Assembly (NCBI GenBank): GCA_934153675.1 | Contig: CAKPFG010000001.1 | Span: 155,947 to 219,946 of the forward strand | Reading direction: 5' to 3' | Length of the DNA stretch: 64,000 bases | DNA from: an uncultured Bacilli bacterium | GTDB lineage: Bacteria > Bacillota_I > Bacilli_A > RF39 > UBA660 | Shown: positions 1 to 64,000 of the stretch, one piece after another | How positions within the stretch are numbered: position 1 is the stretch's first letter | Layout of the letters: every line of letters starts with the position of its first letter | Notes under the pieces: generated by a model | Database searches by the model: none | Told to the model about the DNA's origin: nothing | Seen by the model: only the letters and a program-made list of their open reading frames with translations | Made by a program: the position numbers and the translations under genes

Positions 1-703
1 TAGTATAAAAGTTAATTATAAAAGAAATAATAAGGAAAAAGTTACTACCTTAAATGTTGCCAAAATAGGTAATACAGTTAAAACGGGATTGTATGTTAAA
101 GATAGTATTACAGGAGTTGGTACACTAACATATATAGATCCAAACACTAAAATTTTTGGTGCATTGGGTCATGAAATTATGGATAGTACAACAAAAAAAA
201 TAGTAAATATTAAAAGTGGAAATATTTTTCCATCAATAGTAACAGGCATTACGAAATCAAATGATGGGGTTCCAGGAGAGAAAAATGCTACCTTTAATTC
301 TGCTAAAGTCGATGGTAAAATTAAAGAAAATACTAATAAAGGTATTTTTGGGAACTATGTTAGTAAATTTGATAGTAGTAAACTTTATAAAGTTGCTAAA
401 TATAATGATATAAAGACGGGAAAAGCAACAATAAAAACAGTATTAGATGGTGATGAAGTAGGAGAATATAATATTAATATTATCAGTGTTTCTAATACTT
501 TAAATAAAACTAAAAATATAATTTTTGAGATAACTGATCAGGAATTGATAAATAAAACAAATGGTATAGTACAGGGAATGAGTGGTAGCCCTATTATTCA
601 GGAAAATTATATAGTAGGAGCTGTTACACACGTAGTAGTAGAAGATCCGTTAAAAGGGTACGGAATACTTATTACTAGTATGTTAGAAGAAGGGGAGAAT
701 TAG
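1..703 (+). CDS. spoIVB: SpoIVB-type stage IV sporulation serine peptidase (S55), 5' end outside window
   Basis: C-terminal catalytic region GMSGSPIIQENYIVGAVTHV typical of SpoIVB; frame open to window edge. Confidence 0.65.
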   Translation, partial: SIKVNYKRNNKEKVTTLNVAKIGNTVKTGLYVKDSITGVGTLTYIDPNTKIFGALGHEIMDSTTKKIVNIKSGNIFPSIVTGITKSNDGVPGEKNATFNSAKVDGKIKENTNKGIFGNYVSKFDSSKLYKVAKYNDIKTGKATIKTVLDGDEVGEYNINIISVSNTLNKTKNIIFEITDQELINKTNGIVQGMSGSPIIQENYIVGAVTHVVVEDPLKGYGILITSMLEEGEN

Positions 704-776
704 AGTGAAATACTCTTTTTTTCTTTATTGCTTTTATTTAATGATAAAATATGCTACAATTAATTAGGTGATAATT

Positions 777-1697
777 ATGTATGATTATATTATTGTAGGG
801 GCCGGTCTATATGGAAAATTAATGGCATATAAACTTAGTCATGATAATAAAATTTTATTAATAGATAAAAATGATATTTCTAAAAAAAGAAAATTATCTT
901 ATATAACCCTTAGTAATAAAAATTATGTTTTGTTAAAACAACTCATAATTAATATAAATAATTTTACTAAAAAAGAAAATATAATCATAAATAAAAAAAT
1001 TACTAAAACTAAATATATTATCAATTTAAAAAAATTAGAAGATTATTTAATTTCTGAAATTGAAAAAAATAAAGCAAAAATACTTGATAAGGTTATTATT
1101 AATAAATATAATTTAAAAAGCAATTATCTAGTTATTTTAAATAAAAAGTATAAATATAAAAAATTAATTGCTGCTGATGGGACCATGTCAGAAATAAGAT
1201 TAAATTTAACACACAATATACAAAAATTTAATTTAATTACAACTGTTAAATCAAATAAAGCGGATAATTTATTTAAAATTGATTATAATATTAAAAATAA
1301 AACTATGATAGAAATATTAACTATCAGAAATAGTAATTATATTAAAATTATAAATAGAAATAAAATAAACAATAATTTTTTAACATTATCACAATTAAAA
1401 AAGATTTATAATTTAAAATACAAAAAAATTAATTGTTACTTCATACCTAATAATGATATATTAAATAGATATAATAATGTTTTTTTCGTAGGAGATGCTA
1501 GTGGGATGATTGATCCTATTAGTTATTCTACACTTGGTTATAATTTAAGAATTATGAATAATAATAGTAACAAAAATATAACAAAAATAAAAAAAGAAAT
1601 TAAATATAAAAAAATCTTAGCTAATTTTTTATATTTGCCAATTGTTAATAAATTTGCATTTTATATAATTAGTAAAATATACGAGGAGGATTTATGA
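777..1697 (+). CDS. FAD-dependent oxidoreductase (geranylgeranyl-reductase-like), N/K-rich
   Basis: N-terminal dinucleotide-binding motif [12 protein letters not shown]-terminal GDASGMIDP; ATG at 777 preceded by AGGTGAT (ORF-track start 768 is a GTG inside the RBS). Confidence 0.45.
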
Positions 1698-2050
1698 TTA
1701 AAGAATTTAAAAAATTTATTTCTAGGGGTAATGTTATTGATCTTGCTGTTGGTGTTATTATGGGTAGTAGTTTTTCAAAGATTGTAACATCACTTGTAGA
1801 AGACATTATAATGCCTTTTATAGGGCTATTAATTGGAGGAATTGATTTTTCTAACCTATATTTAAAAATAAATAAAGTATCTATAAACTATGGCAATTTT
1901 ATTCAAAATATTGTTAATTTTTTAATTATTGCTTTAAGTATTTTTATGTTTGTTAAGATTATTAATAGAATTTGCCATAAAGAAGAAAAAGAAAAGAAAG
2001 ATCCACAAATTAAATTATTAGAAGAAATTAGAGATGAATTAAAAAAATAG
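1694..2050 (+). CDS. mscL: Large-conductance mechanosensitive channel MscL
   Basis: [24 protein letters not shown]...[15 protein letters not shown] matches MscL; ATGA overlap with upstream gene. Confidence 0.85.
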
Positions 2051-2063
2051 TAATAATACTATT

Positions 2064-2153
2064 TTATACTCTAGGAAATAATGAAACAACAAACATGCCT
2101 ATCATAGCTATTAAAAAAATAATTATCACAATTTTTTGTAAAATCTTGTTCAA
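2064..2153 (-). CDS. Small hydrophobic peptide (29 aa, TTG start)
   Basis: AAAGAGGTGA RBS 7 nt upstream of TTG; one predicted TM helix (NKILQKIVIIIFLIAMIGMFVVSLFPRV); not in ORF track. Confidence 0.25.
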   Translation of the reverse strand: MNKILQKIVIIIFLIAMIGMFVVSLFPRV

Positions 2154-2242
2154 AATAGTTCACCTCTTTTTAATTATAATATAAATTAATAAAAAAAGGA
2201 ATAATTTTTATTATCATTTAATAATATTTATTGGGTGATAAT

Positions 2243-2860
2243 ATGGACAAACTAAAAAAAATACTAAAATATGATAAAAAAGTTATGACATTTTTAAATA
2301 TAATAACTATAATAGGTATTATTACTGGAAGTATATTTATAGTAATTCTAAACAAGGGTGATAAGAGTCTTGTAATAAATTCAATAAAACAATTTTTTTC
2401 AAATTTATCTAAAGATAAATTTGATTATATTTTAATATTTAAAAATGCTATAATAAGTAATACTTTATTTTCATTTGTTATTTGGATTATTGGTATTTCT
2501 GTTATAGGTGTTATAATTGTAATATGTATTTTATTTTATAAAAGTTTTACTTTAGGATTTACAATATCTTCTATTATTTATACTTATAAATTAAAAGGAA
2601 TTGTGCTTTCAATATTTTATGTGTTTCCCCATATGATTATTAATATTTTAATCTTATTATATTTAAGCTCATATTCTATAAAATTATCTATTATATTGAT
2701 AAAATCAATTATTAAAAAAGAAAATTTAAATTTTAAATCATTTTTTAATAACTATATTCAGGTTTTGTTAATTTCCTTAATATTTATAGTTATAAGTTCA
2801 TTATATGAATCATTCATTTCGTTACAAATTTTAAAATATATAGCTAAACTTTTAATTTAA
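2243..2860 (+). CDS. spoIIM: SpoIIM-like (DUF95) polytopic membrane protein
   Basis: ~205 aa, multi-TM, YVFPHMIINILIL resembles the SpoIIM PHGIIE motif; ATG at 2243 after GGGTGAT. Confidence 0.5.
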   Translation: MDKLKKILKYDKKVMTFLNIITIIGIITGSIFIVILNKGDKSLVINSIKQFFSNLSKDKFDYILIFKNAIISNTLFSFVIWIIGISVIGVIIVICILFYKSFTLGFTISSIIYTYKLKGIVLSIFYVFPHMIINILILLYLSSYSIKLSIILIKSIIKKENLNFKSFFNNYIQVLLISLIFIVISSLYESFISLQILKYIAKLLI

Positions 2861-2905
2861 ACATTAATATGATATAATATGTGTGTCATTTTGGAAAGGA
2901 GTTTT

Positions 2906-4003
2906 ATGAAGGTTGTTGTTGGAATGAGTGGGGGAGTGGACTCAAGCGTTGCTGCTATATTATTAAAAAATCAAGGATATGATGTTATTGGCTTATTTAT
3001 GCGTAATTGGGATGCTTCCGTTAATAATGATATATTGGGGAATCCTACATTAAATAATAATATATGCCCCCAAGAACAGGATTATAACGATGCTCTTGCT
3101 GTATGTGAAAAACTGCAAATTCCATTAAAACGAATAGATTTTGTCAAAGAGTATTGGGATTATGTTTTTACTTATTTCTTAGATGAACTTAAACTTGGAA
3201 GAACACCAAATCCTGATATTATGTGCAATAAGTATATTAAATTTGATATGTTTTTAAAAGAGGCTCAAAGACTTGGAGCCGATTTTGTAGCAACAGGTCA
3301 TTATGCTCGTATTTTAGATGGTAAATTATTAAGAGGAATAGATAGAAACAAAGATCAAACTTATTTTTTATCCCAGGTAGCCAAAGAGAAATTCGAAAAA
3401 ATATTATTTCCAGTTGGGGATTTAAAAAAAGAAAATGTTAGAAAAATAGCTTTAGAATATGGACTTATTACTGCTAATAAAAAAGATTCTACTGGAATAT
3501 GTTTTATAGGAGAAAGAAATTTTAAAAAATTTCTAGAAAATTATCTACCAAACATTTCTGGAGATATTATTAATATTGACACTAATGAAAAAATGGGTAC
3601 ACATATTGGATTGATGTATTATACTATTGGGCAAAGAAAAGGACTTAATTTAGGAGGATGTTCTGATAGATGCTTTGTTGTCGGTAAAAATTTAGAAAAG
3701 AATATTTTATATGTTTCATTAAACGGCAATACTAAATATTTATTATCGGATTCTTGTATTGTTGACAATATTAATTGGTTAGGAGAAAAAGTACAAAATT
3801 GTACTGCTAAGTTTAGATACCGACAATTGGACAATGATGTAAATTTGATTTGGCACAAAGATTATATTGAAGTAAAATATCCACAACTGGTAAAGGCAGT
3901 TACCCCTGGACAGGCTTGTGTCTTTTATTTAGGTGAACAATGCCTTGGTGGTGGTATTATAAAAGAAGTTAGAAAAAACGGAAAAAAACTATGGTATTTA
4001 TAA
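2906..4003 (+). CDS. mnmA: tRNA-specific 2-thiouridylase MnmA
   Basis: MKVVVGMSGGVDSSVAA PP-loop and conserved C-terminal region; RBS GGAAAGGAG. Confidence 0.9.
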   Translation: MKVVVGMSGGVDSSVAAILLKNQGYDVIGLFMRNWDASVNNDILGNPTLNNNICPQEQDYNDALAVCEKLQIPLKRIDFVKEYWDYVFTYFLDELKLGRTPNPDIMCNKYIKFDMFLKEAQRLGADFVATGHYARILDGKLLRGIDRNKDQTYFLSQVAKEKFEKILFPVGDLKKENVRKIALEYGLITANKKDSTGICFIGERNFKKFLENYLPNISGDIINIDTNEKMGTHIGLMYYTIGQRKGLNLGGCSDRCFVVGKNLEKNILYVSLNGNTKYLLSDSCIVDNINWLGEKVQNCTAKFRYRQLDNDVNLIWHKDYIEVKYPQLVKAVTPGQACVFYLGEQCLGGGIIKEVRKNGKKLWYL

Positions 4004-4043
4004 TAAATATTATAGTTTTTTTATTTTACATAATGTTTACATA

Positions 4044-4071
4044 TTGACATTTTTAATATATGTGTTAAAAT
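4044..4071 (+). promoter_or_regulatory. Sigma-A-type promoter (TTGACA-N16-TGnTAAAAT, extended -10)
   Basis: Perfect -35 TTGACA at 4044-4049 and TGtTAAAAT at 4063-4071, ~17 nt upstream of the HTH gene start. Confidence 0.45.
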
Positions 4072-4087
4072 TATATTGGGAGTGAAA

Positions 4088-4861
4088 ATGATGAATGAGT
4101 TAAATAATTTGTTACACGAACTAGGCATTTCTAAGGTTAAATTGGCAAAATTTTTAGGAGTATCAAGACAAATGATTTACAATTATTTGGAATTAGATGA
4201 CGTAAATAAATGGCCTAAAGATAAAAAAGTATTATTATTTAATTTGCTTGGTATAAAATCTTATGATGAAATGAAAAACATTAAGGTTAATACTGATTAT
4301 ATAATGGATGTAGAACTTAGATTAAATAGTTTAAATTTAAGAAAAAATGAAAATAATAATGATGATATATATAATGGTTTAAATGAAAAAGGAAAACAAT
4401 TATTATCTAAAACTATAGATATTTTGAAGGATTATATTGAGGATGAAAAAACAGGATATAAAATTGGAGAATATTTGTTTCATTTCATTCAATCTTTAAA
4501 TAATAATGATGAATTAAAGTATTTACTTGGGTACATTGTTAAGGAAACTGGATATGTAAAAGCTAATGAATTTATTTTTGATGAAGATAAACAGTATGTA
4601 TTTGAAAGTATTTTATTTACTGCAATGTCTTTATATCATAGTGGAAAAGCATCTAAGAATCGTTTAATAGAAGCACATAGAAGATTTGAAACGCAAATAG
4701 ACCATAAAATTGAAGAAAAAATGAGTAGAACTATGGAACTTATGAATATTAAAAAACAAGCTTTAAAAGAACTTGGAATTAATGAGATAAATGAAAATAA
4801 CATTAGTCAGGTATTTGCTAAGATAACAGAAATTCAATCAAGAAAAAGCGCTTTTAAATAA
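4088..4861 (+). CDS. XRE-like HTH DNA-binding protein
   Basis: N-terminal LGISKVKLAKFLGVSRQMIYNYL helix-turn-helix; ATG at 4088 after GGGAGTGA. Confidence 0.5.
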   Translation: MMNELNNLLHELGISKVKLAKFLGVSRQMIYNYLELDDVNKWPKDKKVLLFNLLGIKSYDEMKNIKVNTDYIMDVELRLNSLNLRKNENNNDDIYNGLNEKGKQLLSKTIDILKDYIEDEKTGYKIGEYLFHFIQSLNNNDELKYLLGYIVKETGYVKANEFIFDEDKQYVFESILFTAMSLYHSGKASKNRLIEAHRRFETQIDHKIEEKMSRTMELMNIKKQALKELGINEINENNISQVFAKITEIQSRKSAFK

Positions 4862-4976
4862 TAAAAAATAAAAAAACAATAATTCCTATAATGTATATTA
4901 TGTTAACTTCTATAAAATTATTATTTTTTGTATATATATTAAGAAAAAGATAATAATATTATTGGGTGATTAATTT

Positions 4977-5081
4977 ATGAAGAAAAGTAAAAAAGCTAAA
5001 TCTAATAAGAATAATAATATTAGTAAGCAAATGAATGATTCTAGTGAAAATAATTCATTTAATACTAACAATTGTAAATAA
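4977..5081 (+). CDS. Small basic protein (34 aa)
   Basis: GGGTGAT RBS 7 nt upstream of ATG; followed directly by a stem-loop terminator; MKKSKKAKSNKNNNISKQMNDSSENNSFNTNNCK. Confidence 0.3.
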   Translation: MKKSKKAKSNKNNNISKQMNDSSENNSFNTNNCK

Positions 5082-5087
5082 CCCACA

Positions 5088-5120
5088 AAAAAAGAAATCA
5101 TTTAATTGATTTCTTTTTTA
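5088..5120. terminator. Bidirectional intrinsic terminator hairpin
   Basis: AAAGAAATCA-tttaat-TGATTTCTTT flanked by A-run and T-run; its 3' half overlaps the last codons of the minus-strand TSCPD gene. Confidence 0.5.
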
Positions 5121-5356
5121 TAATTAATTAATGCTTGTGCTATTTGGTCTGGACATGATGTTTTTCTAGCTGCACATTTAATATCTTTTAATGTATTTAT
5201 TACAGTATCAATATCTTTATTAATGCAAAAAGCTCTAACACCAAGAGAATTTCCAGGACATCCTCCAATAACTCTCATATCTTTGATAATATTATTTTCT
5301 ATTAAAAAATCCATTTTTCTAGCACAAACACCTTGTGGCTTATATTCATAATTCAT
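5102..5356 (-). CDS. TSCPD-domain protein (TIGR03905-like)
   Basis: MNYEYKPQGVCARKMDF...GGCPGNSLGVRAFC...KCAARKTSCPDQIAQAL matches TSCPD family; start at internal Met with RBS AAAGGAA. Confidence 0.7.
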   Translation of the reverse strand: MNYEYKPQGVCARKMDFLIENNIIKDMRVIGGCPGNSLGVRAFCINKDIDTVINTLKDIKCAARKTSCPDQIAQALINYKKEIN

Positions 5357-5373
5357 AATCAAAATTCCTTTCT

Positions 5374-6264
5374 TTAATCTCCATGTGGATGATAACATTT
5401 AAAATTACCTTTTAATTGTTCTTTTGAAATATGTGTATATATTTGTGTTGTTGATATATCACTGTGACCTAGTAACTCTTGTATTATTTTTAAATCGGCC
5501 CCATTATTTATCATATGGGTAGCAAATGAGTGACGAAGAGTATGTGGAGATATTTCTTTTTTGATATTTTTTTCCTTAGCTATTTTTTTTATTATTTTAA
5601 ACAAACCTTGTCTGGTCATTTTTTTTCCGTGATTATTTAAGAATAAATCATCGTTAATTTCTTTTTTAAAAAAACTAGATCTTACTTTTAAATATTCATT
5701 TAATGCATTATTAGCAATTTCTCCAATAGGAACAATTCGTTCCTTACTCCCCTTCCCCATTGTCCTTACAAGACTATCCGTTATATCAATATCATATATT
5801 TTTAAATTAACAAGTTCAGACACTCTAAGCCCAGTGGCATACATAAGTTCTAACATGGCTTTATTTCTAATAGAATAATTATCATATGTTTGAATATCTA
5901 ATATCTTATTTATTTCATCTATTGATAAAACCGACGGTAATTTTTTTGTTAATTTTAAAGTAACAATATTTTCTGCAGGATTAAATTTTACATAATTATT
6001 TATTACTAAATATTTATAAAATGATTTTATTGATGAAATATTTCTTGCAATACTTTTTTCACTATGGTTATTTTCTTTTAAATGCTTTAGATACCATTTA
6101 ATATCATCATTTTTAATAAGAATAGTATCTTTATCAATGGCTTTATAAAAGTTATTCAAATCGGTTTTATATGCGATGATAGTATTATTACTGTAATTTT
6201 TATCTATTAATAAATATGTACAAAATTCATCAATATACTTTTTCATAAACACTTCCATATACAA
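5374..6264 (-). CDS. Site-specific tyrosine recombinase XerC/XerD family
   Basis: C-terminal HTLRHSFATHMINNGADLKIIQELLGHSDISTTQIYTH catalytic region (R..HxxR..Y); true start probably the MKKYIDEF Met (~6246). Confidence 0.8.
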   Translation of the reverse strand: MYMEVFMKKYIDEFCTYLLIDKNYSNNTIIAYKTDLNNFYKAIDKDTILIKNDDIKWYLKHLKENNHSEKSIARNISSIKSFYKYLVINNYVKFNPAENIVTLKLTKKLPSVLSIDEINKILDIQTYDNYSIRNKAMLELMYATGLRVSELVNLKIYDIDITDSLVRTMGKGSKERIVPIGEIANNALNEYLKVRSSFFKKEINDDLFLNNHGKKMTRQGLFKIIKKIAKEKNIKKEISPHTLRHSFATHMINNGADLKIIQELLGHSDISTTQIYTHISKEQLKGNFKCYHPHGD

Positions 6265-6333
6265 AACAATTATATTTACTATTTTATTATATCATATTTT
6301 TATATAATTTGATATAATATTCTAGGTGATTGA

Positions 6334-7539
6334 ATGAAACCTTTAGCAATAAGAATGAGACCAAAAAATATAAGTGAAGTTATTGGTCAAAAACATTTAG
6401 TAGGAAAAAATAAAATAATTTCTAATTTCGTAAAAAACAATTACATAACTTCAATGATTTTGTATGGGAAACCTGGTATTGGTAAAACAAGTCTTGCTTT
6501 TTCTATTGTAAATAGTATTGATAAAAAATATAGATTATTAAATGCTACCATTAATAATAAAAAAGATTTTGATATTGTAGTTGAAGAGGCTAAGATGTAT
6601 GGAGAGCTTATTGTTATAATGGATGAAATTCATAGATTAAATAAAGATAAACAAGATCTACTTCTTCCCTATTTAGAAAGTGGCTTAATAATATTAATCG
6701 GTCTTACAACTGCTAATCCGTATCATAGTATTAATCCTGCAATTCGTAGTAGATGTCAAATCTTTGAATTAAATTCACTTACTGATGATGAAATAATAGA
6801 AGGAATAAATAGAGTTATTTTAAATAATGAACTTGAAAATATCAAAATAGACAAACAATCTATAAAATATATAGCTAAAATAGCAAACGGAGATTTACGA
6901 TATGCTTATAATTTGTTAGAAACAGCATATTATTCATCTGATAAACATATAGATATTTCTCTATTAGAACAATTGTGTAATAAAACTAATTTTTTATCTG
7001 ATAAGAATGAAGATGGATATTATGATACTATAAGTGCATTTCAAAAAAGTATTAGAGGATCAGATGTTGATGCATCACTACACTATTTAGCAAGATTAAT
7101 TTTAAGTGGAGATTTAGATATTATATATAGAAGAATGAGTGTTATTGCCTATGAAGATATAGGACTGGCCAATCCAATAATGGGGGTTAAGGTTGATGCT
7201 GGGATTAACGCTTGTATTAGACTTGGTTTACCAGAAGCACAGATTATTCTTTCTAATTTGGTTATTGAATTAGCACTATCACCAAAATCAAACAGTGCCT
7301 ATTTGGCTATTAAAGATGCTTTAAATGATATTAATAAGGGTCTTGGTGATAATATTCCTCCAAACATAAAAACAAATGCGAGAGATTATAAATATGCTCA
7401 CAATTATCCTAATCACGTTGTAAAGCAACAATATTTACCAAATAAATTAAATAAAAAAAGATATTATAAGCCTCAAAATAATAAATATGAAAATAATTTA
7501 AAACACATAAATGATAATTTAAAAAAGATATTAGATTAA
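6334..7539 (+). CDS. rarA: Replication-associated recombination protein A (AAA+ ATPase RarA/MgsA)
   Basis: LRPKNISEVIGQKHLVG...GKPGIGKTSLA Walker A, MgsA C-terminal domains; RBS AGGTGAT. Confidence 0.85.
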   Translation: MKPLAIRMRPKNISEVIGQKHLVGKNKIISNFVKNNYITSMILYGKPGIGKTSLAFSIVNSIDKKYRLLNATINNKKDFDIVVEEAKMYGELIVIMDEIHRLNKDKQDLLLPYLESGLIILIGLTTANPYHSINPAIRSRCQIFELNSLTDDEIIEGINRVILNNELENIKIDKQSIKYIAKIANGDLRYAYNLLETAYYSSDKHIDISLLEQLCNKTNFLSDKNEDGYYDTISAFQKSIRGSDVDASLHYLARLILSGDLDIIYRRMSVIAYEDIGLANPIMGVKVDAGINACIRLGLPEAQIILSNLVIELALSPKSNSAYLAIKDALNDINKGLGDNIPPNIKTNARDYKYAHNYPNHVVKQQYLPNKLNKKRYYKPQNNKYENNLKHINDNLKKILD

Positions 7540-7547
7540 TATCTTTT

Positions 7548-8483
7548 TTAAATATTTAATAAATATAATTCTAAGGCCATATTTTTATCAACTTCTCCAG
7601 ATTTAATTTTAATATCTAAATTGGCTAGTTTAGATATATTTTCAATTAAAACATCATTATCATAATTATAACCCTTTTGAATAGCCAAATGAACAGGATA
7701 TCTTTTGACATGTAATATTTGTGCTATATCATCTTCAGTATACCCCTTATTATATAAAATTTTAGCTTGATATATTAATCTAAATTGATTAGAAAGTAAA
7801 ATAATTATTTTAATAGCTTCTTCCCCATTTTTGATTAACTCTTTATATATTCTAATTATTTCTTTTTTATTTTTAGAAATAATATTATCTATAAAAGCAA
7901 ATATATTAATATTTATTTTTTCAACAGTACATTCAATGATATCTTTATTAGTAATTACTTTATTATCTATTTTGTATAATTTTAATTTTTCAATTTCATT
8001 ATTTAAATTATTCAAATTATTTGAATTAGTAAAAGTCCTTTTAATAAGCAAATTAATAGTTTCATTGGTAATACTATAATTTGAAAATAACTTTTTTACA
8101 TATGAATTAAGATTAGATATTTTATTGAATTCCTTTATTATTCCTTTTTTATTTATTAATTTATATATTTTTTTTCGCATATCCAATTTTTCTTCATTAA
8201 CTCTGAATATCAAAATAGTATTATTATTAAAATTGTCTATATATTTTTCTAAATTAGTGGTATCCTCTACTTTTTTACCTGTAAATATTTCATTAATATT
8301 AACAATAATTATCTTTTTAGAATCAAATAGTGAAAAAGTATTAGCATCATCTGTTATTTTATTTATATCATTAATATTGTCATACTTTATTATGTTAAAA
8401 TTATCTATTTTTTCTTTTTTTATAATGCTATTTATATAATCATCAATCAAAGGAACTAAAGTTCCATATAGTAAATATATCAT
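7548..8483 (-). CDS. holA: DNA polymerase III delta subunit-like (HolA)
   Basis: Size and N-terminal MIYLLYGTL.. pattern of HolA; lies upstream of smc with 4-nt overlap; weak similarity only. Confidence 0.5.
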   Translation of the reverse strand: MIYLLYGTLVPLIDDYINSIIKKEKIDNFNIIKYDNINDINKITDDANTFSLFDSKKIIIVNINEIFTGKKVEDTTNLEKYIDNFNNNTILIFRVNEEKLDMRKKIYKLINKKGIIKEFNKISNLNSYVKKLFSNYSITNETINLLIKRTFTNSNNLNNLNNEIEKLKLYKIDNKVITNKDIIECTVEKININIFAFIDNIISKNKKEIIRIYKELIKNGEEAIKIIILLSNQFRLIYQAKILYNKGYTEDDIAQILHVKRYPVHLAIQKGYNYDNDVLIENISKLANLDIKIKSGEVDKNMALELYLLNI

Positions 8484-11428
8484 TTTTTCTCCTCAATACT
8501 ATCTAATTTAACACTGACTAATTTACTAACACCACTTTCTTGCATTGTTATACCATAAAGAACATTAGCATACTCCATTGTTTTCTTTTTGTGTGTAATA
8601 ACAATAAACTGTGTTTTTTCTTTTAACTTAATTAAATATTGACCAAATGATTGAACATTAACATCATCCAATGCTGCTTCAACCTCATCAAGAACACAAA
8701 ATGGCAATGTTCTCGATTTTAAAATAGCAAATAATAGTGAAATTGCTGTAAATGTTTTTTCACCACCACTTAAAAGGCTAATATTTTTGAGCGTTTTTCC
8801 TGGTGGAGATGCAATAATATCAATTCCTGTTTCTAATATGTTATCCTTATTGGTAAGCTTTAAATGGGCATTTCCACCTTTAAATAATTCTTTAAAGGTT
8901 TCTTGAAAATTATCATTAATGATATCAAATGTTTTTACAAATTCCTTAATCATAATTTGATCCATATCTTCTATAATTTTTAATAATATGTTTTTTGCGT
9001 TAATCAAATCATTTTGTTGCTTTAATAAAAATTCATATCTTTCACTTTCTTTTTTATATTCTTCAATAGAAGTTAAATTTATCATTCCTAAAGATTTTAT
9101 TTTTCTTTTTATAGTATTGACATTATCACGAGCCTCATCAACATCAATGCTAAGTTTGTACATACTTTTAGCCTTTTCATAAGTCATATTATATTCTTCA
9201 TTTAAAGTATTAAGCCAATTATCTAATTTCACATCATAACGATTAATTTCTATTTCTAAATTTTTTAATTGTTCATTTTTTTCATAATAAAGGGTATTTT
9301 CTTTCTTGATAGAATATGAAAAATCGCTAAGAATATTTTCTAATTCTTTTTTATTTTCGCTAAGAACTTTTATTTTATTTACAATTTCGTTTTTATAATT
9401 TATTTCATTATAATACTGATCAATAATACTTTCCTCTTCATTTGATAATTTATCATGAATAATGTTATTTGTTCCGATAAGTTCGTTTGTAATATTGGTT
9501 AATTTTTTATTTAAATTGATAATATTGTCTTTCTTTAAATTAAGACTATCGTTTTTAACCAATTTTTCTTTATTGTATAAATATAACTTATCTTCACTGT
9601 TTCTAATATATGTATCAGTTTCATTAATATCATTTTCTATATTTTCAATATTTTTTTGATAATTTTTATCTTCTTTAATTTTTCTTTCTAATTCATATTT
9701 ATCTAAGATTATATTTCTTGTTTTAATATTACCACCAGTTAGAGAACCACCAACATTAATTATTTCTCCATCTAAAGTGACAATTCGATAATTAAAATTA
9801 ATAAGTTTACTTAATCTATTTGCAGTATCAATGTTATCAACTACTATAATATTTCCTAATAAATTTTTAACAATATTGCTATAATTTTTATTATATTTAA
9901 CAAGATTGGATGCAATATCTATAAAACCATCTATATTAATTAAATTAATCATATCCTTATTTATATATTTTTCCTTCATAATATTTAATGGTAAAAAGGT
10001 AACACGTCCTAATTTATTTTCTTTTAAATAATTAATAGCTTCACTGGCACAAACTTCGTTTTCAACAATTATGCTAGATATATTAGAAGCAAGAGCAATA
10101 CTAATTGCTTTAGAATACTTTTCTAAAACTTCACACACTCCACCAACTGTATCATAAATACCACGTAATTTAGGATTTTGTAATACTTTTTTTACAGCAT
10201 ACGGATAATTAGAATTATTATCAATATTATCGCGAAGAATATCTATTTCATTACTGTTTTTTTTATAAAGTCGTACTTGTTTATTTAACTTATCAAGCAA
10301 TAATTCTTTTTGCTTTTTTATTTCGTCATAACGCTTATTTTCTTCTTTTATTTTTTCATTACAGTTATTATAATCTTTTAAAATTAATTCCATTTCTCTA
10401 TTTGTACTTTTAATTTCATTTTTTATTTTTGATTCTTGCTCTTTTAAATCAATAATGTTATTATGTAATTTAAAATTATCAACTTGATATTTCTTTCTTT
10501 CTAAAATAATATTTTTTTGACTATTTATTTGTTCTACTTTTTCTGTTACAACAAGTAATTTATCTTGAAGTTCTTTTATCTTTTTATCAAGATTAGTAAT
10601 TTTTACTTTAACTTCCAAAGATTTGGCTTCATTAGTAGAATTATTAGTAGAAATACTGCTCAAATCTTGCTTTAGTTCATCTATTTTTTCTTTCTTTTCT
10701 TTATAGGTATCATTTGTATTAGTTATATCTAAAACAATTAAAGATATTTCCAATTGTTTTAATTGCTCTTTTAAATCTTGATATTCTAATGCTGTTTCGC
10801 TTTGCTTTTTTAATGGTTCTATTCTATTTTCCAATTCCTTGATAATATCATTAACTCTATCCATGTTAACATGTGTCTTATCTAGTTTTTTTAGTGCATC
10901 TTCTTTTCTTTTTTTATATTTGGTAACACCAGCGGCTTCTTCAAATATGCTTCTTCTATTCTCTGGTTTACTCGATATTATTTCTTCAATTTTTCCTTGT
11001 TGTATTATATTAAAACTTTCTTTTGCTATACCACTATCCATTAATATATTATAAACATCTTTTAAGCGAACCTTTTCGCCATTTATAAAATATTCATTTT
11101 CGCCGTCTTTATAAAGTCTTCTTTTAATAGAAACCTCGTCAAAACTTAAAGGCAGATAATTGTCATGATTATCAAAAATTAATGTTACACTAGCCGCATT
11201 CATAGCTCTTCTACTTTTAGAACCAGCAAAAATGACGTCTGTTGTTTTATCCCCTCTTAAAGATTTTATTGATTGCTCTCCCAATACCCATCTTATAGCA
11301 TCTACAACATTACTTTTTCCACTTCCATTTGGTCCTACTATACCAGATATATCACCGTCAAAATCTATTATCGTATTATCAGCAAACGATTTAAAACCAT
11401 GTGCAATCATTTTTTTTAAATACATCAA
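8480..11428 (-). CDS. smc: Chromosome segregation protein SMC
   Basis: N-terminal GFKSFAD...GPNGSGKSNVVDAIRWVLGEQS Walker A, long coiled coil, C-terminal LSGGEKTFTAISLLFAI...LDEVEAALD signature/Walker B. Confidence 0.85.
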   Translation of the reverse strand: MMYLKKMIAHGFKSFADNTIIDFDGDISGIVGPNGSGKSNVVDAIRWVLGEQSIKSLRGDKTTDVIFAGSKSRRAMNAASVTLIFDNHDNYLPLSFDEVSIKRRLYKDGENEYFINGEKVRLKDVYNILMDSGIAKESFNIIQQGKIEEIISSKPENRRSIFEEAAGVTKYKKRKEDALKKLDKTHVNMDRVNDIIKELENRIEPLKKQSETALEYQDLKEQLKQLEISLIVLDITNTNDTYKEKKEKIDELKQDLSSISTNNSTNEAKSLEVKVKITNLDKKIKELQDKLLVVTEKVEQINSQKNIILERKKYQVDNFKLHNNIIDLKEQESKIKNEIKSTNREMELILKDYNNCNEKIKEENKRYDEIKKQKELLLDKLNKQVRLYKKNSNEIDILRDNIDNNSNYPYAVKKVLQNPKLRGIYDTVGGVCEVLEKYSKAISIALASNISSIIVENEVCASEAINYLKENKLGRVTFLPLNIMKEKYINKDMINLINIDGFIDIASNLVKYNKNYSNIVKNLLGNIIVVDNIDTANRLSKLINFNYRIVTLDGEIINVGGSLTGGNIKTRNIILDKYELERKIKEDKNYQKNIENIENDINETDTYIRNSEDKLYLYNKEKLVKNDSLNLKKDNIINLNKKLTNITNELIGTNNIIHDKLSNEEESIIDQYYNEINYKNEIVNKIKVLSENKKELENILSDFSYSIKKENTLYYEKNEQLKNLEIEINRYDVKLDNWLNTLNEEYNMTYEKAKSMYKLSIDVDEARDNVNTIKRKIKSLGMINLTSIEEYKKESERYEFLLKQQNDLINAKNILLKIIEDMDQIMIKEFVKTFDIINDNFQETFKELFKGGNAHLKLTNKDNILETGIDIIASPPGKTLKNISLLSGGEKTFTAISLLFAILKSRTLPFCVLDEVEAALDDVNVQSFGQYLIKLKEKTQFIVITHKKKTMEYANVLYGITMQESGVSKLVSVKLDSIEEKK

Positions 11429-11502
11429 AAAACATTCCCTTCTAGTTTCGTACTAACATATTATAGCAAATTTAAAAAAGAAAAACAATCAAATTTGACT
11501 GT

Positions 11503-12294
11503 TTAATAAGCATTTATGTTAGTATACTCAACTTTTTCTTTTCCATTATAATAATAACACCATATTACATCAATATCATATTTTTTAATAAAAATTTTTC
11601 CCTCATTAATAGGTAAATATAATAATAAAGATGCTATAAAATCAATATTTTTTATATCATTATTCTTAGAAATTACTGTCACACTTACGTTAGAGGTATC
11701 TTTATTTGAAAAATCATTAATGCTTTTTGTTACTATATATTCGTCTTTAGACTTTAAAGTTATAATAGAATCATCAAAAAATGATGGTATTAAAATAGTA
11801 TAATACTCTTGAGCATTGTTTAATCCTGTTAATACAAATTTATTACTATTAATTTTAAATTTAGTTATTTTTTTTGATTTTAAATAATTTTTCACTCTGT
11901 TATTAGCAAGTGATAAAGCAAAAAAAGAAATATCAGAATTATTTTTAACGATTTTATCTTTCTTTAATATTGGATTAAACTTTATATATTTATTATACTG
12001 TTTAAATTTTAATCCAGTATCGACAATTTCTTTTAATTCATCTTTATAATTTATTTCTGTGTTAGAGTCAAATTCTTTTATAATATTATTGTAGTTAATA
12101 TATATTTTTTTAATATTTTCTAATATTTTTTTACCATCTTTTTTAGTATAAAAAGAAATATTAATTTTTTTTCCATCTAGATCAATAGTTTTATTATATA
12201 AATTTTCTTTAGAACAACCACCAACAAATAAAAAAGGTAACAAACAAATGAATAATACAATAAAATTATTTTTTAGTTTTAATTTTACTGTCAT
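11503..12294 (-). CDS. Lipoprotein, unknown function
   Basis: Signal peptide with lipobox LFVGGCSK; K/N-rich. Confidence 0.4.
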   Translation of the reverse strand: MTVKLKLKNNFIVLFICLLPFLFVGGCSKENLYNKTIDLDGKKINISFYTKKDGKKILENIKKIYINYNNIIKEFDSNTEINYKDELKEIVDTGLKFKQYNKYIKFNPILKKDKIVKNNSDISFFALSLANNRVKNYLKSKKITKFKINSNKFVLTGLNNAQEYYTILIPSFFDDSIITLKSKDEYIVTKSINDFSNKDTSNVSVTVISKNNDIKNIDFIASLLLYLPINEGKIFIKKYDIDVIWCYYYNGKEKVEYTNINAY

Positions 12295-12811
12295 TTTTCT
12301 TCCCAATATAATCGTCAATATTTATAATATTATCCATATTTTTATGGTTTTTATTATTTAAATTAGATAAATATTTTCTATATTCAAAAATAGATAATGT
12401 TTTCAGTGATCGATCTTTTATCTTACTTTTTTTCTTACAATTATCATACTTTTTATTATCCTTTGAATTATCATAAGATAACATATCACTATTAAATTTA
12501 TATAAAATATTATCAATTGAATCAACAATACTAATGTTATCAACTAAATCATAAAATTTAATAATTTCTGTTATATTATTTTTATTAGTACCAATAATAG
12601 GCTTATAATGATAAATAAGTAAATAATTGTCATTAATTTCATAATCTAAATAATAAACAAATGAATCTAATAAAAATCTGCCAATAAAATAAACCTTTTC
12701 CTTACACAAGTTATATATATCATAATAATAACGGTTATTTTCTTGAAACAATAAAATATTAACGCAATTATTATTTGAAGTAATAATTGTATTATTAATT
12801 AATTTTTCCAT
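12266..12811 (-). CDS. Hypothetical protein
   Basis: ORF only; overlaps the downstream lipoprotein ORF start; no recognisable motif. Confidence 0.3.
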   Translation of the reverse strand: MEKLINNTIITSNNNCVNILLFQENNRYYYDIYNLCKEKVYFIGRFLLDSFVYYLDYEINDNYLLIYHYKPIIGTNKNNITEIIKFYDLVDNISIVDSIDNILYKFNSDMLSYDNSKDNKKYDNCKKKSKIKDRSLKTLSIFEYRKYLSNLNNKNHKNMDNIINIDDYIGKKNDSKIKTKK

Positions 12812-12812
12812 A

Positions 12813-13817
12813 CTACTTTTCCTCTAAAACTTCTTTATAAATTTTAACCAATTCTTTTCCAACTTTTTTAATATCGTGTTCTAGCGCTACTTGATATCCA
12901 TCTGAAGTAAGATCTGGTAATTCACCATTAAAAATTTGCTTTATTTTTTCTTCAAAATCATTTATATCTTTAGCTTTATAAACATTAACACCATCAAGTA
13001 ACCACTCATCAAAAACCTCTATATCTCGAATTATCGCTTTTATTTTAGCACTACAAGCTTCTAATATAGGAATACCTTCCGTTTCTTCTTGCGTTGGAAA
13101 AATAAATAAATCAGCCCCACTGTAAGCTTTTTTTAACTCGATAGGTTCCACATATCCTGGAAAGTATAAATTATCAAGTTTAGTATTAACTGCTTTTCTT
13201 ATTTTAGCAGGAGAGGCAGCAAGTGGTGAATGTCCAAACCAAATAAATTTATATTCAGGCAAGCGTTTAGCAAGTTCAACAAAATCTAAGATTCCTTTTC
13301 TTTCAATATATAATCCAACACCCATTATAACTTTATCTTCTTTTTTAAAACTATATTTTTTTCTAAATTCTTCTCCTAATTTATCATCATGTTTAAAAAA
13401 GCTTACATCAACTCCATTACTAATAGCAGTAATAGGTACATCTATGCCATAACCTTCAAGCAACTTTTTAGAATAAGGCGTTGGGGTTAAAATATGATCC
13501 CCTAATGAATAACAAGTAATAAGCCATTGTTTAAATTGCGGAGATACCAAGTTTGAACCAATGAATGAATTTTTAAAATCTTCTTCTGTTGAATGAGCAT
13601 GGTATATAATTTTTTTACCTTCTTTTTTAGCTTTTTTAGCAAATAAGTATGATTTTGGTCCATAAAAATTTATATGTAAAATATCATAATCATCATCTAA
13701 ATCAGTTGTATAATCGATATTGTTTTCTTCTAAAGCACACATTTGATGTTTAATTGCTTTTCCAAGCCCAGATTTACTAATAGTTTTTAATCCTTCTGTG
13801 TATAATAAAACCTTCAT
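12813..13817 (-). CDS. Glycosyltransferase family 4 (GT-B, group 1)
   Basis: C-terminal GT4 core (FIFPTQEETEGIPILEACSA..., EX7E-like) and N-terminal GT4 domain. Confidence 0.7.
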   Translation of the reverse strand: MKVLLYTEGLKTISKSGLGKAIKHQMCALEENNIDYTTDLDDDYDILHINFYGPKSYLFAKKAKKEGKKIIYHAHSTEEDFKNSFIGSNLVSPQFKQWLITCYSLGDHILTPTPYSKKLLEGYGIDVPITAISNGVDVSFFKHDDKLGEEFRKKYSFKKEDKVIMGVGLYIERKGILDFVELAKRLPEYKFIWFGHSPLAASPAKIRKAVNTKLDNLYFPGYVEPIELKKAYSGADLFIFPTQEETEGIPILEACSAKIKAIIRDIEVFDEWLLDGVNVYKAKDINDFEEKIKQIFNGELPDLTSDGYQVALEHDIKKVGKELVKIYKEVLEEK

Positions 13818-13865
13818 TAAATCACCATTTTTATTATAACATATTTATATTTTTTTTTAAAGATA

Positions 13866-14096
13866 TTATATTTTAATATTAACTAAAATGACATCCTGCC
13901 CTATTTTTTCTATTTGATTCCATTTAACCACTACTTCACCACTATTTGAAAAACGCGAAATTAAAAATTTGCTTTTTTCTACTATAATACCCGATGATAA
14001 ACCATTAGAATCAATATTAATATCTATAATATTACCTATCATTTTTCCATCATTAATATTGACAATATTTTTATTTTGTAAATCAGAAAGTCGCAT
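13866..14096 (-). CDS. ylmC: YlmC/YmxH-family sporulation protein (PRC barrel)
   Basis: MRLSDLQNKNIVNINDGKMIGNIID..., 76 aa, placed downstream of sigG as in Bacillus. Confidence 0.7.
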   Translation of the reverse strand: MRLSDLQNKNIVNINDGKMIGNIIDINIDSNGLSSGIIVEKSKFLISRFSNSGEVVVKWNQIEKIGQDVILVNIKI

Positions 14097-14119
14097 AAAA
14101 TCACCAATATAATTATATG

Positions 14120-14150
14120 AAAAAAAAGAGAATAAATACTTATCCTCTTT
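14120..14150 (-). terminator. Intrinsic terminator/attenuator hairpin 9 nt upstream of ylmC RBS
   Basis: RNA AGAGGAUAA-guau-UUAUUCUCU (9 bp, one GU) followed by U8. Confidence 0.5.
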
Positions 14151-14154
14151 AATT

Positions 14155-14229
14155 CAGCCAGAGATTACTAAAGCCAACTGAATGTGCGCATTTGATGATT
14201 ACTGATTAGAATGCGCATACCCTCTCGAG
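14155..14229 (-). promoter_or_regulatory. GC-rich structured leader element (candidate cis-regulatory RNA / riboswitch-like aptamer)
   Basis: Only GC-rich island in an AT-rich spacer; palindromic TGCGCA arms 32 nt apart, CUCGAGAGGG 5' segment, duplicated GATTACT; sits between promoter and terminator. Confidence 0.3.
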
Positions 14230-14238
14230 TACATACTA

Positions 14239-14267
14239 ATAATATCATACTTTTTTTAATATTGCAA
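14239..14267 (-). promoter_or_regulatory. Sigma-A-like promoter TTGCAA-N17-TATTAT
   Basis: -35 at 14262-14267, -10 at 14239-14244 on minus strand; predicted TSS ~14231 at start of the GC-rich leader. Confidence 0.4.
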
Positions 14268-14366
14268 GTGGTTTTTCGACAAAATTTGACATTTTTACTA
14301 TTATATATATGTATATACTAATACTAAGGCAAAAAAATTTAAAATATAATATCAATAAATAAACAT

Positions 14367-15143
14367 TTAGTCAAATTTTTTCCTAATATTTTCGATGCCA
14401 CTTTTTTCTAATCTAGATATTTGCGCCTGAGAAATGCCAAGTTCTAAGGCAAGCTCCATTTGTGTTTTTCCTATCAGATATCGTTGATTTATAATGTATT
14501 TTTCCCTTTCTTTTAATGACTCTATTGCATCTTTTAAAGCTATTTTTATATCTATATTTTTCATATTGCTATTTTTTTCTTCCAATTGATCAGATAAATA
14601 TATAGTGTCTCCTCCATCATTATAAATTGGTTCAAACATACTAATAGTTTCTTTCATACTATCTAAAGCATTAGAAACTTCAAATTCTGTTAAATTAAGT
14701 TCTTTAGCTATTTCACAAACTGTAGGTTCTCTGTTGAATTTGTTAGTTAATTGTTCTTTTACTTTTAACGCTTTATATGATATATCTTTGATACTTCTAG
14801 CAATTCTAACACTGTTATTATCTCGTAAATATCTTTTAACTTCTCCTAATATCATGGGAACTGCATAAGTTGAAAATTTAACTTCATGTGAAAGGTCAAA
14901 ATTATCAATAGCTTTAATAAGACCAATACACCCTACTTGAAATAAATCATCCATATTATCGGTGCGGTTATTATATTTTTTTAAAATTGATAGAACTAAT
15001 TTTAAATTACCATTTATTAATTCCTCCTTTGCTTTATAATCACCTTTTTTATACTTTTTAAATAATTCTATCATCTCACTACTTGATAATACATTAATAT
15101 TCGCAGTATTCACGCCATTTATTTTCACTTTATGACGTGACAT
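14367..15143 (-). CDS. sigG: Sporulation sigma factor SigG (sigma-F/G family)
   Basis: MSRHKVKINGV...LVNGNLKLVLS...DDLFQVGCIGLIKAIDNFDLSHEVKFSTYAVPMILGEVKRYLRDNN is near-identical in pattern to B. subtilis SigG. Confidence 0.8.
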   Translation of the reverse strand: MSRHKVKINGVNTANINVLSSSEMIELFKKYKKGDYKAKEELINGNLKLVLSILKKYNNRTDNMDDLFQVGCIGLIKAIDNFDLSHEVKFSTYAVPMILGEVKRYLRDNNSVRIARSIKDISYKALKVKEQLTNKFNREPTVCEIAKELNLTEFEVSNALDSMKETISMFEPIYNDGGDTIYLSDQLEEKNSNMKNIDIKIALKDAIESLKEREKYIINQRYLIGKTQMELALELGISQAQISRLEKSGIENIRKKFD

Positions 15144-15162
15144 TCAAATTCTCCTTTCATCA

Positions 15163-15192
15163 TATATTGATAAAAATTTAAATATTATATAC
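15163..15192 (-). promoter_or_regulatory. Forespore-type (sigma-F/G-like) promoter GTATA-N18-CAATATA
   Basis: -35 GTATA (15188-15192) and -10 CAATATA (15163-15169) with 18-nt spacer ~20 nt before sigG ATG; approximate match to GHATR-N18-CATnnTA. Confidence 0.3.
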
Positions 15193-15254
15193 AATTAATA
15201 TTTTTTTACTTGAATTTAAAATAATTATATAGTACTATTGTATCGGGTGATTTA

Positions 15255-16031
15255 ATGAATGAACAGAATTTAACAAATTATTATAATAAATTTAATGAAA
15301 ATAAAAGATTATTAACTCGTCATGGAAAATTAGAATTTATTACTGTAACAAAATATATTGAAATATATTTAAAAAAATATAAGCATCCTAAAATAATAGA
15401 TATAGGTGCTGGTACCGGCAGATATGCCAAATATTTAGCAGAAAAAGGTTTTGATGTAACAGCTGTAGAATTAGTTAAACATAATTTAAGAATAATTGAA
15501 GAAGATAAAAGAATTAAAGCCTATCAAGGAAATGCCTTAGATTTATCTAGATTTAAAGATAAAAGCTTTGATATAGTTTTATTATTTGGCCCTCTATATC
15601 ATTTAATTAGTGATAAAGATAAATTAAAAGCATTGAGGGAAGCTAAAAGAATATTAAAAGATGATGGCATTATGTTTGTACAATATATAATGAATGAATA
15701 TTGTGTAATAACACACGGTTTTAAGGAAAAAATGATCATTAATGAAATGATAAATAATAAATTAGATAATAATTACAAAATCACCCCTAGTAAGCAAGAT
15801 CTATATGCTCCTGTTAGAATCTGTGATATCAATTTTTTTAATGAACAAGTTAAATTAAAAAGAATAAAAATATTATCTCCAACAGGTCCTGCTAACTATA
15901 TCAGAAAATATATTAACAAATTAACAGAACAGGAATTCAATATATTTATAGATTATCATTTAAAAACTTGTGAAAAATATGAGTTACTAGGAGCATCATC
16001 ACACATATTAGATATATTAATAAAAAAGTAA
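15255..16031 (+). CDS. Class I SAM-dependent methyltransferase
   Basis: IIDIGAGTGRYAKYLAEKGFDVTAVE motif I, LLFGPLYH post-I; RBS GGGTGAT. Confidence 0.75.
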   Translation: MNEQNLTNYYNKFNENKRLLTRHGKLEFITVTKYIEIYLKKYKHPKIIDIGAGTGRYAKYLAEKGFDVTAVELVKHNLRIIEEDKRIKAYQGNALDLSRFKDKSFDIVLLFGPLYHLISDKDKLKALREAKRILKDDGIMFVQYIMNEYCVITHGFKEKMIINEMINNKLDNNYKITPSKQDLYAPVRICDINFFNEQVKLKRIKILSPTGPANYIRKYINKLTEQEFNIFIDYHLKTCEKYELLGASSHILDILIKK

Positions 16032-16060
16032 ATATTAAAATAAAAAAGTAAATATTAAAA
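16021..16060 (+). repeat. 20-bp tandem duplication (TAAAAAAGTAAATATTAAAA x2) spanning the methyltransferase stop codon
   Basis: Two exact adjacent copies, partial third. Confidence 0.6.
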
Positions 16061-16061
16061 T

Positions 16062-16091
16062 AAAAAAAAGCAAATAAATATTTGCTTTTTT
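16062..16091. terminator. Bidirectional intrinsic terminator between methyltransferase and ftsZ
   Basis: A8-GCAAATA-aa-TATTTGC-T6. Confidence 0.5.
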
Positions 16092-16092
16092 A

Positions 16093-17223
16093 TTAGAAAC
16101 TGCTTCTTTTCCTTAAAAATGATGGAATAATATCATCATCTTCATCATCAGACGAATTTATACTTTGGTCTAATGATGGCACTGTTTGTCTTGATAATTC
16201 ACTTCTTGTTTGACTTTGAAGAACTTTTGGTTCTTCTTTAGCAGTTGTAGTATAAGAATGATATAAAGGTTCTTTTTCATCTTCAAAGCCAGTAGCGATA
16301 ACAGTTACAATTATTTCGTCATTTAAATTTTCATTAATAACTGCTCCAAATATTGTATTAATATCTGTGTTAGCGCTTGATCTGATAACTTCTGCTGCCT
16401 CCTCTACTTCAAATAGAGTAAGATTGTTACCTCCAGTAACATTAATAATGGCATCAGTAGCACCACTAATACTAGTTTCTAAAAGTGGTGAGGCAACAGC
16501 TTGTCTAGCTGCTTCTGTTGCTCTATTTTCTCCAACACCTATACCAATACCGATAAGAGCACTACCACGTTTTTCCATAACAGTTTTAACATCTGCAAAA
16601 TCCAAATTGATTAATCCAGCAACAGCTATTAAATCTGATATAGATTGAACTCCACGTCTAAGTACATTATCAACTTCTTTAAATGATTCCAATAAAGGTG
16701 TTGATTTATCAATAATCTCTCTTAACTTATCATTTGGTATAACAATTAATGTATCAACATTTTTCTTTAATTCTTCAATACCAACTAAAGCTTGTTCCAT
16801 ACGCCTTTTTCCTTCAAAAGAAAATGGTTTTGTAACAATACCTACAGTAAGAGCTCCCAATTCTTGGGCAATTGATGCAATAACAGGAGCAGCTCCAGTA
16901 CCAGTACCACCACCCATACCACAAGTAATGAATACCATATCAGCACCTTTTAATGATTCTTCAATTTCTTTTTTACTTTCTAAAGCTGCTTCTCTACCTA
17001 TTTCAGGTTTAGCCCCAGCACCACGACCACCTGTTAGTGATTGTCCTATTTGAATTTTAGTTTGTGCCTTAGAACAATTTAATACTTGTAAATCAGTGTT
17101 AGCAACTATAAATTCTACTCCTTTTACTCCTGTTTCTATCATTCGGTTGACAGCATTTCCTCCACCGCCACCGATTCCTATAACCTTAATTTTCGCAATT
17201 TGATCCATTTCTAATCCAAACAT
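16093..17223 (-). CDS. ftsZ: Cell division GTPase FtsZ
   Basis: [13 protein letters not shown], tubulin signature [13 protein letters not shown], acidic C-terminal tail. Confidence 0.95.
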
Positions 17224-17234
17224 AATAATCCTCC

Positions 17235-18473
17235 CTAATCGTTAAAGAAATATCCAAATATCTTACCTAACGTTGAATCAGGTGCGTTACGAGTACTATC
17301 AGCATGAGTCATTACTGAATATTCACCATCATCTATCATCGAATAATTTTTTCCTTTTAATTTCAATTTACTTATAAAGTAAACAATATTGCCCACAACA
17401 GATGAATATTTGTTATTTCTAACACCAAGCATCTTCATAGTACCAATATTTACATCTTTACCAAATATGTCTGATGCGGCATACTCAAATCCCGCCATGT
17501 TAGACATACCTCCTGTAATAATAATATAATCAATTCTTTTGCTTGTCAAGTTATTTAATTCATTTTTTGACAAATTAAGTATTTCTTTAATACGAGAAGA
17601 TACCATCTCACTTATTTCATACTGATTAATTTTTATTACTTCACCGTTTTTATTTTTACACTCTATTGTGTCATTTGTTTGTGCATGATTAACATCCGCA
17701 ACAGCATACTTATGTTTCATTTTTATAGCATCATCGTTATCAATATTATAAAAAGAAGAAATAGCCAAATCTATACTTTTACCTCCTAGTGCTAAAACAG
17801 TACTTTTTACAATTACACTTCTATTAAAAATAGAAACACTCGTTGTATCACTTCCTATATTTATAATAGCAGCCAATTTATCAGAAAAGTTTTTTGTTCT
17901 AAAGGCATATAAATCACCAATATTATTAATGGAGATATCAACTACTTCAATTCCAATATTTTCAAGTAAACTCAAAACAGAATAAACATTTTTCTTTGGC
18001 ACTGTTACTATTACTGCTCTTGTTGAAAGCTTAGAACCAGTAAGCCCCACTGGATCTTTAATAGCAACAGAATCATTAATCTTAAAATCAATAGGAAGTA
18101 CGGTTACCATTTCACGCCCAGATAATTTTTTTTCTTGTATCGCTTTTTTGATAGTAAGCATTACATCATTATTAGTAATTGCATTAGAACTATCTAAAGT
18201 AATAGACCCTTTAATAATACTATACTCTGCTAAATAGCTAGGTACAGATGTAATTACTTTATTTATTTTAAAGCCAAGCATCTCTTCAATCTCACTAAAG
18301 GCTTGTTTTACAGTAATACTAGCAAGTTCAAAATCAACAATAAGACCTCTTTTAATTCCCTTTGATTTGCAAGAAGTTGCGGCAAGTACATTTAGCTTAT
18401 TTTGAAAAAGTTCACATACTACAACCTTTATTGTATCTGATCCTATATCTAAACTCGTATAAATATGCTTCAT
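17235..18473 (-). CDS. ftsA: Cell division protein FtsA
   Basis: Actin-like ATPase fold motifs ([31 protein letters not shown]); directly upstream of ftsZ. Confidence 0.9.
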
Positions 18474-18683
18474 AAAATCAACTCCTACGGTCTATTAACA
18501 ATTATACTATATTTTTTTATAAAAGTAAAAGAAAAAATAGCGTTTTTCTAAAAATACACTATTTTATTATTTATTATCCATATAAAAATTCTCAAGACCC
18601 CTCATTATAGTAAAACTTTTTTTCTACTTTATCATATAAACAAGCAATCCCTTTTAAATCAAGAACCGGAATATAATCACGAA

Positions 18684-19148
18684 TTAAATTATCTCCATCA
18701 TATATTTTAAATACATATCATAGCTGGAAAATGTTTGAATTGTATTATTTTTATTTCTAACAAAAATGCCTAGTGGTATATTTAAATTGCTAATACTCAC
18801 AGCTAATGTTGTAGATAAATCCCCATATTTTATTATTCCACTCTTATATACTAATTTATTAAATTCAAATTTTGTAGTACTAACATCAAAAGTATATATT
18901 TTTCCTCCTGCACTATATGTTTATCAGACCATAAATAAAAAATTACTTTGACTATTTTCAAAATTTATTTGAAAAGCATATGGCATTTCTAAAGATCCAA
19001 AAATACAATCTGTAACATCATTTCTCGATTCTATTTCACTTTTAAAGACACCACCAAATTTTAATACAGTTTCTATCTTAGTGTTTTTTGTAGGATTATA
19101 ACCAGTATCTACATATTAAGTACCTGTAGATTTTATATAATTTAACTC
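18684..19148 (-). pseudogene. Decayed in-frame 3' extension of the pilin-like gene (four in-frame stops within ~155 codons)
   Basis: Same frame as 19149-19535 stays open for segments of 10, 60 and 78 codons separated by TAA, TAA, TGA-TAA; random frames in this AT-rich DNA hit a stop about every 11 codons. Confidence 0.45.
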
Positions 19149-19535
19149 TTAATATGTATTAATATTTACATTACAATCATTTTTATTTACAATTTCATAT
19201 TGAAAAGTATTATCATACGTTATTTTTACTGTTTTTAAATTAGTGATATCACTATCATTAACAACATCTAAAGTATTTGATAAATATTCTTTCTTTACAA
19301 GAGTCTCCAAAGGAAGACAATATATATTCTCTTTATCTTTTTCAAAGCTTAAATAATTATCACTTACATACTTTTTGGCTGCTGTTATTATTAAATTATT
19401 ATTAATCAGATTAACCTCATTCTTTTTATTATAAATTGAATTAGTAATTTTGGGCATAGCTAATATGAACAATAATCCTAAAATAGTTACTACGGCTAAT
19501 ATTTCAATTAAACTAAATCCTTTTTTCATAAACAC
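19149..19535 (-). CDS. Type IV pilin / pseudopilin-like protein (prepilin N-terminal cleavage-methylation motif)
   Basis: N-terminus MFMKKGFSLIEILAVVTILGLL (K-G-F-S-L-I-E class III signal); located between ftsQ and ftsA. Confidence 0.6.
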   Translation of the reverse strand: MFMKKGFSLIEILAVVTILGLLFILAMPKITNSIYNKKNEVNLINNNLIITAAKKYVSDNYLSFEKDKENIYCLPLETLVKKEYLSNTLDVVNDSDITNLKTVKITYDNTFQYEIVNKNDCNVNINTY

Positions 19536-19537
19536 CT

Positions 19538-20206
19538 CTAATTTTTGAAAGTTTCAAAATATTCTCCACTATCTAAATATAAAGTTCCTTTCTTATCTTC
19601 TAGGGTAGATACTATATCACTATAATCATTAATTTTTTCTATTTTATTTAAAGTAATATATACGTAAATACCATCATTCATAGTTAACAAAAATCTATTT
19701 TTATCTACTTCATTAGGGTCATATTTTATTTCAGAAATTCGCTCTAGAATATCTATATTGATTTTTCTAATAGACAATATAAACTTATTATACACATCAG
19801 TAATATCATTAACAACTAAGGGAACAACTTTATCTTCTTTTATTGTTTTCCCATCATATAAATATATTTTATCCTGATACTTAAACAAAGGATAATTTTC
19901 ATCAACTATAATATATACTTGATTAAAAAAACCTTTTTTATAAACTTTTGCTTTTCTTATATATTTATTTTTTTCTAAATTCAATTTAATAGATAAACTA
20001 TTGGCTTTAAAAATACTAGGATAATCCTTTAAACCGGCTATTTTTATTATCTCTTCATCTGTAAGATAATAATTATTTTTAATATAAATATTAGTTATAT
20101 GATAATTATATATATAAAGAAAAATAAATACTAAAGCAATAAATACAGAAAAAACTATTATAATTTTCTTTTTCCTTAATCGTCTACCCCTTTTTTTTCT
20201 TGCCAT
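19538..20206 (-). CDS. ftsQ: Cell division protein FtsQ/DivIB
   Basis: N-terminal basic tail plus single TM, POTRA-like region; position between murB and ftsA. Confidence 0.6.
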   Translation of the reverse strand: MARKKRGRRLRKKKIIIVFSVFIALVFIFLYIYNYHITNIYIKNNYYLTDEEIIKIAGLKDYPSIFKANSLSIKLNLEKNKYIRKAKVYKKGFFNQVYIIVDENYPLFKYQDKIYLYDGKTIKEDKVVPLVVNDITDVYNKFILSIRKINIDILERISEIKYDPNEVDKNRFLLTMNDGIYVYITLNKIEKINDYSDIVSTLEDKKGTLYLDSGEYFETFKN

Positions 20207-20215
20207 AACTCACCT

Positions 20216-21109
20216 TTATTCTACAAATTCTTGTTCAACTTTTAAATCTATATTATATTTTTCTTTAACCTTGCTTTTAATTTCTAATATCAATTTTTTA
20301 ATATCAGATCCAGTAGCATTTCCCATATTGACTATGAAATTTGCATGTTTTAAACTAACCATCGCATCTCCTATACGATATCCTTTATAACCGATAGCCT
20401 CAATTAATCTGCCAGCATAATCATTATTAGGATTTCTAAATACACTTCCAGCTGATGGATATTCTAATGGTTGCGTTTCTAATCTTCTTTTTTTTCTATC
20501 ATTAATTACTTCTAAAATAGAATTCACATCCCCCTTTCTAAGCAACAAAGTTGCTTCTAAACAAATATAATTTTTTGCTTTTTGTAAAAATGAATAACGA
20601 TAGTGAAAATCTAAATCTTGATTAGTTAATATTTTGACTTCTAAATTAGGATCAAGTACTTTTATTGTAGTTGTAATATATCCCATATCCATTTTATAAG
20701 CTCCAGCATTCATAAAAATAGAACCACCAACACTACCAGGTATACCAGATGCAAATTCAAGTCCAGAAAGCCCCATTCTAGCTGTGCGAAGAGCTAATTT
20801 AATTAATGAATATCCTGCTCCTACTGTTACATAATTATCATTAAATTCTAATTTATTAAAATTATCTAATTTTATTAAAACACCATCATATATCCCATCA
20901 GAAAAAATTAAATTAGACCCATTTCCCAAAATTTTATATTTAACTTTTTCCTGTTTTAAAAATTTAATAAGAGTGATTAAGCTATCAATATCATCAGGTA
21001 TTACTATATCAGCAAAGCCCCCAGCTTTATATGTAGTATAATCTTTTAAACTAACCTTTTTTAAAACATCTCCAATATTTAATTTTTCTATTTTATCTAT
21101 TACATTCAT
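20216..21109 (-). CDS. murB: UDP-N-acetylenolpyruvoylglucosamine reductase MurB
   Basis: FAD-binding PCMH domain (YTTYKAGGFADIVI, GNGSNLIF) and MurB C-terminal domain. Confidence 0.85.
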   Translation of the reverse strand: MNVIDKIEKLNIGDVLKKVSLKDYTTYKAGGFADIVIPDDIDSLITLIKFLKQEKVKYKILGNGSNLIFSDGIYDGVLIKLDNFNKLEFNDNYVTVGAGYSLIKLALRTARMGLSGLEFASGIPGSVGGSIFMNAGAYKMDMGYITTTIKVLDPNLEVKILTNQDLDFHYRYSFLQKAKNYICLEATLLLRKGDVNSILEVINDRKKRRLETQPLEYPSAGSVFRNPNNDYAGRLIEAIGYKGYRIGDAMVSLKHANFIVNMGNATGSDIKKLILEIKSKVKEKYNIDLKVEQEFVE

Positions 21110-21111
21110 AA

Positions 21112-22194
21112 CTACTTCCTATCCACTAATTTTTTAATATTTTTATAAATTATTTCTGCACTATCTTTTACTTGCATGCTTTGCAAATTTTTTTTCATAT
21201 CCAAATAATTTTTTTTATCATTTAACAACTTATCAATTAAAGCATCTAATTTTTCAAAGGATAAATCTTTTTCCTCTAACAAAAGTGCGGCCTTATTGTT
21301 GACTAGACTAATGGCATTTTTATATTGATGATTATTTGGAACAAACGGAGATGGTATTAAAATTGATGGAATTTTCAAAGCAATTATTTCACTTAATGTA
21401 GATGCTCCTGCCCTTGTTATTAACAAGTTTGTATTTTTTAAAAGACCTGTTAAACTATTTATATAAGATACAACCTTAACATTACTTGGATACTTAATAT
21501 CTTTTATATCATCATAATTATTTTTACCACAAATATATAAAACCTCATAATTTTTACATTTAAATCTATGCAAATTTTCTTTCATAAATAAATGGACATT
21601 TGAAGCACCTAAAGATCCCATTACAATTACAATCAATTTTTTATCTTGTTTTAATCCCAAACTTTCTTTTTTTACCTCTTTAGCATTTATAGCATTAGTA
21701 GAACAAGGATTACCTGTAAAAATTGTTTTATCTTTAGGAAAAAAATCCATACTATCTTTAATTGAAATTCCAATCAAATCAACATACTTAGACATAATCT
21801 TATTAGCTTTACCAGCTACACTATTTTGTTCGTGTATAAATGTTTTATAACCTAATTTATGAGCAACAGTTATAACAGGATATGTAATATATCCCCCTGC
21901 GCCTATTACAATATCTGGATTAAATTTTTTTATAATTTTTTTTAATTTTCTTTTACTTGTTATTAAACATTTTAATGTTTTAAAATTTTTAAATAAATTT
22001 TTTCTATTGAAACCATACATTTCAATACCTATAAAATCAATATGTTCAAGAGGTACAATATCTTTTTCCATTCTATTATTTGTTCCTATATATAAAAAAG
22101 CACTATTAGGTTCATGTTCTTTTATTTTCTTTAAAATTGCTAAAGCTGGATAAATATGACCACCAGTACCTCCTGCACTAATTATTACCCTCAT
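21112..22194 (-). CDS. murG: UDP-GlcNAc:lipid I N-acetylglucosaminyltransferase MurG
   Basis: MRVIISAGGTGGHIYPALAI N-terminal G-loop, C-terminal GT28 domain. Confidence 0.85.
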   Translation of the reverse strand: MRVIISAGGTGGHIYPALAILKKIKEHEPNSAFLYIGTNNRMEKDIVPLEHIDFIGIEMYGFNRKNLFKNFKTLKCLITSKRKLKKIIKKFNPDIVIGAGGYITYPVITVAHKLGYKTFIHEQNSVAGKANKIMSKYVDLIGISIKDSMDFFPKDKTIFTGNPCSTNAINAKEVKKESLGLKQDKKLIVIVMGSLGASNVHLFMKENLHRFKCKNYEVLYICGKNNYDDIKDIKYPSNVKVVSYINSLTGLLKNTNLLITRAGASTLSEIIALKIPSILIPSPFVPNNHQYKNAISLVNNKAALLLEEKDLSFEKLDALIDKLLNDKKNYLDMKKNLQSMQVKDSAEIIYKNIKKLVDRK

Positions 22195-22250
22195 AAATCC
22201 TCCTATTTAATTATATCATAAAATATCTAAAATACAACAAATAGATTCTA

Positions 22251-23195
22251 TTAAAAACGTTTTGCCAAAGTTTTTTGCTTATAATAACATTGATATAAAA
22301 AATTATTTTTTTCTATTTCATTTTGATACATTAAATCTGCTAATAAAAATATTTTTTTATCATCATCTATGCCAAATCTTTTTTCTTTTTTATATAATGA
22401 CTCTAGAGTATGCTGATCAATATCATTGCTAAGCGATATCAATTTGCAAAAAAAATTTATATTATTTTGACTAACTATTTCATTTAAGGTAGCGTTAGGA
22501 CATCTAAATTCTATCACATTATTAAAAGCGTATTTTAAAGACGGATTTTCAGACAAAGCAAAGGCTTTATAAATAGATTTATTATGGCACCTTTTTAATG
22601 AATTAAAAAAAGAAATATTAAATAATTCGCAAAAAAAACCTTTTACATTATCGTCTTGTTTTATCAAATCGACATTTTTATATATATAATACGCTATTTT
22701 TTTAGCATAATCCTTTCCTCCAACATCACCACGATATTCTCTATATTCTCCATTTGTAAATTGATATATAACATCTTCAAAAATAGCCCATAACTTAAAA
22801 AAATTAATAAGGCTTTGTGTTTGTTTAAAACTCTGCATTCCAACAATCACATGCCCCCCACAATCAAAATCAATTTTTGCATTTAATTTTTTTAAGTTCG
22901 TCATTATATCTTTTAATAGTTTCCAATCTTTAAATTTGTCTTGAAGTGGCCCCATAGTAAGCTCACCACCAATTTGTTCTCCCATTAAAAAATTCCTTGT
23001 AACATGTTCATAATCGTTTTTTAAAAAGGTTTTTTCTTTCTCATTTGTTTTTTTCACAAAATTACTAACATCTTTAAAAAATGCATTTTTATATTCTATT
23101 TCTAAAGAAAAAGTAATATTTTCATTTAAATAAATTTTATTTAAATAAATAGGTTGATAAGTTTTTAAATTTTTTATATATTTTTTATTTTTCAT
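22251..23195 (-). CDS. Glutamine-synthetase-like amidoligase family protein (putative)
   Basis: ITFSLEIEY (ExE strand) and CGGHVIVG (His-rich) motifs reminiscent of the Amidoligase_2/GS-like fold; start probably MIMKNKK after GGGGGGAA RBS. Confidence 0.35.
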   Translation of the reverse strand: MKNKKYIKNLKTYQPIYLNKIYLNENITFSLEIEYKNAFFKDVSNFVKKTNEKEKTFLKNDYEHVTRNFLMGEQIGGELTMGPLQDKFKDWKLLKDIMTNLKKLNAKIDFDCGGHVIVGMQSFKQTQSLINFFKLWAIFEDVIYQFTNGEYREYRGDVGGKDYAKKIAYYIYKNVDLIKQDDNVKGFFCELFNISFFNSLKRCHNKSIYKAFALSENPSLKYAFNNVIEFRCPNATLNEIVSQNNINFFCKLISLSNDIDQHTLESLYKKEKRFGIDDDKKIFLLADLMYQNEIEKNNFLYQCYYKQKTLAKRF

Positions 23196-23197
23196 AA

Positions 23198-23458
23198 TCA
23201 TTCCCCCCATAAAAATAAAAAAAGTGTCCATATTATAACAGAAATCAAAACAAAAGTAAAAAAAGACTTCTTTTTTATTTTATGATTAAATAAATACATG
23301 CTAATTAAAAACAAAAAACATCCTCCTAAAAAGCAAAATAAAAGAAGTGTTTTTTCTTTTATTCGCCACATTTGTTTTATTGCTAATAGTTTATCGATTA
23401 AGCAAAGAAAAAAAGAAATGATATTGATAACGATTAGATATATTAAAAAATATTGCAT
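23198..23458 (-). CDS. DUF1294 small membrane protein
   Basis: LCLIDKLLAIKQMWRIKEKTLLLFCFLGGCFLFLISMYLFNHKIKK matches DUF1294 pattern (IDK..A...RIPE..L...GG..G...FrHKt.K). Confidence 0.6.
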   Translation of the reverse strand: MQYFLIYLIVINIISFFLCLIDKLLAIKQMWRIKEKTLLLFCFLGGCFLFLISMYLFNHKIKKKSFFTFVLISVIIWTLFLFLWGE

Positions 23459-25221
23459 TAAAAACCACTTCTTTTAAACATTTTTTCCAAATCTTCTTTG
23501 GTAAAAGTAACAATAGTAGGTCTACCGTGTGGACAGTTAAATGGATTATCACACAAAGATAAATCTTCAATCAAATATTTTGCTTCTTCGATGGTAATAT
23601 TAGTATTTGCCTTAATTGATGCTTTACATGCTAAAGTTGCAGCTAAATGATCATTAAATTCTTCCTTAGAAAATTTCTTTTCTCTATTTATAACTTCTGA
23701 AATAATTCTTTTAATTGTTTCATTTATATTATTTCTAATCCACGTTGGATGGGCTTTAATAATAATAGTATTAATTCCAAATTCTTCTATAACAAATCCC
23801 ATATCTTGTAATATTTCTATATTATTTTTTAAAATAATATACTCATTTAATGGGATTTCTAAAGATAATGGTATTAACATATCTATGCTAGTTGCTTTTT
23901 TAGCTAAACTATTTTTAATAAGTTCATAGTTGCATCTTTCTTTAGCAGCATGTTGGTCTATTAAATACATTCCATTCTCATTTTGACATATGATGTAAGT
24001 TCCCCATACTAAGCCAACAGGATACAAAATGGGGAATTTTTTTTTATATTCATCATTAATTTCATATACATTATAATCAATTATTTCATTATCAAATAAA
24101 TTATATTCATAATTATTTAAATTATTATCTATCACTTTATCTATGTCAGAATTTATATTATTATTTTCATCATTAAAATTATAATCATTACTTTCATTTT
24201 TTAAATTTGCATTACTTTCATAAACACGGGGAATTAACGTTTTTTTTGATATTTTCTCTTTTATTAATTTAGTTATCAAACTAATTAACTCATCTAACTT
24301 GGAAAATTTGACATCCATTTTAGTTGGATGAATATTTACATCAACTAAACTAGTATCAACCTTTATATTAAGCACTACAATCGGATAATAATTATCTGGT
24401 TTATAAGAATGATAAACATCATTAATAGCACTATTTAATTTAATATTTTTAACAACCCTACCGTTTACTATAGTAATTATACTATTATTTTTGCTTCTAT
24501 ATACTTCTGGTAAACTAACATATCCAAAAATTTCGTAATCACTATCTGATCCATTAATTTTTAACATTTTTTTACTCACAGAAAGGCCATATATATTATT
24601 TATAACTTTAAGTAAATTATTGCTTCCATCAGTTTTCAATAATACTTTATGATCATTTGTTAAAGTAAATCTAATATCTGGATGAGACAAAGATACTTTG
24701 TTCATATAATCAGTAATATGCGAAAGTTCTGTATACAAACTTTTTAAATACTTTAATCTAGCCGGCGTATTGTAAAAAAGATCACTTACAGTAATAATTG
24801 TCCCACGTCTTGCATTACCATTTTTAATATCTATTATTTTTCCACCTTCAATATTAACAACAGTTCCAACATCTCCTTTACTAGTAGACAGATTAATTTT
24901 AGAAACAGAACAAATAGAGGCTAAAGCCTCGCCTCTAAAACCTAATGTACTAATATGAAACAAATCATCTTCATCTATAATTTTGCTAGTAGCATGCCTT
25001 AAAAAACAATTTGTAGAATCCAGCTTATCCATTCCACATCCATTGTCTGTTACTTTAATCATCTTAACACCTGAAGAGAGCAATTCAACCTTAATTTCCG
25101 TACTATTTGCATCAATACTATTTTCCACAAGTTCTTTTACTACTGATGCACATCTTTCCACTACTTCTCCTGCCGCTATTTTATTTGCAAGAATTGTATC
25201 CATAACTTTAATAACTGCCAT
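23458..25221 (-). CDS. mutL: DNA mismatch repair protein MutL
   Basis: N-terminal GHKL ATPase IAAGEVVERCASVVKELVENSIDA, C-terminal dimerisation/endonuclease region; no mutS adjacent. Confidence 0.9.
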   Translation of the reverse strand: MAVIKVMDTILANKIAAGEVVERCASVVKELVENSIDANSTEIKVELLSSGVKMIKVTDNGCGMDKLDSTNCFLRHATSKIIDEDDLFHISTLGFRGEALASICSVSKINLSTSKGDVGTVVNIEGGKIIDIKNGNARRGTIITVSDLFYNTPARLKYLKSLYTELSHITDYMNKVSLSHPDIRFTLTNDHKVLLKTDGSNNLLKVINNIYGLSVSKKMLKINGSDSDYEIFGYVSLPEVYRSKNNSIITIVNGRVVKNIKLNSAINDVYHSYKPDNYYPIVVLNIKVDTSLVDVNIHPTKMDVKFSKLDELISLITKLIKEKISKKTLIPRVYESNANLKNESNDYNFNDENNNINSDIDKVIDNNLNNYEYNLFDNEIIDYNVYEINDEYKKKFPILYPVGLVWGTYIICQNENGMYLIDQHAAKERCNYELIKNSLAKKATSIDMLIPLSLEIPLNEYIILKNNIEILQDMGFVIEEFGINTIIIKAHPTWIRNNINETIKRIISEVINREKKFSKEEFNDHLAATLACKASIKANTNITIEEAKYLIEDLSLCDNPFNCPHGRPTIVTFTKEDLEKMFKRSGF

Positions 25222-25224
25222 AAC

Positions 25225-25722
25225 TCACCTTTTTTTTATATATTTTTTTAAAATTTCAATTTCTTCCGTTGCAATCATGCTAATTGGAATAACACTCATG
25301 TTTTTAGCATTTTTTAAAGTATACCATGCTGTATATTCTCCCGATAATTCCTTTAGCATATCTATTAATCTATAATTTATCTTTTCATATATAACACTAT
25401 CTATAATTTTTTTTACATTAGGTTCTATATTACATTCACAAATATTAATTTCATCTATCGGACGAAGATGATATTTTTCATAATAAGCATATATGTTTTT
25501 TACAATGGGACAATAATCACCCGTTATAAACTCATCATTGATAATTTCAATACCATTTTTTAGCCCTGATATTTGAATATAATATAAAATACATTGTAAC
25601 ATTAGATTATTAATTTTTCTATTCATAATAGTATATTTATAAATAATATAATTAGCTATTTTAAAAGAACTTGCCTTATATTTTTTATCTATTTTGAATG
25701 AATATATATCTATTTTTTTCAT
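25225..25722 (-). CDS. Panacea-domain (DUF4065, SocA-like antitoxin) protein
   Basis: LQCILYYIQISG...FITGDYCPIVKNIYAYY fits the Panacea core (LQKLLYyaq ... f.AW.yGPVv..vY); 3-nt gap to mutL. Confidence 0.5.
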   Translation of the reverse strand: MKKIDIYSFKIDKKYKASSFKIANYIIYKYTIMNRKINNLMLQCILYYIQISGLKNGIEIINDEFITGDYCPIVKNIYAYYEKYHLRPIDEINICECNIEPNVKKIIDSVIYEKINYRLIDMLKELSGEYTAWYTLKNAKNMSVIPISMIATEEIEILKKYIKKR

Positions 25723-25725
25723 ATC

Positions 25726-26508
25726 TCACCCACTATAATTACTACTAACACCTAAATAAGATTCTAAACTAATAATATCTCCATTATTATATAATTTTTT
25801 AGCAAGGCTTTTTCCTACATATCTATAATGCCATGCTTCAAACTGATATCCTGTTTCATTCTCCTTGCCTTCTGGAAAGCGTAAAATAAAACCATATTTA
25901 TAATAATTGTTAAAAACCCATTTACCAATATCTGTATTAAAGAAATTGGCATTTGTACCATTCATATCAAAACAAAGACCACTTTGATGTTCTGAATAAC
26001 CTGGACGGGCTGAGTATGTATCTGCTTGATTTTTACCATCACGGGCTACATAATTATTATAAAGATCAACTTGCACTTTATATGAACGATATCCACTTGA
26101 TAAATACAAATTATATCCAGCTTTTTTAGCATCACGTTGCATATCTAAAAAGGCTAAATATGTTGTTTTATCTATATAATCTGCACCATATAAATAATCA
26201 CTTGTAATTTCTTTATAAGGATATAAAGGAGTATAAGTACTATCTAAATTATAAGTTTTATTAACAATCATAATGCCATTTACATAATAAGCACCATTAT
26301 ATTTAGTTAAATTCATCCCTGTTTTGGTTTTTTTAATAAAAGTCTCACCATCTTTAAGCTTATACTCCACATTATCCGTTTTTATCTTTTCTTTTATTTT
26401 TACTTCTTCTTTTTTTTTCACTTTTAAATTATTTTTATTTTCGACACTAAATAAAATAACACTTAAAATAATTAAAACAATTACCAAAAAAAAACATATT
26501 TTTTTCAT
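25726..26508 (-). CDS. Secreted M15B D-Ala-D-Ala carboxypeptidase (VanY-like) family peptidase
   Basis: Signal peptide; SGYRSYKVQ ... SEHQSGLCFDM zinc-binding H/D/H motifs of VanY/M15. Confidence 0.65.
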   Translation of the reverse strand: MKKICFFLVIVLIILSVILFSVENKNNLKVKKKEEVKIKEKIKTDNVEYKLKDGETFIKKTKTGMNLTKYNGAYYVNGIMIVNKTYNLDSTYTPLYPYKEITSDYLYGADYIDKTTYLAFLDMQRDAKKAGYNLYLSSGYRSYKVQVDLYNNYVARDGKNQADTYSARPGYSEHQSGLCFDMNGTNANFFNTDIGKWVFNNYYKYGFILRFPEGKENETGYQFEAWHYRYVGKSLAKKLYNNGDIISLESYLGVSSNYSG

Positions 26509-26510
26509 AC

Positions 26511-26726
26511 TTATTCTACCTTAAAATCCTCTAGTGTATTATTTTCAGTAACAATTTTACTAACTTTCTCATCTATATTTTTCAATTTTTCATCGCAAGA
26601 CTTAACTAGTTTCATAGCTTTTGTATATTTTTCTATAGAATCATCTAAATCAACATCCCCATTTTCTAATTCATTAATAATACTTTCCAATTCTTTTATT
26701 TGATCTTCAAATTTTACTTTCATCAC
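26511..26726 (-). CDS. xseB: Exodeoxyribonuclease VII small subunit
   Basis: 71-aa acidic coiled-coil protein FEDQIKELESIINELENGDVDLDDSIEKY; overlaps xseA. Confidence 0.75.
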   Translation of the reverse strand: MMKVKFEDQIKELESIINELENGDVDLDDSIEKYTKAMKLVKSCDEKLKNIDEKVSKIVTENNTLEDFKVE

Positions 26727-27990
26727 AATTCCTCTTTTCTAATACCAAGGCATTTATAATACCATCTTTTACTTTAATGTCTATTTTATCATCTTTATTT
26801 ATTTTTTCTACGCTATTTACCAATTTATTATTTTTATAAGTGATACTAAAACCACGTTTTAAATTATTAAAAGGGTTAAGCAGTTCTAATTTATTTATAG
26901 CATTATCTAAATAAGTTATATAACTTTCATATAATACTTTAGGGTTATTAATTATATAATTATTTTTCAAAAGTTCAAATTTATGCTTTTTCATATTTAT
27001 TTGGCTAATCATGGACTTATTTATTTTTTCTATTAATAAATCCAATTTTTGTTTTTTACTTTCAAACATAATCATTGGGTTTTTTATAACAAAAGAATTT
27101 TTGACTGTTTCCAAATATAACTTTTTTAAATTAATTTTTTTATTTATAGCCTCATTTAATCTAACATTTAAGTTATTTAAATAATTAATTAAATCGGGCA
27201 AATTTGGAACTGCCATTTCAGCTGCTCCTGTTGGAGTAGGCGCTCTTAAATCAGCAACAAAATCTGCAATAGTATAATCCACTTCATGACCTACAGCACT
27301 TATTGTAGGAATATTACATTCATAAATTTTTCTTGCTAATGCTTCTTCATTAAATGCCCATAAATCTTCAATAGAACCGCCACCTCTACCAATAATCAAA
27401 ACATCAAGGGCATACTTTTCTGCTTTTTCAATAGAAGAAATTATACTTTGCGATGCATTATCCCCTTGTACTAAACTAGGAAATAATATTATATCACAAA
27501 CAGGATATCTTCTTTTTATTGTAGAAATTATATCCCTAACTGCAGCTCCTTCTTTAGCAGTAATTACACCAATTTTTTCAGGATATTTAGGAATTTTTAA
27601 TTTATGTTCGTTATCAAAAAGTCCTTGCTTTTGCAATTCTTTTTTTAATTTTTCAAAAGCTAAATATAAATTACCAACGCCATCTTTTTCTAGTGTATTT
27701 ACATATATTTGATAGCTACCACTAGCCTCATAAACACTTATTCTACCACTTATTAAAACCTTGTCCCCATCTGCTGGTATAAATGTTAATCTTTTAGCAT
27801 TACTACTAAACATAATGGCATTAATTTTACTATTTTCATCTTTAATAGAAAAATAAATATGACCTGTTGAATGCATTTTTAAATTAGATATTTCTCCCTT
27901 TAAAAATACATCTAATAAATTATTATCACTATCAAGTTTATGCTTCAAATAACGATTTATAGCTGTTACGGTAAGATATTTATCCTTCAT
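26707..27990 (-). CDS. xseA: Exodeoxyribonuclease VII large subunit
   Basis: OB-fold N-terminus (VFLKGEISNLKMHSTGHIYFSIKDE) and catalytic core; adjacent xseB. Confidence 0.85.
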   Translation of the reverse strand: MKDKYLTVTAINRYLKHKLDSDNNLLDVFLKGEISNLKMHSTGHIYFSIKDENSKINAIMFSSNAKRLTFIPADGDKVLISGRISVYEASGSYQIYVNTLEKDGVGNLYLAFEKLKKELQKQGLFDNEHKLKIPKYPEKIGVITAKEGAAVRDIISTIKRRYPVCDIILFPSLVQGDNASQSIISSIEKAEKYALDVLIIGRGGGSIEDLWAFNEEALARKIYECNIPTISAVGHEVDYTIADFVADLRAPTPTGAAEMAVPNLPDLINYLNNLNVRLNEAINKKINLKKLYLETVKNSFVIKNPMIMFESKKQKLDLLIEKINKSMISQINMKKHKFELLKNNYIINNPKVLYESYITYLDNAINKLELLNPFNNLKRGFSITYKNNKLVNSVEKINKDDKIDIKVKDGIINALVLEKRNCDESKI

Positions 27991-28405
27991 TTAAAACCTC
28001 ATTATGATAAAACTTATCTAATACAGCATTAATCATGTTTTTAACTTTTATATCACTATATATATCAGCTAAATTTAAAGCCTCATTAATAACAACAATA
28101 GGAGGTGTTTTAGCGTATTTAAGCTCATAAAGAGCCATTAATAAAATTGCCTGATCAGTATTACCAAGTCTATCAATAGTCCAACCATTTAAATATTTAT
28201 TTGCAATATCTCTAAGTTCATTTTTATAAGTAACAACGCCATAAACAATTTCTTTTACAAATTCATTGTCTACAGGCACTAATTGTTTAATAACATCATC
28301 TATAGTATATTCAACATTATTTGTTTCATAAACATTAACTTGATATAAAATAGTCATAATTTTTTTTCTTAATTCACTTCTATTTAAATTCATAACAACC
28401 ACCAT
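27980..28405 (-). CDS. nusB: Transcription antitermination factor NusB
   Basis: NRSELRKKIMTILYQ ... all-helical NusB pattern; upstream of xseA as in Bacillus. Confidence 0.75.
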   Translation of the reverse strand: MVVVMNLNRSELRKKIMTILYQVNVYETNNVEYTIDDVIKQLVPVDNEFVKEIVYGVVTYKNELRDIANKYLNGWTIDRLGNTDQAILLMALYELKYAKTPPIVVINEALNLADIYSDIKVKNMINAVLDKFYHNEVLNEG

Positions 28406-28466
28406 TCATAACTAATTTTAACATATTCTAAAAAAAATATAAAGCGTTATATTTAATTTATTAAAA

Positions 28467-28799
28467 TTACTCTTTAGCTAATTTAGCAATTGTATCAAAA
28501 AAACCAGTAACACCTTTATTTACCAAATTACTTATTCCTTTTGACATATTATATCCATAACTAGATAATTTATTGCTATAACTTTTTTTATTATTTTCAC
28601 TATATTTAGTTAAATCTATTTTTTTACCACTTTTAACATCATTTTCAAATTGAATAATTTTTTCTTTAGTTAAATATGCCTTTTTAGAATTTTGAAAATC
28701 GATATATCCAGATTTTTGAGATGCATAAATAGTTATATAGGCAATAAATAAAAATATAAATAAAACTTTAAATAATTTTAATTTTTTATTATTTTTCAT
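28467..28799 (-). CDS. YqxA-like (DUF3679) small membrane protein
   Basis: ~110 aa, single N-terminal TM, immediately downstream of spoIIP as yqxA is in B. subtilis; start at internal MKNNKK. Confidence 0.35.
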   Translation of the reverse strand: MKNNKKLKLFKVLFIFLFIAYITIYASQKSGYIDFQNSKKAYLTKEKIIQFENDVKSGKKIDLTKYSENNKKSYSNKLSSYGYNMSKGISNLVNKGVTGFFDTIAKLAKE

Positions 28800-29754
28800 T
28801 AATATATTCTCCAAGTATATTAACAAGAACCGATATAGTATTTAAAACTTCATCTAAATTATTTTTATCTCCTCCAAGTTCAATTAAAATTATATTTTCA
28901 TTTAAATCTTGATTATAAACACCATTTACATATTGTCCTTGTTTTTGCATAATTCCACGACTTAATGTTTTATATTTACTTTTTATTTTTTCATTTATAT
29001 TAACTGCTACTGATAAATTTTTTTGATAACTATCATACTCTTTTCCTATTACAAACATCACTTTAGCATAACTTTTATTTTCTATAACGGTAGTAGTTAC
29101 ATCCTTTGAAGCAGAATCTCTATGCAAATCAATAAATAATTTAATTGATGAATATTTATTAATAATAGGAGTTAAAAAATGTCTACTAGCTAAATAACTA
29201 TTACTATAATCTAGTTTATTATCATTTAAGTAAGTAGTTATTGAATCTTCCATTACTAAAGTATTAATACCAATAGCATTTAGTTTTTCTTGCATAATAT
29301 GACTAGCTAAAAAAACATCAGGATTAACATTATAATCATCCATATACTCTTTACTATAACTTTCTTTTTGATGCGATGAGTATATATATATCAAAGGATT
29401 ATTTTTCTTTAAAACAGTTTTACTTTCTTGTTTATTTTCTTTTCTTTTTGAGATATTTTTATCATTATTATGTTTGGTATTGTTTGGAATATCCGTATTA
29501 TACTCTGATGTTTTTAATATATTACTTGGTTTATTTATAATATTATTTTTGGCATAACTATAAACCATATTAAAAATATTATCCTCCTTTTTATAATAAT
29601 TATTATCAGAAAATATGGTTTTAATTATATAATTTGAATGATTAACCATTAAATTTTTTAATATTTTAAATGATAACAAAGCTATCAAAACTACTATAAT
29701 CAACTTTAATATAGCCAATTTTTTAACTCTTCTTTTAGGTTTAAAACGTTTCAT
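28789..29754 (-). CDS. spoIIP: Stage II sporulation protein P (SpoIIP)
   Basis: IYSSHQKESY (IYHTHxxE-like), FIDLHRDS, ILIELGG motifs of SpoIIP amidase; start MKRFKPKRR after GGTGAT RBS. Confidence 0.7.
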   Translation of the reverse strand: MKRFKPKRRVKKLAILKLIIVVLIALLSFKILKNLMVNHSNYIIKTIFSDNNYYKKEDNIFNMVYSYAKNNIINKPSNILKTSEYNTDIPNNTKHNNDKNISKRKENKQESKTVLKKNNPLIYIYSSHQKESYSKEYMDDYNVNPDVFLASHIMQEKLNAIGINTLVMEDSITTYLNDNKLDYSNSYLASRHFLTPIINKYSSIKLFIDLHRDSASKDVTTTVIENKSYAKVMFVIGKEYDSYQKNLSVAVNINEKIKSKYKTLSRGIMQKQGQYVNGVYNQDLNENIILIELGGDKNNLDEVLNTISVLVNILGEYINEK

Positions 29755-29820
29755 TAAATCACCATTTATAATATAATATATTAAGTTATAAAAAAATGTC
29801 ATTTAATAGAAAAAAGGATA

Positions 29821-30489
29821 CTATTTGATCCTTTTTATTATTTCTTCTATATTATGTGCATTATATTTAAAAATACCATTATTATTATTTATAATATAAC
29901 TTTCATAATCCTTAAGTGATTTATCATTATTATCTTTCACAATAGTATACACTTGATGATTTTTTAAATTATAAAAATCAAGCAAATATTCTAAAGCCAT
30001 CTTTTTAGATACACTATTATTTACAATATTTATATAATTATAAGTAGTATAAGCATACACTCCTTTATACTTTTTATTAATTAATTCTTGTATTTTTAAA
30101 GCTATTTTTTTATCATTGTACTTCATAACAATTTTATTTGCATTTTCTATTAAATTATCAACCAGCGTAGATGATGTATCTATTTTAATATAATCTATAT
30201 ACCTACATTTTTTAAATATATTAAAAAAACTCTTCACATAAATAGGAGCAATATCTACTCTATATATAACATTTAAATATTTATCAAATATAACAGCACC
30301 ATCATTACAAATATAATAACTAACATCAAGATTAAAATTAGCAAGAGTACTTAATACTTTACTTATATTCTTTCCAGTTGATATTATAAACATATTTCCT
30401 TCTTTTACGAAATTATTTATAATATTTACATTATTTTTTAAATCATTAACAAAAACTTTATCACTAAAAGAAGACACTAATATTTTCAT
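29821..30489 (-). CDS. HAD-IIB (Cof-like) family protein with degenerate catalytic motif I
   Basis: MKILVSSFSDKVF aligns to hhhDxDGTL with both Asp replaced by Ser; ICNDGAVI resembles Cof motif. Confidence 0.4.
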   Translation of the reverse strand: MKILVSSFSDKVFVNDLKNNVNIINNFVKEGNMFIISTGKNISKVLSTLANFNLDVSYYICNDGAVIFDKYLNVIYRVDIAPIYVKSFFNIFKKCRYIDYIKIDTSSTLVDNLIENANKIVMKYNDKKIALKIQELINKKYKGVYAYTTYNYINIVNNSVSKKMALEYLLDFYNLKNHQVYTIVKDNNDKSLKDYESYIINNNNGIFKYNAHNIEEIIKRIK

Positions 30490-30493
30490 TATT

Positions 30494-31030
30494 CTATCCT
30501 ACCAAAATATTACTAATAAAATCTAAAAAATTATTAAATGTATCATTAATAAAGAATATTATATTTTTAAATTTATTTGTTTTACTATTTTTATTATCTA
30601 CTATAACAAGATTATTTTTATCATATTCTTTTATATCAATTATACTATTATATCTTTTATATTTTAATATATATTCATAATCAATATCAGAAGAAGCATA
30701 AAAGAATATTTTTTTATTATTTAAATAAATAGAATCTTTAAATACATATTTATAATACTTTATTATTTGTTCATAATCACAAATTATATAATCAATACTA
30801 TTTTTCTTAAAATATTTAGATAATTTTTTAATATTAATAGTTTGACCATTGCTCATATTCATTTTCTTTTTTTGAAAAAATTTGAATTTCTCAAAAGGTT
30901 TTATTTCATAAACACTTACTTTTTTATTTTTATTTAGACCATCTATTAATTTGTTATTAATACCTATTGTAAGAACATTACCTTCCATCTTTTTTATTTC
31001 ATTAAGTAAAAAATTAAACATCACAACCAC
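30494..31030 (-). CDS. Hypothetical protein
   Basis: ORF only; overlaps tcdA stop region. Confidence 0.3.
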   Translation of the reverse strand: MVVMFNFLLNEIKKMEGNVLTIGINNKLIDGLNKNKKVSVYEIKPFEKFKFFQKKKMNMSNGQTINIKKLSKYFKKNSIDYIICDYEQIIKYYKYVFKDSIYLNNKKIFFYASSDIDYEYILKYKRYNSIIDIKEYDKNNLVIVDNKNSKTNKFKNIIFFINDTFNNFLDFISNILVG

Positions 31031-31718
31031 CTACTATATCATTTATAATATAACTAGTAATAAGTAACCCAGCAGATGCTGGTACAAAGGAATTTGATGG
31101 AATTATGCCTTTTACTTTCTTCTTTATTTTCTCACAGCTACAAACAACAGTTAATTTTTTTATTCCCATTTTACGTAAATTATAACGCATTATTTTTGCT
31201 AAAGGATCATAACTTGTTTTATATATATCGGTAATTTCTAATAAAGATGGATTCATCCTTCCACCCATTCCCATTGAAGAAATTAATTTAATTTTTTTAA
31301 AAAAGCAACATTTAATAATAGCAAGCTTTGCCTTTATGTCATCAACTGCATCTACCACATAATCAAAATTAGTTATAATATCATCAATATTTTCTTCACT
31401 TACTAATATATCTTTAGCACAAACAATACAATCTTTATTAATACTATTGATTCTTTCTTTTAATACATCCACCTTTTTTAAACCAATATTATTTAAATTA
31501 GTCATTAATTGTCTATTTAAATTAGTTATATCTACTATATCATTATCAACTATAGTAATATTTTCTATACCACATCTTACTAATGATTCAACAACATAAC
31601 TACCAACACCACCGACACCTATAACTAATATATTCTTATTTTTTATTTCTTCAAATTTATCGCCAACTAATAACTCAAAACGTTTAAACATATTATCATC
31701 TCTATTAAATTGTAACAT
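31014..31718 (-). CDS. tcdA: tRNA threonylcarbamoyladenosine dehydratase TcdA (ThiF/MoeB E1-like)
   Basis: ILVIGVGGVGSYVVESLVRCGIENITIVDNDIVDITNLNRQL. Confidence 0.75.
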   Translation of the reverse strand: MLQFNRDDNMFKRFELLVGDKFEEIKNKNILVIGVGGVGSYVVESLVRCGIENITIVDNDIVDITNLNRQLMTNLNNIGLKKVDVLKERINSINKDCIVCAKDILVSEENIDDIITNFDYVVDAVDDIKAKLAIIKCCFFKKIKLISSMGMGGRMNPSLLEITDIYKTSYDPLAKIMRYNLRKMGIKKLTVVCSCEKIKKKVKGIIPSNSFVPASAGLLITSYIINDIVGGCDV

Positions 31719-31805
31719 AATTTATTTATTTTTTAAATACCTAAATGTACTTTTTAAATATATCGAAATAAAATTAATTCATAAAATAAAATGTAAGGTG
31801 AAAAA

Positions 31806-32321
31806 ATGTTTAAATATATTAAAAACCAAATAAAAACTATCAGGAAAAACGACCCGGCAATAAAAAGTAATATAGAAGTATTCTTATATCCTTCTTTTAA
31901 AGTATTAATATACTATAAAATTGCACATTATTTTTATTTAAAAAAACATTACTTTCTAGCTAGATTTTTTAGTGAAAAAGGTAAAAAAACGGGAATTGAA
32001 ATTCATCCTGGAGCCAAAATTGGGAAAAATTTATTTATAGATCATGGTGCTGGCGTTGTAATTGGTGAAGATACTATAATCAAAGATAATGTAGTTTTAC
32101 ACCATGGTGTTACATTAGGTGGCACAGGAAAAGATGAAAAAAATAGACATCCCGTTATTGGTAACAACGTATATATAGGATGTGGAGCAAAAATTCTTGG
32201 CAATATTACAATTGAAGACAATTGTAAAATAGGAGCTAACGCAGTAATACTTAAAAACGTTAAAAAAAACAGTACTGTTGTTGGAATTCCTGGCAAAGTA
32301 GTAAAGAATAACTCTCAATAA
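31806..32321 (+). CDS. cysE: Serine O-acetyltransferase (short form, hexapeptide repeat)
   Basis: [27 protein letters not shown] ... [21 protein letters not shown] left-handed beta-helix repeats. Confidence 0.75.
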
Positions 32322-32389
32322 TCATTAAATTGAGAGTTATTTTAAAAAATAATAATTGTTTAAATAAAAAATGCAAATTATTATTGCAT

Positions 32390-35245
32390 TTAATTATGTT
32401 TTATTTTAAATATAGCTGTTGATATTCCTAGTAATGATATAATCATTGTACTAACTATAAAAACTATATTTTTATCTTTTGTATTAGGCGTTTTGGAGTT
32501 ATACATAACTATCGTTTGTATGTCTTTAGTATTGGTAACTGTAAATTTAATTACCTCATAACTTAAATCATATCCATCTGGGGCTTGTATTTCTGTTAAT
32601 GTATAATTTCCACTTGGTAAAGCTATATAATGAGGTGTATTTCCTGATACCCATCTATCTATTTCGTTACCATTTGCATCTTTAATAACTAATGTTGCAC
32701 CGGCTAATTCTTTTTTCGTTGTTATATCTTGTTTTGAAATTTCTACCTGATTTTTATTATCAGTAGGAACAACAGGTACAGGTGTTTTTTCTTGTACATT
32801 ATACATTACTACCTTAGTAACTGTACCATCTCCCTTTACAGTAAAAGAAACGTTTTCTTCTTTAAGAACATATCCATCTGGAGCCTGAATTTCTGTTAGA
32901 GTATAATTACCTTTTTTTAAATCTTTAATAACATGAATTTCACCAGTTGATGTCCATTTATCTATTTCCTTACCATTTGCATCTTTTACAACTAATACAG
33001 CACCAGCTAATTCTTTTTTCGTTGTTATATCCTGTTTTGAAATTTCTACCCCATTTGGTTTTCTTACATTTTTAAAATCAATATTAATAGTTTTATCATC
33101 GTTTGATACAGTAAATTTAATTACTTCTTTAGAAAGTTCATATCCTTCTTTAGCTTTAATTTCAGATACTGTATAAACACCAACTTTTAAATTCTTTAAT
33201 GTATATGGTTGTTCTTTCGTTGTAAATTGTGCAATTTTATTACCCTTTGCATCTTTTACAACTAATACAGCACCACTTACAGGTTTTTTTGTTTTGCTAT
33301 CAATCTTATTAATATTAACAACAGTTGTTTTTTTAAGTTCATTATGCATAACTACCTTAGTAACTGTACCATCTCCCTTTACAGTAAAAGAAACAGTTTC
33401 AGTTTTTAATTTATAACCTTCTGGAGCCTGAATTTCTGTTAGAGTATAATTACCTTTTTTTAAATCTTTAATAACATGAATTTCACCAGTTGATGTCCAT
33501 TTATCTATTTCCTTACCATTTGCATCTTTTACAACTAATACAGCACCAGCTAATTCTTTTTTCGTTGTTATATCCTGTTTTGAAATTTCTACCCCATTTG
33601 GTTTTCTTACATTTTTAAAATCAATATTAATAGTTTTATCATCGTTTGATACAGTAAATTTAATTACTTCTTTAGAAAGTTCATATCCTTCTTTAGCTTT
33701 AATTTCAGATACTGTATAAACACCAACTTTTAAATTCTTTAATGTATATGGTTGTTCTTTCGTTGTAAATTGTGCAATTTTATTACCCTTTGCATCTTTT
33801 ACAACTAATACAGCACCACTTACAGGTTTTTTTGTTTTGCTATCAATCTTATTAATATTAACAACAGTTGTTTTTTTAAGTTCATTATGCATAACTACCT
33901 TAGTAACTGTACCATCTCCCTTTACAGTAAAAGAAACAGTTTCAGTTTTTAATTTATAACCTTCTGGAGCCTGAATTTCTGTTAGAGTATAATTACCTTT
34001 TTTTAAATCTTTAATAACATGAATTTCACCAGTTGATGTCCATTTATCTATTTCCTTACCATTTGCATCTTTTACAACTAATACAGCACCAGCTAATTCT
34101 TTTTTCGTTGTTATATCCTGTTTTGAAATTTCTACCCCATTTGGTTTTCTTACATTTTTAAAATCAATATTAATAGTTTTATCATCGTTTGATACAGTAA
34201 ATTTAATTACTTCTTTAGAAAGTTCATATCCTTCTTTAGCTTTAATTTCAGATACTGTATAAACACCAACTTTTAAATTCTTTAATGTATATGGTTGTTC
34301 TTTCGTTGTAAATTGTGCAATTTTATTACCCTTTGCATCTTTTACAACTAATACAGCACCACTTACAGGTTTTTTTGTTTTGCTATCAATCTTATTAATA
34401 TTTACCTTATTACCTTTTAAAGTAATTTTTCCATTCGCAAGAGCACTAGCTTTAGAAGTTATTTTTGTAGTTGTATTTGGCGTTAATTTTTGATAATTTT
34501 GCCCACAATCAAATTTCTTGGCAATGCTTATTGTTTTTTGACCAGATACTGTCAATTTGACATTAACGGTACTACCTACTTTAATCTTATCTTTTAAAAT
34601 TCGAACATAAAAAGTATTGCCTGATTTTTTATATACTTCTGCTTTAACATCTCCCGCTAATGAAACACTATAACTAGAATTTCCATTTTTAACATTAACT
34701 TTTATTTTATTAGAAACATAATAATTACCGGATAATTTAAAATTTAACGTAGATGATGATAATTTTATTTCATATTTTGCCTTAGCGTCATTATAAGCCT
34801 TTACAGCTGCATCATAAAATGGCTTTACACCATTCGTATTTCTAACATTGCGAGTAGTACTAATTCTATTTACTGAATTTTTTCCATTATAGTAATATAA
34901 AAATTCATTAATAGCAAGTTCTGAATAATAATAATTTTTTTGTGTTGGATTATTATTATATTTTTTTATAATAGCCGCAATACCAGATGCAACAGGTGTA
35001 CTATATTGACTAGTACTAAGTTTACAAGTATAACCTACATACTGTTTATGAAATGATAAACAAAAAACATTATATGAACCACTTGTTTTATAAAGCAAAT
35101 AATCATAGCCATTGTACTTTAATGTAACACCCTTTTTTACATTAGTTAATCGTGTTGGATAACTTTTTGCGTTTACTTTATAAGAATTACTAACCCCTAT
35201 AAACATAAGCAAAAAAATTGCCAAAATTCTAAAAATTTTCTTCAT
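32390..35245 (-). CDS. Cell-surface adhesin-like protein with eight SpaA/CnaB-type (prealbumin-fold) domains, signal peptide and C-terminal TM anchor
   Basis: Signal peptide MKKIFRILAIFLLMFIGVSNSYKVNA; repeated GAVLVVKDA(K/N)G...Y(T/L)...E(I/K)(K/Q)A(K/P)EGY modules; C-terminal hydrophobic IVFIVSTMIISLLGISTAIF without LPXTG. Confidence 0.8.
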   Translation of the reverse strand: MKKIFRILAIFLLMFIGVSNSYKVNAKSYPTRLTNVKKGVTLKYNGYDYLLYKTSGSYNVFCLSFHKQYVGYTCKLSTSQYSTPVASGIAAIIKKYNNNPTQKNYYYSELAINEFLYYYNGKNSVNRISTTRNVRNTNGVKPFYDAAVKAYNDAKAKYEIKLSSSTLNFKLSGNYYVSNKIKVNVKNGNSSYSVSLAGDVKAEVYKKSGNTFYVRILKDKIKVGSTVNVKLTVSGQKTISIAKKFDCGQNYQKLTPNTTTKITSKASALANGKITLKGNKVNINKIDSKTKKPVSGAVLVVKDAKGNKIAQFTTKEQPYTLKNLKVGVYTVSEIKAKEGYELSKEVIKFTVSNDDKTINIDFKNVRKPNGVEISKQDITTKKELAGAVLVVKDANGKEIDKWTSTGEIHVIKDLKKGNYTLTEIQAPEGYKLKTETVSFTVKGDGTVTKVVMHNELKKTTVVNINKIDSKTKKPVSGAVLVVKDAKGNKIAQFTTKEQPYTLKNLKVGVYTVSEIKAKEGYELSKEVIKFTVSNDDKTINIDFKNVRKPNGVEISKQDITTKKELAGAVLVVKDANGKEIDKWTSTGEIHVIKDLKKGNYTLTEIQAPEGYKLKTETVSFTVKGDGTVTKVVMHNELKKTTVVNINKIDSKTKKPVSGAVLVVKDAKGNKIAQFTTKEQPYTLKNLKVGVYTVSEIKAKEGYELSKEVIKFTVSNDDKTINIDFKNVRKPNGVEISKQDITTKKELAGAVLVVKDANGKEIDKWTSTGEIHVIKDLKKGNYTLTEIQAPDGYVLKEENVSFTVKGDGTVTKVVMYNVQEKTPVPVVPTDNKNQVEISKQDITTKKELAGATLVIKDANGNEIDRWVSGNTPHYIALPSGNYTLTEIQAPDGYDLSYEVIKFTVTNTKDIQTIVMYNSKTPNTKDKNIVFIVSTMIISLLGISTAIFKIKHN
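32885..34400. repeat. Near-perfect 543-bp tandem repeat (about 2.8 units) inside the adhesin gene, with diverged partial copies on both sides
   Basis: Period confirmed at 33043, 33586 and 34129 (TTTCTACCCCATTTGG...); each unit encodes one pair of SpaA-like domains (181 aa). Confidence 0.85.
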
Positions 35246-35509
35246 ATATACCCCCCAAAAGCGAATAAAATCATTCGTTATGCGAGTTATATTATCACAA
35301 ACTTTTCACTTTGTCAATTCTTTATCATTTTATAATCCCAGTAAATATGATTATGTAGAATAAAATAGTAAATTCTCTTTTTGTTGATTTACGAGAAATT
35401 AGTTTTATAATTTATATTGTTTCATTTGTCATGATAGGAGTATATTTTAAAATGAAACAAAAACACTTAACTCTTAAAGAAAGAGAATTTACTATTTTAT
35501 TCTACACAT

Positions 35510-36223
35510 TTAATAATAATCATTAGTTTTTTTAAGTATTTTTTCTTTTTCTTTATTGATTATAAAAAGAGCCGTATCATAAGTAATATATCCATTAGAT
35601 AAATTAGAGTCAAGACTATATGATTTAATATTATCATCATTTCTAAAGGTCAAAGTTGTCATATCCTTGATAGAATAAATATACCTATTTTCATCATATA
35701 ATCTTTCTGGTGACAGATCATATCCTATTATAATATTATTATTATATATAAAAATTTCCATTTTTGAACTTTTAGAATATTTAAAATTCTCAGTTACGTA
35801 ATATTTTTTACTTTTATAATAATTATCCCCTATATCTTTAGGGAAACTCTTAGCTAAATTAATTAAATCATTATAATTCATGCTATCTTTATTTAGTACT
35901 TCTTTTAAACTTGTAACCTGCATTTCACTTATGAATTCAGTTGAAAAATGATGATTTTCATAATCAAAATTATTACCATTAGAACATATTGATCCTATTG
36001 TTTTATTATCAATAATCGAATTATAATCATAATCATCACGATTTTTATAAATGTCAGTTCTATAGCAAATACTATAATTTCCATCCTTCGAAACCAAATA
36101 ATAATCATCTAAACTCTTACTGTTACATCCAGTAAAAAAAGATGAGGCAACTAAAACGCAGGAACTAACCTTTATTAAGTTTATTTTTTTAAATTTTTCA
36201 ATCCCATTAATATTTTTAATCAT
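35510..36223 (-). CDS. Lipoprotein, unknown function
   Basis: Lipobox SSFFTGCNSK; start probably the MIKNINGIEKF Met. Confidence 0.4.
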   Translation of the reverse strand: MIKNINGIEKFKKINLIKVSSCVLVASSFFTGCNSKSLDDYYLVSKDGNYSICYRTDIYKNRDDYDYNSIIDNKTIGSICSNGNNFDYENHHFSTEFISEMQVTSLKEVLNKDSMNYNDLINLAKSFPKDIGDNYYKSKKYYVTENFKYSKSSKMEIFIYNNNIIIGYDLSPERLYDENRYIYSIKDMTTLTFRNDDNIKSYSLDSNLSNGYITYDTALFIINKEKEKILKKTNDYY

Positions 36224-36840
36224 TATTTTTTTCTTCTTTCTATTATAGAGTATATACAACCACAAAAATCTTGTCGATATAAATTATATTTATAAGAAAG
36301 TTCTATACTTTTTTTATAACCATCTTTTTTCTTAAAATCAGCATAAAGGTATTTAATAGAATACTTTTGTTCTAAATCCTTTCCGATTTCATTTAACCAA
36401 CAAGCATTTTTATAAGGACTTATAGATAATGTTGTTGTAAAGAAATCAAAGCCTAATTTTTGTGCTAATCTAGCAGTATATTCTAATCGTAATTTATAAC
36501 AAATATAACATCTTTTTCCACCTTCTTTTTCTTGTTCTAATCCTTTTACAGAGGTAAAAAAATCCAAATTATTATATTCACAATCTATTATATTTATTCT
36601 ATTTTGATACATTTTCATATTAACAAATCTTTTTAATTCTTCTTTTCTTTTATTATATTCTACTTCATTTGTAATATTGGGATTGTAATATACTATACTT
36701 ATATAAAAATATTCATCTAACAATTTTAATACATATGATGAACAAGGAGCACAACAAACATGTAATAATAATCTAGGCTTATATGTCAATGAACAAAGAA
36801 TTTTTTCCATTTCTTTTTGATAATTCATAAATACCTCCAT
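36223..36840 (-). CDS. queH: Epoxyqueuosine reductase QueH (DUF208)
   Basis: LLLHVCCAPCSSYVL and second Cys cluster CGCIYS. Confidence 0.75.
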   Translation of the reverse strand: MEVFMNYQKEMEKILCSLTYKPRLLLHVCCAPCSSYVLKLLDEYFYISIVYYNPNITNEVEYNKRKEELKRFVNMKMYQNRINIIDCEYNNLDFFTSVKGLEQEKEGGKRCYICYKLRLEYTARLAQKLGFDFFTTTLSISPYKNACWLNEIGKDLEQKYSIKYLYADFKKKDGYKKSIELSYKYNLYRQDFCGCIYSIIERRKK

Positions 36841-36891
36841 AAGAAAAAAGTCACAAAGACTTTTTAATTATATATTAAATGTAATTTTATT

Positions 36892-37590
36892 TCAACATGC
36901 ATCATCACAATAATTATTAGAAATTTTCTTTAAATATTCTTGATAAATTCCACTTAATTCATCATATTGCTCATCTGTAAGATTACTATAAGCATCAATT
37001 TGTGATGAAACCGTAGATTGATGAGTACCAATTATCTTACCATTTTTTACAAAAACAACAAATGGTACATACATTCTTTTTTCATTAACTTTATACTCTT
37101 TTTGATTATCATCTTTTACAATATAATCATCAAGTTCACTATCAAGTAATTTTAATAATTTAAAATATCCCTTGCTACCTTTTATTTCCTTACCATTTTC
37201 ATCCTTTTTTAAAACTAACTTACCATCTTTTACTTCATAAAAATCTCTTTCCTTTTCCATATTCATATAATATATTTTATCTATATTATATTCTTCAGCA
37301 CTTTTTAATAAAACAGGGAGAGCTGTTCTACACCAAGGACATTCAGGAAAGCCAAAATATATAACGCCAGTTTTATTTTTAATTATATCAATTATCTCAT
37401 CATATGAGGAATATTTTATCGGATTAGAAGAAGAAATTGATATGTTTTTGATTTTCTTCCCTGTACTGCTTAAAGTACCATTCAAAGCCTCATACTCTTC
37501 CTTAAACTTTAAAGCATCATCTTTATCTATAGAACAAGCCGTAACAGTAAAAATCACAAATATAGCTAAAATATATTTTAAATATTTCAT
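36892..37590 (-). CDS. Thioredoxin-fold lipoprotein (CPWC active site)
   Basis: Lipobox TVTACSID; FGFPECPWCRTALPVL thioredoxin-like CxxC. Confidence 0.6.
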   Translation of the reverse strand: MKYLKYILAIFVIFTVTACSIDKDDALKFKEEYEALNGTLSSTGKKIKNISISSSNPIKYSSYDEIIDIIKNKTGVIYFGFPECPWCRTALPVLLKSAEEYNIDKIYYMNMEKERDFYEVKDGKLVLKKDENGKEIKGSKGYFKLLKLLDSELDDYIVKDDNQKEYKVNEKRMYVPFVVFVKNGKIIGTHQSTVSSQIDAYSNLTDEQYDELSGIYQEYLKKISNNYCDDAC

Positions 37591-37697
37591 CTAACCACCT
37601 TCCACTTTATAACACACAACAATATCTTAGATAATTATATCTAATAACTAATTTATCAAATATAGATAATAATTAAATATAACCAATTGCATATAAA

Positions 37698-38429
37698 TCA
37701 TTCTTCTCTTTTTTTAGTAGGAGCTATATATTCAACTTCATTTCCATCATTATCCATTTCTATAACTCTAGATTGAGCAAGATAATCATGTAATCCCCTA
37801 CCATCTTTAGACATAAATACCATTAATAAAATTATTATTTCTAATATTGATTGCAAATTAGTAATTATATAATTTGCAGTATAAAAATTGTTATACCCTA
37901 AAACATAAATACAAATAATTAACGCCGTATTAAAAATTACACCATTTAATATTACACATCTTATTAAATAATTACCAATATTTAAAGATCCACCATTATT
38001 TTTTATAACCTTCAATTTCAATAATTTTTTTCCTAAAGTTTGACCACCCATTGAAAATTGGAAAACACCAAAATAACCAATAACTATTATTATAGATATT
38101 ATAGTAGAAAAAGTTGAATTTTTAGATAATTTATAGTTATACTTTTTGACATTATTAGTATATTTATCTTTATAATTCAAAAAAGCAGTTTTCTTACTAT
38201 TATACTCTTTTTTATTTATTTTTTTATTTTCATAATCCTTTTTAGCAGTATTATATTCCTTTTCTAAGTCTTTATATTTCTCAGATATTTTTAAATAATC
38301 CTTATAAATTTTATTATAACTATCTAATTGAGGATTAATTTGTTTAATATTCGTAAAAGCAAAAACAATAATACTTACTATAATCATATCTATCATATAT
38401 GCTAAAATTCTTTTAAAATTCTTATTCAT
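37698..38429 (-). CDS. RDD-family membrane protein
   Basis: N-terminal RILAYMIDMIIVSIIVF and 3 TM pattern typical of RDD (PF06271). Confidence 0.55.
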   Translation of the reverse strand: MNKNFKRILAYMIDMIIVSIIVFAFTNIKQINPQLDSYNKIYKDYLKISEKYKDLEKEYNTAKKDYENKKINKKEYNSKKTAFLNYKDKYTNNVKKYNYKLSKNSTFSTIISIIIVIGYFGVFQFSMGGQTLGKKLLKLKVIKNNGGSLNIGNYLIRCVILNGVIFNTALIICIYVLGYNNFYTANYIITNLQSILEIIILLMVFMSKDGRGLHDYLAQSRVIEMDNDGNEVEYIAPTKKREE

Positions 38430-38530
38430 CTTATCAACTCCTATTTAACTATAACATATTTTTAAAATTAAATAAACATTTTTCACAAATTTCACATGTT
38501 TTTTACTTTTAATAAAAAAGAGTTATTTTA

Positions 38531-40279
38531 TTAACTCAATATAGCTTTAATTCTTCTAACACCTGAACTACTAGCTTCTTCCTTTTTTATTTTAAAATTT
38601 CCAAGACACTTAGTGCTATCCACATGAGGACCACCACAAATTTCTTTAGAAACATCCCCAATAAAATAAACAGTTACAATGTCAGGATATTTATCTATAA
38701 ATTGATGTTCTGCCCCAATAGCACATGCTTCTTCTTTTGACATTTGCTTTTTAGTAACCTTTAAATCTTCCCCTATCCACTTATTAACTAAATTTTCAAC
38801 CTGCTTTTTTTCTTCATCAGTTAGCTTGTGGTCACAAGAAAAGTCAAAACGCATACGTTCACTAGTTATATTAGATCCTTTTTGAACACAAGATGGACTT
38901 AATACAATTTTCAAAGCTGCATTCAAAAGATGTGTTGCTGTATGATATTTAGTTTCAATAATTCCATTTGATGAAAGACCACCTTTAAATCTTCCTTTAG
39001 AAGATGACCTTGACAGTTCTTGATGCTGCTTATATTTTGCATAAAAGCCTTCTATATCAACTGTCATGTTATGATCTTTAGCAAGTTCAACTGTAAGTTC
39101 AATAGGAAAACCATAAGTATCATATAATTTAAAAGCAATATCTTTATCTATTTTACCAGATAAATTATTAATATATTTTTCAAATTCCTTCAATCCTTTT
39201 TCTAAAGTTTTATTGAATTTATCCTTTTCCTGTTTTAAAACAGATAAAACGACATCCTTATTTTCTAAAACTTCTTTATAATAATCTTTATAATAATCAA
39301 TTATAGAAAGAGCAATTTGTTCTTCAAAATTACTAGATATATCAATACCAAGTTTTTTAGCATGACGAATAGCCCTTCTTATCAATCTTCTTAAAATATA
39401 TCCTTGATCTGTATTACTAGGTTTAATAGAAGCATAATCAGAAGCAATAAAAACAGAGGTCCTAATGTGATCAGCAATTATACGCATACTTTTCTCATTA
39501 CCTTTATAACTTTTGTTAGATACCTTTTCAATTGTTTTTATAATATTAGTCCATATACTAGACAAATAATTATCATCTTTCTTTTCAAGAATGGCTTGAA
39601 CTCTTTCAAGTCCCATACCGGTATCAACGTTTTTTTTAGGTAATTCTGTAAACTTATTATCTTTATGCATGTACTGCATGAAAACATTATTCCAAATTTC
39701 TACCCATCTATCATCTTTAGGATCGTATTTTTCGGGCACATCATCATCGCTTCGAAAATAAAAAATTTCTGTATCAGGTCCACAAGGACCATTTAATTCC
39801 ATATTAGGCCACCAATTATCATCTTCACCTAAATAAGCAATATGATTACTAGAAATTCCAAGACTCTTCCATATATTAGCTGAATCTAAATCTGGTTTTA
39901 CTATATCATTACCCTTAAAAACAGTAACTGCTATTTTTTCTTTAGGAATTTTTAAAACTTGTGTTAAAAATTCAAAACTCCAACTAATACTTTCTTTTTT
40001 AAAATAATCCCCCAAGCTCCAATTACCAAGCATTTCAAAAAAAGTATGATGGGTTTTATCCCCAACTTCCTCTAAGTCATTTGTACGTATACATTTTTGA
40101 TAATCACAAAGTCTAGTTCCTAAAGGATGAATTTCTCCCTTTAAATAAGGAACAAGTGGTTGCATTCCAGCTGTATTAAATAAAACAGAAGGGTCATTTT
40201 CAGGTACTACCGGACTTGATGGAATTTGCACATGCCCTTTACTTACAAAAAAATCTATATATAATTTTCTTAAATTCAT
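38531..40279 (-). CDS. alaS: Short alanine--tRNA ligase (AlaRS catalytic + tRNA-recognition + editing core, no C-Ala domain)
   Basis: N-terminal FVSKGHVQIPSSPVVPENDPSVLFNTAGM, FFEMLGNWSLGDYFK, MGLERV; editing HTATHLL ... CGGPHV; ends right after GVRRIKAI; 582 aa vs ~870 typical. Confidence 0.7.
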   Translation of the reverse strand: MNLRKLYIDFFVSKGHVQIPSSPVVPENDPSVLFNTAGMQPLVPYLKGEIHPLGTRLCDYQKCIRTNDLEEVGDKTHHTFFEMLGNWSLGDYFKKESISWSFEFLTQVLKIPKEKIAVTVFKGNDIVKPDLDSANIWKSLGISSNHIAYLGEDDNWWPNMELNGPCGPDTEIFYFRSDDDVPEKYDPKDDRWVEIWNNVFMQYMHKDNKFTELPKKNVDTGMGLERVQAILEKKDDNYLSSIWTNIIKTIEKVSNKSYKGNEKSMRIIADHIRTSVFIASDYASIKPSNTDQGYILRRLIRRAIRHAKKLGIDISSNFEEQIALSIIDYYKDYYKEVLENKDVVLSVLKQEKDKFNKTLEKGLKEFEKYINNLSGKIDKDIAFKLYDTYGFPIELTVELAKDHNMTVDIEGFYAKYKQHQELSRSSSKGRFKGGLSSNGIIETKYHTATHLLNAALKIVLSPSCVQKGSNITSERMRFDFSCDHKLTDEEKKQVENLVNKWIGEDLKVTKKQMSKEEACAIGAEHQFIDKYPDIVTVYFIGDVSKEICGGPHVDSTKCLGNFKIKKEEASSSGVRRIKAILS

Positions 40280-40809
40280 TTTATCACCTCAACTAATTGT
40301 CTAAATTTATCTTCTAAATTTTCTATTGTTCCATCATTAATTACTGTATAATCTATATTATTATAATCATCTAAATCTACCTCAGTAAAATGTGCTTTTT
40401 GAGCTTCTGTCAAACCATTATCAAAATTGGGGCGAACAACTCTAATTGTACACACATCATTAAAAGCTTTTTTAATTTCTTCTATTTCAACTTTTGTTCT
40501 AGCATCAGATATAGTTATAATATCAAAATAATTTGAATAAACCTTAATATCGCCAATGATTCTTTTAACAAAAAATAAAGGATCTATTTTTTTTCTTATA
40601 ATTTCTGTTCCTAGATGTTGTAATAACTCTCTTGGCTTATCTGTTTCATCACCATCCCAATTAGCAATTCTTTTAGCATATTCTTTAATATATGATGAAA
40701 ATTGTAAATTAATAGAATTAATATTTTGATCTTTATAATACTTTCTTATTAAAGAACAAAAGGTATCTTTGCCATGACGAGCTTTACCACAAATTATAAA
40801 TATTTTCAT
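40276..40809 (-). CDS. Deoxynucleoside monophosphate kinase (phage T4 gp1-like family)
   Basis: MKIFIICGKARHGKDT P-loop and C-terminal VVRPNFDNGLTEAQKAHFTEVDLDDYNNIDYTVINDGTIENLEDKF recalled as closely resembling T4 gene 1 dNMP kinase; 4-nt overlaps with both neighbours. Confidence 0.5.
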   Translation of the reverse strand: MKIFIICGKARHGKDTFCSLIRKYYKDQNINSINLQFSSYIKEYAKRIANWDGDETDKPRELLQHLGTEIIRKKIDPLFFVKRIIGDIKVYSNYFDIITISDARTKVEIEEIKKAFNDVCTIRVVRPNFDNGLTEAQKAHFTEVDLDDYNNIDYTVINDGTIENLEDKFRQLVEVIK

Positions 40810-41987
40810 AAATCATCTTCCTTTACTTCATCATTATTAAATAAATGTATCTTTGAATCTATAAATTCAACTATTACCTTAAATACACTTATAATAGGAG
40901 TGGATAAAAGCATTCCTATAATTCCAAAAAAATGACCAAAAACTAATAATCCAACTATAATAGAAACAGGATGCAATTTGGTAGTTTTACTCATTACTAT
41001 TGGAGATAATATATTTCCTTCTAGACATTGGACTACTATAATTGAAATAGTTGCTGCAATACCAATAGATAAACTTTGAGAATAAGCAACAATTAAACAA
41101 GGAACAGCTCCAATATATGGTCCAGCGTAAGGAATAACGTTCATCAAACCACAAAATAATCCAAACAATATAGGAGACTTTACGCCTATTATAAAAAATA
41201 ACAACGAACAAACAACAAAAATAATAGTAGCATCAAATAAAGCTCCGTTTACATATCCTCTTAAGGCTTTATTTATTTTTTCTACAAGCTCAGTTGTAGA
41301 ATCATGAAATTTTTTGGGGACAAAATAAAGTAAAGTATCATTTACATTATTAAAACCTAAAAGCAAGAAAAAGCCAATTAATAATCCTAATAAAAAGGTA
41401 CCCGTGCCCGATATAATCCCTTTTAAAATACCAAACAAAGTATTAGGTAAAGTATTATAAATTCCATTTAAATAACCATTAATTAAATGATACATTTTTT
41501 CTTTTAATGTTGAAAAATCTAAAGTAGCATTATTTTTGAAATGATTAAAAATATTATCAATCAAATTTTTACAATTATCCACCAATTGAGGAACCAAATT
41601 AGATAAATCATTTAATTGATGATAAAAAAGTGGAATAATACTACCTATAATTAAATATAAAGTAAATATTAAAACTATATAAGAAAGCGTCGCTCCAATT
41701 ATTCTTCTAATACCTTTTTTATAAAGAAAATTAACAATCGGATTCATTAACCAAGCAATGGCAATGCCAATAAAAAGAGGTTTTAATATTGATAGAATTT
41801 TTGCTAATATATGAACCACATTAAGTTCTTTAAAGACTCTAACACAGATATAAATAGAAAGAACTACTAATAATATTAAAAAAATTTTTAATATTTTCTT
41901 TAATATTTTTAATATATCATTTATATCTTTATAATTTACTTTCCTTTTATTGTTAAAACTTTCCTTTATTTCTTTTATTTTTTGCAT
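40806..41987 (-). CDS. AI-2E family transporter (UPF0118/PerM-like permease)
   Basis: 393 aa, ~8 TM, size and topology of AI-2E family. Confidence 0.6.
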   Translation of the reverse strand: MQKIKEIKESFNNKRKVNYKDINDILKILKKILKIFLILLVVLSIYICVRVFKELNVVHILAKILSILKPLFIGIAIAWLMNPIVNFLYKKGIRRIIGATLSYIVLIFTLYLIIGSIIPLFYHQLNDLSNLVPQLVDNCKNLIDNIFNHFKNNATLDFSTLKEKMYHLINGYLNGIYNTLPNTLFGILKGIISGTGTFLLGLLIGFFLLLGFNNVNDTLLYFVPKKFHDSTTELVEKINKALRGYVNGALFDATIIFVVCSLLFFIIGVKSPILFGLFCGLMNVIPYAGPYIGAVPCLIVAYSQSLSIGIAATISIIVVQCLEGNILSPIVMSKTTKLHPVSIIVGLLVFGHFFGIIGMLLSTPIISVFKVIVEFIDSKIHLFNNDEVKEDDL

Positions 41988-42014
41988 AAAAACACCTCTA
42001 TAAAGAAAAACGAG

Positions 42015-42557
42015 CTATACACTCATCAAATCTTTTTCTTTTTCTTTAAATTTATCATCTACTACTTTATTATATTTAATAATTAAATCTTGAACATCAG
42101 ATAAAAGATTTTTTTTATCATCTTCCGGTATTTCCATTTTTTTTATATCATTATTGAATTCTTGTCTAACACCTCTTAAAGCAATTCTACAATCCTCAGC
42201 ACAAGACTTAGCCTGTTTTACATATTCTCTTCTTGTTTCTTCTGTTAATGCTGGAATATTTAAAATAACAACCTCTCCATTATTATTTGGAGTAAGCCCT
42301 ATATTAGCCTCATATATAGCTTTTTCAATAGAAGAAATTGAACTTCTATCAAAAGGTTTTATTTGTAGCATCCTAGCTTCAGGTATAGATATTGTAGCAA
42401 GTTGCTTTAACGGTGTTAAAGAACCATAATAATTAACCATTACGCTATCTAATATAGCAGGATTAGCACGTCCAGCACGTATATTCTTCAATCTTTTCTC
42501 TAAAGATTCAATTGCTTTTTCCATTTCCAATTCCACATTCATTAAAATATCATCCAT
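42015..42557 (-). CDS. frr: Ribosome recycling factor
   Basis: LEKRLKNIRAGRANPAILDSVMVNYYGSLTPLKQLATISIPEARMLQIKPFD. Confidence 0.9.
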   Translation of the reverse strand: MDDILMNVELEMEKAIESLEKRLKNIRAGRANPAILDSVMVNYYGSLTPLKQLATISIPEARMLQIKPFDRSSISSIEKAIYEANIGLTPNNNGEVVILNIPALTEETRREYVKQAKSCAEDCRIALRGVRQEFNNDIKKMEIPEDDKKNLLSDVQDLIIKYNKVVDDKFKEKEKDLMSV

Positions 42558-42573
42558 ATAATTCTCCTTTAAT

Positions 42574-43995
42574 TTAATATTGTATACCCCATATTACCGA
42601 ATACTTGGCCTCATTACCACAACATACACACTTACCAGTAAGCAACTCATCATCAGTAATACATCTAGATTTACAACCATTTATTTCCTTTATTTTTTCT
42701 TCGCATTCATCACAACCACAGAAATCAGCCCTTATAAACCCTGGTTGCTTATTTAAAATATTTTTTATATCATCCATATTATATGCTTTAAAAGTCAATT
42801 CTTCTCTTCTTTTCAAAGCTTTACTATACATATCATTTTGAATTGTATTAAGTAAATCTTTAGTATAATTAACAACATTATCAAAATCAGTCAAAATCTT
42901 TTCTCTTGTATCACGGCGAACAAAAGTTATTTTATTATTCTCTAAATCACGAGGCCCAATCTCTATTCTAATTGGAATACCACTAACCTCTGCTTCTGCA
43001 AATTTATATCCTGGAGATTTTTGTGATTCATCTATTTTAACCATTATATTATTTTTTGCAAGATCATCTTTTATACTTCGACACTTATCAATAACAAAAC
43101 TAGAATTTCCAATAGGTATAATAACAACACTAATAGGTGCTATTTTTGGAGGCAGAACCAACCCATAATCATCACTATGAACCATAATTAAACCTCCAAT
43201 CATCCTAGTTGTAGTACCAAATGATGATTGATAACAATATTCTAACTTATTATCTTTATTTAAAAATTTAACATCATAAGCCTTAGCAAACTTATCTCCA
43301 AAATAATGAGAAGTGCCAGATTGTAATGCTACCCCATTATACATTAAAGCCTCATTAGTAAGTGTATAAACAGCCCCAGCAAATTTTTCTTTTTCCGTTT
43401 TTCTACCAACAATCGTTGGAATAGCTAAAATATCATGAAAAAACCATTTATATACATCTATCATTTGTTTAGTTTCATTCATAGCCTCTTCTTTTGTTGC
43501 ATGAACAGTATGTCCTTCTTGCCATAAAAACTCACGACTTCTCAAAAAAGGTCTTGTTTCTTTTTCCCATCTTAATACATTGCACCACTGATTATATAAT
43601 TTAGGCAAATCTCTATATGAAGTAATATGTTTTTTATAATAATCACAAAACAAAGTTTCACTAGTAGGCCTTATACATAATCTCTCATCAAGATTTTTTT
43701 TACCACCCATAGTTACCCAAGCCACTTCCGGAGCAAAGCCATTTACCAATTCACTTTCCTTATTAAGTAAACTCTCAGGTATTAAAAGAGGCATTTGACA
43801 ATTAACATGGCCCAACTCTTTAAATTTCTTATCAAGAATTTCTTGCATACGCTCCCATATAGCATATCCAGCAGGTTCTATCGCAATACATCCTTTAACA
43901 GATGTATAATCAGCAAGCTTAGCAGCACGTACAACATCCGTATACCACTTTGCAAAATCAACGCTTCTTTTAGTAATCTGCTTATTACAACTCAT
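42574..43995 (-). CDS. proS: Proline--tRNA ligase, archaeal/eukaryote-like short form
   Basis: 473 aa class II aaRS with ProRS motifs and C-terminal zinc-binding Cys cluster (CGCDECEEK...CVCCG). Confidence 0.85.
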   Translation of the reverse strand: MSCNKQITKRSVDFAKWYTDVVRAAKLADYTSVKGCIAIEPAGYAIWERMQEILDKKFKELGHVNCQMPLLIPESLLNKESELVNGFAPEVAWVTMGGKKNLDERLCIRPTSETLFCDYYKKHITSYRDLPKLYNQWCNVLRWEKETRPFLRSREFLWQEGHTVHATKEEAMNETKQMIDVYKWFFHDILAIPTIVGRKTEKEKFAGAVYTLTNEALMYNGVALQSGTSHYFGDKFAKAYDVKFLNKDNKLEYCYQSSFGTTTRMIGGLIMVHSDDYGLVLPPKIAPISVVIIPIGNSSFVIDKCRSIKDDLAKNNIMVKIDESQKSPGYKFAEAEVSGIPIRIEIGPRDLENNKITFVRRDTREKILTDFDNVVNYTKDLLNTIQNDMYSKALKRREELTFKAYNMDDIKNILNKQPGFIRADFCGCDECEEKIKEINGCKSRCITDDELLTGKCVCCGNEAKYSVIWGIQY

Positions 43996-44186
43996 ACCAA
44001 TTGCCTCCTTAAAACTATATAAATTATATAATAAATATATAAATTTGTAAATAATAATTTATAAATAAAAAAGAAAAAAATCGCAGCAATAATTATACCA
44101 GTCTTCAATTTCTCTACCAAAAGTATAATCATCTACGATATAGTTTAGTGAAATAATACTTGTTTTCCTAACCTTTTCATTATTAA

Positions 44187-44371
44187 CCTTTGTATAAATA
44201 AAACTTTCAATAAATTATAAATCATTGAAAGTTCTTTTAAACATTAGCCAGGCTACTCCCTATATTATGAATAGCAAATCCTAATCACAGCAAAGCTATC
44301 TATCACAATAATTTGTGAACAAATTATTATAAATTATTAAGTATCATTTACAATACATTTTTAGCTTTTCT
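44187..44371. repeat. ~185-bp direct repeat, copy 1 (between proS and pilin-like gene)
   Basis: ~93% identical to 45457-45642; contains hairpin CTTTCAAT..ATTGAAAG and inverted repeat TCACAA-TAAT-TTGTGA (44303-44318). Confidence 0.8.
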
Positions 44372-44399
44372 ATTTTTTTAATTGCTGTTATCTTTTTGT

Positions 44400-45368
44400 T
44401 TAGATAGCAGTTTTTAAGAGGGTTATAACAGGGCGCACGGAGCCTGCGATGCTACCCGCATAGTTGCCATCCACGAAGCCATTGCTGTACACATTCCACA
44501 CGCTAGAAGAAGAATCTTCATATTGACTCATCGTAAAATACCAATAGTTACTATTATATACCCAACTTGGGGTTTCTCCATTTTGTGACATTTTTATTGT
44601 ACCTTGTCCATTATCGCCATATCCTAAATTATCTAATAACTCATTATATGTTATTAATCTTGCACTATAGCCGGTTTTATCCTCTTTTAGATCACTACTT
44701 TTTAATTTACTATTTGACCAAACATCTACTACTTGTTTTATGTTTGATGAATTATAACCTGGCGTACATCCTGCATCACCAACAGTTTCACAAGTATAAT
44801 AAGCAATTTTTAAATAATTATTATCATCATAAGATACTTTGTTAGCAATTTCTGTTGATGATAAATCCACTTCACCCTTTTTTAATGGTTCTGCTTTTAA
44901 TAATGTGACCGTATCACTATTCTCATCACTATTTTCTATAACATAAAAATTAATACCGTTATATGTGATTTCATCGCCTATTTTATAGGCTTTTTTTTGA
45001 AACTTACCATAGTGATACCATCCATCGCTAGTATTTTTATCTTTAACATCACTACTACCTACTTTGCATTCTGATAAGTATACACTTGAATCTTCATTTA
45101 ATAGAGAAATATTACATATAACCTCTTTACCTGAGTATTCAATTTCTAAATCACTTATGTTTGTTGGAAATTCTCCTTTATCTAGTAAGTAATTAGCTAC
45201 AGCAAGTTCTATACTTTTTCCGTATGCATCAACACTTCTTTTATTAGCTGATTCCTTAGCGTGTTTTACGATATTTAATACAATTGGGGTTACTATTAGT
45301 GCTAATATAGCTAGTATTACTAATACGGCTATTAATTCTATTAATGTAAATGCTTTTTTATTTTTCAT
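44400..45368 (-). CDS. Type IV pilin-like protein (prepilin N-terminal motif) with large C-terminal domain; 3' end unusually GC-rich
   Basis: N-terminus MKNKKAFTLIELIAVLVILAILALI; last ~100 nt of CDS (44410-44520) ~50% GC with atypical codons (GCA GGC TCC GTG CGC CCT). Confidence 0.65.
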   Translation of the reverse strand: MKNKKAFTLIELIAVLVILAILALIVTPIVLNIVKHAKESANKRSVDAYGKSIELAVANYLLDKGEFPTNISDLEIEYSGKEVICNISLLNEDSSVYLSECKVGSSDVKDKNTSDGWYHYGKFQKKAYKIGDEITYNGINFYVIENSDENSDTVTLLKAEPLKKGEVDLSSTEIANKVSYDDNNYLKIAYYTCETVGDAGCTPGYNSSNIKQVVDVWSNSKLKSSDLKEDKTGYSARLITYNELLDNLGYGDNGQGTIKMSQNGETPSWVYNSNYWYFTMSQYEDSSSSVWNVYSNGFVDGNYAGSIAGSVRPVITLLKTAI

Positions 45369-45456
45369 ATATCTTCCTACCTTATGTATTCATAATAGCA
45401 TAATTCATTGAAAAAAGCTACCACTTCAAAATAAAAAAGCGCAGTAATAATTACTA

Positions 45457-45642
45457 CCTTTGTATAAATAAAACTTTCAATAACTTATAAATTATTGAAA
45501 GTTCTTTTAAATATTAGTAAGACTACTCCCTATATTATAAATAGCAAATCGCTCATCACAGCAAAGCTATCTATCACAATAATTTGTGAACAAATTATTA
45601 TAAATTATTAAGTATCATTTACAATATATTTTTAGCTTTTCT
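45457..45642. repeat. ~185-bp direct repeat, copy 2 (upstream of pilin-like gene)
   Basis: Same hairpin and TCACAA-TAAT-TTGTGA (45574-45589) as copy 1; its distal end encodes the last 7 codons (RKAKNIL*) of the adjacent small gene. Confidence 0.8.
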
Positions 45643-45880
45643 GATATTTTCATTTAATTCATCATTACATGACTCAAAAGGAAATGCAACAGAATTTAAA
45701 TAGTCTTTCATTTTCCAATACTTATCTTCGGTTAACAAAATTCCGTTTGTACTTAATCTTGTATTAAGGCCTTTTAAATAAGCATCTTTCTGGACAACAG
45801 TGAGTAATTATCCAAGATACAATTACATCTTGTTTATGTTGTTTATGTTCACCATCTTCAATTTCATATTTTCTACTCAT
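45619..45880 (-). pseudogene. Small Cys-containing gene with apparent frameshift (MSRKYEIEDGEHKQHKQDVIVSWIITHCCPE | (K/R)DAYLKGLNTRL...NENIRKAKNIL)
   Basis: Strong RBS GGGGGGG before ATG at 45880; frame A stops after 38 codons, +1 frame continues open for 56 more codons ending inside the repeat; shift near the CCAGAAAGATG A-run. Confidence 0.35.
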
Positions 45881-45902
45881 ATTAATCCCCCCTACAAATT
45901 AA

Positions 45903-46427
45903 TTATTCATTTTCATATTCTAAATATTCACAATTTTTTAGTTTGTAATTATTATAATTGCCATCTTCTGGCTCGCCTTCAAAATAGCATCTAACATAAA
46001 TACTAACACCAGCATGTGTTACAACTAAAATATTTTGCCCTTTATAATTTTTAGTAATATCATCTAAAAAATCCTTAATTCTGTTTCTAAAATCTGTAAT
46101 AGTTTCAATTCCAAATTTAGTACTATGTGGATCATTAAAATCAATGTCTTCAGTAACTTCTGTCTTTAATTTTCCTTCTAATTCTCCATTACATCTTTCA
46201 AATAATCTTTCATCTGGAATAATCTCTTCTTCTGTAATTATTTCTGCAGTTTGAAATGCTCTTTTAAGTGGACTTGAAAATACTTTATCAAACTTAATAC
46301 CTGAAAGTTTTTCAGCAGTCTTTTTTGCTTGCTCTATTCCTTTAGAATTAAGTTCAACATCTTTTCTACCTTGGTATCTTCCCTCTACATTCCAATCGGT
46401 TTGACCATGTCTTACAATATAAATCAT
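45903..46427 (-). CDS. Histidine phosphatase family protein (phosphoglycerate-mutase-like)
   Basis: MIYIVRHGQTDWN catalytic RHG motif. Confidence 0.75.
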   Translation of the reverse strand: MIYIVRHGQTDWNVEGRYQGRKDVELNSKGIEQAKKTAEKLSGIKFDKVFSSPLKRAFQTAEIITEEEIIPDERLFERCNGELEGKLKTEVTEDIDFNDPHSTKFGIETITDFRNRIKDFLDDITKNYKGQNILVVTHAGVSIYVRCYFEGEPEDGNYNNYKLKNCEYLEYENE

Positions 46428-46554
46428 TTTAATTCTCCTTTTCTTTCAATACAAATGTAAACATTGCAATCGGTTTAAACAATCTTTTTGGCTTTTTTAT
46501 TTTTCATATTTCCTCCTACCTTATATTTATATCATGTATACTTTAAAATAAAAT

Positions 46555-48315
46555 CTACTCAAGATTATCTAAAAAAGTTTTTAAATTTACACTTATTTGG
46601 TGAGGTAATATTAGATCTAATTTTTCAATACTTGTTTCTTTTAATTTATTAATTGTTTTATATTTTTTTAAAAGAGCATATTTTCTTTTTTCACCAATAC
46701 CAGAAATATTATCAAGTAAGCTTGAAAGACTTCCTTTACTTCTTATTTTTCTATGATAGTTAATAGTAAAATTATGAACTTCATCTTGCATACGTTCTAA
46801 CAAATAAAATAAATTACTTCTTTTATCTATATCTATTTCTTGTAATGGGTAAAATGCTAATAATTTGCTTGTAGCATGATTTTTATCCTTCTTTAACCCA
46901 ACAACTGGAATATTTAAATTAAGACTATTTATAACTTTTCTAGCTACATTAATTTGACCCACACCACCATCTACTATAATTAAATCTGGTCTTTCTAAAT
47001 TATCTTTTAATACTTTAAAATATCTTCTATATATTACTTCTTCCATTGTTTTATAATCATCGTTTTGATCAACACTAATTTTAAACTTACGATAATCATT
47101 TTTAGAAGGAACACCATTTTTAAAAACAACCATACCAGACACATTGTAATTTCCAAAAAGATGGGCATTGTCAAAAATATCAATTCTATCTAACACATCA
47201 AGTTTTAATAATTTTTTTAATTCAACAAACGATTCGATTGTTTTTTCTTCATCCTTTTTAATAAGTTCAAACTTTTCTTCTAGAGCTATTTTAGCATTAT
47301 TGCAGGCCATATTTACTATATTTAATTTTTCCCCTTTTTTAGGAATTTGAAAACGTAGTGAAAAGTAATTACTTAAAAGAGAAGAATCAACTATATCAGG
47401 CACCAATACCTCTTTAGGCTTTAAAGCTATTTTCAAATAAAAATTTATAATATATCTTGTAAAATCTTCATCAACCCCACCAACAAGAGAAAATATTTTA
47501 GCATGCCTTTCTATAATTTTAGAATTTCTAATAAAGAATACTTGAACACTTAAATAACCCTTATCTACATAATAACCAAAAACGTCACGATTTACATTAT
47601 CCTTTAACTCAACTTTTTGTTTTGTTAATGTTATATCAATATAATCAAGTATTTTTTTTAATTCCAAAGCTTTTTCGTAATTTAAATTATCAGATTCTAT
47701 CTTCATTTGATTATATATTTTTTCCTTTATAATACTAGCATCTCCATTTAAAAATTTAAGAATTTCTTTTTTCATAGCATCTATTTTATTTATATCTATA
47801 TTTTTCTTACAATAGCCAAGGCATTGACCGAGATGATAATAAAGACAAGGTTTTTTTTGATAATTATTACATTTTCTTAGAGGATATATCCTATTTAATA
47901 AATTAACAGTACTACGAGCAGCTGTAACATTTGGATAAGGACCATATAAATTTTTTTTAATCTTTTTTTTATGAATATTTCTTACAATTTTTAATTGAGG
48001 AACTATTTCATCAGTAAGTTCAATATATGGGTAGCTCTTATCATCTCTAAGTAAAATATTATATTTAGGATCATATTTTTTGATTAAGTTAATTTCAAGA
48101 ATCAATGATTCTATTTCACTAGATACAACAATATATTCAAAATCGGTTATTTCACTAACTAATTTAGCAGTTTTACCATAGTGTTTACCACGAAAATAAG
48201 AATTAACCCTATTTTTTAAATTTTTCGCTTTACCTACATAAATAATTACCCCCAATTTATTTTTCATTAAATAACACCCAGGGCTATTAGGTAGTAAAAG
48301 TAATTTATCATGCAT
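46555..48315 (-). CDS. uvrC: Excinuclease ABC subunit C
   Basis: N-terminal GIY-YIG (PGCYLMKNKLGVIIYVGKAKNLKNRVNSYF), UvrBC-interaction, RNaseH-like and C-terminal HhH domains. Confidence 0.9.
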   Translation of the reverse strand: MHDKLLLLPNSPGCYLMKNKLGVIIYVGKAKNLKNRVNSYFRGKHYGKTAKLVSEITDFEYIVVSSEIESLILEINLIKKYDPKYNILLRDDKSYPYIELTDEIVPQLKIVRNIHKKKIKKNLYGPYPNVTAARSTVNLLNRIYPLRKCNNYQKKPCLYYHLGQCLGYCKKNIDINKIDAMKKEILKFLNGDASIIKEKIYNQMKIESDNLNYEKALELKKILDYIDITLTKQKVELKDNVNRDVFGYYVDKGYLSVQVFFIRNSKIIERHAKIFSLVGGVDEDFTRYIINFYLKIALKPKEVLVPDIVDSSLLSNYFSLRFQIPKKGEKLNIVNMACNNAKIALEEKFELIKKDEEKTIESFVELKKLLKLDVLDRIDIFDNAHLFGNYNVSGMVVFKNGVPSKNDYRKFKISVDQNDDYKTMEEVIYRRYFKVLKDNLERPDLIIVDGGVGQINVARKVINSLNLNIPVVGLKKDKNHATSKLLAFYPLQEIDIDKRSNLFYLLERMQDEVHNFTINYHRKIRSKGSLSSLLDNISGIGEKRKYALLKKYKTINKLKETSIEKLDLILPHQISVNLKTFLDNLE

Positions 48316-48413
48316 ATTATCACCAGCTAAATTATAACATTTAATTTAAAATAACACAATTTGAATTTTCTTTTAATTTGTGTTATTATACGTACCTGAA
48401 AAGGGGGATATAT

Positions 48414-49451
48414 ATGAATTTGGAAAATTTAAATGGAGTACAATTATTTAATTTAATTATTAATAATAAATTACCATTAGAAAAATATATAAACAACAAA
48501 AAACAATTAATTGACCTGTTTATTAGAAATTTTAATTTATTTGATTATTATTCACTTTTGGTCTTAAAAGAAAATAATAATTTTAAAAAAGAAGTTAATG
48601 AATTATTTAGTTGTACTATTGATCATATTTTTAGTAACAAAAGTAAAATATTTTTATTTAAAATTTTTAAAGATTTACTAAATAAAAAAGTAAAAGAAGA
48701 AGATTTAATTAATTATATTTTCTTAAAATGCAAAGAAAAAGATACCATTAGTTCATCTGCTATTTTATTTGATTTATCAATATTTCAAGATTTTAATGAA
48801 GCGTTTAAAAAACTATATCCTGTATCACATTTAATAACCAAAGCATCTCAAAGATTCAATCCAGATATCATAGGTGCTGATATGTTTAAAGGAAGTTCTA
48901 TAATAGGAAAATTAATAAAAGATAATAATGAACAACTACTATTACCATATATAGATGATTATTTAAAACAAATAAATTATCAATTATCTAATTTTAAAAT
49001 GATAGGTGGAGGTGGTTCTAGTTTAGTATTTTTAGTTAACGATAAAATTTTAAAAATTGGTGAAACAAGAAATAATAGACTTGTTTATATAAATCATCGT
49101 ATTTTAATGTCAAAAATAAGAAAGTTAATAACAAGAGATGACGGTGAGGAAATATGTTATTTTGAAGTTATGAATAGAGCTATAACAGGTGATGTAACAG
49201 AAGAAGAAAGAGATGAACTTAAAAGGGATTTATTAAAACAAGGACTAAACTGGCATGATGATAAATTAGAAAATTGTGGTGTATTACAAGAGAATGATCA
49301 AAACGAACTACCAATAGGAAATAAACCAGATTGGGCAGCAGCTATTATAGATAATCCATACGAAAGAGAAAAATTTAATAAAAGGAAAAGACGTGTTGTT
49401 GTAATAGATAACGATTTTATAGATCCAAGTTATGGTAAATTATATAAATAA
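48414..49451 (+). CDS. Atypical protein-kinase-like fold protein (CotH/spore-kinase-like?) with uncharacterised N-terminal domain
   Basis: C-terminal half has G-loop IGGGGSSLVF, ILKIG lysine, catalytic-loop-like WHDDKLENCGVL and VVVIDNDFIDP (DFG-like); start MNLENLNG after AAGGGGGAT RBS. Confidence 0.4.
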   Translation: MNLENLNGVQLFNLIINNKLPLEKYINNKKQLIDLFIRNFNLFDYYSLLVLKENNNFKKEVNELFSCTIDHIFSNKSKIFLFKIFKDLLNKKVKEEDLINYIFLKCKEKDTISSSAILFDLSIFQDFNEAFKKLYPVSHLITKASQRFNPDIIGADMFKGSSIIGKLIKDNNEQLLLPYIDDYLKQINYQLSNFKMIGGGGSSLVFLVNDKILKIGETRNNRLVYINHRILMSKIRKLITRDDGEEICYFEVMNRAITGDVTEEERDELKRDLLKQGLNWHDDKLENCGVLQENDQNELPIGNKPDWAAAIIDNPYEREKFNKRKRRVVVIDNDFIDPSYGKLYK

Positions 49452-49452
49452 A

Positions 49453-49481
49453 AATACTCTCAAAATTTGAGAGTATTTTTA
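49453..49481. terminator. Bidirectional intrinsic terminator between convergent genes
   Basis: A-run TACTCTCA-aaatt-TGAGAGTA T-run. Confidence 0.55.
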
Positions 49482-49673
49482 ACTGTTTTAATATATTTTT
49501 TAAATAACTAACATTATTATTACTGAATATCCATAAGCATGCAAATACCACACATAAAAATTAGAATTTTCAGACTTTCTCATTGTCCAACATCAAGAAT
49601 TTTAGTTATATATCCATTTTTTCTCTATTACTTGATGGCACAACGGTTTCGTTTATTTTTTCATATCTTATAA

Positions 49674-51251
49674 TTAATTATTTTTTTTATATTTCAACAT
49701 GATTTTTTCTGCACATTTAAGACCATCTAAAGCAGAGGATGTAATACCTCCTGCATACCCAGCTCCTTCTCCTATTGGATAAAGTCCTTCAATAGCTTCC
49801 ATATCAAAATTTCTAACAATTCTTATAGGGGATGATGTCCTAGTTTCAACAGCAGAAATAATAGCTGATTTACTAAAACCATTTATTTTTCTACTAAAAT
49901 AATCTATCCCTTCTTTTAAAGCATCTGTTATATAATTTGGTAAAATCCTATTTATATCATAAAATTCATAATCACCTTTCATTACAGGCTTTACATCTTT
50001 AAAATTTGAAGATTTTTGACCTCTTTTAAAATCTTCATATAATTGAACTGGTATTTTTCCTTTACAACAATTATAAGCAATATTTTCTATTTTCTCTTGA
50101 AATTTCAAACCATCTAAAGGATTTTTACCATAATCTTTATCATTTACAGTAACTACTATAGCACTATTAGCATTAGCACTTTCCCTTTTATAATTACTCA
50201 TACCATTAATAACAAGTTTTTCATGTTCACTTGAGGCATTAACAACATAACCACCAGGACACATACAAAAAGTATAAACGCCTCGATTATTAGACGATTT
50301 ATAAGTTAATTTATAACTAGCTGTTAATATATCTCCCCCATATTGACTTTTATTTATTAATTTTTGGCTTTGTTGGATACGAACACCTATTGCAAATGGT
50401 TTTGATTTTATTTCTATATTTTTACAAGATAACATTCTAAAAGTATCCCTAGCACTGTTGCCTATTGCAAGTACTAATAAATTGGTCTTTACTACTTTAC
50501 CATTACTAAGTTTAATACTATTTACTTTATCAGATATATTTATATCAATTAATTTGGTATTATAAATAAATTCTCCACCATTAGCAATTATTTTTTTTCT
50601 TAAATTTATAATAACATCCCTTAGTATATCTGTTCCAATATGTGGTTTATTATCATACATTATATCCTCATTCGCACCACATTCTACAAACGTCTTTAAA
50701 ATAAATTTGATTCTATTGTTTTTATCTTTAACTAAAGTATTTAACTTACCATCAGAAAAAGTTCCTGCTCCCCCTTCACCAAATTGAACATTAGATTCTA
50801 AATTTAATTTTCCACCATTAAAAAAACAATTTACATCCTTTACCCTATTTTCTACTTTATCTCCTCTTTCAATGATAGTTGTTTTATAGCCATTTAAAGA
50901 TAATAAATAAGCACAAAACAAACCAGCAGGTCCACTACCTATAATTATAATTTTATTTTCTATTTTCTTATTACCACTAACTTGATACTTATAATCTATT
51001 GGAGGTGCTTTCATTATATCTTTATCTTTTATTTTACTCAACACTTTATCCTCATCATATACTGATACTAAAACTTCATATATGTAGTATAACTTAGGCT
51101 TATATCTAGCATCAATACTTCTTTTATTAATAATTATTTTATTAATAAAAGAAGCATTAATTAATAATCTTTCACTTACTTTTTCTTTTAATTGATTGCT
51201 GTTAATAGGAATTTTTATTTGTCTAATTAATATCATAATTTTCACCTGCAA
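49674..51251 (-). CDS. FAD-dependent protein, COG2509 family (NAD(FAD)-utilising dehydrogenase-like)
   Basis: IIIGSGPAGLFCAYLL dinucleotide motif plus FAD-dependent C-terminal domain; true start probably MILIRQIKIP. Confidence 0.65.
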   Translation of the reverse strand: MQVKIMILIRQIKIPINSNQLKEKVSERLLINASFINKIIINKRSIDARYKPKLYYIYEVLVSVYDEDKVLSKIKDKDIMKAPPIDYKYQVSGNKKIENKIIIIGSGPAGLFCAYLLSLNGYKTTIIERGDKVENRVKDVNCFFNGGKLNLESNVQFGEGGAGTFSDGKLNTLVKDKNNRIKFILKTFVECGANEDIMYDNKPHIGTDILRDVIINLRKKIIANGGEFIYNTKLIDINISDKVNSIKLSNGKVVKTNLLVLAIGNSARDTFRMLSCKNIEIKSKPFAIGVRIQQSQKLINKSQYGGDILTASYKLTYKSSNNRGVYTFCMCPGGYVVNASSEHEKLVINGMSNYKRESANANSAIVVTVNDKDYGKNPLDGLKFQEKIENIAYNCCKGKIPVQLYEDFKRGQKSSNFKDVKPVMKGDYEFYDINRILPNYITDALKEGIDYFSRKINGFSKSAIISAVETRTSSPIRIVRNFDMEAIEGLYPIGEGAGYAGGITSSALDGLKCAEKIMLKYKKNN

Positions 51252-52428
51252 TCAATCCTGAGATAAAAGCAAATCCTAAGTTATAGCCACCACAAACACC
51301 ATCACAGTCAAGTAATTCCCCGGCTATATACAAATTTTTATTATATTTAGATTCTAAGGTATTTATATTAACTTCACTAAGTGAAATGCCACCAGTACAA
51401 ACTTGAGCATCATCATAACCTTTAGTATTTATTATTTTAAGTGGGAAACTTGTAACTAATCTTTCTAATTTGTTCTTTCTTTTTAAATCAATTGAATCCC
51501 ATTTTTCTTCATTATTAATATCAGATAAATTTAAAAATAAATTGACTAAATTATAATTAATAAGTTGATCCATAAGTTCACTAACAGATCTATTTTTTAC
51601 AATGTCATTACGATTATTCATATAACTTATAAAATTATTTATATTAGGTAAAAAATTAATTACAATGACCTCTTTTTTATGATTATATAATCCGCGAGCA
51701 ACCACTCCACTTAATTGAAATACACAAATACCACTTATTCCATAACTTGTAAGTTGAATTTCGCCAGAACTTTCTATAATCAATTTTTCATCTTCATATA
51801 ATTTTAAATTAACATCACACCTAATACCTTTCCATTTATTAAAATAAGATTCATCCCCAACTAATTTTACTAAAGCTGGTAACGGTTTTATTATATTATG
51901 ACCTAATTTTTTTAAAAATTTATATCCATCACCTGTTGATCCTGTTTTTCCACAAGCTAAAGAACCAGTCGCAAGGATTACTTTATCGCAAGAAAATTCT
52001 CCCATATTTGTTTTTATAATATATTTATCTTTCTTGATAATATCCAATACATTACAATTTGTAATAATATTTACCCCTCTTATTTTGGCTTCTTTAACTA
52101 AAGCTTCTTTTACACTAATTGCTTGACTTGATGATGGATAATAATATCCATTCCTTATTTTGGGAACGATTCCTATTTTATCTAATAATGATAAGACTTT
52201 TTCTTGATTTTTCAATGTTATAATATGCTTTAAAAGATTCATATTTTGACTATTAAAATAATCAATTTTAAAATCACTATTCCAATAATTACATTTACCA
52301 TTTCCTGTAATTAATAATTTTTTCCCACATTTATTATTCTTTTCAAGCAAAATAACTTCATTTTTGGTTGCTGAAGTAATGCTTGCAACAAGGCCTGATG
52401 CACCACCACCAATAACTATTACTTTCAT
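51223..52428 (-). CDS. HI0933-like / aminoacetone-oxidase family FAD-binding protein (COG2081)
   Basis: MKVIVIGGGASGLVASI Rossmann motif and HI0933 family length/pattern. Confidence 0.7.
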   Translation of the reverse strand: MKVIVIGGGASGLVASITSATKNEVILLEKNNKCGKKLLITGNGKCNYWNSDFKIDYFNSQNMNLLKHIITLKNQEKVLSLLDKIGIVPKIRNGYYYPSSSQAISVKEALVKEAKIRGVNIITNCNVLDIIKKDKYIIKTNMGEFSCDKVILATGSLACGKTGSTGDGYKFLKKLGHNIIKPLPALVKLVGDESYFNKWKGIRCDVNLKLYEDEKLIIESSGEIQLTSYGISGICVFQLSGVVARGLYNHKKEVIVINFLPNINNFISYMNNRNDIVKNRSVSELMDQLINYNLVNLFLNLSDINNEEKWDSIDLKRKNKLERLVTSFPLKIINTKGYDDAQVCTGGISLSEVNINTLESKYNKNLYIAGELLDCDGVCGGYNLGFAFISGLIAGENYDIN

Positions 52429-52477
52429 AATTCCTCCAAATTATTATTTTAAAAAAATTATCAGTAACTTGATAATT

Positions 52478-53848
52478 TTAAAATTTAATTTTCTCCATTA
52501 TATAATCTACTAATTCTTCTAATTTAACTATCTCTTGTTTCATTGTATCTCTATATCTTACAGTTACAGTATTAGAATTTAATGTATCATCATCTACTGT
52601 AATACAAAATGGTGTACCAATTACATCAGCACGACGATATCTTTTTCCAATTGATGCTGTTTCATCATAATCTGTCATAAAATGTTTTGATAAAAGATTA
52701 AATACTTCATCAGCTTTCTTTCCATGTATTTTTTTAACGAGTGGTAAAACTGTTGCTTTATATGGAGCAAGAGCAGGATGTATTTTTAAAACATCTCTTT
52801 TTTTACCATCTTCTAAAATTTCTTCAGTTAAAGCATCACATATAACAGCTAAAAATAATCTATCAACACCTACTGAAGGCTCTATTACATAAGGCACATA
52901 TTTTTCATTTGTTAAAGGATCTAAATATCTTAAATCTTCATTGGAATGAGATATATGCGTTGACAAATCATAATCAGTACGATCAGCAATCCCCCATAAT
53001 TCACCAAACCCCATAGGATATTTATATTCTATATCTGTTGTTGCATTACTATAAAAACTAAGTTCTTCTTTTTTATGATCTCTATAACGCAAGTTATTAG
53101 GATTAATACCGATATCAATTAAAAACTGATAACAATATTCTTTAAAATACTTATGATATTCTAAATCAGTTCCAGGTTTACAGAAAAATTCCAATTCCAT
53201 TTGCTCAAACTCACGCATACGAAATATAAAATTCCCCGGCGTTATTTCATTACGAAATGACTTTCCAATTTGGGCTATTCCAAATGGTATTTTAGCACGA
53301 CAACTACGTTCAACGTTTTTAAAATTAACAAATATTCCTTGGGCTGTTTCCCCTCTTAAATATACTTTACTTTTATTATTAGAAACAACGCCCATATTAG
53401 TTTCAAACAATAAATTAAATTGGCGAATACCTGTAAAATCTACACTACCACATTTTGGGCAACATATATTATTATCCTTAATATATTGTTCTAATTTTTC
53501 ATTTTCCCATCCATCACCAGTTTCTTTTCCATTTGTAAAATCTTCTATTAATTTATCTGCGCGATATCTAGATTTACAATTTTTACAATCAAGAAGAGGA
53601 TCTGAAAAACTATTTACATGTCCTGATGCTTCCCATACCTTAGGATTCATAATAATAGCAGTATCAAGTCCATAAATATTTTTATGTTCCTGTACCATCC
53701 TTTTATGCCATAATGCTTTAATATTCTCTTTAAGTTCTCTACCTAAAGGGCCACAATCAAAACTATTTGCAAGACCTCCATAAATTTCACTACCCTTATA
53801 CATATATCCATATTGTTTACAATAATTAGCAATATCTTCTATACTTTT
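52478..53848 (-). CDS. glyQS: Glycine--tRNA ligase (alpha2 GlyQS type)
   Basis: MKSIEDIANYCKQYGYMYKGSEIYGGLANSFDCGPLG class II motifs; start at MKSIED after AGGAGGAAT RBS rather than the ORF-track start. Confidence 0.9.
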   Translation of the reverse strand, partial: KSIEDIANYCKQYGYMYKGSEIYGGLANSFDCGPLGRELKENIKALWHKRMVQEHKNIYGLDTAIIMNPKVWEASGHVNSFSDPLLDCKNCKSRYRADKLIEDFTNGKETGDGWENEKLEQYIKDNNICCPKCGSVDFTGIRQFNLLFETNMGVVSNNKSKVYLRGETAQGIFVNFKNVERSCRAKIPFGIAQIGKSFRNEITPGNFIFRMREFEQMELEFFCKPGTDLEYHKYFKEYCYQFLIDIGINPNNLRYRDHKKEELSFYSNATTDIEYKYPMGFGELWGIADRTDYDLSTHISHSNEDLRYLDPLTNEKYVPYVIEPSVGVDRLFLAVICDALTEEILEDGKKRDVLKIHPALAPYKATVLPLVKKIHGKKADEVFNLLSKHFMTDYDETASIGKRYRRADVIGTPFCITVDDDTLNSNTVTVRYRDTMKQEIVKLEELVDYIMEKIKF

Positions 53849-53999
53849 CATTTGATTCCTCCTATTTAAATAAAAAAAGTCCAAAATGTAAGAGTGAGAT
53901 CCACGCTTTTTCACCTTACTTTGAACTATTAACTATACTCAAAAATTTCAACCTCGTCATCACTTTACAAAAATATTATATTATATTTTTTTTAATAAT

Positions 54000-54716
54000 T
54001 CAAGACTTTAAATACATATCCTTAAAAAAAACTTTTTGTCTTAAAAAAAGCCCCGTATATTTATCATAATAATCATCTAAAAATTTGTTTATAAAAAGAA
54101 GATATGAATTATCAAGGTTTATACTTTCCAATTTATCTAATTCTATATTTTTATATATTTTAATCAATTTCAATATTTTTTTATCCATTTTTATATTGGA
54201 ACAATTACTACACAAGAATCCTGAATAATCTAACGACAAACAGGTAATATTGGAATTATTACATAAAGCACAACTTTCTAAATTTAATTTCAATCCCAAA
54301 TAAGGTAAAAGTTTTACTTCTATTATATTTACTATAGCTAAGGGATTTATATTATCATTTATTTTATTTAAACTAGATAACAAAAATGAATACAATTCTT
54401 TGCTTTTATTTTGTTTAAAAACCTGTGTAATTAATGATACTATATAACTGCTAGCACTTAATTTAACTATATCTTTTAATATATTCTTATAATTCTTTTT
54501 TTCACTAGCACTTTTTAAAATTGATAAATCATGTTCATATATTAAAAAAGATCCATATGTTAAATACGTTGTTGCTGTAAAATTTTTATTAGTTATTTTC
54601 TTACTTCCCTTAGCAAGAACATTTATAATTCCATCACAAGTAAATATCTTAATAATTTTACTTGTTTCTTTATATGAAATTTCTCCTACTACAATACCTT
54701 CTATTTTTTTAATCAT
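54000..54716 (-). CDS. recO: DNA repair protein RecO
   Basis: N-terminal OB-fold IEGIVVGEISYKETSKII, C-terminal Cys4 zinc motif CALCNNS...CSNCS; upstream of glyQS as in Bacillus. Confidence 0.65.
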   Translation of the reverse strand: MIKKIEGIVVGEISYKETSKIIKIFTCDGIINVLAKGSKKITNKNFTATTYLTYGSFLIYEHDLSILKSASEKKNYKNILKDIVKLSASSYIVSLITQVFKQNKSKELYSFLLSSLNKINDNINPLAIVNIIEVKLLPYLGLKLNLESCALCNNSNITCLSLDYSGFLCSNCSNIKMDKKILKLIKIYKNIELDKLESINLDNSYLLFINKFLDDYYDKYTGLFLRQKVFFKDMYLKS

Positions 54717-54957
54717 AATCTTCAACCAATTTAAAACGATATTCTTGGGTTTCGTTAGGATATAGATCTTTATCAACTTTTTCACAAAACATTTCAATTG
54801 GCCTAGTCCAAATACGGTGTTTACCATCTAATTCTTCATATACAACAATTTCTTTTAAAGATTCACCTTTGGGGGTTGTTGAATCATTTGCTATAAATAA
54901 AACACGATAATATTTACCAGAAAAATGTCTATAAACTTTTCCTATTATTACTTCCAT
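54709..54957 (-). CDS. DUF1653 small protein (between era and recO)
   Basis: GKYYRVLFIAND...VVYEELDGKHRIWTRPIEMFCEKV matches the DUF1653 pattern. Confidence 0.55.
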   Translation of the reverse strand: MEVIIGKVYRHFSGKYYRVLFIANDSTTPKGESLKEIVVYEELDGKHRIWTRPIEMFCEKVDKDLYPNETQEYRFKLVEDYD

Positions 54958-55077
54958 CCATCTTCCTCATTTCAACAAACTTCATATAATATTCAATTTT
55001 ACCAGTATTTTTAAATAATAACCAATATAATTCTTTCATTTTATCACCTATTTTATTATGTAAAATAGTAATAATTT

Positions 55078-55962
55078 TTATTCTTTGAAATCGGTAAATC
55101 CATATTCACTTAAATATTTTTCTCTATCTCGCCACTTTTTTACTGTTTTTACAAACAATTCCAAATAAATTTTTTTATTTAACAAAGACTCTATTTCTAT
55201 ACGTGCACTGGTACCTATTTTTTTTATTTTATCTCCCTTAGAACCTATCACAATTTTCTTTAAGGAAGTTCTATCTACTATAATGCTTACAACAATATTA
55301 TAAGCATTATTATTACGAATAATACTTTCTGTTTTACAAGTTATACTATGTGGAACTTCTTCTTTGGTTTGATTAAATACTTTTTCTCTTACTATTTCTG
55401 CAATTTGAAACTCAATTGATTTATCGACTATATCATTTTTACCATAATATAAAATATTATCAGGTAAATATTTTTCTAAAACATTAATAAGTTCTTTTAT
55501 ATTATTCTTTTTTAAAGCCGATATAGGAACAATATCCTTAAAATTGTAAATATTGTTATAGAGGCTTATCAATTTAATAAGCATTTCTTTACTTATTGCA
55601 TCTATTTTATTTATAACTAGTATAACATCTTTTTTTGTTTTCTTTATTTCTTCTAAAATAAATCTATCTCCAGCCCCCAAACCACTAGTATCAACAACAA
55701 ACATAATAAAGTCAGCATCATTTATACTATAATAGGCTTGACTATTTAATGTTTTACCTAATTTAGAATTAGGTTTATGAATTCCAGGTGTATCAACAAA
55801 TATAATTTGTGTATCATCTTTATTATAAATGCCACGAATTATATTACGTGTAGTTTGAGGTTTATTTGATGTAATAGCCACTTTTTTCCCTATAATACTA
55901 TTAATTAAAGTAGATTTACCTACATTAGGCCTACCAACAACTGCAACAAAACCACTTTTCAT
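55078..55962 (-). CDS. era: GTPase Era
   Basis: G1 GRPNVGKST, G3 DTPG, G4 NKID, C-terminal KH domain. Confidence 0.9.
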   Translation of the reverse strand: MKSGFVAVVGRPNVGKSTLINSIIGKKVAITSNKPQTTRNIIRGIYNKDDTQIIFVDTPGIHKPNSKLGKTLNSQAYYSINDADFIMFVVDTSGLGAGDRFILEEIKKTKKDVILVINKIDAISKEMLIKLISLYNNIYNFKDIVPISALKKNNIKELINVLEKYLPDNILYYGKNDIVDKSIEFQIAEIVREKVFNQTKEEVPHSITCKTESIIRNNNAYNIVVSIIVDRTSLKKIVIGSKGDKIKKIGTSARIEIESLLNKKIYLELFVKTVKKWRDREKYLSEYGFTDFKE

Positions 55963-55963
55963 A

Positions 55964-56416
55964 CTACCTCCTAATATCTAAATTATTAAGTATTTCGTCT
56001 TGTTTTTTAAACATTACTTTTTCATCTTCTTCTACCATATGATCATAACCTAGCAAATGCAAAATACCATGGGTTGTTAAAAATGATAATTCTCTTTTTA
56101 ATGAATGTTTATAATAATCAGCTTGAGATTTTGCTTTATCTATTGATATATATATATCACCAAGTACTCTAATAGGAAGCTTTATAAATGTATCATCATC
56201 TTCCAAGGCAAAAGAAATAACATCAGTAGCAGAATCTTTGCCTCTATACTCTAAATTAATTTTATGTATTAAATCATTGTTCACAATAATAATATTAACG
56301 ATAGCATTTTCTACATTTTCATATTCTAAGGCATATTTTGCCACCATGTGCAATAAATTGCAATCAACTTTTTCTAATGTTTTATTAGTTATATTTATTT
56401 CATTCATATCAATCAC
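55964..56416 (-). CDS. ybeY: Endoribonuclease YbeY
   Basis: HGILHLLGYDH zinc-binding motif. Confidence 0.85.
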   Translation of the reverse strand: MIDMNEINITNKTLEKVDCNLLHMVAKYALEYENVENAIVNIIIVNNDLIHKINLEYRGKDSATDVISFALEDDDTFIKLPIRVLGDIYISIDKAKSQADYYKHSLKRELSFLTTHGILHLLGYDHMVEEDEKVMFKKQDEILNNLDIRR

Positions 56417-56455
56417 ATTATAATTATATAATATTTTCTTAAATGATTCAACTTT

Positions 56456-56932
56456 TTATCTTGATTTATATAATAAATATCCTACTAAAGAACCGATAAC
56501 ATTCAAAATAATATCGTCTATATCAAATACTCTCCCTATTAATAACTGAAATGTTTCTATTAAACTAGAGTAAATAATAGTAACTATTAAAATAAAAAAA
56601 CATTTTGCCTTATAAAAGTATGCCAAAAATAAACCAAATGGTATAAAAAGTAATATATTTCCTATTACATTTTTAAAAAATAAATTACTACCTATTTTAT
56701 ATCTAGTAATCTCTTTAAATAATTTCATATTATTATCATTATAATTTAATATTTGCGTTGTAACTATATTAAATAAAATTAATAAATAAATAATAAAAAG
56801 GATTATTATAAATTCTTGTTTTATATTTATTTTTTGTTTAAGTTTTATTCTGTTTGTAATAATAAATAAGATATAACTTATAACTGATAAAACAATTAAT
56901 TTGTAAGAATTAATTAGTATTGTTTGGCTCAT
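56456..56932 (-). CDS. VanZ-like family membrane protein
   Basis: GNILLFIPFGLFLAYF and C-terminal NVIGSLVGYLLY typical of VanZ-like proteins. Confidence 0.5.
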   Translation of the reverse strand: MSQTILINSYKLIVLSVISYILFIITNRIKLKQKINIKQEFIIILFIIYLLILFNIVTTQILNYNDNNMKLFKEITRYKIGSNLFFKNVIGNILLFIPFGLFLAYFYKAKCFFILIVTIIYSSLIETFQLLIGRVFDIDDIILNVIGSLVGYLLYKSR

Positions 56933-58052
56933 AATAATCTATCTTTCTAGGAGATGAAATTATTTCAAAAGTACTTATAAATAATTCTAAATTAACATAG
57001 TTTTTCTCTTTTGAAGTTTTTAATATTTTAACATTTTTGATATATTCATCTTTAGTAAATTTCTTAGTTATTTTATCAAAAGCAGTCTTTATAGCTTTTT
57101 TCAAAGCTTCATCATAACTATTATTTTCATAATCTAAAATAACCTCATGCTGACTTTGATAATTAATAGCTATAGGTAATAAATAATTTTTAAGTAAAGT
57201 ATTATTCTTTTTTTCGTAATTTTTATATTTATTGAAATTAAATAGTTCAATTTCTTTATTTAAAAAATTAATGGTAAATACATTCTTACTTTTATTAGTT
57301 TTTATTATATTTTTATATTTTAGTGGATATCTGCATTTAACCTTATACCATGTTTCACCATAAATATCCCCCATAGCCTCCACTGTATTAGTAATCTTAT
57401 CATTCAAATAAATATAACCACTTACAATAACGTCTCCCTTTTTGACATAATCAAATCTATTTTTTACAATTTGACCATTTTTAACGTTCATTTTATATAT
57501 AATTGCATTTTTTTTGGCAATTATACTTTGATATTTTACTTCTTTTTTTAAATGTGATTCCAATCTAGGCTCAAACCTTATAATATATTTACTACCAACA
57601 CTTTCTATTTCTATCCAATCAATTTCATTTTTATATTTATGTAAAATTCCTTCTTTTATTTTTTTTAATTTTTGATAACTTTTTTTAAAATGAAACATCC
57701 TTATATCATTTTGATATAAATAATCATTTATTTTTTTCTTCATTTTATTATCGTTAGTTATAATATCAATTCGAAATATTAAATTACTTAAAAAATAAAT
57801 TGTCATAAAACTTATTGTAATAAAAAATAAAATATATTTATAATTTACTATATCTTTTTTTATTTTAGTAAGACCTAAATAAGATATAATATTAATATCA
57901 TATATTGTTTTATTTTTTATAATCTTTTCATAATCTTTTTTATATACTTCTATTTTAACAGCATTTTTATTAATATAATTAATATTTAAAAGATCAATTC
58001 CTAATTTATTTAATCGAAAAATAAAATTATAAATATTTTTCCCTTCAACCAT
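56910..58052 (-). CDS. yqfD: Sporulation protein YqfD-like
   Basis: ~380 aa, single central TM, position downstream of yqfC-like gene and upstream of ybeY as in the B. subtilis yqfC-yqfD...ybeY-era region. Confidence 0.5.
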   Translation of the reverse strand: MVEGKNIYNFIFRLNKLGIDLLNINYINKNAVKIEVYKKDYEKIIKNKTIYDINIISYLGLTKIKKDIVNYKYILFFITISFMTIYFLSNLIFRIDIITNDNKMKKKINDYLYQNDIRMFHFKKSYQKLKKIKEGILHKYKNEIDWIEIESVGSKYIIRFEPRLESHLKKEVKYQSIIAKKNAIIYKMNVKNGQIVKNRFDYVKKGDVIVSGYIYLNDKITNTVEAMGDIYGETWYKVKCRYPLKYKNIIKTNKSKNVFTINFLNKEIELFNFNKYKNYEKKNNTLLKNYLLPIAINYQSQHEVILDYENNSYDEALKKAIKTAFDKITKKFTKDEYIKNVKILKTSKEKNYVNLELFISTFEIISSPRKIDYYEPNNTN

Positions 58053-58083
58053 TAAAACTAATTTATCATTATTTTTAATAATA

Positions 58084-58320
58084 TCACCTAAATTCTAATG
58101 AAGAAAAAGTTCCTTCTATTAATACTTCGTTTTTTTTAAGACGAGCTACTGACAAATTTTTCCCTTTTATTATCAAAATTTTATTAGAAAGATATCTAAT
58201 TATAACTTGATTATTATCAAAATGACCCATTTCTTTATAATTTACTACATTTATTTTTTTATCTAAAATAGTAATTTTAAAATCATCTTCTAATATATAT
58301 GAACGAATACCACTAAACAT
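58084..58320 (-). CDS. yqfC: Sporulation protein YqfC-like
   Basis: 78-aa protein, conserved size and position. Confidence 0.45.
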   Translation of the reverse strand: MFSGIRSYILEDDFKITILDKKINVVNYKEMGHFDNNQVIIRYLSNKILIIKGKNLSVARLKKNEVLIEGTFSSLEFR

Positions 58321-58375
58321 AGTATCACCAATACTATTTTATTTAAATCAATAAAAAAAATACTAAAAATAGTAT

Positions 58376-58741
58376 TTAATCACGTGGTTTAAATATTAAT
58401 GAGAAAAAGAAAGAAAATATAATTGCCGCTACAATACCAGAAGAAGTTAAATCAAACATTCCTATAAAAAGACCCATAGCACCATAATTATTAACTGTAT
58501 CCATTGCTCCATGAATTAATAAATGTCCAAAAGAAGTTATAGGCACAAGCGCTCCTCCTCCAGCCCATAAAACAAATTTATCATAAATATTAAATGAGTC
58601 TAAAAAAGCACCTACAACAACAAAAATAGTTGTAATATGTCCAGGCGTTAATTTGGTATTGTCAAGAATAATTTGACCTATCAAACAAACTATTCCACAA
58701 AAAATAAAAGCATTTAAATAAATCATAAAGCCTCCAAGCAA
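58376..58741 (-). CDS. spoVAEB: Stage V sporulation protein AEb
   Basis: Small polytopic membrane protein with GGGALVPITSFGH motif shared with SpoVAC/SpoVAEb; last gene of spoVAC-AD-AEb. Confidence 0.7.
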   Translation of the reverse strand: MLGGFMIYLNAFIFCGIVCLIGQIILDNTKLTPGHITTIFVVVGAFLDSFNIYDKFVLWAGGGALVPITSFGHLLIHGAMDTVNNYGAMGLFIGMFDLTSSGIVAAIIFSFFFSLIFKPRD

Positions 58742-59709
58742 ACAGCATGACTAATAGATGGAATGGACTGTTTTTCGTTTACTATTGTTTGACTCATTAA
58801 AGCACCGGTTGCTACCATTAATACTTTTTTTAATTTTCCTTTTTTCATTTTTTCTATTATATAACTATAAGCAACTAAAGCAATGCAAGAAGGCCCTGAA
58901 CCTCCTGCATAAACATCTTTATTTTTAAGATCATATATCATACAAGCACTATCTGCTAAATTATCAAATTCTATTTCATATTCAGTTTTCATAAAATCTT
59001 TCAAAATATTAAAACCGTATTTCCCTAAATCACCTGTTAAAATCAAATCATAATCCTTTACCTTAGTATTGGTGTTTTTTAAGTGAGTAAATATGGTTTT
59101 AGCAGCAGCTGGAGCCATTGCTGCCCCCATATTTAAAGGATCTTTTTGATCATAATCAACTACCGTTCCTAATGTAGCTGAAGTTATTTTTATTTTAGAT
59201 TTTTTACTAGATAAAAAAGCACTTGCAGCACCAGTTGTTGTAAACGTAGCACTTTTTTTCTTTGGGCCTCCATATTCTACGGGTTGTCTAAATTGCTTTT
59301 CACTACAACAATTGTGTGAAGATGTAGATACAACTGCATTTTTTACTTGATTTGAAGAAATTAAACAAGATGCAAGAAGTAATCCAAGCGTACTTGTTGA
59401 ACAGGCTGCATATATCCCAATCAAAGGTATTTCTAGTTTAGCTGCAGTATAATTCGTACTAACTATTTGATTTAATAAATCTCCAGCTATATGAATATCA
59501 ATATCATAATTTTTAAGTCCTATTTTACTAAGTAATACATCAACACATTCTTTATGCATTTTTATTTCTGCTAATTCAAATGTTTTCTCCTTAAAATATA
59601 AATCTTGATAACTTTTATCAAAATAATTTCCAAGAGGACCTTTTTTTTCATATGGACCAGTTATAGTTGCAGTTTCATTTACATATACATTGTCAAATTC
59701 AAAAGTCAT
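58723..59709 (-). CDS. spoVAD: Stage V sporulation protein AD
   Basis: 328 aa thiolase-like fold protein between spoVAC and spoVAEb; overlaps neighbours. Confidence 0.75.
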   Translation of the reverse strand: MTFEFDNVYVNETATITGPYEKKGPLGNYFDKSYQDLYFKEKTFELAEIKMHKECVDVLLSKIGLKNYDIDIHIAGDLLNQIVSTNYTAAKLEIPLIGIYAACSTSTLGLLLASCLISSNQVKNAVVSTSSHNCCSEKQFRQPVEYGGPKKKSATFTTTGAASAFLSSKKSKIKITSATLGTVVDYDQKDPLNMGAAMAPAAAKTIFTHLKNTNTKVKDYDLILTGDLGKYGFNILKDFMKTEYEIEFDNLADSACMIYDLKNKDVYAGGSGPSCIALVAYSYIIEKMKKGKLKKVLMVATGALMSQTIVNEKQSIPSISHAVCLEAL

Positions 59710-59710
59710 A

Positions 59711-60151
59711 TTAACCTCCTATAATAATTAATCTTAAAAAACCAAAAACATATGCACTCACAACACCAAATAATATAACAGAGCCCGCAAGACGAAACAT
59801 ATTAGCCCCAAGACCAGTCACTAATCCTTCTTTACGATATTCTAAAGCTGCACTCATCATAGCATGAGCAAATCCTGTAATTGGAACAATCAAACCACAT
59901 TTAGCAAAATTGACCCATTTATCGAAAAAACCTAATGAAGTAAATAAACATCCCAAAAAAATTAATGTTACAATCATAAAAACAGAAGCTTCTTTGGTAG
60001 GAATATTTAAATAATAAGAATACATCTCAACTAAAACTTCGCCAATAACGCCCATAATACCACCTATAGAAAAACTTATAAATCCATTCAAAAGTCTGTT
60101 TTCTTTTTCCATATGTTTTGAAACTATGCTTTGATATTTATTTTTTTCCAT
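59711..60151 (-). CDS. spoVAC: Stage V sporulation protein AC
   Basis: 146-aa membrane protein with IVPITGFAHAMMSAALEYR. Confidence 0.75.
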   Translation of the reverse strand: MEKNKYQSIVSKHMEKENRLLNGFISFSIGGIMGVIGEVLVEMYSYYLNIPTKEASVFMIVTLIFLGCLFTSLGFFDKWVNFAKCGLIVPITGFAHAMMSAALEYRKEGLVTGLGANMFRLAGSVILFGVVSAYVFGFLRLIIIGG

Positions 60152-60193
60152 AAAAAAATCCTCCTACCATTATTATGTAGAAGAATATTTCTT

Positions 60194-60574
60194 TTATTCA
60201 TCAATTTTTTTATACTTTTCACATTCTTTTTCATCATCTATATAATGATAATGATATTGATTACTATAAGACTTAATACCCACACAACCTATCATTTTCT
60301 TTTTTGTAAGTGGATTAGTTAACATTGTATCAAGATAACCACTACTTACAATATCTTTTACATATATAACCTTCTCATCATTTTCTACTTTAAAATCAGA
60401 ATTCATAATATAATTTTCAGCAGAAGACAAAATCGTATTAACCTGAGATTCATAACTACTTTCTCTTGCCTTTTTTATAGAATCATTGACTGTTGGCACT
60501 AAAATAACAGAAAGAATAGAAAGTATTACTAAGATTGCCAAAAGTTCTATTAAAGTAAATGCATTTTTTTTCAT
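60194..60574 (-). CDS. Type IV pilin / ComGC-like pseudopilin
   Basis: MKKNAFTLIELLAILVILSILSVILVP N-terminal prepilin motif; 126 aa; 42 bp upstream of spoVAC. Confidence 0.6.
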   Translation of the reverse strand: MKKNAFTLIELLAILVILSILSVILVPTVNDSIKKARESSYESQVNTILSSAENYIMNSDFKVENDEKVIYVKDIVSSGYLDTMLTNPLTKKKMIGCVGIKSYSNQYHYHYIDDEKECEKYKKIDE

Positions 60575-60685
60575 ATCATCATCTCTATCTATAACAATTT
60601 TATCAAATTTTTATATAAAAATAAAGCTTTTTAATTATAAATGTATAACTATAATATAATAACGAACAATAATAATGGTGATGAT

Positions 60686-61186
60686 ATGTATCTTATAAAT
60701 AATTTTTTTATCTTTTCCATAATGGGTCATATATTTGAATCTATTATGTTTATATTTTTAAATAGCAATAACAATAGTGGAATATTAATAGGCCCCATTA
60801 CCCCTGTTTATGGTTTTGGAATTGTTTTAATAATTCTTATCAATAAAATAATAGACAAATTTAATTTGAATATCATTGCAAAAATAATTATATCATTTTT
60901 ATTATATACAATAATACTATCATTTATTGAATTTATAGGTGGGGTTATAATAGAAAAATTATTTAATAAAGTATTTTGGGATTATACAAATCATAAATTC
61001 AACTGGGGACATTATATATCTTTAGAAATGGCATTACTATGGGGAATAATTTCATCATTATATCTTTTTGTTTTCAAAAGACTTTTTGATAAATTAATTA
61101 AAAAAATTCCAAATTATGTCACCTATTTTTTTATGATTTTATTTTTATCTGATCTAATAGCTACATTAATAATCAAATTAAAGTAA
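60686..61186 (+). CDS. Small polytopic membrane protein, unknown function
   Basis: ~4 TM; ATG at 60686 after GGTGATG RBS (ORF-track start 60641 lacks RBS). Confidence 0.35.
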   Translation: MYLINNFFIFSIMGHIFESIMFIFLNSNNNSGILIGPITPVYGFGIVLIILINKIIDKFNLNIIAKIIISFLLYTIILSFIEFIGGVIIEKLFNKVFWDYTNHKFNWGHYISLEMALLWGIISSLYLFVFKRLFDKLIKKIPNYVTYFFMILFLSDLIATLIIKLK

Positions 61187-61708
61187 CTTAGTAAAATGAC
61201 TATCCACTTCATTTAAATAATACTCATCAGCAACTTTTCCAATAATGTTTTCATTCCTTTTATCATCATCTTCTTTAATATAATCAACAACGCATTCTTT
61301 AATGGCATCAATATTATTTTCACACATAAGATTTCCTAAATGTATAACGGCTTTATTACCGTTATTTTTATTGTATAAATCAATTTCATCAAGTAAACCA
61401 TAAAGTAAAGCAACCTGTTTTTTACTTACTTGCATATTAGTTGGTAAAAACATATATATATCAGCATATAAAACCGTTATACAAATTAAATTTTTATCAA
61501 AATCACCCATTTCTAAAAACAATTTTTTTAAAAGTTCATAATGAGTGATGTCTCCAAAATCACTAATTGCTGGTAAAAAAACCAGTTGATTCTTTGTAAT
61601 TGCTACAACACATTTCTTATATTTTTCATAATTTTTTAGATAATCAATAAAACTATTATCCTTGTTTATTATTTTTATTATATCATTTTTCATATATTCT
61701 CCCATCAT
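61178..61708 (-). CDS. Hypothetical protein downstream of addA
   Basis: ORF only; likely start MKNDIIK after GGGAGAA. Confidence 0.3.
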   Translation of the reverse strand: MMGEYMKNDIIKIINKDNSFIDYLKNYEKYKKCVVAITKNQLVFLPAISDFGDITHYELLKKLFLEMGDFDKNLICITVLYADIYMFLPTNMQVSKKQVALLYGLLDEIDLYNKNNGNKAVIHLGNLMCENNIDAIKECVVDYIKEDDDKRNENIIGKVADEYYLNEVDSHFTKLL

Positions 61709-64000
61709 AATTTCTTTAACATTTTATCTAAGATTGAATAAAGATATATATTAACTTTTTTATTGGTTTTTTTCTCTATGTAATTTTTATAACCGTTTAA
61801 TTGTTTAACATATTCCCTATCAAGTACATTTTTTAATTTATAGTCAATTATATTAATATAATCATCGTATTCCATAATCAAATCAATAAATCCATGATAG
61901 CTAATATTATCTAATTCATATTTAAATTCATATTCTTTATATATATTACAATCAAAATTTATTTGATCATTTTCTAAAAAACTTTTTATATATGGTACAT
62001 ACTTACTATTTATAATGCTATAATCTGGATTTTTAAAATCTATATTTTCTAATATATAATGAATATCTAAACCTAAATTTAAATTTTCCTGTTCCTCTTT
62101 ATTAATCAAATGTATATCATCATGTGAAAAATGAGCATTTTTAATAGGTTTATATTCGATATTAATTTTTTTATCAATTATATTATCATCAAAATCATGC
62201 AAATACTCATCTAAATTAGTAGATATCACATTTTTATAATTTAAATCAACATTAACTTCAGTATCTTGAATAAACTTTTCAATAAACGGATAAATTGAAT
62301 TTAATATATCGCGAAATGATCTATATTTTAATTTATCCATTTCATTAAACTCGGATTCACTGTATTCTAAATTGGTTACTATAATCATTTTTTCACGTGC
62401 CCTAGTTAAACCTACATAAAATAACCTAATTTTTTCAGAAATTTCTTCCTTTATATAGTCATAACGAACTAGTTCTTTTACAAAAGTGTCATTTAATGTA
62501 TCTTTGAATACTGGTAAAATAAGACCATACTTATTATAATAAAAAACATTTTCTTTTAAATCACTAATATTAAATTTCTTATGAAGCCCAGTATAATAAC
62601 AAACTGGAAATTCTAACCCCTTTGATTTATGAATATTCATAATTTTAACACTATCTGACGAGACTGTATTTAATGAATATTTTATTTCTGTTTTATCTAT
62701 TTCATTCATATAATTAATAAAATCAATGGGAGTATATCCTAATTCTTCTAAATTATCAGCAATATTAAATAAATAATATATTCTAACTATTGAATCATTC
62801 ATATTACCAAAAAGAGGAATTTTCAAATAAAAGGAAAAATCATCTATTATTTTGTTTAATAATTGTTTATTAGTTAATTTATTTAATAAATAGCTTATAT
62901 TTTGACTTTTTACAAATATTTCATTCTCATAAAAAGTATTATTTTTAAATATAGTAAAAATCATCTGATCAGTATAACTAAATAAATAACTACGTGCAAT
63001 ACTAACAAAATAATATCTAAACTCCTTATCAAAACATTTATTATATATCTTAAAAATTAAATTAAGTATATTTTTGATTAAAATTATATCTATAGAACTT
63101 GATAAAACTTCATCACGGTACATAACAAGAGGAATATTTAAATATTCAAATATTTGTTTATACTTTAAAAATTCTGTATTACGATCCATTATAATACATA
63201 TATCATTATAGTTTATATCTCTTAATTTATTTGTTTCTTTATCAAGAACTTGATATTTTTTTTCTATTTTATCCTTTATATCTTTGGCAACAATGAATAT
63301 TTCAGCTTCCTCTTTAGTATAATCTCCTTCTTCATAATTAAGTATAGTAAGTTTATTGTTATCACAAAAAGCATAGTTAGTATTTCCAAACACCATTTGA
63401 TGTGAAGATTTATAATCTGCACCACCAATAGCAATATTCATAACAACATTAAATATATCATTAATAGAAGATAATACTTCCTTTCTCGATCTGAAATTTT
63501 TCAATAAATCAATTTTTATTCCACCATTTTTATTTTGATAATTTAAATATTTATTTTTAAAAATATTAGGATTTGCATTTCTAAAACGATAGATAGATTG
63601 TTTTACATCACCTACCATATATACATTATTATTGCTGATAAGAGAAATAAATTCCTCTTGCAAATCGCTAGTATCCTGATACTCATCAACCATAATTTCA
63701 TTATAATAATTTTTTAATTCTTCCCTAACCTGTTTATTTTCCCTTACAACTTTAATAGCCAATTTAGAAATATCTACAAATTCATAAGAATTATTTTTCT
63801 CTTTAAATATTTTTATTCTTTTATCTAATTTTTTTAGTATTTCAATAATAATTAAAGCATAATCTTTAGTATCATATATATCATCATAACAAATATTGAC
63901 AAAATTATTAATTTCTTTTATTAAATTAGATATATTGGTCTTATATTTTTTTATATCTGGTGTTGATTTAGATAATCTTGGTAATTTTATATTAATATTA
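61705..64000 (-). CDS. addA: ATP-dependent helicase/nuclease subunit A (AddA-like, UvrD helicase + C-terminal PD-(D/E)xK nuclease), 5' end outside window
   Basis: VDEYQDTSDLQEEF and GDVKQSIYRFRNANP helicase motifs, C-terminal GFIDLIMEYDDYINIIDYKL nuclease motif; frame open to window edge (ORF-track Met is a TTG inside the gene). Confidence 0.75.
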   Translation of the reverse strand, partial: NINIKLPRLSKSTPDIKKYKTNISNLIKEINNFVNICYDDIYDTKDYALIIIEILKKLDKRIKIFKEKNNSYEFVDISKLAIKVVRENKQVREELKNYYNEIMVDEYQDTSDLQEEFISLISNNNVYMVGDVKQSIYRFRNANPNIFKNKYLNYQNKNGGIKIDLLKNFRSRKEVLSSINDIFNVVMNIAIGGADYKSSHQMVFGNTNYAFCDNNKLTILNYEEGDYTKEEAEIFIVAKDIKDKIEKKYQVLDKETNKLRDINYNDICIIMDRNTEFLKYKQIFEYLNIPLVMYRDEVLSSSIDIILIKNILNLIFKIYNKCFDKEFRYYFVSIARSYLFSYTDQMIFTIFKNNTFYENEIFVKSQNISYLLNKLTNKQLLNKIIDDFSFYLKIPLFGNMNDSIVRIYYLFNIADNLEELGYTPIDFINYMNEIDKTEIKYSLNTVSSDSVKIMNIHKSKGLEFPVCYYTGLHKKFNISDLKENVFYYNKYGLILPVFKDTLNDTFVKELVRYDYIKEEISEKIRLFYVGLTRAREKMIIVTNLEYSESEFNEMDKLKYRSFRDILNSIYPFIEKFIQDTEVNVDLNYKNVISTNLDEYLHDFDDNIIDKKINIEYKPIKNAHFSHDDIHLINKEEQENLNLGLDIHYILENIDFKNPDYSIINSKYVPYIKSFLENDQINFDCNIYKEYEFKYELDNISYHGFIDLIMEYDDYINIIDYKLKNVLDREYVKQLNGYKNYIEKKTNKKVNIYLYSILDKMLKKL

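Follow-up and report, generated by a model that had tools for sequence, protein, structure and literature searches.

Diversity-generating retroelements (DGRs) are reverse-transcriptase (RT) systems that rewrite adenine-templated positions only. The pilE/pilS system of Neisseria has pilin copies whose variable interiors lie between shared, conserved 5' and 3' sequences, and every copy is followed by a conserved element. Some small RNAs derived from 3' untranslated regions (UTRs) share the terminator of the mRNA. G-type pilins are rare carriers of a DGR variable region (VR) in published surveys (PMC11661182). Large DGR surveys seek the VR beside the reverse transcriptase, and remote targets are missed (PMC8144416).

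The locus analysed here lies in a 64-kb stretch of DNA, the whole of which is referred to as the window, and all genes of the locus are on the minus strand. We consider it likely that its main gene encodes a modular type IV pilin whose C-type-lectin tip carries a DGR VR, and that the repeat on either side (E) is the shared 3' flank or inter-pilin spacer of the pilin family. The features are, in order of position:

42574..43995 (minus strand): proS, archaeal-type prolyl-tRNA synthetase, downstream neighbour (ORF list, Pfam, promoter search)
44066..44101 (minus strand): second hairpin and T-run in degenerate form, ahead of the proS promoter (alignments; no stable fold)
44186..44383 (minus strand): copy A of repeat E ("proS type"), flanked by the pilin gene and the proS upstream region (window self-alignment)
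44372..44399 (minus strand): conserved post-stop flank, 28 nt (ACAAAAAGATAACAGMAATTAAAAAART), kept after the pilins of the window, L089, L091, L170 and L171
44400..45368 (minus strand): type-IV-pilin-like modular gene, 322 aa (ORF list; Pfam N_methyl)
44403..44771 (minus strand): C-terminal domain of C-type-lectin (FGE/DUF1566-like) fold, approximately residues 200–322 (boundaries approximate)
44421..44444 (minus strand): GGCTCCGTGCGCCCTGTTATAACC, the invariant box bordering the VR on its 3' side (paralogue conservation)
44430..44520 (minus strand): putative DGR VR (paralogue variation pattern, composition)
45177..45368 (minus strand): prepilin leader (MKNKKA|FTLIE) and hydrophobic alpha-1 helix (N_methyl, AlphaFold model, paralogue DNA comparison)
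45369..45458 (minus strand): pilin 5' module (conservation upstream of P0010; hairpin fold)
45456..45654 (minus strand): copy B of repeat E, flanked by the small frameshifted ORF and the pilin gene (window self-alignment)
45619..45880 (minus strand): small frameshifted ORF, last seven codons inside copy B (same frameshift in L093)

The two copies of E are 93.0% identical over 199 nt with a single indel (E-value 6e-82), and no third copy was found in the 64-kb window. The direct repeats of about 93% identity that the original prediction had described on both sides of the pilin gene are real and slightly longer than it had stated (44186–44383 and 45456–45654). The second, shorter similarity outside each repeat was recovered as well (44081–44101 versus 45439–45457); beside copy B it forms a 7-bp hairpin followed by a T-run, and beside copy A it is degenerate and about 100 extra nucleotides away from the repeat. 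The small gene upstream is frameshifted and ends within copy B, as predicted, and the frameshift is also present in a 97%-identical strain (L093). The genes neighbouring the pilin unit are proS, frr, His_Phos and uvrC, and proS has its own promoter (TTTACA-17-TATAAT, 44051–44023). The junction running from His_Phos over the small ORF and copy B to the pilin start was found in two independent assemblies (L172, L173) and the junction from the pilin 3' end over copy A to proS in six (L001, L002, L005–L007, L092), so the E–pilin–E layout is not an assembly artefact. A tRNA or tmRNA gene as an integration site was sought, and none is present in the window.

The product of the pilin gene begins with a prepilin motif and the alpha-1 helix; its middle part is rich in beta structure, and its C-terminal domain has a C-type-lectin fold. 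The match to Pfam N_methyl over residues 1–26 (E-value 6.7e-8) bears out the earlier description of 44400..45368 as a pilin-like gene of 322 codons. The protein has the class III signal peptide, the FTLIE-type motif (Glu5) and the hydrophobic alpha-1 helix of type IV pilins; position −1 of the prepilin is Ala, not Gly. In the AlphaFold model (mean pLDDT 85.5), residues 9–64 form a helix, and the profile of the pilin family matched solved type IV pilins over residues 1–70. The C-terminal fold, whose domain limits were drawn by eye, resembles TvpA, Lcl_C, Mtd and TaqVP. The putative VR lies at the C-terminal end of this fold, as in DGR targets, whose VR ends a variation-tolerant, ligand-binding fold that is typically a C-type lectin. 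No prepilin peptidase or pilus assembly machinery is encoded within the 64-kb window; in the related contig L175, a T2SSF/PilC protein and an A24 prepilin peptidase adjoin eight pilin-like genes.

The coding end of the pilin gene stands out by its composition. The GC content at 44400–44519 is 48.3%, whereas the window averages 24.3% (sd 5.9%; z = 4.1), and only 5 of the 63,881 segments of 120 nt are richer in GC, of which at least the top five overlap this one. GC3 is 0.63 in codons −36 to −7 and 0.15 in the remaining codons, so that both the GC and the codon-usage check agree with the GC-rich 3' end and its atypical codons noted previously. The GC3 excess recurs in paralogues at other loci and in 49%-identical homologues of other species (L009, L012, L013, L014; 0.43–0.57 versus 0.13–0.16). 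The genes of the L175 pilus cluster encode the same protein motif with AT-rich codons (GC3 0.07–0.20), P0012 shares the motif of the pilin tip in ordinary AT-rich codons, and a decayed tip fragment at 49527–49616 has AT-rich codons, too. Since homologous domains of the pilus cluster use AT-rich codons, the composition is not dictated by the protein. The original prediction had also considered a conserved domain of equal composition in all homologues; the domain is conserved, but its composition differs among them (L175 and P0012 are AT-rich). Judged by its sequence, the GC-rich end of the pilin gene is not foreign DNA and carries the signature of a DGR VR.

This signature was derived from VR-type tips examined in 103 of the 120 best protein matches and, at the DNA level, in about a dozen. 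The VR core comprises 72 nt (44430–44501), and variable codons extend upstream to about 44520. Among the paralogues, hypervariable codon positions 1 and 2 alternate with a fixed position 3 (GTG TGG nnT GTG nnC nnC nnT GGC nnC GTG ...). Thirty-eight of the 72 core columns are invariant, none of them an A (background A 42%, p about 1e-9); as 10 of the 38 are T, they are specifically non-A rather than generally GC-rich. The variable columns are at codon positions 1 and 2 in 30 of 34 cases, with A as the commonest base there, and at third positions in 4 of 34. Some changes, for example TCC/TTC, are not derivable from A. Pairwise comparisons showed the distribution of differences over codon positions to be inverted in the VR relative to the remaining gene (Fisher p = 0.004 to 7e-6). 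Between the window pilin and P0002, the differences at positions 1, 2 and 3 number 10, 11 and 3 in a 22-codon segment and 16, 10 and 25 in the other 300 codons; for P0010 and P0007, the values are 7, 13 and 1 in the VR segment and 31, 22 and 66 elsewhere (Fisher p = 7e-6). The third positions of the VR are more alike between paralogues than those of the remaining gene, which differ at 21%, implying a common template. At the protein level, 98 of the 103 homologues have a unique VR segment. The segments are enriched in N, D, Y, S, G and H, with K, E, Q, M and W making up 2.6% compared to 18.3% elsewhere, an amino-acid spectrum of the NNY type.

The invariant box GGCTCCGTGCGCCCTGTTATAACC at the 3' edge of the VR is nearly identical in every paralogue examined; its first 15 nt are A-free and GC-rich, and it has a single match in the window (0 expected by chance). 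Variability ends exactly at GG(C/T)TCCGTGCGCCC, which is A-free, has one or two variable bases among six compared VRs and is, by its sequence and position, a candidate site for the initiation of mutagenic homing (IMH). In DGR targets, a hairpin or cruciform lies a short way downstream of the IMH; a conserved inverted repeat (CTGCTATCT/AGATAACAG) that spans the pilin stop codon is a candidate for it here. As DNA, this repeat folds only weakly (−2.9 to −3.9 kcal/mol, z = −1.0 to −2.6), a weak hairpin made of the post-stop flank and the last pilin codons is possible at 44385–44410, and the GC-rich VR is retained without the inverted repeat in P0002 and L016.

According to the DGR reading, the pilin would be one of many dispersed paralogues that are remote targets of a DGR, with the last 30 codons or so as the VR and the C-type-lectin domain as the ligand-binding part. 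A template repeat (TR) elsewhere in the genome would be transcribed and then copied by an error-prone DGR RT misreading adenines only, and the cDNA would replace the VR as far as the invariant box GG(C/T)TCCGTGCGCCC. We infer the adenine rule from VR–VR comparison only; it predicts a TR core of GTG TGG AAT GTG AAC AAC AAT GGC AAC GTG AAY AAC AAC AAT AAG AAT AAC AAC AAN GGT TCC GTG CGC CC, the predicted TR being GTGTGGAATGTGAACAACAATGGCAACGTGAAYAACAACAAT..GGTTCCGTGCGCCC. Scaffold residues encoded without adenine (GTG, GGC, TCC, CGC, CCT) would be spared mutagenesis, and contact residues would originate from AAY codons, now seen as NNC/NNT. The pilin end would appear foreign in its codons because the A-free scaffold codons escape mutagenesis. 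Neither a second VR-like copy nor a second IMH-like copy, which might indicate a TR, nor an RT-like ORF (YxDD) was found within the 64-kb window. An ORF at 48378–49451 with a YIDD motif was rejected as RT, since no Pfam family matched and its glycine-rich loop looks kinase-like. The surroundings of L089, L094, L170, L171 and L175 (up to 10 kb on each side, as contig extent allowed) contained neither an RT (RVT Pfam) nor a TR. No TR-like copy was detected at the L009–L015 loci, where a strict RT motif search returned non-RT matches only. The VR scaffold and the IMH pattern had no match in viral contigs or GenBank phages, and pilin relatives in viral contigs matched in the N-terminal helix only.

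These results bear on the alternative that survives best, in which the family was once diversified by a DGR, the species is now without RT and TR, and the GC-rich, A-poor end is an undecayed fossil. We give such a relic a rather low probability. It fits the searches, in which RT and TR were found neither in the window nor around the other family members searched, but these covered a small part of any one genome. The VR is identical in L002 and L007 (about 0.5% diverged) and in L001 (identical over the overlap), and it differs at only two codons between strains about 1% diverged. In this species, diversification either happens seldom or no longer takes place. Decayed versions do exist (P0012 and the fragment 49527–49616); a GC3 of 0.63 in a genome of 24% GC, in contrast, is undecayed. 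The uniqueness of nearly all VRs (98/103) and the likeness of their third positions beyond that of the remaining gene also argue against a relic.

The sequence following the pilin gene is equally characteristic. Copy A of E contains a promoter-like TTGTAA-16-TATAAT (44353–44326), a 22-nt palindrome (44307–44328) and a 19-bp hairpin with a T-run (44197–44238); the corresponding elements of copy B are at 45624–45597, 45578–45599 and 45467–45508. E thus contains the predicted terminator of the pilin gene behind the palindrome and the conserved promoter-like site, and may in addition give rise to an RNA of about 125 nt of the 3'-UTR type, as its predicted transcription signals suggest. Structural covariation in E is thin, with two double-change pairs, a level reached by 121 of 500 shuffles. 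A T-box or riboswitch upstream of proS was rejected, there being no Rfam match at gathering thresholds or E ≤ 10. Pairing of an E RNA with the pilin 5' UTR or 3' end, inspected by eye, was unconvincing and was dropped. The pilin 5' module comprises a second terminator-like hairpin with a T-run (about 45427–45458), an extended −10 (TGCTATTAT, 45392–45400) and a Shine-Dalgarno sequence. P0010, although not preceded by E, has the last 70 nt or so of this module in front of it at 93% conservation.

The pilin family includes 2,438 homologues, several per genome, and the paralogues P0001, P0029 and P0100 are on the source contig. The members examined carry a VR-type tip, and those with context stand singly among housekeeping genes. 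The first 110 codons form a 5' coding module that is 93–100% identical between paralogues at the DNA level (2–4, 0–1 and 5–17 differences at codon positions 1, 2 and 3, respectively) and within which metagenome assemblies break. The paralogues are mosaics with conserved ends and a divergent middle. E comes after the 28-nt post-stop flank in four loci. Following pilin genes, it lies upstream of a second pilin gene (L089), cadC (L091) and rny (L170), and a solo E without pilin is found in front of dus-lysS (L093). Directly after the stop codon of P0012, the homologous terminator is present alone. In this dispersed pilin family, E serves as 3' flank and as spacer between pilin genes, and the E–pilin–E arrangement would result from its position between tandem pilins. 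The earlier interpretation as a cassette in a duplicated gene-end module was partly right, but the repeat is not specific to proS or to the small gene. Recombination between E copies could loop out, insert or delete a pilin unit, leaving a solo E before housekeeping genes.

Copy B is 96.8% identical to the E following P0010, 95.9% to L090 (148 nt), 97.1% to L093 over a 749-nt stretch including flanking sequence, and 96.9% to L089 over 287 nt (E plus 5' module), where the putatively transcribed part of 139 nt is identical. Within one genome, A and B differ more from each other than do same-type copies from different loci, which makes recent spread and constraint indistinguishable. No E copies were found in viral contigs or plasmids.

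The order of elements would also suit a cis-regulatory leader, that is, a riboswitch or attenuator consisting of promoter, RNA of about 125 nt and terminator that controls the downstream gene, pilin and proS included. The promoter-like site, the structured region and the strong terminator are correctly ordered and oriented upstream of pilin, proS, dus, cadC and rny, and all one-sided changes in the stems of E are compatible with G-U pairs on the minus strand. This explanation is nevertheless improbable. Curated RNA families (Rfam) gave no match in the window at gathering thresholds and none in E even at E ≤ 10, and the downstream genes are functionally unrelated. Consensus-like promoter hexamers follow E before proS, dus and cadC, as does the extended −10 before the pilin gene. 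Moreover, P0010 lacks an upstream E, P0012 is followed by the terminator alone, and E is contiguous with pilin 3' ends. A broader scheme, to which we give a similarly small chance, has two tiers: recombination via the near-identical 5' modules and E would shuffle, duplicate or delete the middle parts, and one unlinked DGR would rewrite all lectin tips. In rumen relatives, an unrelated structured 3' RNA occupies the equal position (22 compensatory pairs in three sequences). Together with E, it would then represent a novel functional element, RNA or DNA, that is linked to remote DGR targets, and E might mark targets for trans-acting machinery or coordinate which pilin is expressed.

The remaining explanations have much less in their favour. 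The first does without a retroelement and assumes that the adhesin tip is under ordinary diversifying selection and that rare GC-ending codons are selected as well (e.g., for translational pausing or mRNA structure). It would agree with the commonness of positive selection on adhesin tips and with the failure to find an RT. It is very unlikely, because selection at the protein level does not explain the complete lack of adenine in invariant columns, the synonymous third positions frozen in the VR and 21% different in other codons, or the near-absence of K, E, Q, M and W. Slightly less credible still is a mobile cassette, integron-like or transposon-like, that moves by site-specific recombination at E. 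One gene is bracketed by direct repeats, and family members occur singly between housekeeping genes at many loci, but no integrase or transposase was found beside any E-flanked unit, and inspection by eye showed no inverted repeats at the two ends of E. Target-site duplications would be far shorter than these repeats, and E is on one side only in L170, L091 and L089. The least probable explanation is recent horizontal acquisition of the 3' end or its conversion from a GC-richer donor, as originally proposed. In its favour are the atypical codons and a GC content that no other part of the window reaches over 120 nt (z = 4.1). Against it, the GC3 excess extends to dispersed paralogues and, in other AT-rich species, to distant homologues, it is specifically A that the invariant bases avoid (10/38 T), position 3 is fixed while positions 1 and 2 vary, and no DNA similar to the pilin 3' end was found in the phages and plasmids searched. 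The pattern is that of a DGR rather than of donor composition, and the original prediction was right to suspect that information from elsewhere reaches the C-terminal coding end alone.

The family numbers at least 2,400 type-IV-pilin-like adhesins of gut and rumen Bacilli. If a DGR serves it, spore-forming commensals would diversify many pilus adhesins from one template, which would affect how strains persist and how they bind to host and mucus. An A-depleted, GC3-rich gene 3' end together with inverted codon-position variability is suggested as a flag for candidate orphan VRs without known TR in AT-rich genomes. For annotation, the family accounts for assembly breaks at its genes in such organisms.

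Compared with 3'-UTR-derived small RNAs, E likewise starts with a promoter-like site close behind the stop codon and has the terminator of the gene at its end; its covariation is weak. As in Neisseria pilE/pilS, conserved ends and variable interiors give scope for recombination between copies; here, however, the copies are full-length with their own promoters, silent cassettes and a G4 element were not seen, and the tip variation is DGR-like instead of segmental conversion. With the DGR variable proteins TvpA of Treponema denticola, Mtd of Bordetella phage, TaqVP of Thermus and LdtA of Legionella, the family has the C-type-lectin fold in common. It differs from them by its type IV prepilin N-terminus, by targets dispersed singly among the housekeeping genes of an extremely AT-rich host (24% GC), and in that no RT or TR was found near any target searched. 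The type V pili of gut Bacteroides, as described in a preprint (bioRxiv 10.1101/2024.11.15.621889), offer a parallel in a gut bacterium, with an adhesive pilus component apparently diversified by targeted hypermutation; the pili are unrelated, type V of Bacteroidota there and type IV of monoderm Bacilli here. PilB and PilC of Streptococcus sanguinis (PMC8179133) are likewise built from a pilin module with an adhesin or lectin module grafted to the C-terminus; in the present family, the graft is a C-type-lectin fold with a putative VR, carried by many paralogues per genome.

In the pilin part of the window, all genes are encoded on the minus strand. The features are arranged in the following order of transcription:

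46427-45903, minus strand: histidine phosphatase gene, first in the transcription order
45880-45619, minus strand: small frameshifted ORF, after the histidine phosphatase gene and before repeat copy B
45654-45456, minus strand: repeat copy B, between the small ORF and the pilin 5' module
88 nt, minus strand: pilin 5' module, between copy B and the pilin-like gene
45368-44400, minus strand: pilin-like gene, downstream of the 5' module
28 nt, minus strand: flank following the stop codon, between the pilin-like gene and copy A
44383-44186, minus strand: repeat copy A, after the 28-nt flank
approximately 190 nt, minus strand: proS upstream region including a strong promoter, between copy A and proS
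43995-42574, minus strand: proS, last in the transcription order

The direct repeats flanking the pilin gene, termed E here, were borne out by pairwise alignment of copies A and B (93% identity over 199 nt, one indel, expect value 6e-82), and the short second similarity outside them is also real by alignment. A third copy of E was not detected in the 64-kb window. Both junctions were recovered in independent metagenome assemblies, which excludes a single-assembly artefact; such assemblies tend to break within the pilin N-terminal module, which is near-identical between paralogues. The small ORF (45619-45880, minus strand) carries its frameshift at an identical position in two strains that differ by 3% (the window and contig L093), and it is a long-standing pseudogene or else undergoes programmed frameshifting; in L093, 9 nt (HKQ) are missing near its start. 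Approximately 100 nt are unique to the proS-side copy and start with a short ORF of 11 codons behind an AAAGG box (ATGAAAAGGTTAGGAAAACAAGTATTATTTCACTAA; 44132-44180, minus strand), which contains no proline codons. Six proS contigs largely retain this segment, and some of them differ by single-base substitutions (CAT for CAC in L005 and L006).

The window pilin contains the prepilin N-terminal motif (Pfam N_methyl) and, in the predicted model, a long alpha-1 helix. The source is an uncultured gut bacterium of the Bacilli that forms spores and has a GC content of 24%; its rumen MAG relatives carry the label Erysipelotrichaceae. The pilin family (2,438 matches, several per genome) stands singly among unrelated housekeeping genes, the contexts being mraY/pilin/rny, dut/pilin/PFOR, pilin/cadC, and tandem pilins adjoining mutS. 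The paralogues are mosaics with conserved ends and a divergent middle: the 5' UTR and first ~110 codons share 93-100% DNA identity, the middle 33-60% with indels, the C-terminal domain is patchily conserved, and the 3' flank is ~95% identical. A type IV pilus cluster on a related contig (L175:515-11999, also L176 and L177) comprises eight pilin-like genes, an IS200-type Y1 transposase, PilC (T2SSF), and an A24 prepilin peptidase. In the window, a second small stand-alone N_methyl pilin-like gene (126 aa; 60194-60574, minus strand) adjoins spoVA genes, with no assembly genes nearby.

The GC-rich 3' end with odd codons described in the original prediction proved to be the 120 nt with the highest GC content in the 64 kb (48% vs. 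24.3%, z = 4.1), with a GC3 of 0.63 at codons -36 to -7 vs. 0.15 in the remaining pilin gene. The last 50 codons of the window gene were aligned with the allele of a 1%-diverged strain and with paralogues from four other loci, which gave the pattern GTG TGG nnT GTG nnC nnC nnT GGC nnC GTG nnY nnC nnC nnT nnG nnT nnC nnC nnn nGn TnC GTG CGC CCn GTT ATA ACn. Within the 72-nt core, adenine occurs in 0 of 38 invariant columns (42% in the remaining coding strand, p ~1e-9) and is the most frequent base in the variable ones, a rule drawn from the comparison of variable regions (VRs) with each other and not from a template repeat (TR). Codon position 1 or 2 accounts for 30 of the 34 variable columns. 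In pairwise comparisons, about half of the first and second positions of the segment differ and only 5-14% of the third positions, while the gene outside it displays the usual excess of third-position changes (7, 13, and 1 differences at codon positions 1, 2, and 3 vs. 31, 22, and 66 elsewhere in an example pair; Fisher p = 7e-6). Third positions are more alike between paralogues inside the segment than elsewhere in the gene; in our reading, one shared template was copied into the segments once the genes had already diverged. Of 103 homologues compared, 98 carry a segment found in no other. The residues K, E, Q, M, and W are nearly absent from it (2.6% vs. 18.3% elsewhere), and N, D, Y, S, G, and H are abundant, a composition that AAY codons can give rise to. 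The variability ends at an invariant, adenine-free, GC-rich box, GG(C/T)TCCGTGCGCCC, a candidate for the initiation of mutagenic homing (IMH) site by position and character. Judged from these sequence patterns, the combined features are hallmarks of the VR of a diversity-generating retroelement (DGR), and the seemingly foreign codons would be scaffold codons written without adenine.

Neither a TR nor a reverse transcriptase was found within the 64-kb window, in the flanks of five other family members (up to 10 kb per side, contig ends permitting), or in viral and phage collections. The inverted repeat behind the VR forms only a weak hairpin. The VR is identical in L001, a contig identical to the window over their overlap, and in L002 and L007 (0.5% diverged), and two VR codons differ in strains 1% diverged from the window; diversification is therefore infrequent in the source species or has ceased. 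The serious alternative to a DGR still in place, a VR left as the relic of one no longer present, appears rather unlikely to us, but deserves weight.

E extends from AGAAAAGCTAAAAAT to a T-run behind a 19-bp hairpin. Read in the direction of transcription, its elements are TTGTAA-16-TATAAT, a 22-nt palindrome spanning the -10/+1 region, two or three short stems, and the hairpin with the T-run. No Rfam match was obtained for E. All one-sided stem changes are G-U compatible on the minus strand, and in one stem the A and B types differ by an exchange of G-U for U-G; most pairs are invariant, and the count of covarying pairs was often reached by shuffles. In nine copies, with alignments read by eye, the 5' half (promoter-like site and palindrome) varies much less than the 3' half. 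These features are suggestive, if thinly so, of E acting as an RNA. A leader RNA for proS or the pilin is doubtful and covers less of the evidence than a DGR does.

On contig L089, E separates two tandem pilins: the upstream gene ends with ...VRPVITIKKSAI*, and behind it come the 28-nt flank known from the window, E, the 88-nt 5' module likewise shared with the window, and the second pilin. The order pilin, 28 nt, and E precedes rny or cadC on L170 and L091. Paralogue P0010 has the 5' module and no upstream E, and P0012 has only the homologous hairpin, directly 3' of the stop codon, which points to the hairpin as the predicted terminator of the family. From these placements, E is the 3' flank or inter-gene spacer of the pilin family, of which solo copies also exist. 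Recombination between E copies, by looping out and reinsertion or by unequal exchange in an array, would yield E-pilin-E. In another strain (L093:6810-7547, L090:4774-4919), the small ORF and E are followed by dus-lysS without a pilin; dus-lysS-His_Phos-ackA replaces pilin-E-proS behind His_Phos, small ORF, and E, either as a rearrangement polymorphism or through a mis-join; in both cases the breakpoint lies where E ends. Two proS contigs (L003, L008) start inside E with a B-like visible part, compatible with exchange between copies and also with an allele lacking the pilin. Other 3' flanks were also observed. Behind P0007 (L171:1364-1560), E gives way ~12 nt after the 28-nt flank to unrelated GC-richer sequence with a hairpin (ACAAGGG...CCCTTGT), a third kind of pilin 3' flank. 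In rumen relatives (L009:1165-1395, L013:4922-5165, L011:3068-3310), a ~230-nt structured RNA-like flank follows the stop codon of a VR-bearing pilin; it shows compensatory double changes in 22 of 64 predicted pairs, in only three sequences, and has neither an Rfam match nor sequence similarity to E. L012 and L014 carry a second type of rumen flank. E itself is probably an ordinary flank element.

The pilus-cluster paralogues (L175) sharing the motif YWTMS...VRPVI...KKSAI use ordinary AT-rich codons (GC3 0.07-0.20); the protein thus does not dictate the GC3 excess. P0012 carries an AT-shifted version of the segment with diverged third positions. At 49527-49616 (minus strand), a truncated, AT-rich remnant of the pilin C-terminal/VR region (..WTMRKSENSNFYVWYLHAYGYSVII..) lacks the N-terminal part, is accompanied by a terminator-like hairpin (~49455-49492), and looks like a dead family member whose VR decayed to genome composition. 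The adjoining ORF (48378-49451, plus strand, 357 aa) has no Pfam match, and its glycine-rich loop (IGGGGSSLVF...KIGE) recalls a protein-kinase-like fold. Plain positive selection combined with rare codons is improbable, as it explains less of the evidence than a DGR, and an integron-like cassette E-pilin-E, which likewise covers less, is slightly more improbable still. Least probable is horizontal acquisition of the GC-rich end, which also explains less; the recent import proposed in the original prediction did not hold, because 49%-identical homologues of other species show the same GC3 excess.

The literature mentions VR-carrying pilin-type domains only briefly (PMC11661182, PMC6642488), and surveys are acknowledged to overlook remote DGR targets (PMC8144416). 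Among the closest known systems are DGR variable proteins with C-type-lectin folds, the DGR-diversified type V pilus adhesins of Bacteroides, and the modular type IV pilins of streptococci.
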